Assembly (NCBI GenBank): GCA_000004985.1
Contig: GG738849.1
Strand: one strand, 5' to 3'
Source of the DNA: Naegleria gruberi
Lineage: Eukaryota
Length of the DNA: 64,000 nt
The notes beneath the pieces are model-generated. The model was not told the DNA's origin. It saw only the letters and a program-made list of their open reading frames with translations, and ran no database searches. A program made the position numbers and the translations under genes. Positions 1-64,000 of the stretch are shown in pieces. Positions within the stretch are counted from its first letter, which is position 1. Every line of letters starts with the position of its first letter.

Positions 1-3000
1 NNNNNNNNNNNNNNNNNNNNNNNNNNNNNNNNNNNNNNNNNNNNNNNNNNNNNNNNNNNNNNNNNNNNNNNNNNNNNNNNNNNNNNNNNNNNNNNNNNNN
101 NNNNNNNNNNNNNNNNNNNNNNNNNNNNNNNNNNNNNNNNNNNNNNNNNNNNNNNNNNNNNNNNNNNNNNNNNNNNNNNNNNNNNNNNNNNNNNNNNNNN
201 NNNNNNNNNNNNNNNNNNNNNNNNNNNNNNNNNNNNNNNNNNNNNNNNNNNNNNNNNNNNNNNNNNNNNNNNNNNNNNNNNNNNNNNNNNNNNNNNNNNN
301 NNNNNNNNNNNNNNNNNNNNNNNNNNNNNNNNNNNNNNNNNNNNNNNNNNNNNNNNNNNNNNNNNNNNNNNNNNNNNNNNNNNNNNNNNNNNNNNNNNNN
401 NNNNNNNNNNNNNNNNNNNNNNNNNNNNNNNNNNNNNNNNNNNNNNNNNNNNNNNNNNNNNNNNNNNNNNNNNNNNNNNNNNNNNNNNNNNNNNNNNNNN
501 NNNNNNNNNNNNNNNNNNNNNNNNNNNNNNNNNNNNNNNNNNNNNNNNNNNNNNNNNNNNNNNNNNNNNNNNNNNNNNNNNNNNNNNNNNNNNNNNNNNN
601 NNNNNNNNNNNNNNNNNNNNNNNNNNNNNNNNNNNNNNNNNNNNNNNNNNNNNNNNNNNNNNNNNNNNNNNNNNNNNNNNNNNNNNNNNNNNNNNNNNNN
701 NNNNNNNNNNNNNNNNNNNNNNNNNNNNNNNNNNNNNNNNNNNNNNNNNNNNNNNNNNNNNNNNNNNNNNNNNNNNNNNNNNNNNNNNNNNNNNNNNNNN
801 NNNNNNNNNNNNNNNNNNNNNNNNNNNNNNNNNNNNNNNNNNNNNNNNNNNNNNNNNNNNNNNNNNNNNNNNNNNNNNNNNNNNNNNNNNNNNNNNNNNN
901 NNNNNNNNNNNNNNNNNNNNNNNNNNNNNNNNNNNNNNNNNNNNNNNNNNNNNNNNNNNNNNNNNNNNNNNNNNNNNNNNNNNNNNNNNNNNNNNNNNNN
1001 NNNNNNNNNNNNNNNNNNNNNNNNNNNNNNNNNNNNNNNNNNNNNNNNNNNNNNNNNNNNNNNNNNNNNNNNNNNNNNNNNNNNNNNNNNNNNNNNNNNN
1101 NNNNNNNNNNNNNNNNNNNNNNNNNNNNNNNNNNNNNNNNNNNNNNNNNNNNNNNNNNNNNNNNNNNNNNNNNNNNNNNNNNNNNNNNNNNNNNNNNNNN
1201 NNNNNNNNNNNNNNNNNNNNNNNNNNNNNNNNNNNNNNNNNNNNNNNNNNNNNNNNNNNNNNNNNNNNNNNNNNNNNNNNNNNNNNNNNNNNNNNNNNNN
1301 NNNNNNNNNNNNNNNNNNNNNNNNNNNNNNNNNNNNNNNNNNNNNNNNNNNNNNNNNNNNNNNNNNNNNNNNNNNNNNNNNNNNNNNNNNNNNNNNNNNN
1401 NNNNNNNNNNNNNNNNNNNNNNNNNNNNNNNNNNNNNNNNNNNNNNNNNNNNNNNNNNNNNNNNNNNNNNNNNNNNNNNNNNNNNNNNNNNNNNNNNNNN
1501 NNNNNNNNNNNNNNNNNNNNNNNNNNNNNNNNNNNNNNNNNNNNNNNNNNNNNNNNNNNNNNNNNNNNNNNNNNNNNNNNNNNNNNNNNNNNNNNNNNNN
1601 NNNNNNNNNNNNNNNNNNNNNNNNNNNNNNNNNNNNNNNNNNNNNNNNNNNNNNNNNNNNNNNNNNNNNNNNNNNNNNNNNNNNNNNNNNNNNNNNNNNN
1701 NNNNNNNNNNNNNNNNNNNNNNNNNNNNNNNNNNNNNNNNNNNNNNNNNNNNNNNNNNNNNNNNNNNNNNNNNNNNNNNNNNNNNNNNNNNNNNNNNNNN
1801 NNNNNNNNNNNNNNNNNNNNNNNNNNNNNNNNNNNNNNNNNNNNNNNNNNNNNNNNNNNNNNNNNNNNNNNNNNNNNNNNNNNNNNNNNNNNNNNNNNNN
1901 NNNNNNNNNNNNNNNNNNNNNNNNNNNNNNNNNNNNNNNNNNNNNNNNNNNNNNNNNNNNNNNNNNNNNNNNNNNNNNNNNNNNNNNNNNNNNNNNNNNN
2001 NNNNNNNNNNNNNNNNNNNNNNNNNNNNNNNNNNNNNNNNNNNNNNNNNNNNNNNNNNNNNNNNNNNNNNNNNNNNNNNNNNNNNNNNNNNNNNNNNNNN
2101 NNNNNNNNNNNNNNNNNNNNNNNNNNNNNNNNNNNNNNNNNNNNNNNNNNNNNNNNNNNNNNNNNNNNNNNNNNNNNNNNNNNNNNNNNNNNNNNNNNNN
2201 NNNNNNNNNNNNNNNNNNNNNNNNNNNNNNNNNNNNNNNNNNNNNNNNNNNNNNNNNNNNNNNNNNNNNNNNNNNNNNNNNNNNNNNNNNNNNNNNNNNN
2301 NNNNNNNNNNNNNNNNNNNNNNNNNNNNNNNNNNNNNNNNNNNNNNNNNNNNNNNNNNNNNNNNNNNNNNNNNNNNNNNNNNNNNNNNNNNNNNNNNNNN
2401 NNNNNNNNNNNNNNNNNNNNNNNNNNNNNNNNNNNNNNNNNNNNNNNNNNNNNNNNNNNNNNNNNNNNNNNNNNNNNNNNNNNNNNNNNNNNNNNNNNNN
2501 NNNNNNNNNNNNNNNNNNNNNNNNNNNNNNNNNNNNNNNNNNNNNNNNNNNNNNNNNNNNNNNNNNNNNNNNNNNNNNNNNNNNNNNNNNNNNNNNNNNN
2601 NNNNNNNNNNNNNNNNNNNNNNNNNNNNNNNNNNNNNNNNNNNNNNNNNNNNNNNNNNNNNNNNNNNNNNNNNNNNNNNNNNNNNNNNNNNNNNNNNNNN
2701 NNNNNNNNNNNNNNNNNNNNNNNNNNNNNNNNNNNNNNNNNNNNNNNNNNNNNNNNNNNNNNNNNNNNNNNNNNNNNNNNNNNNNNNNNNNNNNNNNNNN
2801 NNNNNNNNNNNNNNNNNNNNNNNNNNNNNNNNNNNNNNNNNNNNNNNNNNNNNNNNNNNNNNNNNNNNNNNNNNNNNNNNNNNNNNNNNNNNNNNNNNNN
2901 NNNNNNNNNNNNNNNNNNNNNNNNNNNNNNNNNNNNNNNNNNNNNNNNNNNNNNNNNNNNNNNNNNNNNNNNNNNNNNNNNNNNNNNNNNNNNNNNNNNN

Positions 3001-6000
3001 NNNNNNNNNNNNNNNNNNNNNNNNNNNNNNNNNNNNNNNNNNNNNNNNNNNNNNNNNNNNNNNNNNNNNNNNNNNNNNNNNNNNNNNNNNNNNNNNNNNN
3101 NNNNNNNNNNNNNNNNNNNNNNNNNNNNNNNNNNNNNNNNNNNNNNNNNNNNNNNNNNNNNNNNNNNNNNNNNNNNNNNNNNNNNNNNNNNNNNNNNNNN
3201 NNNNNNNNNNNNNNNNNNNNNNNNNNNNNNNNNNNNNNNNNNNNNNNNNNNNNNNNNNNNNNNNNNNNNNNNNNNNNNNNNNNNNNNNNNNNNNNNNNNN
3301 NNNNNNNNNNNNNNNNNNNNNNNNNNNNNNNNNNNNNNNNNNNNNNNNNNNNNNNNNNNNNNNNNNNNNNNNNNNNNNNNNNNNNNNNNNNNNNNNNNNN
3401 NNNNNNNNNNNNNNNNNNNNNNNNNNNNNNNNNNNNNNNNNNNNNNNNNNNNNNNNNNNNNNNNNNNNNNNNNNNNNNNNNNNNNNNNNNNNNNNNNNNN
3501 NNNNNNNNNNNNNNNNNNNNNNNNNNNNNNNNNNNNNNNNNNNNNNNNNNNNNNNNNNNNNNNNNNNNNNNNNNNNNNNNNNNNNNNNNNNNNNNNNNNN
3601 NNNNNNNNNNNNNNNNNNNNNNNNNNNNNNNNNNNNNNNNNNNNNNNNNNNNNNNNNNNNNNNNNNNNNNNNNNNNNNNNNNNNNNNNNNNNNNNNNNNN
3701 NNNNNNNNNNNNNNNNNNNNNNNNNNNNNNNNNNNNNNNNNNNNNNNNNNNNNNNNNNNNNNNNNNNNNNNNNNNNNNNNNNNNNNNNNNNNNNNNNNNN
3801 NNNNNNNNNNNNNNNNNNNNNNNNNNNNNNNNNNNNNNNNNNNNNNNNNNNNNNNNNNNNNNNNNNNNNNNNNNNNNNNNNNNNNNNNNNNNNNNNNNNN
3901 NNNNNNNNNNNNNNNNNNNNNNNNNNNNNNNNNNNNNNNNNNNNNNNNNNNNNNNNNNNNNNNNNNNNNNNNNNNNNNNNNNNNNNNNNNNNNNNNNNNN
4001 NNNNNNNNNNNNNNNNNNNNNNNNNNNNNNNNNNNNNNNNNNNNNNNNNNNNNNNNNNNNNNNNNNNNNNNNNNNNNNNNNNNNNNNNNNNNNNNNNNNN
4101 NNNNNNNNNNNNNNNNNNNNNNNNNNNNNNNNNNNNNNNNNNNNNNNNNNNNNNNNNNNNNNNNNNNNNNNNNNNNNNNNNNNNNNNNNNNNNNNNNNNN
4201 NNNNNNNNNNNNNNNNNNNNNNNNNNNNNNNNNNNNNNNNNNNNNNNNNNNNNNNNNNNNNNNNNNNNNNNNNNNNNNNNNNNNNNNNNNNNNNNNNNNN
4301 NNNNNNNNNNNNNNNNNNNNNNNNNNNNNNNNNNNNNNNNNNNNNNNNNNNNNNNNNNNNNNNNNNNNNNNNNNNNNNNNNNNNNNNNNNNNNNNNNNNN
4401 NNNNNNNNNNNNNNNNNNNNNNNNNNNNNNNNNNNNNNNNNNNNNNNNNNNNNNNNNNNNNNNNNNNNNNNNNNNNNNNNNNNNNNNNNNNNNNNNNNNN
4501 NNNNNNNNNNNNNNNNNNNNNNNNNNNNNNNNNNNNNNNNNNNNNNNNNNNNNNNNNNNNNNNNNNNNNNNNNNNNNNNNNNNNNNNNNNNNNNNNNNNN
4601 NNNNNNNNNNNNNNNNNNNNNNNNNNNNNNNNNNNNNNNNNNNNNNNNNNNNNNNNNNNNNNNNNNNNNNNNNNNNNNNNNNNNNNNNNNNNNNNNNNNN
4701 NNNNNNNNNNNNNNNNNNNNNNNNNNNNNNNNNNNNNNNNNNNNNNNNNNNNNNNNNNNNNNNNNNNNNNNNNNNNNNNNNNNNNNNNNNNNNNNNNNNN
4801 NNNNNNNNNNNNNNNNNNNNNNNNNNNNNNNNNNNNNNNNNNNNNNNNNNNNNNNNNNNNNNNNNNNNNNNNNNNNNNNNNNNNNNNNNNNNNNNNNNNN
4901 NNNNNNNNNNNNNNNNNNNNNNNNNNNNNNNNNNNNNNNNNNNNNNNNNNNNNNNNNNNNNNNNNNNNNNNNNNNNNNNNNNNNNNNNNNNNNNNNNNNN
5001 NNNNNNNNNNNNNNNNNNNNNNNNNNNNNNNNNNNNNNNNNNNNNNNNNNNNNNNNNNNNNNNNNNNNNNNNNNNNNNNNNNNNNNNNNNNNNNNNNNNN
5101 NNNNNNNNNNNNNNNNNNNNNNNNNNNNNNNNNNNNNNNNNNNNNNNNNNNNNNNNNNNNNNNNNNNNNNNNNNNNNNNNNNNNNNNNNNNNNNNNNNNN
5201 NNNNNNNNNNNNNNNNNNNNNNNNNNNNNNNNNNNNNNNNNNNNNNNNNNNNNNNNNNNNNNNNNNNNNNNNNNNNNNNNNNNNNNNNNNNNNNNNNNNN
5301 NNNNNNNNNNNNNNNNNNNNNNNNNNNNNNNNNNNNNNNNNNNNNNNNNNNNNNNNNNNNNNNNNNNNNNNNNNNNNNNNNNNNNNNNNNNNNNNNNNNN
5401 NNNNNNNNNNNNNNNNNNNNNNNNNNNNNNNNNNNNNNNNNNNNNNNNNNNNNNNNNNNNNNNNNNNNNNNNNNNNNNNNNNNNNNNNNNNNNNNNNNNN
5501 NNNNNNNNNNNNNNNNNNNNNNNNNNNNNNNNNNNNNNNNNNNNNNNNNNNNNNNNNNNNNNNNNNNNNNNNNNNNNNNNNNNNNNNNNNNNNNNNNNNN
5601 NNNNNNNNNNNNNNNNNNNNNNNNNNNNNNNNNNNNNNNNNNNNNNNNNNNNNNNNNNNNNNNNNNNNNNNNNNNNNNNNNNNNNNNNNNNNNNNNNNNN
5701 NNNNNNNNNNNNNNNNNNNNNNNNNNNNNNNNNNNNNNNNNNNNNNNNNNNNNNNNNNNNNNNNNNNNNNNNNNNNNNNNNNNNNNNNNNNNNNNNNNNN
5801 NNNNNNNNNNNNNNNNNNNNNNNNNNNNNNNNNNNNNNNNNNNNNNNNNNNNNNNNNNNNNNNNNNNNNNNNNNNNNNNNNNNNNNNNNNNNNNNNNNNN
5901 NNNNNNNNNNNNNNNNNNNNNNNNNNNNNNNNNNNNNNNNNNNNNNNNNNNNNNNNNNNNNNNNNNNNNNNNNNNNNNNNNNNNNNNNNNNNNNNNNNNN

Positions 6001-9000
6001 NNNNNNNNNNNNNNNNNNNNNNNNNNNNNNNNNNNNNNNNNNNNNNNNNNNNNNNNNNNNNNNNNNNNNNNNNNNNNNNNNNNNNNNNNNNNNNNNNNNN
6101 NNNNNNNNNNNNNNNNNNNNNNNNNNNNNNNNNNNNNNNNNNNNNNNNNNNNNNNNNNNNNNNNNNNNNNNNNNNNNNNNNNNNNNNNNNNNNNNNNNNN
6201 NNNNNNNNNNNNNNNNNNNNNNNNNNNNNNNNNNNNNNNNNNNNNNNNNNNNNNNNNNNNNNNNNNNNNNNNNNNNNNNNNNNNNNNNNNNNNNNNNNNN
6301 NNNNNNNNNNNNNNNNNNNNNNNNNNNNNNNNNNNNNNNNNNNNNNNNNNNNNNNNNNNNNNNNNNNNNNNNNNNNNNNNNNNNNNNNNNNNNNNNNNNN
6401 NNNNNNNNNNNNNNNNNNNNNNNNNNNNNNNNNNNNNNNNNNNNNNNNNNNNNNNNNNNNNNNNNNNNNNNNNNNNNNNNNNNNNNNNNNNNNNNNNNNN
6501 NNNNNNNNNNNNNNNNNNNNNNNNNNNNNNNNNNNNNNNNNNNNNNNNNNNNNNNNNNNNNNNNNNNNNNNNNNNNNNNNNNNNNNNNNNNNNNNNNNNN
6601 NNNNNNNNNNNNNNNNNNNNNNNNNNNNNNNNNNNNNNNNNNNNNNNNNNNNNNNNNNNNNNNNNNNNNNNNNNNNNNNNNNNNNNNNNNNNNNNNNNNN
6701 NNNNNNNNNNNNNNNNNNNNNNNNNNNNNNNNNNNNNNNNNNNNNNNNNNNNNNNNNNNNNNNNNNNNNNNNNNNNNNNNNNNNNNNNNNNNNNNNNNNN
6801 NNNNNNNNNNNNNNNNNNNNNNNNNNNNNNNNNNNNNNNNNNNNNNNNNNNNNNNNNNNNNNNNNNNNNNNNNNNNNNNNNNNNNNNNNNNNNNNNNNNN
6901 NNNNNNNNNNNNNNNNNNNNNNNNNNNNNNNNNNNNNNNNNNNNNNNNNNNNNNNNNNNNNNNNNNNNNNNNNNNNNNNNNNNNNNNNNNNNNNNNNNNN
7001 NNNNNNNNNNNNNNNNNNNNNNNNNNNNNNNNNNNNNNNNNNNNNNNNNNNNNNNNNNNNNNNNNNNNNNNNNNNNNNNNNNNNNNNNNNNNNNNNNNNN
7101 NNNNNNNNNNNNNNNNNNNNNNNNNNNNNNNNNNNNNNNNNNNNNNNNNNNNNNNNNNNNNNNNNNNNNNNNNNNNNNNNNNNNNNNNNNNNNNNNNNNN
7201 NNNNNNNNNNNNNNNNNNNNNNNNNNNNNNNNNNNNNNNNNNNNNNNNNNNNNNNNNNNNNNNNNNNNNNNNNNNNNNNNNNNNNNNNNNNNNNNNNNNN
7301 NNNNNNNNNNNNNNNNNNNNNNNNNNNNNNNNNNNNNNNNNNNNNNNNNNNNNNNNNNNNNNNNNNNNNNNNNNNNNNNNNNNNNNNNNNNNNNNNNNNN
7401 NNNNNNNNNNNNNNNNNNNNNNNNNNNNNNNNNNNNNNNNNNNNNNNNNNNNNNNNNNNNNNNNNNNNNNNNNNNNNNNNNNNNNNNNNNNNNNNNNNNN
7501 NNNNNNNNNNNNNNNNNNNNNNNNNNNNNNNNNNNNNNNNNNNNNNNNNNNNNNNNNNNNNNNNNNNNNNNNNNNNNNNNNNNNNNNNNNNNNNNNNNNN
7601 NNNNNNNNNNNNNNNNNNNNNNNNNNNNNNNNNNNNNNNNNNNNNNNNNNNNNNNNNNNNNNNNNNNNNNNNNNNNNNNNNNNNNNNNNNNNNNNNNNNN
7701 NNNNNNNNNNNNNNNNNNNNNNNNNNNNNNNNNNNNNNNNNNNNNNNNNNNNNNNNNNNNNNNNNNNNNNNNNNNNNNNNNNNNNNNNNNNNNNNNNNNN
7801 NNNNNNNNNNNNNNNNNNNNNNNNNNNNNNNNNNNNNNNNNNNNNNNNNNNNNNNNNNNNNNNNNNNNNNNNNNNNNNNNNNNNNNNNNNNNNNNNNNNN
7901 NNNNNNNNNNNNNNNNNNNNNNNNNNNNNNNNNNNNNNNNNNNNNNNNNNNNNNNNNNNNNNNNNNNNNNNNNNNNNNNNNNNNNNNNNNNNNNNNNNNN
8001 NNNNNNNNNNNNNNNNNNNNNNNNNNNNNNNNNNNNNNNNNNNNNNNNNNNNNNNNNNNNNNNNNNNNNNNNNNNNNNNNNNNNNNNNNNNNNNNNNNNN
8101 NNNNNNNNNNNNNNNNNNNNNNNNNNNNNNNNNNNNNNNNNNNNNNNNNNNNNNNNNNNNNNNNNNNNNNNNNNNNNNNNNNNNNNNNNNNNNNNNNNNN
8201 NNNNNNNNNNNNNNNNNNNNNNNNNNNNNNNNNNNNNNNNNNNNNNNNNNNNNNNNNNNNNNNNNNNNNNNNNNNNNNNNNNNNNNNNNNNNNNNNNNNN
8301 NNNNNNNNNNNNNNNNNNNNNNNNNNNNNNNNNNNNNNNNNNNNNNNNNNNNNNNNNNNNNNNNNNNNNNNNNNNNNNNNNNNNNNNNNNNNNNNNNNNN
8401 NNNNNNNNNNNNNNNNNNNNNNNNNNNNNNNNNNNNNNNNNNNNNNNNNNNNNNNNNNNNNNNNNNNNNNNNNNNNNNNNNNNNNNNNNNNNNNNNNNNN
8501 NNNNNNNNNNNNNNNNNNNNNNNNNNNNNNNNNNNNNNNNNNNNNNNNNNNNNNNNNNNNNNNNNNNNNNNNNNNNNNNNNNNNNNNNNNNNNNNNNNNN
8601 NNNNNNNNNNNNNNNNNNNNNNNNNNNNNNNNNNNNNNNNNNNNNNNNNNNNNNNNNNNNNNNNNNNNNNNNNNNNNNNNNNNNNNNNNNNNNNNNNNNN
8701 NNNNNNNNNNNNNNNNNNNNNNNNNNNNNNNNNNNNNNNNNNNNNNNNNNNNNNNNNNNNNNNNNNNNNNNNNNNNNNNNNNNNNNNNNNNNNNNNNNNN
8801 NNNNNNNNNNNNNNNNNNNNNNNNNNNNNNNNNNNNNNNNNNNNNNNNNNNNNNNNNNNNNNNNNNNNNNNNNNNNNNNNNNNNNNNNNNNNNNNNNNNN
8901 NNNNNNNNNNNNNNNNNNNNNNNNNNNNNNNNNNNNNNNNNNNNNNNNNNNNNNNNNNNNNNNNNNNNNNNNNNNNNNNNNNNNNNNNNNNNNNNNNNNN

Positions 9001-12000
9001 NNNNNNNNNNNNNNNNNNNNNNNNNNNNNNNNNNNNNNNNNNNNNNNNNNNNNNNNNNNNNNNNNNNNNNNNNNNNNNNNNNNNNNNNNNNNNNNNNNNN
9101 NNNNNNNNNNNNNNNNNNNNNNNNNNNNNNNNNNNNNNNNNNNNNNNNNNNNNNNNNNNNNNNNNNNNNNNNNNNNNNNNNNNNNNNNNNNNNNNNNNNN
9201 NNNNNNNNNNNNNNNNNNNNNNNNNNNNNNNNNNNNNNNNNNNNNNNNNNNNNNNNNNNNNNNNNNNNNNNNNNNNNNNNNNNNNNNNNNNNNNNNNNNN
9301 NNNNNNNNNNNNNNNNNNNNNNNNNNNNNNNNNNNNNNNNNNNNNNNNNNNNNNNNNNNNNNNNNNNNNNNNNNNNNNNNNNNNNNNNNNNNNNNNNNNN
9401 NNNNNNNNNNNNNNNNNNNNNNNNNNNNNNNNNNNNNNNNNNNNNNNNNNNNNNNNNNNNNNNNNNNNNNNNNNNNNNNNNNNNNNNNNNNNNNNNNNNN
9501 NNNNNNNNNNNNNNNNNNNNNNNNNNNNNNNNNNNNNNNNNNNNNNNNNNNNNNNNNNNNNNNNNNNNNNNNNNNNNNNNNNNNNNNNNNNNNNNNNNNN
9601 NNNNNNNNNNNNNNNNNNNNNNNNNNNNNNNNNNNNNNNNNNNNNNNNNNNNNNNNNNNNNNNNNNNNNNNNNNNNNNNNNNNNNNNNNNNNNNNNNNNN
9701 NNNNNNNNNNNNNNNNNNNNNNNNNNNNNNNNNNNNNNNNNNNNNNNNNNNNNNNNNNNNNNNNNNNNNNNNNNNNNNNNNNNNNNNNNNNNNNNNNNNN
9801 NNNNNNNNNNNNNNNNNNNNNNNNNNNNNNNNNNNNNNNNNNNNNNNNNNNNNNNNNNNNNNNNNNNNNNNNNNNNNNNNNNNNNNNNNNNNNNNNNNNN
9901 NNNNNNNNNNNNNNNNNNNNNNNNNNNNNNNNNNNNNNNNNNNNNNNNNNNNNNNNNNNNNNNNNNNNNNNNNNNNNNNNNNNNNNNNNNNNNNNNNNNN
10001 NNNNNNNNNNNNNNNNNNNNNNNNNNNNNNNNNNNNNNNNNNNNNNNNNNNNNNNNNNNNNNNNNNNNNNNNNNNNNNNNNNNNNNNNNNNNNNNNNNNN
10101 NNNNNNNNNNNNNNNNNNNNNNNNNNNNNNNNNNNNNNNNNNNNNNNNNNNNNNNNNNNNNNNNNNNNNNNNNNNNNNNNNNNNNNNNNNNNNNNNNNNN
10201 NNNNNNNNNNNNNNNNNNNNNNNNNNNNNNNNNNNNNNNNNNNNNNNNNNNNNNNNNNNNNNNNNNNNNNNNNNNNNNNNNNNNNNNNNNNNNNNNNNNN
10301 NNNNNNNNNNNNNNNNNNNNNNNNNNNNNNNNNNNNNNNNNNNNNNNNNNNNNNNNNNNNNNNNNNNNNNNNNNNNNNNNNNNNNNNNNNNNNNNNNNNN
10401 NNNNNNNNNNNNNNNNNNNNNNNNNNNNNNNNNNNNNNNNNNNNNNNNNNNNNNNNNNNNNNNNNNNNNNNNNNNNNNNNNNNNNNNNNNNNNNNNNNNN
10501 NNNNNNNNNNNNNNNNNNNNNNNNNNNNNNNNNNNNNNNNNNNNNNNNNNNNNNNNNNNNNNNNNNNNNNNNNNNNNNNNNNNNNNNNNNNNNNNNNNNN
10601 NNNNNNNNNNNNNNNNNNNNNNNNNNNNNNNNNNNNNNNNNNNNNNNNNNNNNNNNNNNNNNNNNNNNNNNNNNNNNNNNNNNNNNNNNNNNNNNNNNNN
10701 NNNNNNNNNNNNNNNNNNNNNNNNNNNNNNNNNNNNNNNNNNNNNNNNNNNNNNNNNNNNNNNNNNNNNNNNNNNNNNNNNNNNNNNNNNNNNNNNNNNN
10801 NNNNNNNNNNNNNNNNNNNNNNNNNNNNNNNNNNNNNNNNNNNNNNNNNNNNNNNNNNNNNNNNNNNNNNNNNNNNNNNNNNNNNNNNNNNNNNNNNNNN
10901 NNNNNNNNNNNNNNNNNNNNNNNNNNNNNNNNNNNNNNNNNNNNNNNNNNNNNNNNNNNNNNNNNNNNNNNNNNNNNNNNNNNNNNNNNNNNNNNNNNNN
11001 NNNNNNNNNNNNNNNNNNNNNNNNNNNNNNNNNNNNNNNNNNNNNNNNNNNNNNNNNNNNNNNNNNNNNNNNNNNNNNNNNNNNNNNNNNNNNNNNNNNN
11101 NNNNNNNNNNNNNNNNNNNNNNNNNNNNNNNNNNNNNNNNNNNNNNNNNNNNNNNNNNNNNNNNNNNNNNNNNNNNNNNNNNNNNNNNNNNNNNNNNNNN
11201 NNNNNNNNNNNNNNNNNNNNNNNNNNNNNNNNNNNNNNNNNNNNNNNNNNNNNNNNNNNNNNNNNNNNNNNNNNNNNNNNNNNNNNNNNNNNNNNNNNNN
11301 NNNNNNNNNNNNNNNNNNNNNNNNNNNNNNNNNNNNNNNNNNNNNNNNNNNNNNNNNNNNNNNNNNNNNNNNNNNNNNNNNNNNNNNNNNNNNNNNNNNN
11401 NNNNNNNNNNNNNNNNNNNNNNNNNNNNNNNNNNNNNNNNNNNNNNNNNNNNNNNNNNNNNNNNNNNNNNNNNNNNNNNNNNNNNNNNNNNNNNNNNNNN
11501 NNNNNNNNNNNNNNNNNNNNNNNNNNNNNNNNNNNNNNNNNNNNNNNNNNNNNNNNNNNNNNNNNNNNNNNNNNNNNNNNNNNNNNNNNNNNNNNNNNNN
11601 NNNNNNNNNNNNNNNNNNNNNNNNNNNNNNNNNNNNNNNNNNNNNNNNNNNNNNNNNNNNNNNNNNNNNNNNNNNNNNNNNNNNNNNNNNNNNNNNNNNN
11701 NNNNNNNNNNNNNNNNNNNNNNNNNNNNNNNNNNNNNNNNNNNNNNNNNNNNNNNNNNNNNNNNNNNNNNNNNNNNNNNNNNNNNNNNNNNNNNNNNNNN
11801 NNNNNNNNNNNNNNNNNNNNNNNNNNNNNNNNNNNNNNNNNNNNNNNNNNNNNNNNNNNNNNNNNNNNNNNNNNNNNNNNNNNNNNNNNNNNNNNNNNNN
11901 NNNNNNNNNNNNNNNNNNNNNNNNNNNNNNNNNNNNNNNNNNNNNNNNNNNNNNNNNNNNNNNNNNNNNNNNNNNNNNNNNNNNNNNNNNNNNNNNNNNN

Positions 12001-15000
12001 NNNNNNNNNNNNNNNNNNNNNNNNNNNNNNNNNNNNNNNNNNNNNNNNNNNNNNNNNNNNNNNNNNNNNNNNNNNNNNNNNNNNNNNNNNNNNNNNNNNN
12101 NNNNNNNNNNNNNNNNNNNNNNNNNNNNNNNNNNNNNNNNNNNNNNNNNNNNNNNNNNNNNNNNNNNNNNNNNNNNNNNNNNNNNNNNNNNNNNNNNNNN
12201 NNNNNNNNNNNNNNNNNNNNNNNNNNNNNNNNNNNNNNNNNNNNNNNNNNNNNNNNNNNNNNNNNNNNNNNNNNNNNNNNNNNNNNNNNNNNNNNNNNNN
12301 NNNNNNNNNNNNNNNNNNNNNNNNNNNNNNNNNNNNNNNNNNNNNNNNNNNNNNNNNNNNNNNNNNNNNNNNNNNNNNNNNNNNNNNNNNNNNNNNNNNN
12401 NNNNNNNNNNNNNNNNNNNNNNNNNNNNNNNNNNNNNNNNNNNNNNNNNNNNNNNNNNNNNNNNNNNNNNNNNNNNNNNNNNNNNNNNNNNNNNNNNNNN
12501 NNNNNNNNNNNNNNNNNNNNNNNNNNNNNNNNNNNNNNNNNNNNNNNNNNNNNNNNNNNNNNNNNNNNNNNNNNNNNNNNNNNNNNNNNNNNNNNNNNNN
12601 NNNNNNNNNNNNNNNNNNNNNNNNNNNNNNNNNNNNNNNNNNNNNNNNNNNNNNNNNNNNNNNNNNNNNNNNNNNNNNNNNNNNNNNNNNNNNNNNNNNN
12701 NNNNNNNNNNNNNNNNNNNNNNNNNNNNNNNNNNNNNNNNNNNNNNNNNNNNNNNNNNNNNNNNNNNNNNNNNNNNNNNNNNNNNNNNNNNNNNNNNNNN
12801 NNNNNNNNNNNNNNNNNNNNNNNNNNNNNNNNNNNNNNNNNNNNNNNNNNNNNNNNNNNNNNNNNNNNNNNNNNNNNNNNNNNNNNNNNNNNNNNNNNNN
12901 NNNNNNNNNNNNNNNNNNNNNNNNNNNNNNNNNNNNNNNNNNNNNNNNNNNNNNNNNNNNNNNNNNNNNNNNNNNNNNNNNNNNNNNNNNNNNNNNNNNN
13001 NNNNNNNNNNNNNNNNNNNNNNNNNNNNNNNNNNNNNNNNNNNNNNNNNNNNNNNNNNNNNNNNNNNNNNNNNNNNNNNNNNNNNNNNNNNNNNNNNNNN
13101 NNNNNNNNNNNNNNNNNNNNNNNNNNNNNNNNNNNNNNNNNNNNNNNNNNNNNNNNNNNNNNNNNNNNNNNNNNNNNNNNNNNNNNNNNNNNNNNNNNNN
13201 NNNNNNNNNNNNNNNNNNNNNNNNNNNNNNNNNNNNNNNNNNNNNNNNNNNNNNNNNNNNNNNNNNNNNNNNNNNNNNNNNNNNNNNNNNNNNNNNNNNN
13301 NNNNNNNNNNNNNNNNNNNNNNNNNNNNNNNNNNNNNNNNNNNNNNNNNNNNNNNNNNNNNNNNNNNNNNNNNNNNNNNNNNNNNNNNNNNNNNNNNNNN
13401 NNNNNNNNNNNNNNNNNNNNNNNNNNNNNNNNNNNNNNNNNNNNNNNNNNNNNNNNNNNNNNNNNNNNNNNNNNNNNNNNNNNNNNNNNNNNNNNNNNNN
13501 NNNNNNNNNNNNNNNNNNNNNNNNNNNNNNNNNNNNNNNNNNNNNNNNNNNNNNNNNNNNNNNNNNNNNNNNNNNNNNNNNNNNNNNNNNNNNNNNNNNN
13601 NNNNNNNNNNNNNNNNNNNNNNNNNNNNNNNNNNNNNNNNNNNNNNNNNNNNNNNNNNNNNNNNNNNNNNNNNNNNNNNNNNNNNNNNNNNNNNNNNNNN
13701 NNNNNNNNNNNNNNNNNNNNNNNNNNNNNNNNNNNNNNNNNNNNNNNNNNNNNNNNNNNNNNNNNNNNNNNNNNNNNNNNNNNNNNNNNNNNNNNNNNNN
13801 NNNNNNNNNNNNNNNNNNNNNNNNNNNNNNNNNNNNNNNNNNNNNNNNNNNNNNNNNNNNNNNNNNNNNNNNNNNNNNNNNNNNNNNNNNNNNNNNNNNN
13901 NNNNNNNNNNNNNNNNNNNNNNNNNNNNNNNNNNNNNNNNNNNNNNNNNNNNNNNNNNNNNNNNNNNNNNNNNNNNNNNNNNNNNNNNNNNNNNNNNNNN
14001 NNNNNNNNNNNNNNNNNNNNNNNNNNNNNNNNNNNNNNNNNNNNNNNNNNNNNNNNNNNNNNNNNNNNNNNNNNNNNNNNNNNNNNNNNNNNNNNNNNNN
14101 NNNNNNNNNNNNNNNNNNNNNNNNNNNNNNNNNNNNNNNNNNNNNNNNNNNNNNNNNNNNNNNNNNNNNNNNNNNNNNNNNNNNNNNNNNNNNNNNNNNN
14201 NNNNNNNNNNNNNNNNNNNNNNNNNNNNNNNNNNNNNNNNNNNNNNNNNNNNNNNNNNNNNNNNNNNNNNNNNNNNNNNNNNNNNNNNNNNNNNNNNNNN
14301 NNNNNNNNNNNNNNNNNNNNNNNNNNNNNNNNNNNNNNNNNNNNNNNNNNNNNNNNNNNNNNNNNNNNNNNNNNNNNNNNNNNNNNNNNNNNNNNNNNNN
14401 NNNNNNNNNNNNNNNNNNNNNNNNNNNNNNNNNNNNNNNNNNNNNNNNNNNNNNNNNNNNNNNNNNNNNNNNNNNNNNNNNNNNNNNNNNNNNNNNNNNN
14501 NNNNNNNNNNNNNNNNNNNNNNNNNNNNNNNNNNNNNNNNNNNNNNNNNNNNNNNNNNNNNNNNNNNNNNNNNNNNNNNNNNNNNNNNNNNNNNNNNNNN
14601 NNNNNNNNNNNNNNNNNNNNNNNNNNNNNNNNNNNNNNNNNNNNNNNNNNNNNNNNNNNNNNNNNNNNNNNNNNNNNNNNNNNNNNNNNNNNNNNNNNNN
14701 NNNNNNNNNNNNNNNNNNNNNNNNNNNNNNNNNNNNNNNNNNNNNNNNNNNNNNNNNNNNNNNNNNNNNNNNNNNNNNNNNNNNNNNNNNNNNNNNNNNN
14801 NNNNNNNNNNNNNNNNNNNNNNNNNNNNNNNNNNNNNNNNNNNNNNNNNNNNNNNNNNNNNNNNNNNNNNNNNNNNNNNNNNNNNNNNNNNNNNNNNNNN
14901 NNNNNNNNNNNNNNNNNNNNNNNNNNNNNNNNNNNNNNNNNNNNNNNNNNNNNNNNNNNNNNNNNNNNNNNNNNNNNNNNNNNNNNNNNNNNNNNNNNNN

Positions 15001-18000
15001 NNNNNNNNNNNNNNNNNNNNNNNNNNNNNNNNNNNNNNNNNNNNNNNNNNNNNNNNNNNNNNNNNNNNNNNNNNNNNNNNNNNNNNNNNNNNNNNNNNNN
15101 NNNNNNNNNNNNNNNNNNNNNNNNNNNNNNNNNNNNNNNNNNNNNNNNNNNNNNNNNNNNNNNNNNNNNNNNNNNNNNNNNNNNNNNNNNNNNNNNNNNN
15201 NNNNNNNNNNNNNNNNNNNNNNNNNNNNNNNNNNNNNNNNNNNNNNNNNNNNNNNNNNNNNNNNNNNNNNNNNNNNNNNNNNNNNNNNNNNNNNNNNNNN
15301 NNNNNNNNNNNNNNNNNNNNNNNNNNNNNNNNNNNNNNNNNNNNNNNNNNNNNNNNNNNNNNNNNNNNNNNNNNNNNNNNNNNNNNNNNNNNNNNNNNNN
15401 NNNNNNNNNNNNNNNNNNNNNNNNNNNNNNNNNNNNNNNNNNNNNNNNNNNNNNNNNNNNNNNNNNNNNNNNNNNNNNNNNNNNNNNNNNNNNNNNNNNN
15501 NNNNNNNNNNNNNNNNNNNNNNNNNNNNNNNNNNNNNNNNNNNNNNNNNNNNNNNNNNNNNNNNNNNNNNNNNNNNNNNNNNNNNNNNNNNNNNNNNNNN
15601 NNNNNNNNNNNNNNNNNNNNNNNNNNNNNNNNNNNNNNNNNNNNNNNNNNNNNNNNNNNNNNNNNNNNNNNNNNNNNNNNNNNNNNNNNNNNNNNNNNNN
15701 NNNNNNNNNNNNNNNNNNNNNNNNNNNNNNNNNNNNNNNNNNNNNNNNNNNNNNNNNNNNNNNNNNNNNNNNNNNNNNNNNNNNNNNNNNNNNNNNNNNN
15801 NNNNNNNNNNNNNNNNNNNNNNNNNNNNNNNNNNNNNNNNNNNNNNNNNNNNNNNNNNNNNNNNNNNNNNNNNNNNNNNNNNNNNNNNNNNNNNNNNNNN
15901 NNNNNNNNNNNNNNNNNNNNNNNNNNNNNNNNNNNNNNNNNNNNNNNNNNNNNNNNNNNNNNNNNNNNNNNNNNNNNNNNNNNNNNNNNNNNNNNNNNNN
16001 NNNNNNNNNNNNNNNNNNNNNNNNNNNNNNNNNNNNNNNNNNNNNNNNNNNNNNNNNNNNNNNNNNNNNNNNNNNNNNNNNNNNNNNNNNNNNNNNNNNN
16101 NNNNNNNNNNNNNNNNNNNNNNNNNNNNNNNNNNNNNNNNNNNNNNNNNNNNNNNNNNNNNNNNNNNNNNNNNNNNNNNNNNNNNNNNNNNNNNNNNNNN
16201 NNNNNNNNNNNNNNNNNNNNNNNNNNNNNNNNNNNNNNNNNNNNNNNNNNNNNNNNNNNNNNNNNNNNNNNNNNNNNNNNNNNNNNNNNNNNNNNNNNNN
16301 NNNNNNNNNNNNNNNNNNNNNNNNNNNNNNNNNNNNNNNNNNNNNNNNNNNNNNNNNNNNNNNNNNNNNNNNNNNNNNNNNNNNNNNNNNNNNNNNNNNN
16401 NNNNNNNNNNNNNNNNNNNNNNNNNNNNNNNNNNNNNNNNNNNNNNNNNNNNNNNNNNNNNNNNNNNNNNNNNNNNNNNNNNNNNNNNNNNNNNNNNNNN
16501 NNNNNNNNNNNNNNNNNNNNNNNNNNNNNNNNNNNNNNNNNNNNNNNNNNNNNNNNNNNNNNNNNNNNNNNNNNNNNNNNNNNNNNNNNNNNNNNNNNNN
16601 NNNNNNNNNNNNNNNNNNNNNNNNNNNNNNNNNNNNNNNNNNNNNNNNNNNNNNNNNNNNNNNNNNNNNNNNNNNNNNNNNNNNNNNNNNNNNNNNNNNN
16701 NNNNNNNNNNNNNNNNNNNNNNNNNNNNNNNNNNNNNNNNNNNNNNNNNNNNNNNNNNNNNNNNNNNNNNNNNNNNNNNNNNNNNNNNNNNNNNNNNNNN
16801 NNNNNNNNNNNNNNNNNNNNNNNNNNNNNNNNNNNNNNNNNNNNNNNNNNNNNNNNNNNNNNNNNNNNNNNNNNNNNNNNNNNNNNNNNNNNNNNNNNNN
16901 NNNNNNNNNNNNNNNNNNNNNNNNNNNNNNNNNNNNNNNNNNNNNNNNNNNNNNNNNNNNNNNNNNNNNNNNNNNNNNNNNNNNNNNNNNNNNNNNNNNN
17001 NNNNNNNNNNNNNNNNNNNNNNNNNNNNNNNNNNNNNNNNNNNNNNNNNNNNNNNNNNNNNNNNNNNNNNNNNNNNNNNNNNNNNNNNNNNNNNNNNNNN
17101 NNNNNNNNNNNNNNNNNNNNNNNNNNNNNNNNNNNNNNNNNNNNNNNNNNNNNNNNNNNNNNNNNNNNNNNNNNNNNNNNNNNNNNNNNNNNNNNNNNNN
17201 NNNNNNNNNNNNNNNNNNNNNNNNNNNNNNNNNNNNNNNNNNNNNNNNNNNNNNNNNNNNNNNNNNNNNNNNNNNNNNNNNNNNNNNNNNNNNNNNNNNN
17301 NNNNNNNNNNNNNNNNNNNNNNNNNNNNNNNNNNNNNNNNNNNNNNNNNNNNNNNNNNNNNNNNNNNNNNNNNNNNNNNNNNNNNNNNNNNNNNNNNNNN
17401 NNNNNNNNNNNNNNNNNNNNNNNNNNNNNNNNNNNNNNNNNNNNNNNNNNNNNNNNNNNNNNNNNNNNNNNNNNNNNNNNNNNNNNNNNNNNNNNNNNNN
17501 NNNNNNNNNNNNNNNNNNNNNNNNNNNNNNNNNNNNNNNNNNNNNNNNNNNNNNNNNNNNNNNNNNNNNNNNNNNNNNNNNNNNNNNNNNNNNNNNNNNN
17601 NNNNNNNNNNNNNNNNNNNNNNNNNNNNNNNNNNNNNNNNNNNNNNNNNNNNNNNNNNNNNNNNNNNNNNNNNNNNNNNNNNNNNNNNNNNNNNNNNNNN
17701 NNNNNNNNNNNNNNNNNNNNNNNNNNNNNNNNNNNNNNNNNNNNNNNNNNNNNNNNNNNNNNNNNNNNNNNNNNNNNNNNNNNNNNNNNNNNNNNNNNNN
17801 NNNNNNNNNNNNNNNNNNNNNNNNNNNNNNNNNNNNNNNNNNNNNNNNNNNNNNNNNNNNNNNNNNNNNNNNNNNNNNNNNNNNNNNNNNNNNNNNNNNN
17901 NNNNNNNNNNNNNNNNNNNNNNNNNNNNNNNNNNNNNNNNNNNNNNNNNNNNNNNNNNNNNNNNNNNNNNNNNNNNNNNNNNNNNNNNNNNNNNNNNNNN

Positions 18001-21000
18001 NNNNNNNNNNNNNNNNNNNNNNNNNNNNNNNNNNNNNNNNNNNNNNNNNNNNNNNNNNNNNNNNNNNNNNNNNNNNNNNNNNNNNNNNNNNNNNNNNNNN
18101 NNNNNNNNNNNNNNNNNNNNNNNNNNNNNNNNNNNNNNNNNNNNNNNNNNNNNNNNNNNNNNNNNNNNNNNNNNNNNNNNNNNNNNNNNNNNNNNNNNNN
18201 NNNNNNNNNNNNNNNNNNNNNNNNNNNNNNNNNNNNNNNNNNNNNNNNNNNNNNNNNNNNNNNNNNNNNNNNNNNNNNNNNNNNNNNNNNNNNNNNNNNN
18301 NNNNNNNNNNNNNNNNNNNNNNNNNNNNNNNNNNNNNNNNNNNNNNNNNNNNNNNNNNNNNNNNNNNNNNNNNNNNNNNNNNNNNNNNNNNNNNNNNNNN
18401 NNNNNNNNNNNNNNNNNNNNNNNNNNNNNNNNNNNNNNNNNNNNNNNNNNNNNNNNNNNNNNNNNNNNNNNNNNNNNNNNNNNNNNNNNNNNNNNNNNNN
18501 NNNNNNNNNNNNNNNNNNNNNNNNNNNNNNNNNNNNNNNNNNNNNNNNNNNNNNNNNNNNNNNNNNNNNNNNNNNNNNNNNNNNNNNNNNNNNNNNNNNN
18601 NNNNNNNNNNNNNNNNNNNNNNNNNNNNNNNNNNNNNNNNNNNNNNNNNNNNNNNNNNNNNNNNNNNNNNNNNNNNNNNNNNNNNNNNNNNNNNNNNNNN
18701 NNNNNNNNNNNNNNNNNNNNNNNNNNNNNNNNNNNNNNNNNNNNNNNNNNNNNNNNNNNNNNNNNNNNNNNNNNNNNNNNNNNNNNNNNNNNNNNNNNNN
18801 NNNNNNNNNNNNNNNNNNNNNNNNNNNNNNNNNNNNNNNNNNNNNNNNNNNNNNNNNNNNNNNNNNNNNNNNNNNNNNNNNNNNNNNNNNNNNNNNNNNN
18901 NNNNNNNNNNNNNNNNNNNNNNNNNNNNNNNNNNNNNNNNNNNNNNNNNNNNNNNNNNNNNNNNNNNNNNNNNNNNNNNNNNNNNNNNNNNNNNNNNNNN
19001 NNNNNNNNNNNNNNNNNNNNNNNNNNNNNNNNNNNNNNNNNNNNNNNNNNNNNNNNNNNNNNNNNNNNNNNNNNNNNNNNNNNNNNNNNNNNNNNNNNNN
19101 NNNNNNNNNNNNNNNNNNNNNNNNNNNNNNNNNNNNNNNNNNNNNNNNNNNNNNNNNNNNNNNNNNNNNNNNNNNNNNNNNNNNNNNNNNNNNNNNNNNN
19201 NNNNNNNNNNNNNNNNNNNNNNNNNNNNNNNNNNNNNNNNNNNNNNNNNNNNNNNNNNNNNNNNNNNNNNNNNNNNNNNNNNNNNNNNNNNNNNNNNNNN
19301 NNNNNNNNNNNNNNNNNNNNNNNNNNNNNNNNNNNNNNNNNNNNNNNNNNNNNNNNNNNNNNNNNNNNNNNNNNNNNNNNNNNNNNNNNNNNNNNNNNNN
19401 NNNNNNNNNNNNNNNNNNNNNNNNNNNNNNNNNNNNNNNNNNNNNNNNNNNNNNNNNNNNNNNNNNNNNNNNNNNNNNNNNNNNNNNNNNNNNNNNNNNN
19501 NNNNNNNNNNNNNNNNNNNNNNNNNNNNNNNNNNNNNNNNNNNNNNNNNNNNNNNNNNNNNNNNNNNNNNNNNNNNNNNNNNNNNNNNNNNNNNNNNNNN
19601 NNNNNNNNNNNNNNNNNNNNNNNNNNNNNNNNNNNNNNNNNNNNNNNNNNNNNNNNNNNNNNNNNNNNNNNNNNNNNNNNNNNNNNNNNNNNNNNNNNNN
19701 NNNNNNNNNNNNNNNNNNNNNNNNNNNNNNNNNNNNNNNNNNNNNNNNNNNNNNNNNNNNNNNNNNNNNNNNNNNNNNNNNNNNNNNNNNNNNNNNNNNN
19801 NNNNNNNNNNNNNNNNNNNNNNNNNNNNNNNNNNNNNNNNNNNNNNNNNNNNNNNNNNNNNNNNNNNNNNNNNNNNNNNNNNNNNNNNNNNNNNNNNNNN
19901 NNNNNNNNNNNNNNNNNNNNNNNNNNNNNNNNNNNNNNNNNNNNNNNNNNNNNNNNNNNNNNNNNNNNNNNNNNNNNNNNNNNNNNNNNNNNNNNNNNNN
20001 NNNNNNNNNNNNNNNNNNNNNNNNNNNNNNNNNNNNNNNNNNNNNNNNNNNNNNNNNNNNNNNNNNNNNNNNNNNNNNNNNNNNNNNNNNNNNNNNNNNN
20101 NNNNNNNNNNNNNNNNNNNNNNNNNNNNNNNNNNNNNNNNNNNNNNNNNNNNNNNNNNNNNNNNNNNNNNNNNNNNNNNNNNNNNNNNNNNNNNNNNNNN
20201 NNNNNNNNNNNNNNNNNNNNNNNNNNNNNNNNNNNNNNNNNNNNNNNNNNNNNNNNNNNNNNNNNNNNNNNNNNNNNNNNNNNNNNNNNNNNNNNNNNNN
20301 NNNNNNNNNNNNNNNNNNNNNNNNNNNNNNNNNNNNNNNNNNNNNNNNNNNNNNNNNNNNNNNNNNNNNNNNNNNNNNNNNNNNNNNNNNNNNNNNNNNN
20401 NNNNNNNNNNNNNNNNNNNNNNNNNNNNNNNNNNNNNNNNNNNNNNNNNNNNNNNNNNNNNNNNNNNNNNNNNNNNNNNNNNNNNNNNNNNNNNNNNNNN
20501 NNNNNNNNNNNNNNNNNNNNNNNNNNNNNNNNNNNNNNNNNNNNNNNNNNNNNNNNNNNNNNNNNNNNNNNNNNNNNNNNNNNNNNNNNNNNNNNNNNNN
20601 NNNNNNNNNNNNNNNNNNNNNNNNNNNNNNNNNNNNNNNNNNNNNNNNNNNNNNNNNNNNNNNNNNNNNNNNNNNNNNNNNNNNNNNNNNNNNNNNNNNN
20701 NNNNNNNNNNNNNNNNNNNNNNNNNNNNNNNNNNNNNNNNNNNNNNNNNNNNNNNNNNNNNNNNNNNNNNNNNNNNNNNNNNNNNNNNNNNNNNNNNNNN
20801 NNNNNNNNNNNNNNNNNNNNNNNNNNNNNNNNNNNNNNNNNNNNNNNNNNNNNNNNNNNNNNNNNNNNNNNNNNNNNNNNNNNNNNNNNNNNNNNNNNNN
20901 NNNNNNNNNNNNNNNNNNNNNNNNNNNNNNNNNNNNNNNNNNNNNNNNNNNNNNNNNNNNNNNNNNNNNNNNNNNNNNNNNNNNNNNNNNNNNNNNNNNN

Positions 21001-24000
21001 NNNNNNNNNNNNNNNNNNNNNNNNNNNNNNNNNNNNNNNNNNNNNNNNNNNNNNNNNNNNNNNNNNNNNNNNNNNNNNNNNNNNNNNNNNNNNNNNNNNN
21101 NNNNNNNNNNNNNNNNNNNNNNNNNNNNNNNNNNNNNNNNNNNNNNNNNNNNNNNNNNNNNNNNNNNNNNNNNNNNNNNNNNNNNNNNNNNNNNNNNNNN
21201 NNNNNNNNNNNNNNNNNNNNNNNNNNNNNNNNNNNNNNNNNNNNNNNNNNNNNNNNNNNNNNNNNNNNNNNNNNNNNNNNNNNNNNNNNNNNNNNNNNNN
21301 NNNNNNNNNNNNNNNNNNNNNNNNNNNNNNNNNNNNNNNNNNNNNNNNNNNNNNNNNNNNNNNNNNNNNNNNNNNNNNNNNNNNNNNNNNNNNNNNNNNN
21401 NNNNNNNNNNNNNNNNNNNNNNNNNNNNNNNNNNNNNNNNNNNNNNNNNNNNNNNNNNNNNNNNNNNNNNNNNNNNNNNNNNNNNNNNNNNNNNNNNNNN
21501 NNNNNNNNNNNNNNNNNNNNNNNNNNNNNNNNNNNNNNNNNNNNNNNNNNNNNNNNNNNNNNNNNNNNNNNNNNNNNNNNNNNNNNNNNNNNNNNNNNNN
21601 NNNNNNNNNNNNNNNNNNNNNNNNNNNNNNNNNNNNNNNNNNNNNNNNNNNNNNNNNNNNNNNNNNNNNNNNNNNNNNNNNNNNNNNNNNNNNNNNNNNN
21701 NNNNNNNNNNNNNNNNNNNNNNNNNNNNNNNNNNNNNNNNNNNNNNNNNNNNNNNNNNNNNNNNNNNNNNNNNNNNNNNNNNNNNNNNNNNNNNNNNNNN
21801 NNNNNNNNNNNNNNNNNNNNNNNNNNNNNNNNNNNNNNNNNNNNNNNNNNNNNNNNNNNNNNNNNNNNNNNNNNNNNNNNNNNNNNNNNNNNNNNNNNNN
21901 NNNNNNNNNNNNNNNNNNNNNNNNNNNNNNNNNNNNNNNNNNNNNNNNNNNNNNNNNNNNNNNNNNNNNNNNNNNNNNNNNNNNNNNNNNNNNNNNNNNN
22001 NNNNNNNNNNNNNNNNNNNNNNNNNNNNNNNNNNNNNNNNNNNNNNNNNNNNNNNNNNNNNNNNNNNNNNNNNNNNNNNNNNNNNNNNNNNNNNNNNNNN
22101 NNNNNNNNNNNNNNNNNNNNNNNNNNNNNNNNNNNNNNNNNNNNNNNNNNNNNNNNNNNNNNNNNNNNNNNNNNNNNNNNNNNNNNNNNNNNNNNNNNNN
22201 NNNNNNNNNNNNNNNNNNNNNNNNNNNNNNNNNNNNNNNNNNNNNNNNNNNNNNNNNNNNNNNNNNNNNNNNNNNNNNNNNNNNNNNNNNNNNNNNNNNN
22301 NNNNNNNNNNNNNNNNNNNNNNNNNNNNNNNNNNNNNNNNNNNNNNNNNNNNNNNNNNNNNNNNNNNNNNNNNNNNNNNNNNNNNNNNNNNNNNNNNNNN
22401 NNNNNNNNNNNNNNNNNNNNNNNNNNNNNNNNNNNNNNNNNNNNNNNNNNNNNNNNNNNNNNNNNNNNNNNNNNNNNNNNNNNNNNNNNNNNNNNNNNNN
22501 NNNNNNNNNNNNNNNNNNNNNNNNNNNNNNNNNNNNNNNNNNNNNNNNNNNNNNNNNNNNNNNNNNNNNNNNNNNNNNNNNNNNNNNNNNNNNNNNNNNN
22601 NNNNNNNNNNNNNNNNNNNNNNNNNNNNNNNNNNNNNNNNNNNNNNNNNNNNNNNNNNNNNNNNNNNNNNNNNNNNNNNNNNNNNNNNNNNNNNNNNNNN
22701 NNNNNNNNNNNNNNNNNNNNNNNNNNNNNNNNNNNNNNNNNNNNNNNNNNNNNNNNNNNNNNNNNNNNNNNNNNNNNNNNNNNNNNNNNNNNNNNNNNNN
22801 NNNNNNNNNNNNNNNNNNNNNNNNNNNNNNNNNNNNNNNNNNNNNNNNNNNNNNNNNNNNNNNNNNNNNNNNNNNNNNNNNNNNNNNNNNNNNNNNNNNN
22901 NNNNNNNNNNNNNNNNNNNNNNNNNNNNNNNNNNNNNNNNNNNNNNNNNNNNNNNNNNNNNNNNNNNNNNNNNNNNNNNNNNNNNNNNNNNNNNNNNNNN
23001 NNNNNNNNNNNNNNNNNNNNNNNNNNNNNNNNNNNNNNNNNNNNNNNNNNNNNNNNNNNNNNNNNNNNNNNNNNNNNNNNNNNNNNNNNNNNNNNNNNNN
23101 NNNNNNNNNNNNNNNNNNNNNNNNNNNNNNNNNNNNNNNNNNNNNNNNNNNNNNNNNNNNNNNNNNNNNNNNNNNNNNNNNNNNNNNNNNNNNNNNNNNN
23201 NNNNNNNNNNNNNNNNNNNNNNNNNNNNNNNNNNNNNNNNNNNNNNNNNNNNNNNNNNNNNNNNNNNNNNNNNNNNNNNNNNNNNNNNNNNNNNNNNNNN
23301 NNNNNNNNNNNNNNNNNNNNNNNNNNNNNNNNNNNNNNNNNNNNNNNNNNNNNNNNNNNNNNNNNNNNNNNNNNNNNNNNNNNNNNNNNNNNNNNNNNNN
23401 NNNNNNNNNNNNNNNNNNNNNNNNNNNNNNNNNNNNNNNNNNNNNNNNNNNNNNNNNNNNNNNNNNNNNNNNNNNNNNNNNNNNNNNNNNNNNNNNNNNN
23501 NNNNNNNNNNNNNNNNNNNNNNNNNNNNNNNNNNNNNNNNNNNNNNNNNNNNNNNNNNNNNNNNNNNNNNNNNNNNNNNNNNNNNNNNNNNNNNNNNNNN
23601 NNNNNNNNNNNNNNNNNNNNNNNNNNNNNNNNNNNNNNNNNNNNNNNNNNNNNNNNNNNNNNNNNNNNNNNNNNNNNNNNNNNNNNNNNNNNNNNNNNNN
23701 NNNNNNNNNNNNNNNNNNNNNNNNNNNNNNNNNNNNNNNNNNNNNNNNNNNNNNNNNNNNNNNNNNNNNNNNNNNNNNNNNNNNNNNNNNNNNNNNNNNN
23801 NNNNNNNNNNNNNNNNNNNNNNNNNNNNNNNNNNNNNNNNNNNNNNNNNNNNNNNNNNNNNNNNNNNNNNNNNNNNNNNNNNNNNNNNNNNNNNNNNNNN
23901 NNNNNNNNNNNNNNNNNNNNNNNNNNNNNNNNNNNNNNNNNNNNNNNNNNNNNNNNNNNNNNNNNNNNNNNNNNNNNNNNNNNNNNNNNNNNNNNNNNNN

Positions 24001-26512
24001 NNNNNNNNNNNNNNNNNNNNNNNNNNNNNNNNNNNNNNNNNNNNNNNNNNNNNNNNNNNNNNNNNNNNNNNNNNNNNNNNNNNNNNNNNNNNNNNNNNNN
24101 NNNNNNNNNNNNNNNNNNNNNNNNNNNNNNNNNNNNNNNNNNNNNNNNNNNNNNNNNNNNNNNNNNNNNNNNNNNNNNNNNNNNNNNNNNNNNNNNNNNN
24201 NNNNNNNNNNNNNNNNNNNNNNNNNNNNNNNNNNNNNNNNNNNNNNNNNNNNNNNNNNNNNNNNNNNNNNNNNNNNNNNNNNNNNNNNNNNNNNNNNNNN
24301 NNNNNNNNNNNNNNNNNNNNNNNNNNNNNNNNNNNNNNNNNNNNNNNNNNNNNNNNNNNNNNNNNNNNNNNNNNNNNNNNNNNNNNNNNNNNNNNNNNNN
24401 NNNNNNNNNNNNNNNNNNNNNNNNNNNNNNNNNNNNNNNNNNNNNNNNNNNNNNNNNNNNNNNNNNNNNNNNNNNNNNNNNNNNNNNNNNNNNNNNNNNN
24501 NNNNNNNNNNNNNNNNNNNNNNNNNNNNNNNNNNNNNNNNNNNNNNNNNNNNNNNNNNNNNNNNNNNNNNNNNNNNNNNNNNNNNNNNNNNNNNNNNNNN
24601 NNNNNNNNNNNNNNNNNNNNNNNNNNNNNNNNNNNNNNNNNNNNNNNNNNNNNNNNNNNNNNNNNNNNNNNNNNNNNNNNNNNNNNNNNNNNNNNNNNNN
24701 NNNNNNNNNNNNNNNNNNNNNNNNNNNNNNNNNNNNNNNNNNNNNNNNNNNNNNNNNNNNNNNNNNNNNNNNNNNNNNNNNNNNNNNNNNNNNNNNNNNN
24801 NNNNNNNNNNNNNNNNNNNNNNNNNNNNNNNNNNNNNNNNNNNNNNNNNNNNNNNNNNNNNNNNNNNNNNNNNNNNNNNNNNNNNNNNNNNNNNNNNNNN
24901 NNNNNNNNNNNNNNNNNNNNNNNNNNNNNNNNNNNNNNNNNNNNNNNNNNNNNNNNNNNNNNNNNNNNNNNNNNNNNNNNNNNNNNNNNNNNNNNNNNNN
25001 NNNNNNNNNNNNNNNNNNNNNNNNNNNNNNNNNNNNNNNNNNNNNNNNNNNNNNNNNNNNNNNNNNNNNNNNNNNNNNNNNNNNNNNNNNNNNNNNNNNN
25101 NNNNNNNNNNNNNNNNNNNNNNNNNNNNNNNNNNNNNNNNNNNNNNNNNNNNNNNNNNNNNNNNNNNNNNNNNNNNNNNNNNNNNNNNNNNNNNNNNNNN
25201 NNNNNNNNNNNNNNNNNNNNNNNNNNNNNNNNNNNNNNNNNNNNNNNNNNNNNNNNNNNNNNNNNNNNNNNNNNNNNNNNNNNNNNNNNNNNNNNNNNNN
25301 NNNNNNNNNNNNNNNNNNNNNNNNNNNNNNNNNNNNNNNNNNNNNNNNNNNNNNNNNNNNNNNNNNNNNNNNNNNNNNNNNNNNNNNNNNNNNNNNNNNN
25401 NNNNNNNNNNNNNNNNNNNNNNNNNNNNNNNNNNNNNNNNNNNNNNNNNNNNNNNNNNNNNNNNNNNNNNNNNNNNNNNNNNNNNNNNNNNNNNNNNNNN
25501 NNNNNNNNNNNNNNNNNNNNNNNNNNNNNNNNNNNNNNNNNNNNNNNNNNNNNNNNNNNNNNNNNNNNNNNNNNNNNNNNNNNNNNNNNNNNNNNNNNNN
25601 NNNNNNNNNNNNNNNNNNNNNNNNNNNNNNNNNNNNNNNNNNNNNNNNNNNNNNNNNNNNNNNNNNNNNNNNNNNNNNNNNNNNNNNNNNNNNNNNNNNN
25701 NNNNNNNNNNNNNNNNNNNNNNNNNNNNNNNNNNNNNNNNNNNNNNNNNNNNNNNNNNNNNNNNNNNNNNNNNNNNNNNNNNNNNNNNNNNNNNNNNNNN
25801 NNNNNNNNNNNNNNNNNNNNNNNNNNNNNNNNNNNNNNNNNNNNNNNNNNNNNNNNNNNNNNNNNNNNNNNNNNNNNNNNNNNNNNNNNNNNNNNNNNNN
25901 NNNNNNNNNNNNNNNNNNNNNNNNNNNNNNNNNNNNNNNNNNNNNNNNNNNNNNNNNNNNNNNNNNNNNNNNNNNNNNNNNNNNNNNNNNNNNNNNNNNN
26001 NNNNNNNNNNNNNNNNNNNNNNNNNNNNNNNNNNNNNNNNNNNNNNNNNNNNNNNNNNNNNNNNNNNNNNNNNNNNNNNNNNNNNNNNNNNNNNNNNNNN
26101 NNNNNNNNNNNNNNNNNNNNNNNNNNNNNNNNNNNNNNNNNNNNNNNNNNNNNNNNNNNNNNNNNNNNNNNNNNNNNNNNNNNNNNNNNNNNNNNNNNNN
26201 NNNNNNNNNNNNNNNNNNNNNNNNNNNNNNNNNNNNNNNNNNNNNNNNNNNNNNNNNNNNNNNNNNNNNNNNNNNNNNNNNNNNNNNNNNNNNNNNNNNN
26301 NNNNNNNNNNNNNNNNNNNNNNNNNNNNNNNNNNNNNNNNNNNNNNNNNNNNNNNNNNNNNNNNNNNNNNNNNNNNNNNNNNNNNNNNNNNNNNNNNNNN
26401 NNNNNNNNNNNNNNNNNNNNNNNNNNNNNNNNNNNNNNNNNNNNNNNNNNNNNNNNNNNNNNNNNNNNNNNNNNNNNNNNNNNNNNNNNNNNNNNNNNNN
26501 NNNNNNNNNNNN
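1..26512. other. Assembly gap (run of N)
   Basis: Positions 1-26512 are all n; the first called base is 26513. No biological content can be assessed. Confidence 1.
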
Positions 26513-26959
26513 CCTGCCACATGTATAATAATTCATTCGGTCAACTTTTTCTGATTGAAAATTAAAATATATTGCAACATCAATCTGGGAATCATCAATA
26601 TCAAATGGCAATCCACAATTAGCTTGATTTTCTGTAAAATTATTCATCAAGACGATATTAATATCAAATCTTGCATATTGTTTGACATTTAAATTTTTGA
26701 CATCTTGATTGATTTGCATAGCAGCCACCCGAAGAAGATTTTGCATAGAGCATGGCATTTGCTTTCCGCATTCATTATTCTCTTGTACTATTGTAATCCC
26801 TCCGAAATCATCATAATACTTTGCAAAATATGTGTAATTAAATGTTACTCTTTCCAGTGTTGTTAAATTTTCTAGAGTTTGAGTGTACGCTCTTGTTGTG
26901 TTAAAGAAAAGGCACAGTGCGAGCAAAATAAGTATTTGAAGAGTGGGGCATCGAAGCAT
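26513..26959 (-). CDS. Hypothetical secreted protein, N-terminal part (gene runs into the gap)
   Basis: Hand translation of the minus strand from the ATG at 26959-26957 gives MLRCPTLQILILLALCLFFNTTRAYTQTLENLTTLERVTFNYTYFAKYYDDFGGITIVQENNECGKQMPCSMQNLLRVAAMQINQDVKNLNVKQYARFDINIVLMNNF... It stays open for 149 codons to the gap edge. It is absent from the ORF track, presumably because it is truncated by the N run. The hydrophobic N-terminus looks like a signal peptide. No family recognised. Confidence 0.45.
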
Positions 26960-27193
26960 TTTGTTTATTTTTTTTGTAAACACTCACAGCAAATACTGTC
27001 TCACTGGTCATCAACAATTTGGATTCATTTCAAATATTTCAGAACTCTATTTAAATTAAGGATGTGTTATAAACCTTAAAAAGTTAGATAAGAACTTTTA
27101 CTGTAAATATCAAATGAATCATAAACAATTACTACTACAATTACTTCTCACAAATGTTTTCTCACACTCAAAATTTTATTTCACAATATAATT

Positions 27194-28681
27194 TTACAGG
27201 TTCAATCTTTCCAAATAGTCATTCATCAAAATGTTGTTTGTATCATTCTTTCGTCTCAAATTCTTAAAATCATTCCATTTTGGATAGAGATCTTCAGAAT
27301 CAAGTTTCCAATCCAACTTGGCCCAGTGAGGTCTTCCTCCCAACTCTAACATGATCCTATTGTATTCAGCAAAATATTCTTGGTATGGAATAGTGAAATC
27401 ATAAGGTCTATACATGATAATTCCAATATAACAGCTATCTCTACCATAACATGGACTCAACCAAACATCATCCCTCTTTACAAATCTAACCTCAACTGGG
27501 AAGTGAACCTTATATTTCTTTTCTTCAATCATTTTTTTAAGTCTCAGGAGAGCTTCTTTAGTATTCTCAATTGGAATGGACCACTCATTGACAAATTGCT
27601 TGAATAGGCAATCAAAATTGAATACTTTAAAGCTGACATCATGAACTTGAGTTTTAGAACTGAATAATAAATTAAACCAAGTATTGTTAATCATAGGAAT
27701 AAGGGAAGGAATAAACTTGGAAACAAAGAGAGCAAATTCGAGTGAATAAAATCCAACCAGTCTATCAATAAAAAAGTTACGAATTCTGCCAAAGAATGTA
27801 ATCTTATCTGAATCACCAACAAATGTCTTGCTATCAATCAAGCTTCTGGTGGCACTTGTAGTGATACACTTATCATTGGTTGTGTGTGGGAACCACCAAA
27901 ATCTCCAATGATCTGAGCTAGGAATGAGTGAATCCAAATTTTCCAAAACTTTTGTAAGTGTTGATGGTTCCTGAACTTGAGTTAATGCAAAAGCTTCAAC
28001 ACATTGAATGGTAACTGTTGAAATGATACCCAAACATCCCAATGAGCAAACATAGGCATCGAAATCCTCATCTCCCTTTTTAACAGTCACAACTTGACCT
28101 GATGGTAAAACAATATCCATTTCCACAATAAAGGTTGGCAAACATCCAAAATTAATACCAGTTCCATGAGTACCAGTAGAAATAATGCCAGAAATAGTTT
28201 GGAATGAAATGGATCCCAAAACTGCTATGGCCATATTGTAATTCTTGTACAATTCGGCATTAATAGTTTCGATGGTTGTACCAGCTTGAACTTTTGCAGT
28301 CAACTTTTCCTTATCTACACTAATAATCTTTGAATATTGATCCAGAATGATCATGTGACCATTTGTGAGTGAAATATCACATGGTGAATGTCCAGAACCA
28401 ATCACTTTTACTTTCTCTCCTCTAAAATTAGCAACCTTGACAATGGTTTGAATTTCCTCTTCACTCTTTGGATGATGTACAAAGGTTGGTTTGGATTTGT
28501 AAATGTTGGCCCAATTTCTAAACACAAATCTCTTATTCGGAGCAAATTTAATCTATTTTTTTAATAAATATTAATTGTTATCCAAAAAATTGTTATCTTT
28601 GCTTACATTATCCAATTCCGATACTCCTCCTCCAACTAGGACTGAAGATGATGAAGAAGCAGCATTAGGTTGTGCAGACAT
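27194..28681 (-). CDS. Sugar-1,4-lactone oxidase, GULO/ALO (D-arabinono-/L-gulono-lactone oxidase) family, FAD-linked; 2 exons
   Basis: The ORF 27194..28525 carries a PCMH-type FAD-binding N-terminus (VHHPKSEEEIQTIVKVANFRGEKVKVIGSGHSPCDI, i.e. the covalent-His GHS motif) and the family's C-terminal HWAK motif (GGRPHWAKLD). Its first codon at 28525-28523 is GTG, not ATG. Upstream an ATG at 28681-28679 opens a 25-codon exon (MSAQPNAASSSSSVLVGGGVSELDN). A 54-nt intron follows (28553..28606, donor GTAAGC, acceptor AAATAG), then exon 2 from 28552 (IKFAPNKRFVFRNWANIYK...), in frame with the large ORF. Confidence 0.85.
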
Positions 28682-28847
28682 TTTTTTTAAAATTGAGTTT
28701 TCTTACAGTTTGGAGAAAATGAGGAAGTATTAATTTTGAAAGCTCCTTTCCATCACACAAATCAAATTGCAGATTTTAACTCCGTAGTATTATAATTGGA
28801 AAGAGAATGAGTTATTAGTAAAAGAAAAAGAATTGAATTGAATATTA

Positions 28848-30455
28848 TTAACAACATGCAATCAGTTCATGATTTACTAAGTGTTCATAATCTACATCGT
28901 CTTCATTGTGAGAGATCATGTGAGATACCCACTCTTCATTGCCAAATGATAAACGATCTACATGATGGTGTTTAATAGCAAAGTTGGTAGAGTCTGAACA
29001 GTTCATGACTTCATTAACTCCATCTTCTATTAAACCCCTTCTGAGAGATTCCTTTCTGTATTTACATGGTTGAGATGAGTTCAAACTCAAATAGTGATAA
29101 TAGAGGGGAGAGTCAATACTTTTAAGATATTCAACACTGTCCTTATCCTTTTCCAGGAAGGCATAAAGATAACAGCAGATGGCTCTCCACTCATTCAGGA
29201 ATGGGATTGGATTAACATTTAAATTGAGTATTCTAAACGCCTTCTTTAACAATTGAATCATATCTTCGTGTCTATGATTGGTCCAATAACGAAAGACATA
29301 GGTACAAATCTCCCTAGCATCATCTCCCATATATTTACTGGCACAATAAATGTTGGAGAGGGCATTCTTTGGGAGAAAGTTGGAACAGAATGAGTATTCG
29401 TGAGCATCCATAAAGTGATCGGTTTCAACTGTAAATTCATACTCCTCACACAATTCGATGAGTTGTCTCTTAGCAATCTTGTTACCAAAGTAAGCTGGCA
29501 AGTAGAGTCTGAGCATGCTACTGGTACCAAAAAAGTCTGTCAGTGGGCAAACTGTAAGGAAACGAAGAGTCAACTCGATTGGATAGAAAACTTGGGAGAT
29601 AAAATTACTATTTTTGAGTATTTTAAGCTTGGAAACGAGAGATTTGAAATCGTAAATAGTTTTCAATGGTACACATTGACAAATTCTACTCAAAATTTCA
29701 AACTCTTCAACTGTACAACCACTCTCAAACTTTTCAATTAACTTGGTTGTGAGAGTTGGATTTGGTCTGAAATGGAATACAGTGTCGTATTGATTTTTCA
29801 TTTGGGGAAGAAAATCCTTCTTGTACACTTCAGAAGGAGCATTGCTGACTGATCTCTGTTTCCATTCGTTGAGTAATTGATCGAGTGGAACGACCATATT
29901 CTCCAAACTCTTGTATCTATCACAGCAAACACTCGTATACAGAACATCACCCAAGAAAATCATATCGATCAGAGTTCTATATTGTTCAGAGTGATGAATG
30001 GTAAATCTAATGATATTGAATGTAAAGAGGATTTTTTGCCCCATCACTATTGCTTCACCTGCATCTTTGGTTACATCTGTTAATTGAAATCCATTGAAAT
30101 CTCTATTTCTCATTCTCATGGATACTCTTCTCTGGTTGGGATAACGTGGAGCTGATTTTCTTCTTGAGAACAGTATCTGCTTGTTGCATTTCTCCAAGGT
30201 CTCTACCGATTCACATATGGATTCATAGTAACGTTGTTGAAATTTGATCACCTCCAACTGATTCTTTTCTAGGGCTTGTATAATCATTGTATTGATAAGG
30301 TTATTATCAATTGTATAGTACATGTTAAGGTGAATAGATGTTCCTTCCTGAGCACGTGTTGTCTGTATGGCCTTCTCTATCAGGGCGGAATAGCCACCCA
30401 CCGAAGGAACACAAGCAGGCATTTCACTAATGTTTTCCAATACTGTCTTGGACAT
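28848..30455 (-). CDS. Hypothetical protein, 535 aa, no recognisable domain
   Basis: Uninterrupted 535-codon ORF with a genuine ATG (cat at 30453-30455 on the plus strand). Composition is coding-like with no low-complexity runs. I could not match it to a known family by eye. Confidence 0.6.
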   Translation of the reverse strand: MSKTVLENISEMPACVPSVGGYSALIEKAIQTTRAQEGTSIHLNMYYTIDNNLINTMIIQALEKNQLEVIKFQQRYYESICESVETLEKCNKQILFSRRKSAPRYPNQRRVSMRMRNRDFNGFQLTDVTKDAGEAIVMGQKILFTFNIIRFTIHHSEQYRTLIDMIFLGDVLYTSVCCDRYKSLENMVVPLDQLLNEWKQRSVSNAPSEVYKKDFLPQMKNQYDTVFHFRPNPTLTTKLIEKFESGCTVEEFEILSRICQCVPLKTIYDFKSLVSKLKILKNSNFISQVFYPIELTLRFLTVCPLTDFFGTSSMLRLYLPAYFGNKIAKRQLIELCEEYEFTVETDHFMDAHEYSFCSNFLPKNALSNIYCASKYMGDDAREICTYVFRYWTNHRHEDMIQLLKKAFRILNLNVNPIPFLNEWRAICCYLYAFLEKDKDSVEYLKSIDSPLYYHYLSLNSSQPCKYRKESLRRGLIEDGVNEVMNCSDSTNFAIKHHHVDRLSFGNEEWVSHMISHNEDDVDYEHLVNHELIACC

Positions 30456-31168
30456 GTTGTTTTTGATATATATTATTTACACAGAGTATTATTTAAGGCA
30501 AACAGAGAGATTGCAATCTCACTAATGTATGGCGACTGTTAATGTTTGAAGTACTTCAATTATACTAATGGCACTGTTGGATACAACAACAACTTGAACA
30601 AATTGTAGAGTGGATAAGAAAACTTTTTTTTCTGTTTGGTTTTACCAAAACTCTGTAGAGCATTACGCTCTTATTAGACCTGCTTGGTGCAGTGCGCAAT
30701 GCAAATTTAAGGAAATAACTCACATTTTGGCCTCTTGTAGATGATTCTTGGTGGGAGATAGAACAACATCAAACGACCAAAGTATCTCCCCTATCAAAAA
30801 TGGTCTATACCCTTTGGCATTTGAATTGGAGGCAAGGTTCAAATAAGTAAGTCCTTAGACAATCTTAATGTTTTTTGCCACTTTTCAATATGGACCTCCA
30901 TAATATTAGATTTTGCAGGTACTATACCTAATATATACCTAATAACAAAGATTTACACTCTCTGTTGAAAATAATAGATCATTGAGGTTAATACACGAGA
31001 GAAGGAAAAAAAGGTTGCATGATTTCCTAAGAAAGTGATATACCATGTAGAGAAGAAAATCTCTATTGTTGATGCGTCTAAATGCAACCCTTAATAGTAA
31101 GAAACATCACCAAATGTCATACCTTCAAGTAAGAAAATTGAGAGATTTCGGTCAGAGTTTGAGGATCC

Positions 31169-31983
31169 TTAGTGCTTATTAAAGAACTGTTCAATCGGAT
31201 TTTCTCCCTTCTCAATCGCGATATCATATGAATTATGATTGAATCGATAAAGAAAATTTTGCATTTGATTGAAATAGTGATTCTCAAGTGTAGTCCGTGG
31301 ATGAACAATGGGCATGTTCAAAATTTGTGCCGTTCTGAAATAGTAAGGTTGTGAAGAGACATACTCAAGGATTCTTTCCCAATGCCTTTTAAATTCTTTG
31401 AATTGCATTTGTTCGTGACGATTCAAATAGAATTCAAAGTATTTCATTTGGATTTCAATAAACATGCTCGTAATCTTCATTTGTATCCTTCTCTTGTTAA
31501 TATTCTTCTTCAACAACTTGCAACATTTGAGTGCAATTTGATTCCTTTCCTGATTAGTTCTATTAGTTCTCTTTGATTTCAATGTATTGACTTGATCCAA
31601 CAATTATCCAAATATCTTCCATATCTTATAATCTCCTTCTGTATGGTAATATTACGATACAGGTAGCAATTTGCAAAAATATCAAACCTTCCTCTTCTTG
31701 GTAGATGTTTAGTTTGTTCCATCTGGAGAAGAAGGCATCCGTGCAGAAGAGTTTCTTCTTCCGATAAGTTGTTGATACTACTACTACTTGATTGTTGTTG
31801 CTGCAATTCTTGGTGAATCAATTTCTCCAAGGAAAAGAGCCAAAATAAACCATCGTGATGGAGTAGTAGTGAGTGAATTTGTTGATTGAGAAGTAGAAGA
31901 GTGGAGTTGTGATGAATGGGTAAATATTCTGCTAGAATTTTAAAGATAATTTCATTTGGAAGACTCATGATTTCTAGAAACAT
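31169..31983 (-). CDS. F-box-like protein; 2 exons
   Basis: ORF 31579..31983 starts at a true ATG and has an N-terminal F-box-like motif (LPNEIIFKILAEYLP). ORF 31169..31603 overlaps it in another frame and begins at TTG. A 101-nt intron (31560..31660, donor GTATCG, acceptor AATAG, phase 2) joins ...ANCYL to TNQERNQIALKCCKLL..., giving about 237 aa. The donor is non-consensus, so the exact junction is uncertain. Confidence 0.5.
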
Positions 31984-32129
31984 TTTTTGTTTTATTTCTC
32001 ATCATACATTAAAACACGCAAATAATCAATCAGACATATTATTAACAAAAGTGATGAGTTTAGTATCAAAGCTGCTTCATCTTCTTGATATTTTGTTTGA
32101 TTATTAAAAAACTAGCCGTTAAACAAAAA

Positions 32130-33547
32130 ATGCTTTCACAAACAAACAGCAAGGAATTGTCCTCTCTGATACAACTCAAGCAAAATGATCAGGTGGGAAG
32201 GTACTATGAAGTTGTTGCTTCATCATCTACAACTTCATTTGGAAAATTAATTCTCCACGAAAAGCCTTTCTGTTTTATTATTGATGATCGGGAAAGAACA
32301 CACTGCTGTAATTATTGCTTCAAGGCTAATATCAAACTCTCCCGATGCAAGGCTTGTAAAGTCTCTCATTATTGTTCCATGAATTGTTATGTAAGTTTTG
32401 TTCTTAAGTTATCATCTCTAATAATTGTTTATCCAATTAATTGAATATTAAATATTAATTTAAAAGCATTCCGATCACCATTTGAAAGAATGTAAGGCAC
32501 TTGCAACGCATCCAAAAGTAACCAACTCGATTCGATTACTGTTAAAATGTTTCCTATCATGTTCGGATGAGAAACAATTTGAAATGATTCAAAATCTTGC
32601 TCCTTCATCTTCATCTGATGAGAAGGTTGAAGATAATCTCATCAAGTTGGCTATATTATTTGCAGATTATGTGAAGGATGTTGATTTGTCGAGTTCTTTT
32701 CTTGATAATAGGAAGGAAGATTTGGATTTCATCTACTTGCTGCTATTGAAATTACAACGAAATACATTCTCAATTTGCAATGAGGAAATGAATGCCATAG
32801 GGTCTGGAATTTACCTGAAAGCCTCCATGTTTAATCATAGTTGTGTTCCAAATTGTGCAATTTTATTCGATTCAGATAAGAATTTGTATGTGAGGATTTT
32901 AAATCCTTCATCGCTGCTTGAGGAGGGAACACCACTGACAATTAATTATGTCGACCTCATGGATTTAACAGCTAATAGACAGAAGAAATTGAAGGAACAG
33001 TATCATTTCACTTGTACTTGTCCTAGATGCCTTAATAGTAATGAGGAAGTGAATGAAAATGTTGACAAGATGATATCAATAGCAAATGAGCACAGAAAGA
33101 ATCAAAGTAAGTAATATTATCGATGCAAAACTTTCTAAATTTTCACTACAAACAGATTTACAAGAGGCAGTTAATTATTTCCAAAGAATTGTTTCAAAGA
33201 AAAGATCTAGTCCATCTCTATTTCATGAAATTTATATGGGCATTGCTCTGAATTCTCTCACTCACTTGAATGTAGACTTGTCAGATTTTAAGAAGGCCTA
33301 CGAATTTGGAATTGAATCATTGGAATATTTTGAAAAGTATTACCCACCATTTTATCCATTATTGGGACTTCAATATTTGACATGTGCCAAGTTGGCTAGT
33401 TATTTGGAAGAAAATGGACAAGCACGTTTGAAAATTAATTCTAGAGATCTTTTCCATAAGTGTTTTGCAATTTTAAATACTTTATTTAGGAATGAGAATA
33501 ATCAACCATTTAATTTGTTGATTGAAAATAATATTTCATTACCTTAA
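32130..33547 (+). CDS. SMYD-type histone/protein lysine methyltransferase (SET domain split by a MYND zinc finger); 3 exons
   Basis: Three consecutive plus-strand ORFs are exons. Exon 1 is 32130..32390 (true ATG at 32130; the ORF-track start at 32085 is TTG) and carries the MYND finger CCNYCFKANIKLSRCKACKVSHYCSMNC. Intron 1 is 32391..32466 (GTAAGT...AAAAG). Exon 2 is 32467..33106 with SET motifs NHSCVPN and a post-SET CTCPRC. Intron 2 is 33107..33155 (GTAAGT...AACAG, phase 1). Exon 3 is 33156..33547, a TPR-like C-terminal domain. Frames were checked across both junctions. Confidence 0.85.
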
Positions 33548-33623
33548 TTTATACTTAGACTCTTTTCGAGGTAGTGGTTTGTTATTACAATATGATACAT
33601 CCTAGGATTAAATTACAAATAAT

Positions 33624-35441
33624 TTAGACCATCACTGGTTCTGTTGGTGGTTCAGTTGCCACCTCTGTGGTACTGGTAGAAGCTGGAGGTGGAATGTTTC
33701 TTCTTGGTGTTTTTAGGATATCTGCTGGTTTCTCTTCATCATCATTACTCGATTGACTTGTGAAAAAGTTATTGGCCCATTTTGAAGCTCTTTCACCATA
33801 AATAATCTCGAAGGCATCTACATTGAAGGTCATGTAAGATGAAAATGCAACAATAACCACCATACAAGCATCTAGGAAAATATTTCTTGTTATTCCAAAG
33901 AATAATCCAATCACATCAAATCCAAATGAATAGGTAATCAGACACAACAAGACAACAATCCAAGTAATGATGAAAATCACTGTCACACCAAGAATAAACT
34001 TGGTGAAACGATATTCAAATACTGGTCTATCGTCCATCTTTCTCAAGGTCACCAAAATTTTCACACCATAAAACGAGAAACCAATAGTAAAGGTCATCAT
34101 GTAAACTAAACCAGCACATGACAATACAATGTAAGCATAACCATAATTACCAGTGGCAACAAAAACAATCAAGGCAATGACTATTGAAACTATCAAGCAA
34201 GAATAAAAGATCGAGAGAATAATCTTATTGTACAGTGAGAGACCTTGCTTTCCATCCTTTCTATTCGAAATATCAATGATGTGAGACCACAAAATAACCA
34301 AAGAACTATATCCACACAAGCAACACAATGCAGTCAATGCTCTGAACAATCCAGAAAAGTAAACATCAAAGAATGGTTTCAGAGAATTGAAATTAAAGAT
34401 AAATCTGAGAAAATTCTCAATCGTTCCACAAGTTGCTGCCAACAACAACCAAAAAACTGGATGACTCACAATATCAAATATATGCCTAATTGAGAATAGT
34501 ACCTTCTTGTATGTTTCCACATTCAGTTTGTTCAGTTTCTTCTTTAGTGTGAGAATTCTCTCAGCAATTCTTGGAATGGAAATGAATAAAAGTAAAATTA
34601 CAAAGAGCGAAGCATAAATCAGAGTGAAAACAATGACAGAATATCGATAGACGAAAGCTGTTTGATAATCCTGATAGAAATCACTGCATGTAAATCCAAA
34701 ATACGAATTGTCATAATTCTGATAATTACACCAACAATTGAAAGGTAAATTCATGGTTGATTTCCAAGAAGCTGAATCAGAATTCCATATAGAATCCATA
34801 TAATACTTGAATATTGTTGTAAGATTGGCCACTTTCATATAAGTATCTTTTGTAGTATTCGAGTCCAGTAAATTATTATTCGAAAGATAATTTAAATAGT
34901 CCCTCTTGAATAATTCTGTTACAATAAACGATGAATCAAACATTGCCAAACTCTTCACTGGTGCTGCTTGATCATTTCCATTACAATGAGTATTCAACAA
35001 ATTCAATACTTTCGAATAATTATTTCCACCAAATAAACTACAATTCTGCAAATTCTCCCTAAAGTCTGATCTCTCACAATATAAACAATAATTCATCACC
35101 GAATCGAGTTGACTTCTTTGTGTCTTGTTATTCAAATCCCATAGATTCGAATAAAAAGATGATGGTTTCGAACACAATAATTCTTGACAATTAATTTCAT
35201 CATTTTCATGTTCATTGCAATAATCCAAGTAATTAGTGTCGAAAGCATATAGTTTAGGATAATAGAATTGGTTAACCGGCGGCAGGTCTAAACATTCATA
35301 TGTCGGATATTTTAATTTACTAACAGAAAAGGATGATGAAGATTCGGCTTGAACTTTTGTCATCATGCTGACGAAGAATAGGATGCTAATTAACAAGTAT
35401 ACGAAACTGTTATTCGAATTGATTAGAATACTTGTCGACAT
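33624..35441 (-). CDS. Seven-transmembrane receptor-like protein with a signal peptide and Cys-rich N-terminal ectodomain
   Basis: 605-aa ORF with a true ATG at 35441. It has an N-terminal hydrophobic signal and a roughly 250-aa ectodomain with many Cys and N-x-S/T sites. Seven hydrophobic helices follow (VIVFTLIYASLFVILLLFISI ... IFLDACMVVIVAFSSYMTF), then a Pro/Thr-rich cytoplasmic tail. The topology resembles the GPR107/GPR180/TMEM87 (GOST) class; the family assignment is inference. Confidence 0.65.
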   Translation of the reverse strand: MSTSILINSNNSFVYLLISILFFVSMMTKVQAESSSSFSVSKLKYPTYECLDLPPVNQFYYPKLYAFDTNYLDYCNEHENDEINCQELLCSKPSSFYSNLWDLNNKTQRSQLDSVMNYCLYCERSDFRENLQNCSLFGGNNYSKVLNLLNTHCNGNDQAAPVKSLAMFDSSFIVTELFKRDYLNYLSNNNLLDSNTTKDTYMKVANLTTIFKYYMDSIWNSDSASWKSTMNLPFNCWCNYQNYDNSYFGFTCSDFYQDYQTAFVYRYSVIVFTLIYASLFVILLLFISIPRIAERILTLKKKLNKLNVETYKKVLFSIRHIFDIVSHPVFWLLLAATCGTIENFLRFIFNFNSLKPFFDVYFSGLFRALTALCCLCGYSSLVILWSHIIDISNRKDGKQGLSLYNKIILSIFYSCLIVSIVIALIVFVATGNYGYAYIVLSCAGLVYMMTFTIGFSFYGVKILVTLRKMDDRPVFEYRFTKFILGVTVIFIITWIVVLLCLITYSFGFDVIGLFFGITRNIFLDACMVVIVAFSSYMTFNVDAFEIIYGERASKWANNFFTSQSSNDDEEKPADILKTPRRNIPPPASTSTTEVATEPPTEPVMV

Positions 35442-35921
35442 ATTTTCTTCTTGTTGTTTATGAAAACATCATAATCAGGCAGTCTCTCCAAACATACTTT
35501 GGCCATTCGCTTTATTGTCCATTTTGATGAGTCATTGCCAATTTATGGTCGTGAGAGTGTATCTCTCAGATGTTATTAGAAAGTTGGAGAATCTTTTAAA
35601 TGTCCAACAAATGCCAACTCTGAAGTTTCGTTGGAGAGTTCTTATTGCTATTTAGTTAGAATTTGACAATGTTTATTGAGTTGTTGTTGGGTGATGATCA
35701 ATGGAGAAAGGAAACTAAACTAGTTTTCCCTTACTTTCCAAAAAGAATCACATGGTGATTAAACTTATAATTCTCTAATAAATAATTTATTGTGATTCAA
35801 ATCAAATTGTTTATTGCAGAAACCTCAATAAGAAATTTTATTCGAAAGTTATTGACATTCCTACAACACACAACCTGAAAATAAACCAACTCTAATAACT
35901 GTCTGTAATCACATCTCAAAT

Positions 35922-38413
35922 TTAATACAAATTATAAATAAACAATTCCTTCTTTTGTTTTTTCGATAAAATTGAACTCTTCACAGCTCTCCTCTCCACA
36001 ACTCCCAATAATTTACCTTTCCAACACACAAACAATGAATCTAAATGAGTATTCTGATAGAGAATTTGATGAGCTGTGTGGACATCATTCGATTCACTTA
36101 AAACTACATCACAACTTTGATAGTCAATGAGAAGAGATCGTTTCTGGTTGGTGAAATCTCGTTTCGTCTTGTCAGTTTCTTGTTGATTTTCAGATAATTC
36201 ATTCCTTTCAACAATTTCCTTCTTTTTCAAGTATTGTTCAATGAGGGAATTCTTTGAAACCTTTCCAAGTAGAATCAAATCCTTTCTATTATTGATAATT
36301 GGAATAATTTCAACAGTTGAGCTTTTCAATTTTTCCAATATAAACTCCATCACTTCAAACGAAACTTCCTCCTCCAGAATAAACTCCATCTCATCAAAGG
36401 GTTTCATAATAGTCACAAGTTTCAACTCATCTGAATCAGTTTGCTGTTCCAACATGGCATTCCACCCTCTCAAATCAATTACAATATTATACATGCCCAA
36501 TGAAAAGTATTTTGTAATACTCAGTGCAATGACACTTGCAATGAGAGATGGAATATGGGCCCCTCCTCCTGCCATTTCGAGAAATATTACAACTACTGAA
36601 TAGGATTGAGTAACACAGGCAGCACTTGCCACTCCACCAACGAATGCATAAGCTCCAGGTTGTAGGAATTGTTGTTTCTCAGTTTCGTATATGCCAAACA
36701 AGTAGGGAAAACCATTTGGTGCGAGTATGGAAATGATTTCACCCATGATTCGTCCAACAATGGTGCCTAGTAAAATAATGCCATTGTAGGAGCCGCCTGG
36801 AATTGGAAGGACAATTGTGAAAATGATGAGGAAGAATTTGATGACTAGTAAGATGAATAAGGATTCGAATACTTCTGTTGGAGAATTGGTAAACCAATTG
36901 TTTTCTAGGGAAAGACTTTTCGTACTCATCAAATCTTTAAAGAGATTTCCATAGGAGAGTGAAGTGAATTTGCCAAATAAATCTGGGTAGCTCAGTATAC
37001 TTGTCAGTATACTAAACACAATGGTAAGAATAATCTTATTCTCAAATATTTTGAAAATTCGTTGCTTACTTGTCAAATTACTTGTCAAATCCATCCACAA
37101 AATTAAACTTCCAAATTTATCTTTGAGTTTCATCAGGAAAATGTTAATTTGAACGAAAACTATTCCCATCACTCCAATCAATACTCCCAACAATGCAAAT
37201 AAGAGAATTTCAAATGAAGTATATGCAGGATTGACTATCTGAATATCCCAATAAGTTTCATAATCAATATTCAATGTAATGATAGAGTTGAGCGACCTTG
37301 AAACAACAGCACTCAATGTTGCCACAAAAAAAGCTTTGAAATAAGTTCTCATTGAATAATAACCACCCACTAATTCAACTGCAAAGAGAACTGCTCCACA
37401 AGGTGCTGCAAATGCAGCTCCAACTCCAATTGACTATCATAATTGTCAAGTCATGTGAAATAAATTGAAAAACTTACAACTCCACATAAAATTAATTGTT
37501 GTCTCAATCGTTTTGATTTTTCAATTGGTTTGAAAATCTTCAATTTAATCAAGTACAATATGAAAATTGTACAAATGTGAATGGTTGGACCCATTTTACC
37601 CAAAACCATCTGAGATCCAACAACCATGGCCACAGTTACAAGTTTTACAATAAATGTTTGTAAACTCATGGCATCTTTCAATTCGGCTCCATTCAAAATT
37701 GCCTTAATATGGGATACTCCTGAGCCCTCTGCTGATGGTGCAATCAATACAACCATCAATAATGTAATTACAATGAAAAATAAATTGAAAATAATCCAAA
37801 CTAGTAATCGAACTCCAAATAAGGAAGAATCAATTTGTTCTACAATTGTTATCCGTCCTTGAAACATATATCTCAATATTAAATCATGCACATAGGCCAC
37901 CACTCCTCCAAAAACACTAGCAATGGTCAATAGCACCCAAATATACTTCTTCTCCATTAAATTCTTCTTCCTCTTCTTGTGTTCTGCATACTGCAAGTCG
38001 TGTGTCAATTTCACAGTTTTGAGTGCCTTGTAATTATTATCATCAAAGTCTGAAATGATTGATAGTGCTCCACCAACAATTGTTTTGTTGCTTTCAAAGG
38101 TTGAATTGTTGGAGCTAATCACGGAAACTGCTGATGGAAACGCCACCATTGAAGGTGGTTGCATCAGAGAGTTGTTTGATTGTTGTATTCTTGTTGTTGG
38201 TTCTTGTTCTTGTTGCAGCTGATTCATAGATGTGAGAATTTGTGTAGTGGCCACTGCTGTTGAAGTTGTTGTTGTTGGAGGAGTTTGGTGGTCATGATGA
38301 ATAATAACAGCATGTCCTTGATCCTCGTCTAACTCCAAGTCAACTATCACTCCCTTGTCATTCTTTGAGTCGTCCTTTGCATTGCGATCCTCATCTCTTT
38401 CTTTTTGGGTCAT
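35922..38413 (-). CDS. CLC family chloride channel/transporter with C-terminal CBS pair; 2 exons
   Basis: Exon A is 37478..38413 (true ATG at 38413, MTQKERDEDRN...; the ORF-track start at 38542 is TTG) and carries the CLC motifs GSGVSH (canonical GSGIPE) and GKMGP (canonical GKEGP). A 44-nt intron follows at 37434..37477 (GTAAGT...GATAG). Exon B is 35922..37433, beginning SIGVGAAFAAPCGAVLFAVELVGG (CLC helix-F motif), and continues through the CBS domains to the stop. Confidence 0.85.
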
Positions 38414-38680
38414 GTGTTGGATACCACAAAGTTTTGTTGTTTTTTTAGTTTTAGATTTATGGAATGTCCCACCCTCTAGTGAACACAATTGAAACTGATG
38501 CCATTTTGGTAGCCATGTACTGATTTGAATTTCTTTTGGCAATATTACGTTCCATTAATTGGTGACTTTTTTTTGGTTGACATGTTTGTTGTGAACATAC
38601 AGTTTCATGTTCCATGGAACAAACACACATGTATTCATGTATTATTGAACTGTGTTACAAGGTCAGCAAAAAGAGTGAGT

Positions 38681-40129
38681 TTAATTATTTAGAGAGCCGT
38701 AGGCATACTTTCTTTGTCTGGATCTTAAATAAAAGAAGATGAAGGCAAATAATGTGATAATGTTAGTGACCACAAGGACTGGAGTGATAACAATGAATGC
38801 TGTTGTTACTTCTGCATTTCCACGTTCGTATTTACCAGAGCAAACTTCCAAATTATAGTTTCCACAAACTAGACACCAATCATCTACAATAGAGTTGGCT
38901 TTAAGGACCTTTTCAAAAGTGGTAAGTGGACAAAATTCATCTGGACAGCCCAAACTCTTCAAAGTGAGTGGTGTAAAACTATCATCATCGTATCCGTGGT
39001 TGTAAACTAATCTTACTGCCTTTGAACCATCACTCATAAGATGCAACTCAAATCCTAAATTGGAACCATATGGTGGATGACCACCCATTTGTTGGTAATC
39101 ATTTACAAGCTTCAAGCTTCCAGAAATTGCTTGACTAGAAATTTGAAACATTCGAAAATTGATGATGAATATTGCTGCTACTTACATGGTTGAATCGTGA
39201 GCACTATAGTGCACATACTTGTCCTTCTTTTCGTGCATGACTTTGAGTAAATTCTTATTGAACATACTCATTCCTTCCCTTCCCATCACATAATAGCTGA
39301 AATTCAATCTCAATAATTCGTTTCTCAAGCTCTCCAAAGTTGACCAATTATCAATAACCCATTGTAATTTCAATACTTTGTGAGAATATTGAGTTTGCAA
39401 CAAATCAAACAAAATATGTAAATCAGTATCTGGTCTACCACTCCAACCAGTAATCTTGTATAAATCATCAATAAAAGTTCTATACTTGCTAATGGTATTC
39501 TTATACTCTTGAGTGTTGATAACATCTTTGGTACGTTGTTCGACGCTGTTGCATAATTCAAAACCTCTCAACGTAGCATCAAGTGGTTTCGATTCAGAGT
39601 GAATTGGAATAGCTTGTGTTCCATTAGGTAATGCAAATCCAAGAGATGGTTCAGAAGGATTAACAATTGATTGATATCCAGTTCCTTGTTTAAATAATCC
39701 CATAGAAGCACTCCAAATTGACATTATTGTTCTATCAACATCTGTCGATCTAAAATAATACATTGTTTGATTGTAATTGGTTGAAATTCCATCAATTCTA
39801 GAACTAGATGATTCATTCAAATATCTTCCATACAATACATTTCCCATGTGATTACATTGTTGTTGTCCAAGTCCAGTTAACTGCCCCTCCTTCAATCCAA
39901 ACACATCATACCAATTGAATGGGTCTGTCGGAACAAAATCATTCTCATGAATTGTTGTTCTATCACAATGTCTCGATACCATCTGTACTTGTAATAATTT
40001 TACTGATTGCAATCCTCCCAATACAACATCCAAGCAACAACACACCACCATCACACCCACCATCATGCTCATCAGCAAGACTGTTTGCGACTTGTTGCTC
40101 CTGAAACTCTGCAAAGTTTGAAGGGACAT
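38681..40129 (-). CDS. Histidine acid phosphatase (lysosomal/prostatic acid phosphatase branch) with C-terminal TM anchor; 2 exons
   Basis: Exon 1 is 39186..40129 (true ATG at 40129) with a signal/TM segment and an RHCDRT motif (canonical RHGDRxP). The C-terminal catalytic HD motif lies in ...HYSAHDST. A 51-nt intron follows at 39135..39185 (GTAAGT...TTCTAG, phase 2). Exon 2 is 38681..39134 (IQAISGSLKLVNDYQQ...) and ends in a hydrophobic anchor plus a short basic tail. Confidence 0.75.
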
Positions 40130-40450
40130 TTTTTTTACAGTTCACTCGTTTTGGACGCATCGAGCATGTCGCTTTTTTGATTCGGGCAACAACAAAGGCC
40201 AAAATCTTCATGTTTTGTGATTGAGTGATTGGTTGAGGTGGGTTGGATAATTTTTGATGATTGTGAATTTCAATAGATTTTTGAAAGATTTTTTCATCTT
40301 AAATGTTGGTTGTATGCTTTGGAATAGTAATTCTTTCATTTGTTCAACAATGGGTCTCTTATGTATTAAGATCATTCCCGCCAAAATTCTCAAAGTTTAG
40401 ATGAAAATGTGGTGGTCTTGTTGCCACTCAATTCTTTCCCTCAAAAAAAA

Positions 40451-41599
40451 ATGAAATCACATCTTCCTTACATTTCATGTTTGTGTAATTCTCTCAAAGA
40501 ATCTACTGATCAATTTGTTTCATCATCGAGTATTAAAATACCAAGGCTTGATTGTTCACTTTCGAATTGTGAGAATGAATTGATTTGTAAATGCTATTCG
40601 GATGGAAAGGTAATTGTAGAGAATTTTAATAGGGATGGCTATTTGTTGAGGCTGAAGGAAGGAGAAGGCTTTAGATATGTTTCGTGTGCTTTCGGATTGA
40701 TTTCTAATAGAAGATTGATGATTCTTGCAAGATCAGACAATATGTTGATTATTCTATTAGAAGGCTTGAATGACAATATTCGAGTGTTTAATCAAATCGA
40801 ATCATTTCTGGTTCCATCTTCTAGTAATGTCTCTTGTCTTGATGTGAATCAATTTAGAGGTAGTAATCTCATTATGAATAGTATTATAGTTGGATGTTAT
40901 GATGGCAGTCTCCATGTATTCACATTGATGTTAAGCAATCAGGATCAATTACTTGTTGCCCATCAACCATTTCCCAATTTTGAGGGCCACAAATCTATTG
41001 GAATCTTAAAGGTTAAGGAAGAATCTAATACCATGATGGTTATTGGGAGCTCAAATACGAACTCTTCATTGCTGTATATTGCAAGAACGGATGGTGTATT
41101 GCAAGTGTGTAGGTTGACAACAATGAGAACGTTAGAAAGTGTAACCTCAGAGATTGAAACTATCAAATGTATTGCAATCAATTCATGTGCTTGTGCATTA
41201 TCATTCTGCGACTTGTTAATAGACAGGGAAACTGTTAAGGTAATTGCAATTTCTGGAATTGATTACTTTTCCATTTATTATTCAAATGATAACTTTGCAA
41301 ATTATGGAAAGATTATTATTAATTTACCAATCCACAGGGTGATTACTTCCATTCTTGCATTAAGGTTAGAAAGAGAGGACAAGGACATGCTAAGTTTATT
41401 ATTTGGTGATGAGCTTGGTCAACTATATAGAGTCAAGATTACAGATCTCAAATGTCCCTCAATAACAATCGAACCAAAGAATCTTCTTGGCACTCCCCAA
41501 TCCTCCTCCATGGTCATGCAAAGTGTCCTAGTAAGAAGATCATCCGACAAGAACTCAATCATCTTTACAACAAGAAGAGACGAAACACAAACATTTTAA
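40451..41599 (+). CDS. Hypothetical protein (about 382 aa), possibly beta-propeller-like
   Basis: ORF 40409..41599 begins at GTG; the first in-frame ATG is at 40451 (MKSHLPYISCL...). Composition is coding-like with alternating hydrophobic and turn segments typical of beta-rich repeats. No family recognised. Confidence 0.55.
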   Translation: MKSHLPYISCLCNSLKESTDQFVSSSSIKIPRLDCSLSNCENELICKCYSDGKVIVENFNRDGYLLRLKEGEGFRYVSCAFGLISNRRLMILARSDNMLIILLEGLNDNIRVFNQIESFLVPSSSNVSCLDVNQFRGSNLIMNSIIVGCYDGSLHVFTLMLSNQDQLLVAHQPFPNFEGHKSIGILKVKEESNTMMVIGSSNTNSSLLYIARTDGVLQVCRLTTMRTLESVTSEIETIKCIAINSCACALSFCDLLIDRETVKVIAISGIDYFSIYYSNDNFANYGKIIINLPIHRVITSILALRLEREDKDMLSLLFGDELGQLYRVKITDLKCPSITIEPKNLLGTPQSSSMVMQSVLVRRSSDKNSIIFTTRRDETQTF

Positions 41600-41746
41600 A
41601 CCCTCTTCCTCAACAATATTCTCCCAATCCATTCTTTCAACATATGAACACTCCATTAATTGATTGATTCTCAATGATTCTTCTCACTATTTAGGAAAAT
41701 GGAAAACCGTAGTTGATAACAATTTATTAATAAAACATCAAAAAAA

Positions 41747-43063
41747 ATGTTTCCACCCAAATCACGGTCCATGCCACTCGTTCCAACAACATCAAATTCT
41801 TCTTCTCCATCATCGACGGAGAATGATAGTGGCGCCACTAAATACTTTACCAGAGAACAGGTTGCTGAGCACTGTACGGAACAAGATTGTTGGATGATTT
41901 GTCATGGTTTGGTCTATGATGTGACTCACTATTTGAATGAACATCCCGGAGGTGTTCCTCTGATGATGAAGAGTGCTGGAAAAGATTGTACGAGTGATTT
42001 TGAAGCCATGTTTCATAGTCCAAAGGCTAGGAATATTCTTAAACGATACAAGGTTGGAGAATTGGCTCAAGCTCCATCATCATCGAGTTATAGAAGAAAT
42101 TTGTCAGCCAATTCGGCAGTACCTGTCACTTCTCCAAATAACTTATTGTCTCCATTTTCGATACCTTCTGGAAAAGTGGAACAAGTTAATCCGTATAATA
42201 TGAAGAATCGTTCGAGTGGATTTAAGGAACCAGTTAAAACACAAGTAGAAGTGGAAAAGAAGCCAATGGCTGTCGTATCAACATCATTATTTATGAATTA
42301 TAAGGTCATGCTGGTTCAGAATATTACACATGACACAAAAGTATTCACAATGAAATTACCAGTAATTGGAGAATATCTTCCTCTAAAGCCAGGTCAACAT
42401 ATTCAAATTGCATTTCCAGATGAAACTTCTGAAAATTCTCTTTTAGTTCGAAAATACACTCCAACAAATGTGAATAATAGAGGATATTTTGAGTTGACTG
42501 TCAAATTATACCCAGAAGGAAAAATGTCACAAAGATTAGCCAAAATTAAAATTGGAGATGTTCTTTCTGCAAGAGGACCGTTTGGAATGGAGGATTTTGC
42601 AACACGAATTACCAATAGTGATAATTTAATAATGATTTGTATTGGAAGTGGAATTACTCCAATGTATCAAATGATTAAGCATGTTGCAAAAGAAAGAGAA
42701 GAAGGTACCATTATGAAATTGAAAAATATGACTCTATTATATGGCAACAAGACATTACAGGACGCTATTTTTGAAAAGGAATTGACGCAGCTTTCTAAGG
42801 AAGTGTCAAACAACAATTTTGATTTTATTGTGGAACACAAAATCAGTAGAGAAACACCAGAAGATATTGCCAAGAGTGCAAGTGATACATCTAAAAATGT
42901 GCGATATAGTACAGGTAGAATGGATCAAGACTACTTGAAGGATAAGGTTGGCAATTTGTCGAATAGTTTATTCCTTATTTGTGGAACTGATGATTTCTGT
43001 AACTCTACAAAACAACTCCTCCTGAATGTGGGATATAATCAATCTTCCATTCACTCATTCTAA
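41747..43063 (+). CDS. Cytochrome b5 domain fused to an NADH-cytochrome b5 reductase-like flavoprotein
   Basis: True ATG at 41747. The N-terminal cytochrome b5 heme-binding domain has the HPGG motif (VTHYLNEHPGGVPLMMKSAGKDCTSDFEAMFHS). The C-terminal ferredoxin-reductase-type FAD/NAD module has RKYTP (the RxYT/S FAD motif) and GSGITPMYQ (the NAD(P)-binding GxGxxP motif). Single exon, 438 aa. Confidence 0.85.
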   Translation: MFPPKSRSMPLVPTTSNSSSPSSTENDSGATKYFTREQVAEHCTEQDCWMICHGLVYDVTHYLNEHPGGVPLMMKSAGKDCTSDFEAMFHSPKARNILKRYKVGELAQAPSSSSYRRNLSANSAVPVTSPNNLLSPFSIPSGKVEQVNPYNMKNRSSGFKEPVKTQVEVEKKPMAVVSTSLFMNYKVMLVQNITHDTKVFTMKLPVIGEYLPLKPGQHIQIAFPDETSENSLLVRKYTPTNVNNRGYFELTVKLYPEGKMSQRLAKIKIGDVLSARGPFGMEDFATRITNSDNLIMICIGSGITPMYQMIKHVAKEREEGTIMKLKNMTLLYGNKTLQDAIFEKELTQLSKEVSNNNFDFIVEHKISRETPEDIAKSASDTSKNVRYSTGRMDQDYLKDKVGNLSNSLFLICGTDDFCNSTKQLLLNVGYNQSSIHSF

Positions 43064-43220
43064 TCCTCGCCCCCTTTATATCCATACTTGGTTTCCAATT
43101 TTTGTTTCAACCCGTGACGTCTGTATTTTACACCTGAAATTTCCATCATTGTTTCTAAATTTTCATAAACAGATTCAATTGCTGGTTCAAAATTTTCTCC
43201 TGTTTCACTTTCTTTCAGTG

Positions 43221-44486
43221 TCATACCACTTTGTTCGAGTGCAATTTCTGATGTAGTATGGTATTAAATTCTCTCAATAAAAGCATTACTGCCTCAATAG
43301 TGGAAATTCTTCCCTCTACCTTTCCTGCACGTACTAGACGGAACACATATTTATAATCTTCTGGTAAATCCACTCTGATTCTCTTTAAATTTTTAAAGCT
43401 TTCTTTTCTATTGAGCATTCTTGCGTCATTCCAAGTACCATCAACTGAGAAAATGAGATTGAAATCAATTGTGATAGAAGAATTTTAAAACTTACTAATA
43501 AACATGTGAAAATGGAAATCATTAACATCTGAAAGTCTTTCCTTCACTGCACTGTTAAGATTGGAATAGAATGAATCCAATTCCTTTGGTAATGTTTCAC
43601 CTATTGTTGTGGAATCATCTGACGGATACAGAACATAGGCAAAATGATTTGCCGATGGTTGTTTGGTCATCTCAACAAGACTATCAATGGCATGTTCATG
43701 CATATCATGTTGTTCAATGTACATGTTCGTTGTTTGAGCTTGGTCACTGTGCAAGAGAATTTTACAACTATTTGTCGACTTGTGGAACTCCTTCTTGTGA
43801 ATGAGAAAATGTAAATGAAGATTGAGTTCAATCTTTTTCACGTCAACAGTCTGAGATTCTACCACCTTTTCCCAATGTGGATTAAATGTAAATGGCTTCA
43901 GCTTTCCACATAGGCAATGATTGAAATGCATCCAACAATATTTACATCTAGTATCTGCACTTTCTACTAATTTTTCATACAAGTTGTTATATACGAAATA
44001 TTTCTGTAATTCCTCATGTGAAAACTTTGCAATGGCTTCTTTCTTATCTACTTTTCCCAATTCTTGATTCATTATAGCATCTTCTGTTAGAAAATCAATT
44101 GTATTCCTATAACTCGTATTATAAATTTGTTCCAAGCCTTCAAAATTTTTCAAATCAATTTTTCCATCAATTCCCAATTCCATTTCTCTTAATTTCTTAG
44201 CAGTAGGTTTTCTTAAATTTAAACAAGATGAATGAAACTCTCTTCCAATAGCACCAATAGCACTCTTGAATATTTCCAAATAATAATTTCCTTTGAAATT
44301 TCTAATTGAATTTTCAAATCCAATTCCTTCTCCGATTCTTGTTGTTACAATTTTATGTTGATGTTGTTTTTGATATGGATAATATTGCCGACCACAAATA
44401 TTATTATTACTCCCTTTCTGCTGCGACAATAGAAAAGAACAACAACTTTGATGAATGAATTTTTTTTGATGTTGAAACTTGAACAT
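43221..44486 (-). CDS. DTW-domain protein (tRNA-uridine aminocarboxypropyltransferase, DTWD family); 2 exons
   Basis: Exon 1 is 43496..44486 (true ATG at 44486) and contains the Cys cluster CKYCWMHFNHCLCGK and the VLYPSDDSTTIGE motif. A 51-nt intron follows at 43445..43495 (GTAAGT...TCTCAG, phase 1). Exon 2 is 43221..43444 and begins IDGTWNDARML (the DTW motif). About 170 aa of N-terminal extension precede the Cys cluster. Confidence 0.7.
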
Positions 44487-44671
44487 TTTTTTCTAATCTT
44501 GCAAACATTTTGATTGTTGTTATTAATTCCCTCAATTCATGATGATAATAATCGAGGTATTCCGATCAGAACAATTATCAGAATCAAGGAGAGGGTTTAA
44601 TTGTTGTTGTTGCAATTTAATGATGAAAAATTTCATTTCTAGCTTCTAATTTAATTTTGATTGAAAAAAAA

Positions 44672-46711
44672 ATGCTCAACTCATTTCGGAATCAACTTTC
44701 ATCTTCGTTTGTGAAGGGAGTACTTCGGAAGAGAGGTTCAACTTGTTGCTGGATACAGTGTGGACCTAGAATGGTGGCGAATAATAATAGTATAATAATA
44801 GGATCAACTAGTCAAGTGGTTTCTAATTTTTCTACAATTAATACAAGTTCACTCAAAGACTTTTCGGAAAAGTATTTGGAGAGTGAATTGATTCGATTGG
44901 ATCAACAAAAGAAAAGGCAAGGGAAATCTAGAGGTATTTCATCACACTCACTTTTGGAAGATGACGAAGAAGAAGAAGAAGGAGTGAAAAGTATTTCCAA
45001 GAAGACCTCTTCACAACACAATGATCCATTTCTTCAAAGTAAAGAAGCTACTGAAGCCTATTCAAAATTCCTCAAACTCAATTTAATGGGACCTATCTGT
45101 AAAGCATTGGTACATTATATGAAATTTACAGAACCAACCGAAATTCAAAATAGTACCATTCCAAAAGGATTGAAAAAGAGTAATATTGTTGCGAGTGCAA
45201 AGACAGGTACTGGTAAAACTGCTGCCTATTCTCTTCCAATAATTCAAAAAATAATTACTGAGAGAATGAGAAGAAGATTGGCTCCACCTGGAGAGAAACA
45301 AATTTACAGCTTAATTTTGTGTCCAACTAAAGAGTTGGCTGAACAAGTTTCTGAACATATTAATAACTATGTGAATTATACATTACAAGTCATGAAACAA
45401 GAGGAGAGAATTGATGAAAATTTCCAATTCAAGATTGGTTTGATATTTGGTGGTGCCTCTAAAATTACACAATTGAAAACAATTAATAATGGTTTGGATA
45501 TTCTCATTGCCACCCCTGGTAGACTTGTGGAATTGTTAAAGAAGGATGACGATTTAAAGTTGAATGATGTTCGTTATTTGGTATTGGATGAGTGTGATAG
45601 AATGTTAAACATGGGATTTTTACCAGAACTCAAATATATTTACAATCACCTTCCAAAGCCAAGTAATGAAAGAGATGAAATGCAAATTTCCATGTACTCT
45701 GCAACTCTTACCAAGGATGTAGAGGATCTCATTTGTAGATTTGCTCCAACACATGCCCTCTTCAACTTGAATCAAGAATTTAGTATTCCAGAAAAGATCA
45801 AACACATCAAGTACTCTGTAAGCAAGAAGGAAATGAAATTCAAGTTACTGCTCTATCTTCTCAAGAGAAAAGGTTCCTTGAGAGATAAGAAGGTACTCAT
45901 ATTTTGCAGAACGAGAGAAAAGGTTGAAAGATTGGCACAAAATCTTGCCACGAGAGGATACAAAGCTGTTGGTATTCATAAGGAAAAGAGTTTATCATTC
46001 AGAACTAATGCCATCAAATCATTTTCAAGTCAAGAAGAAGGAGAGTGTCAAATTCTAATTGCCACTGATGTTCTTGCAAGAGGTATCGATGTTCCTGATT
46101 TGCCTTGTGTTATCAATTATGATGTTCCTGCCAAACCAGAAGATTATGTCCATCGTGTTGGTAGAACAGGTAGAGCAGGTAATGAAGGTTTAGCCTTCTC
46201 ATTCATCTCCAAGACACCAATTCTCATCAAAATTGGTGGTCGATTGGTCGAACTCAATGAGGAACATTTTATCAAATCAGTTGAACAATTCATCTCCCAA
46301 AAAGTTGAACACAGAAAGATTCCAGGGCCATGGAATGATACTGCAATGGAAAATCTTGGTGAGGAAATGAAACGTGTGGAAGAAATCTCAAAGAAGAGAG
46401 CACTCGAAATTCTCTCCAACAAGCAAAAGAAGAGTGAAAAAAAGAAGCAAAGTGAAGAGGATGCCAAGATGGTTTCTGCCTTCTCTGAAAGTTTCAATAA
46501 GATTAAGCAAAAGGTTGAGCAAACTAAAACTCTCACTGAATCCGATCTCAAGTACGCTCCAACTCTTCGTCACTTTAAGCAAGGCAGATACGAAGATGTA
46601 ATGAAGGAATTTGAAGTGAAGAGAGCCATCAAGGAGGGTGCCATCAAGAGAGTAAATACCAACTCTAAGAGTAAGAAAAAGAAGAAGAAAAAGTTTATCT
46701 ATCAGCTTTAA
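44672..46711 (+). CDS. DEAD-box (DECD variant) ATP-dependent RNA helicase
   Basis: ORF 44657..46711 begins at TTG; the first ATG is at 44672. Helicase motifs: AKTGTGKTAAYSLP (motif I), PTKELAEQV (Ia), TPGRL, DECD (motif II), SAT (III), HRVGRTGRAG (VI). The N-terminal roughly 60 aa is Ser/Arg-rich (possible organellar targeting) and the C-terminus is Lys-rich. Confidence 0.9.
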   Translation: MLNSFRNQLSSSFVKGVLRKRGSTCCWIQCGPRMVANNNSIIIGSTSQVVSNFSTINTSSLKDFSEKYLESELIRLDQQKKRQGKSRGISSHSLLEDDEEEEEGVKSISKKTSSQHNDPFLQSKEATEAYSKFLKLNLMGPICKALVHYMKFTEPTEIQNSTIPKGLKKSNIVASAKTGTGKTAAYSLPIIQKIITERMRRRLAPPGEKQIYSLILCPTKELAEQVSEHINNYVNYTLQVMKQEERIDENFQFKIGLIFGGASKITQLKTINNGLDILIATPGRLVELLKKDDDLKLNDVRYLVLDECDRMLNMGFLPELKYIYNHLPKPSNERDEMQISMYSATLTKDVEDLICRFAPTHALFNLNQEFSIPEKIKHIKYSVSKKEMKFKLLLYLLKRKGSLRDKKVLIFCRTREKVERLAQNLATRGYKAVGIHKEKSLSFRTNAIKSFSSQEEGECQILIATDVLARGIDVPDLPCVINYDVPAKPEDYVHRVGRTGRAGNEGLAFSFISKTPILIKIGGRLVELNEEHFIKSVEQFISQKVEHRKIPGPWNDTAMENLGEEMKRVEEISKKRALEILSNKQKKSEKKKQSEEDAKMVSAFSESFNKIKQKVEQTKTLTESDLKYAPTLRHFKQGRYEDVMKEFEVKRAIKEGAIKRVNTNSKSKKKKKKKFIYQL

Positions 46712-57059: not shown

Positions 57060-57307
57060 ACTATGAAATAATCATTCAGGTTGAAAGGTTAAACGATGTT
57101 TTGTTTTACCCGATTGGTTTGTCGATTGAAAGATTGTTACAACCTATATCATTGAAGTAACCTTCTTAGTTGTTATGGAAATGATCCGTTCTTGAAATAT
57201 CCTTTTTGTTGTTGAGATGGTTTTTTAACAGTCCAGAATGTTACAGTTTAGATTTTACATAATTTAAATTTACAGTTAATATTGTAAAAGATTTAGCATA
57301 GTCTTAG

Positions 57308-59062
57308 TTAAATTTTTTCTCGTTGTTCTTCAATAACATCATCTCCGTGCAGATCCTGAATGGAACCATTATTGTAGGCCAGTAATTCAATTTCATCTGA
57401 TTCATTGTGAGGATGATGTTCATTATATTCATCGAATTCATGCCTCATTTTAGATTCTTCCTCTTTCTTGGCATGATATTCCTGTATCTTTTTAGATTCT
57501 TCCTCATTCATCTTTTCGAGAACTTCCTTTCTGATTAAAAACTTTTGGAAATACTTTTTATCCAACTTGACCAACCAGTGATCTTGTTTGTCCAATATGG
57601 TTGGTGGAGCAATTTCTGGTTTCTTAATTTTCATCACCTTCAATAGTGGGAATGTTCCACCACCCAATACCAAGATGGTGAAGAAAACAGTGGCCAATGT
57701 AGTGGTAAATATATACTCTCCATTTCCACCATGACTCTTTAATTGCATTGATAATGCAAAGGCAATAGCTCCACGCAGACCAGCAAACCACATGACGAAT
57801 TGGAATTTGAAACTAATCTTTCCAGTTCTGTACATATTCAATATGCCACTAAGTGGTACAATATTCAAAAATCTTCCCAACAAACACAATAAAATAGTGA
57901 AACAAATTAATGGAATATGCCACTTGTTGTTATCAAAAGCAAATAAGGCAAATCCAACGTAGAGGAATGTAAATGTTTCACAAATCATTGCCAAAGAGTT
58001 TGATGTTGATAGAAGAGCATTGGATGATTGCTCTGATAGATTTGGAACCGAATAGTGTGACATTAAAACACCAGAAATCAATATTGTCATAATGCCAGAT
58101 AAGTATGGCAATGAAACCAGGTAAGAAAAGTAGGCAAGCACAAAGAAAATTGACATTTCCAACTTTGGAGAGTGTCTAAGAGCTCCATATTTGAAAATCA
58201 ATGCTGCAATCACACCAAATATAATTGCAACAAGAACAGAACCAATTGAAACATAACAAAATTGAGCAGCTCCTTTCAGAGTTACAATCAACAAGTCATC
58301 TTTGGTTGCATCTTTAAATTTCTCAAAGGTTTCGTACAGTACAATAGCAACAGCATCATTGACAATACTTTCACCAAAAACCAAATAGTGCAGAGTTGTT
58401 GGAACACCCAAAGCACAGAAAATGGCCAATGTCGCCACAGGATCCACAGCAGAAATGAGAGAACCAAACATCATACATTCAATCAAGGTCAATTGTAAAC
58501 TCAATCCATAATATCCCAAAATATATAATCCACATCCAACTACGACTGAGCTGATAAATGTTCCAAATACTGCATACAATATAATACCTCCAATATTACC
58601 AAAGAATCCACTCTTGTCCATAGTAAATCCAGCATCGAAAATAATGGCAGGTAAGAGGAGTGAGAAGAAAATTCCCGGATCGAGTTGTGTAAATACCTGA
58701 TGATGAATCCATGTCGAAGGAATGGCATACTTGGCAATAACACCAACAATCACACCAATACACAATACACCAATACTTTCCGGAAACCAGGCTATATGAA
58801 AACGATGTAAAAAGTACATGACCACCATCGAAAGAATCAAACAACTCCACAACATGATTAATTGAACACCAGACTCTTTCAAGTTTTCTACACAGAGAGG
58901 ATTTTGTGGTAGATCCGATTTGTCATCCGATGATGTCAACAACATGTTTTGTAGTGTTGGTTGATTTGTGTTGGTTTGCTGTTCACAAATCACACAACCT
59001 GCAACCAGTATTAGCACAATAAGTACCAACCAAATGAATAATTGACTACCTCTCCATACCAT
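57308..59062 (-). CDS. Na+/H+ exchanger (CPA1 / SLC9 NHE family)
   Basis: True ATG at 59062 and a signal-like N-terminus. It has 10-12 hydrophobic helices including the NHE signature region LLPAIIFDAGFTMDKSGFFGNIGGIILYAVFGTFIS. The roughly 130-aa hydrophilic C-terminal tail is rich in E/K/H. Single exon, 584 aa. Confidence 0.9.
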   Translation of the reverse strand: MVWRGSQLFIWLVLIVLILVAGCVICEQQTNTNQPTLQNMLLTSSDDKSDLPQNPLCVENLKESGVQLIMLWSCLILSMVVMYFLHRFHIAWFPESIGVLCIGVIVGVIAKYAIPSTWIHHQVFTQLDPGIFFSLLLPAIIFDAGFTMDKSGFFGNIGGIILYAVFGTFISSVVVGCGLYILGYYGLSLQLTLIECMMFGSLISAVDPVATLAIFCALGVPTTLHYLVFGESIVNDAVAIVLYETFEKFKDATKDDLLIVTLKGAAQFCYVSIGSVLVAIIFGVIAALIFKYGALRHSPKLEMSIFFVLAYFSYLVSLPYLSGIMTILISGVLMSHYSVPNLSEQSSNALLSTSNSLAMICETFTFLYVGFALFAFDNNKWHIPLICFTILLCLLGRFLNIVPLSGILNMYRTGKISFKFQFVMWFAGLRGAIAFALSMQLKSHGGNGEYIFTTTLATVFFTILVLGGGTFPLLKVMKIKKPEIAPPTILDKQDHWLVKLDKKYFQKFLIRKEVLEKMNEEESKKIQEYHAKKEEESKMRHEFDEYNEHHPHNESDEIELLAYNNGSIQDLHGDDVIEEQREKI

Positions 59063-59227
59063 GATAATATCTTGATATTTTTTTATTGATTCTTAGAAAT
59101 GGATTGTGCTGTCTGTTTTGATTCAATGTTGAATCCATTTCTATTGCCAAAAGTTGATACCGAATTGGTCAACCTATTTACAGAAGAGTGAAAAGACTGG
59201 TGATACGATAATTGTAATTAAGAAGGA

Positions 59228-62029
59228 TTAAATAACAATATCCTTTGCTTTTGGTTTCTTGATGTGTCTCATATTTGCAGAGTTTGTTGAATAAATAACT
59301 GGTGGCATGAAGTAAGGTTTAGGAATACCCAATTCATCATCAGGAATGTAAGCATTTGGCCTCTTAATGGCAGTCGTTCTTGTGATAGTTGAAGGAAGTG
59401 ACGATTCAAATTCAAGTCTCTTCTTTCTATCTGCCATTTGCTCCTTCCATCTTTGTTTGACTTCTTCCTCGTGTGCCCATTCTCTTTCAATTTCCTCTGT
59501 TGGTGGTTCTCCTCGACTCATTCTGTCACGAGCCTCATCTACCATGGATTTTATCTGCTTATTCTCAGCTTCTAATCTCATAGTTTCTGTTCCATAAATT
59601 GACAGCTCTGAAACAGTTGATTTCATCTTGTTTGTAGTTTGCTCGATTTTCTTTTGAATAAAGTTAAGATTGACAGACAAGTCAAATGATTCATCTCTTC
59701 CTTTCATTGCCAATTTTCTTAACTTATCAGATGATTTAGTGATTCCCTTCAGAACAAGATTCTTTTCCATGAGTTGTTCTCTTCTCTGATTGAGTTTTTC
59801 TTCCAAATCTTGAATCTTGTCTTGTAACTCTTCTTCGTTGACAGAGTCTGTTCCAGGCAGCTTCCTCCACCTCTCTAAATTTTCTGGCCTTTCTAATTCT
59901 TCAGATAATTTTTGACCTTGTGTATTAAGTTTTTCAATATCAACCTTCAAATCCTCTTCCACTTTGAGCAATGATTCATACTCTGGAAGATTTTTGAATA
60001 ACACTTCCAACTTTCTCTTTTCCTCTTCCAAATCCAACTTTAGGCCTTTAATTTCCTCATCTCTCTTTCTCATTTCAATTTCACCTTCTTTGATAATTTT
60101 TTCTTGGGCATTTGCTTTTTCATAGAGAATACACAATTCATCGTTTCTGTCGATCAATTGAATACCAGTATAGTTTCTGTCTTGCACACCTCCTTCATAT
60201 TTCTTTTTCAATAGGGCCATTATTTCTTCAGCCAAGTTAATATCAGCATTTAGCTTGTCAATTTCCATGATGAGCTCAAGATTTTGTTCCTCCTTTTGCT
60301 TGGATGCCAATCTCTTTTTACTGAATTCACTAAGCATGCTAGCTTTTGTGGTGACTTCATCTTCAACTTTTCTTTTAACTTGTTTGAGTTCTTCCGATTT
60401 TTGTTGGTTTTGTTTTGTTAAAACCTCAAGTTCATTCTCCAAAATTTTGTTCTTTTCTCTAATTTCAGCATGTGATTGAGCACTGTCTTGAATTGCTTTA
60501 GCGTACTTGTTTCGTTCTCTTTCCATCAATGAGTATGATTGTTGCAAAGCAATGTACTTGTTTTCAATTTCTGTCAAGTTCTTATACAGCTCACCATTTG
60601 AAAAGTGGCAAATTTTGATTTCACCCACAGCTTCCATAAAGTCTCTTTTCTTTTTGGCGGCTTCTCTAGCCTTTCTCTCTCTTGCTGCTTCAAGATTGGA
60701 TATGACCTTATTCATTTCCCCTTCTTGGTCATCAACAACTGCAATTTTGTTTTCTAATTCATCTGTTTCCAGGTTTCTTGTTTTTAATTTTTGAGCCAAG
60801 AACATGTATTCTGCTTCCCCTGTCAGAAGTTCATGAATTAATAAGTCTACATCTCTCTCGATTTCAATTTTCTTCTCCTTGGTAGTTTCCAATTCTGATT
60901 GCAACATTTGCTTTTCTGAAGAAAGTTCCTCCACCATTTTTGTAAGCTTATCAATTGCAGATTTGGTATGTTCAAGTTGGAGTTGAGCATTATATGCATC
61001 TCGACTGTACATGTTTTCTTCGTTTTCTAAACTTTGTTTGTGTTTGATTTCTGTATTTTCCTCTTCAGCAGTAGTTTTTAAAAGTAAGTTCAATCTCACT
61101 CTTTCCAACATTTCCTCCTTTCCGTGGTCTTTCTCGAGTAAAAGTGTTTGCCTCATTCTGTCTATATCCTCTTGAAGTTTAGATGCTCCAATTTTGGCAC
61201 TATCCTCAAGCATGAACATATTATAGTGAATTTGTTCAAAATCTATCTTTTTGGTTTCTATTTCATTAATTTCTCTATCAAGAAGATCAAGTCGGTCAAC
61301 AAGAGACCTCACTTCATCATATGAAGCCTTGCTAGCTTTTCTAACAATTTCGGTCTGTCTCCTTTCTCTTTCTGGTTCTTCCTTTAATCTTTGAAGTGTT
61401 TTTTCCAAATCTCTTCCCTGAGTTTTTAGAGTGTTATCCAAATCATATTTTGAAGCAGCAATATCCTGTTCGAGTTTTATCTTTTTTTCTTCCTCCTTCT
61501 TTTTTCGTTCTTCAATTTCCTTAATTCCTTGTTTCAGCTGTTTGATATTATTTTTACAATTTTCAACAATAGGTCTCTCCTTGGCATTTTGTTGTTCAAT
61601 TAGCTCTCTTTTTTGGTCGTCAAGAATTGCAATTTTTCTTTCGAGTTCAATGACAGATGTCTGTGTGACTGCCTCCGATTCGTTCATAAGAGCAGTTTGA
61701 TTTTCTGCCTTCATTAAATCTTTTTTAAGATCTGCAATGTATTGAGTATTCTCTAGTTTGAGTTTTTCCAATTCTTTAATCTTTCTTTTTTCTTCTAAAA
61801 ACTCCTTGTTGAGTTGTTTACCTTGTTCTGTGATACCTGCTTCCTTTTCCATAGTTTTCAAAAGATAAGACTCCAATTCCAAACCCTTCTTTTTAAAATG
61901 TTTATAATCTTTAGGATCTATTCCTGCTATTCTATCCAGTTCGTTTACTACCCAGTTAGCATCCGAACTGAAAGTTTCCAGAACTGAAGAGCTTGCTGTT
62001 GAATCCGTCACGCCTTCAAAACCTTCCAT
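59228..62029 (-). CDS. Long coiled-coil protein (about 933 aa), possibly ciliary/flagellar (CFAP58/CCDC147-like, low confidence)
   Basis: ORF 59228..62059 begins at GTG; the first ATG is 62029 (MEGFEGVTDSTASS...). It is almost entirely heptad-like, E/K/L/Q-rich sequence. It contains ERPENLERWRKLPGTDSVNEEELQDKIQDLEEKLNQRREQLMEKNLVLKGI; I recall an ERWRxLxG motif from ciliary coiled-coil proteins, but that family link is from memory. Single exon. Confidence 0.7.
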   Translation of the reverse strand: MEGFEGVTDSTASSSVLETFSSDANWVVNELDRIAGIDPKDYKHFKKKGLELESYLLKTMEKEAGITEQGKQLNKEFLEEKRKIKELEKLKLENTQYIADLKKDLMKAENQTALMNESEAVTQTSVIELERKIAILDDQKRELIEQQNAKERPIVENCKNNIKQLKQGIKEIEERKKKEEEKKIKLEQDIAASKYDLDNTLKTQGRDLEKTLQRLKEEPERERRQTEIVRKASKASYDEVRSLVDRLDLLDREINEIETKKIDFEQIHYNMFMLEDSAKIGASKLQEDIDRMRQTLLLEKDHGKEEMLERVRLNLLLKTTAEEENTEIKHKQSLENEENMYSRDAYNAQLQLEHTKSAIDKLTKMVEELSSEKQMLQSELETTKEKKIEIERDVDLLIHELLTGEAEYMFLAQKLKTRNLETDELENKIAVVDDQEGEMNKVISNLEAARERKAREAAKKKRDFMEAVGEIKICHFSNGELYKNLTEIENKYIALQQSYSLMERERNKYAKAIQDSAQSHAEIREKNKILENELEVLTKQNQQKSEELKQVKRKVEDEVTTKASMLSEFSKKRLASKQKEEQNLELIMEIDKLNADINLAEEIMALLKKKYEGGVQDRNYTGIQLIDRNDELCILYEKANAQEKIIKEGEIEMRKRDEEIKGLKLDLEEEKRKLEVLFKNLPEYESLLKVEEDLKVDIEKLNTQGQKLSEELERPENLERWRKLPGTDSVNEEELQDKIQDLEEKLNQRREQLMEKNLVLKGITKSSDKLRKLAMKGRDESFDLSVNLNFIQKKIEQTTNKMKSTVSELSIYGTETMRLEAENKQIKSMVDEARDRMSRGEPPTEEIEREWAHEEEVKQRWKEQMADRKKRLEFESSLPSTITRTTAIKRPNAYIPDDELGIPKPYFMPPVIYSTNSANMRHIKKPKAKDIVI

Positions 62030-62091
62030 TTTTTTATAATGTTGTTTGAGATAAAACACTACAAAAACGGCGGGAAAAAGAAAACAAAACT

Positions 62092-62096
62092 AAAAA
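62092..62096 (-). terminator. RNA polymerase III oligo-T terminator for tRNA-Lys
   Basis: A TTTTT run on the minus strand 8 nt downstream of the tRNA 3' end. Confidence 0.5.
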
Positions 62097-62103
62097 GTTC
62101 AAC

Positions 62104-62176
62104 CGCCCCACGTGGGGCTCGAACCCACGACCGTTGGATTAAAAGTCCAACGCTCTACCGACTGAGCTAGCAGGGC
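62104..62176 (-). tRNA. tRNA-Lys (anticodon UUU), intron-less
   Basis: Minus strand: acceptor GCCCTGC / GTGGGGC (five Watson-Crick plus two G-U pairs), A-box TAGCTCAGTCGGTAGAGC, anticodon arm TTGGA-CTTTTAA-TCCAA (anticodon TTT), variable CGGTC, T-arm GTGGG-TTCGAGC-CCCAC, discriminator G. 73 nt. Closely resembles metazoan tRNA-Lys-UUU. Confidence 0.9.
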
Positions 62177-62386
62177 TGCTCGGATATGTTTATTTTATTT
62201 CCAACATGACAATAAGTAATACCGATTATTTGTCAGGTTATTAAAAGTAAATATTTTCAGATCTTGATTCATAGGTTAATCAAACAGTTTTGATGGTGGT
62301 TTTTTTCTTCCTTGTTTTTATGAGAGGAATGAAAGATAAAAATAACTCTGTATGAAAAATACAATTAAAAAAAATAATACATCATC

Positions 62387-63166
62387 ATGTCCCGTTACGA
62401 TAGAGCCATCACAGTCTTTTCTCCAAATGGTCACCTTTTCCAAGTTGAATATGCTATGGAAGCTGTGAGAAAAGGTAGTACTGCTGTGGGTGTTAGAGGA
62501 ACAGATATTGTTGTTTTGGCTGTAGAAAGAAAAACTGCTGCCAAGTTGCAAGAAACACGTTCCGTAAGAAAAATTGTAAAAATCGATGATCATTGTGCAT
62601 TGGCTTTTGCTGGTTTGACTGCTGATGCTCGTGTTTTGATTAACAAGGCAAGATTGCATGCTCAAAGCTATGCTTTACAATTTGAAGATCAAGTATCTAT
62701 TGACTACATTACACGATATATTGCTCAAGTTCAACAAAAATACACTCAAAGTGGTGGTGTCCGTCCATTTGGTATCAGTACTTTGATCGCTGGTTTTGAA
62801 CCAAACGGAACTCCTACCTTATCACAAACTGATCCTTCAGGTACATTCTCTTCATGGAAAGCTAACACTTGTGGAAGAAACTCAAAAACTGTCAGAGAAT
62901 TCCTTGAAAAGAACTATGATACTGATATTTTAGGAACTGAAAGTACTCAATCTAGTGAAGAAAGAACTGTTAAACTTGCCATCAAGGCTCTTCTTGAAGT
63001 TGTGGAAAGTGGAAGCAAGAACATTGAAGTTGCTGTTTTAAAGTTTAAGGAACCTCTTCGTTTTTTGGGCGATGATGAAGTCGGAAAGTATGTTGAGGAA
63101 ATTGAAGCTCAAAAGAAGCTTGAAGAAGAAACCAAGAAGCAAAAGAAGTCATCCCAACAACAATAA
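62387..63166 (+). CDS. PSMA7: 20S proteasome subunit alpha type-7 (alpha-4)
   Basis: True ATG at 62387. The sequence [38 protein letters not shown]...[23 protein letters not shown]...[12 protein letters not shown]...KNIEVAVL is strongly similar to human PSMA7 along its length ([26 protein letters not shown]...). It has a Lys/Glu-rich C-terminal tail. Single exon. Confidence 0.95.
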
Positions 63167-63352
63167 GTTGTACATAACATGTATTATATCCTCAATTAAA
63201 CAAATTATGAAATTTAAATTATCTCAAGTTACTTTTTTATTTGTTTACATATTTTTTATTTTTGCAAATTTCTTTGTGGAAATAATCTCTGTAAATGTTG
63301 GCATAAGAGCTTAAATTTAAAAACTGGTAGAAATTAAAAAAGTAGACCATTT

Positions 63353-64000
63353 TTATTCATCTGAATCAATCAAAAGATGGGCTTCTCCAATGCCAAGTTC
63401 CTTACTCACAATCTTGAACATTTCCAACAAAACTGCCGAGATGGATTCTTTGTTACTATTGTAGGAAATAAACTCGCACAAAACTGGGAATAATCTCACA
63501 ACCAATCCTTGATATCCATTCAAAGCTAGTGATTGATTTTCAGAAAGTTCAGATAACTTATTAAGCTCAGAGTACAGTAAAGGATTTACCCTGATAGATT
63601 TGAGTTCAATGAGTGTATTGTACAATTCTTGTCTTCTGTGTTTTGGCAGAGGGCAATTACCACTTCTCTTATCATCTTGAATGAATTGATTCAAAATGGA
63701 TTTGCATCGCTTGAATAAAATTGGTAAAACAAATCTTCCCAAATCTACTTCATTACGTTCAGTCTCTGTCAAATCTTCTTCTTTAGAAGAAACATTTTCC
63801 AACTTTTGTGTGGCATTGGAAACAAAGTAGAAGAGTGTTTTGAGAGAATGTTTGGCAACCTTCTTTGGGGCTAAATGTGTTGCCTTCTCCAATATCATGA
63901 GCAATCTCTTTTTAACTGTGGTGGCATCAATGTGTACTAAAACAAATTTAGAAATGAGTTCTGTCAGTAAAATACTTTCATCAGTTTCCTCTTCAGTTTC
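63353..64000 (-). CDS. Hypothetical protein, C-terminal portion (gene 5' end lies beyond the window); helical-repeat-like
   Basis: The minus-strand frame is open from the window edge (ETEEETDESILLTELISKFVLVHIDATTVKKRLLMILEKATHLAPKK...) to the stop at 63353. The ORF-track start at 63904 is TTG, so the 183-aa call is an internal fragment. Periodic leucine-rich helices suggest HEAT/ARM-like repeats; family unknown. Confidence 0.4.
   Translation of the reverse strand, partial: ETEEETDESILLTELISKFVLVHIDATTVKKRLLMILEKATHLAPKKVAKHSLKTLFYFVSNATQKLENVSSKEEDLTETERNEVDLGRFVLPILFKRCKSILNQFIQDDKRSGNCPLPKHRRQELYNTLIELKSIRVNPLLYSELNKLSELSENQSLALNGYQGLVVRLFPVLCEFISYNSNKESISAVLLEMFKIVSKELGIGEAHLLIDSDE

What the first reader, a model, noticed from the sequence alone, without database searches (positions are those of the whole stretch)
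37371..37730. CLC protein lacking both the gating glutamate and the proton glutamate, with an altered selectivity-filter motif
In CLC proteins the GKEGP glutamate gates the pore and couples H+ transport. Here the motif reads LGKMGP, with Met at about 37592-37594. The GSGIPE chloride-coordinating motif reads GSGVSH (37709-37726). In helix F the transporter-type xEE is AVELV, with Leu at the internal proton-glutamate position (about 37371-37373). Established CLC channels and transporters differ at exactly these positions (ClC-K has Val for the gating Glu; channels have Val for the proton Glu). A Met/Leu combination predicts an uncoupled, constitutively conductive or otherwise atypical CLC. The altered filter could also change anion selectivity. 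I cannot recall a characterised CLC with Met at the gating position.
Basis: partly seen in the sequence, partly recalled or inferred. Interest (0 to 1): 0.6.

Follow-up and report, generated by a model that had tools for sequence, protein, structure and literature searches.

The report
Naegleria chloride channel with methionine gate
This is an intact, already annotated but unstudied CLC chloride-channel gene of the amoeba Naegleria gruberi; the glutamate that normally gates the pore is replaced by methionine, a change conserved in a small amoeba-specific clade, which probably makes it an ungated channel like the kidney ClC-K channels.

Summary
A two-exon gene on the minus strand (38413..35922, one 44-nt intron) encodes an 815-aa CLC. 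It is identical to Naegleria gruberi NEG-M XP_002681773.1 / UniProt D2V2B7, annotated "voltage gated chloride channel". Alignments to human ClC-1 and ClC-2 and a confident AlphaFold model confirm the register.

It is neither an error nor a pseudogene. An independent metagenome contig carries the same codons, and dN/dS against it is about 0.05.

The protein belongs to the channel branch (best matches ClC-1 and ClC-2). A non-acidic residue at the "proton glutamate" site is therefore normal for it.

Met at the gate is not unique. It marks a conserved "M-type" subgroup of a heterolobosean CLC clade (Naegleria, Willaertia). This subgroup also carries Leu at the inner site and has lost the prolines of GSGIP and GxFxP. 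Sister paralogues carry Val or keep Glu. About a quarter of the 150 nearest CLC clusters lack the gating Glu.

The central Ser and Tyr are retained. The most likely function is a ClC-K-like anion channel with no glutamate gate and no proton coupling. This is untested. Interest is moderate to low.

The parts
35922..38413 (-). Whole CLC gene (ATG 38413-38411 to stop 35924-35922). It encodes an 815-aa protein identical to N. gruberi XP_002681773.1 / D2V2B7.
   Evidence: Gene model. Exact-sequence look-up. Pfam Voltage_CLC 2.1e-50.
37478..38413 (-). Exon 1 (aa 1-312): disordered N-terminus, helices B-G, and the GSGVSH and GKMGP motifs.
37434..37477 (-). 44-nt GT..AG phase-0 intron. The same position is used in related genes on L005 and L006.
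   Evidence: The intron is also present in the L001 allele with one substitution.
35922..37433 (-). Exon 2 (aa 313-815 plus stop): helices G-R and the CBS region.
38042..38413 (-). N-terminal low-complexity region, predicted disordered (aa 1-124).
   Evidence: pLDDT <50 for residues 13-124. One in-frame codon indel against L001 lies here.
37709..37726 (-). GSGVSH (aa 230-235), the GSGIPE equivalent. The central Ser (S231) is kept; the Pro is replaced by Ser and the Glu by His.
37586..37600 (-). GKMGP (aa 272-276). The Met274 codon ATG at 37594-37592 replaces the gating glutamate at the N-terminus of helix F.
   Evidence: Helix 274-290.
37368..37382 (-). AVELV (aa 330-334), end of helix H. E332 is conserved. 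The L333 codon at 37373-37371 occupies the inner 'proton glutamate' position.
36780..36794 (-). GSYNG (aa 526-530), the GxFxP equivalent at the N-terminus of helix N. Phe is replaced by Tyr and the Pro is lost.
   Evidence: Helix 528-549.
36489..36491 (-). Tyr627 codon, the central tyrosine at the N-terminus of helix R. It is conserved.
35925..36437 (-). Cytoplasmic C-terminal region (aa ~645-815) with two divergent CBS-like beta-alpha-beta-beta-alpha units.
   Evidence: Aligned to ClC-1 CBS1 and ClC-2 CBS2. Pfam CBS 17.2 bits, below the cut-off of 24. Secondary structure.

Best explanation
The gene encodes a functional member of the channel branch of the CLC family, in a Heterolobosea-specific paralogue clade. 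In it, the pore-gating glutamate (Glu_ex) has been replaced by an uncharged methionine.

Shown here:
- The protein has the CLC fold.
- It retains the Cl- coordinating central Ser and Tyr and the Lys before the gate residue.
- It is under strong purifying selection.
- The Met is conserved in an 'M-type' subgroup across Naegleria and Willaertia.

Inferred:
- There is no carboxylate to compete with Cl- for the outer and central sites, and none to shuttle protons. The protopore (fast) gate and any Cl-/H+ coupling should therefore be absent.
- Each subunit should conduct anions passively and largely independently of voltage and pH. This is how vertebrate ClC-K (Val at this site) and Glu_ex-neutralised mutants of ClC-0, ClC-ec1 and ClC-5 behave.
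- Regulation would be left to the common gate and the CBS domains.
- Given the codons, Met (ATG) was most simply reached from Glu (GAR) through Val (GTG), the state still seen in sister paralogues.
For: Identity and intactness:
- Pfam Voltage_CLC matches at 2e-50.
- The spliced model is identical to XP_002681773.1.
- Against an independent allele there are 18 synonymous and 3 non-synonymous codon differences, pN/pS ~0.05.

Channel branch:
- The best solved relatives are human ClC-1 and ClC-2 at ~1e-50, against ClC-3 at 4e-38 and CmCLC at 1.6e-34.
- The AlphaFold2 model has pLDDT 80.9 and pTM 0.76.
- Its TM domain superposes on the ClC-2 and ClC-1 TM domains with target TM-score 0.90-0.91 at 2.7-3.5 A, against 0.83 for ClC-7 and 0.82 for ClC-ec1.
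- Most neighbours carry the channel-type SIEVT motif.

Pore residues: S231, K273 and Y627 are conserved, and M274 sits at the helix F N-terminus.

Clade conservation:
- The heterolobosean clade has 100% bootstrap support.
- Met is present in the query, N. gruberi D2VWH6, a related metagenome gene (L002), and Willaertia KAL9655957 and KAL9651533.

Precedent:
- ClC-K lacks the gating Glu (Val) and is a channel (PMC7757909, PMC4188032).
- The protist EhClC-A is described as a pH-insensitive ClC-2-like channel (PMC9799330). An Entamoeba invadens relative in the neighbouring group has GKVGP.
- That neutralising Glu_ex opens the gate or uncouples transport is established knowledge (Dutzler 2003; Accardi & Miller 2004), cited from memory.
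Against: - No functional data exist for this protein or any M-type relative.
- No published Glu-to-Met mutant was found. Met is as long as Glu and hydrophobic, so it could occlude the pore rather than vacate it.
- Side-chain placement could not be inspected in the model.
- The M-type group also lost the prolines of GSGIP and GxFxP, so pore geometry may differ from ClC-K.
- No sequence motif reliably predicts channel versus transporter (PMC12639529).
- Whether protist 'SIEVT' CLCs are true channels is known for very few.
Confidence: 0.55

Rival explanations
1. M-type CLCs are a functionally distinct subclass, not merely ClC-K-like. A remodelled outer and central site changes anion selectivity or replaces the carboxylate gate with a hydrophobic Met gate, possibly a redox-sensitive one. 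The remodelling consists of Glu to Met, loss of both filter prolines, and Leu at the inner site.
For: - Four pore-region changes travel together in all five M-type sequences: GSG[LV]xx, G[KR]MG[PA], xELx and G[ST]Y[LN][QG]. V-type paralogues instead have GSGI[PS]x, GKVGP, xEAx and GxY[IV]P.
- The signature is kept between Naegleria and Willaertia and is under purifying selection.
- All Met cases among the 150 nearest clusters fall in this one clade.
Against: - The central Ser and Tyr, the usual determinants of Cl- versus NO3- preference, are unchanged.
- Anion coordination in CLCs is largely by backbone amides (PMC9726985), which tolerate side-chain change.
- The co-variation may simply reflect shared ancestry. 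The internal branches of the clade are unresolved, with 36-38% bootstrap.
- There is no functional evidence.
Confidence: 0.2
2. It is a slow, uncoupled anion uniporter (a 'broken exchanger' like ClC-ec1 E148A) rather than a high-conductance channel.
For: - Glu_ex-neutralised exchangers become uncoupled but remain slow (established knowledge, cited from memory).
- The channel/transporter boundary among protist CLCs is poorly resolved and lies in a 'transition group' (PMC12639529).
- No sequence motif predicts the class (same paper).
Against: - Sequence and modelled structure are closer to ClC-1, ClC-2 and ClC-K than to any exchanger, including CmCLC.
- The neighbours are overwhelmingly SIEVT-type.
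- The model shows a short extra helix (434-443) between helices J and K, a feature reported as channel-associated (PMC12639529).
Confidence: 0.15
3. It is a non-conducting or regulatory subunit. The Met plugs the pore, and the protein acts only as a heterodimer partner of paralogous CLCs.
For: - N. gruberi has at least three paralogues of this clade.
- Three of the four filter motifs are degenerate.
- A T. brucei CLC lacking all consensus residues is known (PMC5731698).
Against: - Strong purifying selection acts across the whole TM domain.
- The Ser, Lys and Tyr pore residues are retained.
- CLC pores are contained within each subunit, so a dead pore would have little reason to keep these residues.
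Confidence: 0.07
4. It is an artefact: a sequencing or assembly error, mis-registered motifs, or a decaying pseudogene.
For: - The bacterial ORF listing splits the gene in two.
- Pfam CBS falls below threshold.
Against: - The two ORFs join through a canonical 44-nt intron to give exactly the deposited 815-aa protein.
- An independent contig has the same motif codons.
- pN/pS is ~0.05.
- Four independent register checks agree.
Confidence: 0.02

Closest known systems
Vertebrate ClC-K channels (ClC-Ka/Kb, bovine CLC-K; PDB 5TQQ)
   Same: Both are channel-branch CLCs with an uncharged residue in place of the gating glutamate and a non-acidic inner-site residue. Both keep the central Tyr and have a cytoplasmic CBS pair. 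The structural match is E 2e-25 with target TM-score 0.73-0.75. This is the best functional analogy.
   Different: The gate residue is Met here, not Val. The two are not orthologous: the query sits in a Heterolobosea-specific clade. GSGIPE and GxFxP are intact in ClC-K but read GSGVSH and GSYNG here. Dependence on a barttin-like subunit is unknown.
Human ClC-1 / ClC-2 (PDB 6COY, 7XF5, 8TA2)
   Same: These are the closest solved relatives by sequence (E ~1e-50) and by fold (TM-domain TM-score 0.90-0.91, rmsd ~2.7 A). They have the channel-type hydrophobic residue at the inner Glu position.
   Different: They keep GKEGP and are gated by that glutamate. Identity is only 22-26%.
Paralogous heterolobosean CLCs: N. 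gruberi D2VWH6 and D2V9I4; Willaertia magna KAL9655957, KAL9651533, KAL9653793
   Same: They fall in the same 100%-supported clade. D2VWH6, KAL9655957 and KAL9651533 share the M-type signature of Met, Leu and loss of both filter prolines.
   Different: D2V9I4 (GDVGS) and KAL9653793 (GKVGP) carry Val with Ala at the inner site. A related metagenome gene (L006) keeps GKEGP. Identity to the query is 26-37% over the full length. None has been characterised.
Glu_ex-neutralised mutants (ClC-0 E166A/Q/V, ClC-ec1 E148A/Q, ClC-5 E211A)
   Same: The charge at the same position is removed. These mutants are the experimental basis for predicting an open protopore gate and loss of H+ coupling.
   Different: They are engineered, not natural. 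No Met substitution was found in the searchable literature.
Protist CLCs studied experimentally: Entamoeba EhClC-A, T. brucei TbVCL2, and 'ngCLC' of the Fortea Verdejo thesis
   Same: EhClC-A is reported as a pH-insensitive ClC-2-like channel (PMC9799330). An E. invadens homologue with GKVGP lies in the group next to the query's clade. TbVCL2 lacks all consensus filter residues (PMC5731698). ngCLC is a 'putative channel' in the channel/transporter transition group (PMC12639529).
   Different: I did not have the EhClC-A sequence, so its gate residue is unverified. TbVCL2 is ClC-6/7-like. The species and identity of ngCLC are not given in the paper. It may or may not be a Naegleria gruberi protein, let alone this one.

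Membership tests
CLC superfamily (Pfam PF00654 Voltage_CLC) | Profile match above the curated cut-off | tested here: met
   172.3 bits against a cut-off of 24.8, residues 215-616.
CLC superfamily | CLC transmembrane fold, with filter helices D, F, N and R converging by their N-termini | tested here: met
   The AF2 model has TM-domain pLDDT mostly >90. Target TM-score is 0.90-0.91 to the ClC-2 and ClC-1 TM domains. V233, M274, Y528 and Y627 lie at or within one residue of the helix starts (helices begin at 233, 274, 528 and 626).
CLC superfamily | Central serine (GSGIPE motif) | tested here: met
   S231 is conserved. The rest of the motif is degenerate (GSGVSH).
CLC superfamily | Gating glutamate (GKEGP) | tested here: not met
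   M274, with the ATG at 37594-37592. ClC-K also fails this feature, so it does not exclude membership.
CLC superfamily | GxFxP motif at helix N | tested here: not met
   It reads GSYNG: Phe is replaced by Tyr and the Pro by Gly. Coordination at this site is by backbone amides.
CLC superfamily | Central tyrosine at helix R | tested here: met
   Y627 aligns with ClC-1 Y578 and is conserved across the clade.
Eukaryotic CLCs | Two C-terminal CBS domains | tested here: inconclusive
   Pfam CBS scores 17.2 bits, below the cut-off of 24, and only for the second unit. The region aligns to ClC-1 CBS1 and ClC-2 CBS2. The model shows two beta-alpha-beta-beta-alpha units at good pLDDT.
Channel branch (ClC-0/1/2/K-like) | Closer to known channels than to exchangers in sequence and structure | tested here: met
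   ClC-1 and ClC-2 match at 1e-50, against ClC-3 at 4e-38, CmCLC at 2e-34 and ClC-7 at 1e-27. The TM-score ranking agrees.
Channel branch (ClC-0/1/2/K-like) | Non-titratable residue at the inner 'proton glutamate' position | tested here: met
   L333. Neighbours have V 72, T 9, L 8, I 7, A 6, E 6. This is typical but not diagnostic (PMC12639529).
Channel branch (ClC-0/1/2/K-like) | Passive Cl- conductance without H+ coupling | not testable with these tools
   This needs electrophysiology or flux assays.
ClC-K-type (glutamate-less channels) | Neutral residue at the gating position | tested here: met
   Met here rather than Val.
ClC-K-type (glutamate-less channels) | Orthology with vertebrate ClC-K | tested here: not met
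   The query lies in a Heterolobosea-only clade with 100% bootstrap, far from metazoan sequences in the NJ trees. The resemblance is convergent.
CLC Cl-/H+ exchangers | Both the gating and the proton glutamates present | tested here: not met
   M274 and L333.
Heterolobosean 'M-type' CLC subgroup (defined here) | Signature of G[KR]MG[PA], xELx, GSG[LV]xx and G[ST]Yxx without Pro | tested here: met
   The query reads GKMGP, AVELV, GSGVSH and GSYNG. The signature is shared with P0014, the L002 gene, P0010 and P0015. Monophyly of the subgroup is unresolved.

The most novel reading that the evidence does not exclude
The Met-bearing heterolobosean CLCs are a mechanistically distinct class. In this reading a hydrophobic methionine, co-evolved with Leu at the inner site and with loss of both filter prolines, replaces the carboxylate gate. 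The result would be either a hydrophobic or redox-sensitive gate, or a changed anion preference, rather than a simple ClC-K-like open pore.
Probability: 0.2. Interest if true: 0.6.

Novelty: new variant of a known kind. Interest (0 to 1): 0.35.

Why it matters
The gating glutamate is the central mechanistic residue of CLC proteins. ClC-K (Val) is the textbook natural exception.

This work shows that glutamate-less pores are frequent among protist channel-type CLCs. One conserved subgroup uses Met, a residue about as long as Glu, together with a coordinated set of other pore changes.

Within one organism group there are E-type, V-type and M-type paralogues. That gives a natural series for asking what the gate side chain contributes to gating, coupling and selectivity, and how the Glu to Val to Met path was tolerated.

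It would also add to the very sparse knowledge of anion channels in Naegleria, a genus that includes the pathogen N. fowleri. The prediction itself (an ungated, uncoupled channel) is conventional, so the finding is useful rather than surprising.

Tried and rejected
- Word-indexed homologue searches were almost empty. The query shares few exact 5-mers with relatives, and low-complexity words swamped the candidate list. The exhaustive HMMER search with exon 1 gave the useful set.
- The first attempt at a full-length MAFFT alignment and NJ tree timed out. It was redone on trimmed TM regions.
- A metagenome-contig scan with an M-type alignment found nothing.
- The hypothesis that the neighbouring 'nitrate reductase' gene (41747-43063) hints at nitrate transport was rejected. 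It has only cytochrome b5 and FAD/NAD reductase domains and no molybdopterin domain. The CLC also keeps Ser, not the Pro of nitrate-selective AtCLCa.
- Sequencing error, mis-registration and pseudogene were all rejected.
- Literature searches for E-to-M mutants and for Naegleria CLCs returned nothing relevant.
- The identity of 'ngCLC' could not be resolved.
Full report
**What is there**

The first 26,512 bases of the window are N. The rest is AT-rich (GC ~35%), gene-dense eukaryotic DNA. The bacterial ORF listing splits the region of interest into two minus-strand ORFs, 37451..38542 and 35922..37370. Reading the minus strand shows a canonical 44-nt GT..AG intron at 37477-37434, in phase 0. 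Splicing exon 1 (38413-37478) to exon 2 (37433-35922) gives an 815-aa protein.

An exact-sequence look-up shows this protein is XP_002681773.1 / EFC49029.1 / UniProt D2V2B7, annotated [quoted passage not shown]. Three other ORFs of the window are also exact N. gruberi proteins from the same 850-kb scaffold. The window is therefore N. gruberi NEG-M, and the gene is already annotated, although I found no study of it.

**Check of the observation**

- GSGVSH lies at 37726-37709 (aa 230-235).
- GKMGP lies at 37600-37586, with the Met codon at 37594-37592 (aa 274).
- AVELV lies at 37382-37368, with the Leu codon at 37373-37371 (aa 333).

phmmer alignments to human ClC-1 and ClC-2 place these under GSGIPE, GKEGP and SIEVT respectively. 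Pfam Voltage_CLC matches at 2e-50.

An AlphaFold2 model built on a 56-sequence alignment is confident: mean pLDDT 80.9, pTM 0.76, TM domain mostly >90. It places V233, M274, Y528 and Y627 at or within one residue of the N-termini of the helices corresponding to D, F, N and R. That is the geometry of the CLC selectivity filter, so the register is right.

**Not an error, not a pseudogene**

A contig from an unrelated metagenome assembly (ENA ERZ929261, L001) carries a ~99% identical allele with the same codons at all three motifs and the same intron. Over the whole CDS the two alleles differ at 18 synonymous and 3 non-synonymous codons, plus one in-frame codon indel in the disordered N-terminus. 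This gives pN/pS ~0.05.

**What family it belongs to**

The best solved relatives by sequence are human ClC-1 and ClC-2 (~1e-50). They come ahead of ClC-3 (4e-38), ClC-K (6e-38), CmCLC (1.6e-34), ClC-7 (1e-27) and ClC-ec1 (~1e-8).

By structure, the TM domain matches the ClC-2 and ClC-1 TM domains at target TM-score 0.90-0.91 and rmsd 2.7-3.5 A. The corresponding scores are 0.83 for ClC-7 and 0.82 for ClC-ec1.

An exhaustive HMMER search with exon 1 found 1,946 relatives. Most of the best 150 carry the channel-type SIEVT motif. At the inner-Glu position the covered neighbours have V 72, T 9, L 8, I 7, A 6, E 6, M 3, S 2. The Leu is therefore ordinary for this branch.

The C-terminus aligns to ClC-1 CBS1 and ClC-2 CBS2. 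It folds as two beta-alpha-beta-beta-alpha units. Pfam CBS is sub-threshold at 17.2 against 24 bits.

**How unusual is Met at the gate?**

Among the 150 nearest 50%-identity cluster representatives the gate position reads E 106, V 15, M 6, D 5, L 5, Q 4, and I, A, N, T once each, with 5 unscorable. Roughly a quarter of these relatives lack the glutamate, but every Met case belongs to one clade.

Name look-ups identify that clade as Heterolobosea. It contains N. gruberi D2V9I4 and D2VWH6 and Willaertia magna KAL9653793, KAL9655957 and KAL9651533, plus unnamed metagenome contigs. I reconstructed the spliced genes on three of those contigs.

In a bootstrapped NJ tree the clade has 100% support. 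Its internal branching is unresolved at 36-38%.

Three pore "flavours" occur inside the clade:

| Type | Members | GSGIPE site | Gate motif | Inner site | GxFxP site |
|---|---|---|---|---|---|
| M-type | query, D2VWH6, L002 gene, KAL9655957, KAL9651533 | GSG[LV]xx | G[KR]MG[PA] | xELx | G[ST]Y[LN][QG] |
| V-type | D2V9I4, KAL9653793, L005 gene | GSGI[PS]x | GKVGP or GDVGS | xEAx | GxY[IV]P |
| E-type | two tandem genes on L006 | GSGIAP | GKEGP | xEIx | GVYIP |

The central Ser (except in the outlying P0016) and the central Tyr are conserved throughout, as is the basic residue before the gate residue in all but D2V9I4 (GDVGS). The intron after aa 312 is shared with the L005 and L006 genes.

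The neighbouring group in the NJ trees is Archamoebae. Entamoeba invadens has GKVGP, and Mastigamoeba and Mastigella have GKQGP.

**Mechanism (inferred)**

There is no carboxylate at Glu_ex, so nothing competes with Cl- for the outer and central sites and nothing carries protons. By analogy with ClC-K (Val; PMC7757909, PMC4188032) and with Glu_ex-neutralised mutants (established knowledge, cited from memory), the protein should be an uncoupled anion channel without a protopore gate. Regulation, if any, would come from the common gate and the CBS domains.

Retention of the Ser, Lys and Tyr pore residues, together with strong purifying selection, argues that the pore is used.

ATG is two substitutions from GAR but only one from GTG, so Val is the likely evolutionary intermediate.

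The model also shows a short helix (434-443) between helices J and K. Mishra et al. associate this feature with channels (PMC12639529).

**What remains uncertain**

- Met is as long as Glu and hydrophobic, so it might occlude rather than vacate the pore.
- The M-type group has also lost both filter prolines, so its anion site may be remodelled. This is the basis of the novel reading.
- Mishra et al. stress that no motif predicts channel versus transporter. They place a "putative channel ngCLC", from an unpublished thesis, in a transition group.
- No Glu-to-Met mutant and no Naegleria CLC study turned up in the searchable literature. That library is incomplete.

**Verdict**

This is a new natural variant (Met-gated-position, "M-type") of a known kind, namely glutamate-less channel-type CLCs, in an annotated but unstudied gene. 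Interest is 0.35.

Noticed in passing
window 1-26512: The first 26,512 bases of the window are all N, either padding or a scaffold gap. Real sequence starts at 26513.
   Followed up: yes
window 41747-43063 (+): The gene deposited as 'nitrate reductase' (XP_002681617.1) has only cytochrome b5, FAD-binding and NAD-binding domains, with no molybdopterin or dimerisation domain. It looks like a cytochrome b5 reductase-type fusion, so the name is probably an over-annotation. No link to the CLC is implied.
   Followed up: partly
window 38681-40129 (-): Immediately upstream of the CLC gene, two ORFs (39182-40129 and 38681-39151) appear to be joined by a ~50-nt GT..AG intron. The join follows '...SAHDSTM|gtaagt...ttctag'. 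Together they would encode a histidine acid phosphatase (His_Phos_2) with a C-terminal hydrophobic segment.
   Followed up: partly
window 55687-55758, 55855-55928, 62104-62176 (-): There are three tRNA genes: Arg-TCG, Val-AAC and Lys-TTT. Two of them lie about 100 bp apart.
   Followed up: partly
L006 6-1442 and 1669-2802: A heterolobosean-like metagenome contig (ENA ERZ27315067) carries two CLC genes of this clade in tandem. The second keeps the canonical GKEGP gate, so glutamate-bearing members persist inside the clade. The same sample also has M-type (L003) and V-type (L005) genes.
   Followed up: partly
clade alignment; query aa 274 and 333: The gate residue and the inner-site residue co-vary inside the clade: Met with Leu, Val with Ala, and Glu with Ile. 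Val with Ala also recurs outside the clade, in 5 of 15 Val cases. The two sites are not thought to be in contact. Whether this is phylogenetic inertia or coupling is unresolved.
   Followed up: partly
L001 (ENA ERZ929261, run ERR1078381, PRJEB11402): A metagenome assembly contains a 6.8-kb contig ~99% identical to this N. gruberi locus. A very close Naegleria strain was therefore present in that sample.
   Followed up: no
window 43485-44486 (-) and 40409-41599 (+): Neighbouring ORFs give only sub-threshold Pfam hits: DTW domain at 30.9 against 33.7 bits, and an RSE1/DDB1/CPSF1 beta-propeller at 26.8 against 30 bits. Large ORFs at 33624-35441 and 28848-30455 have no Pfam match at all.
   Followed up: no
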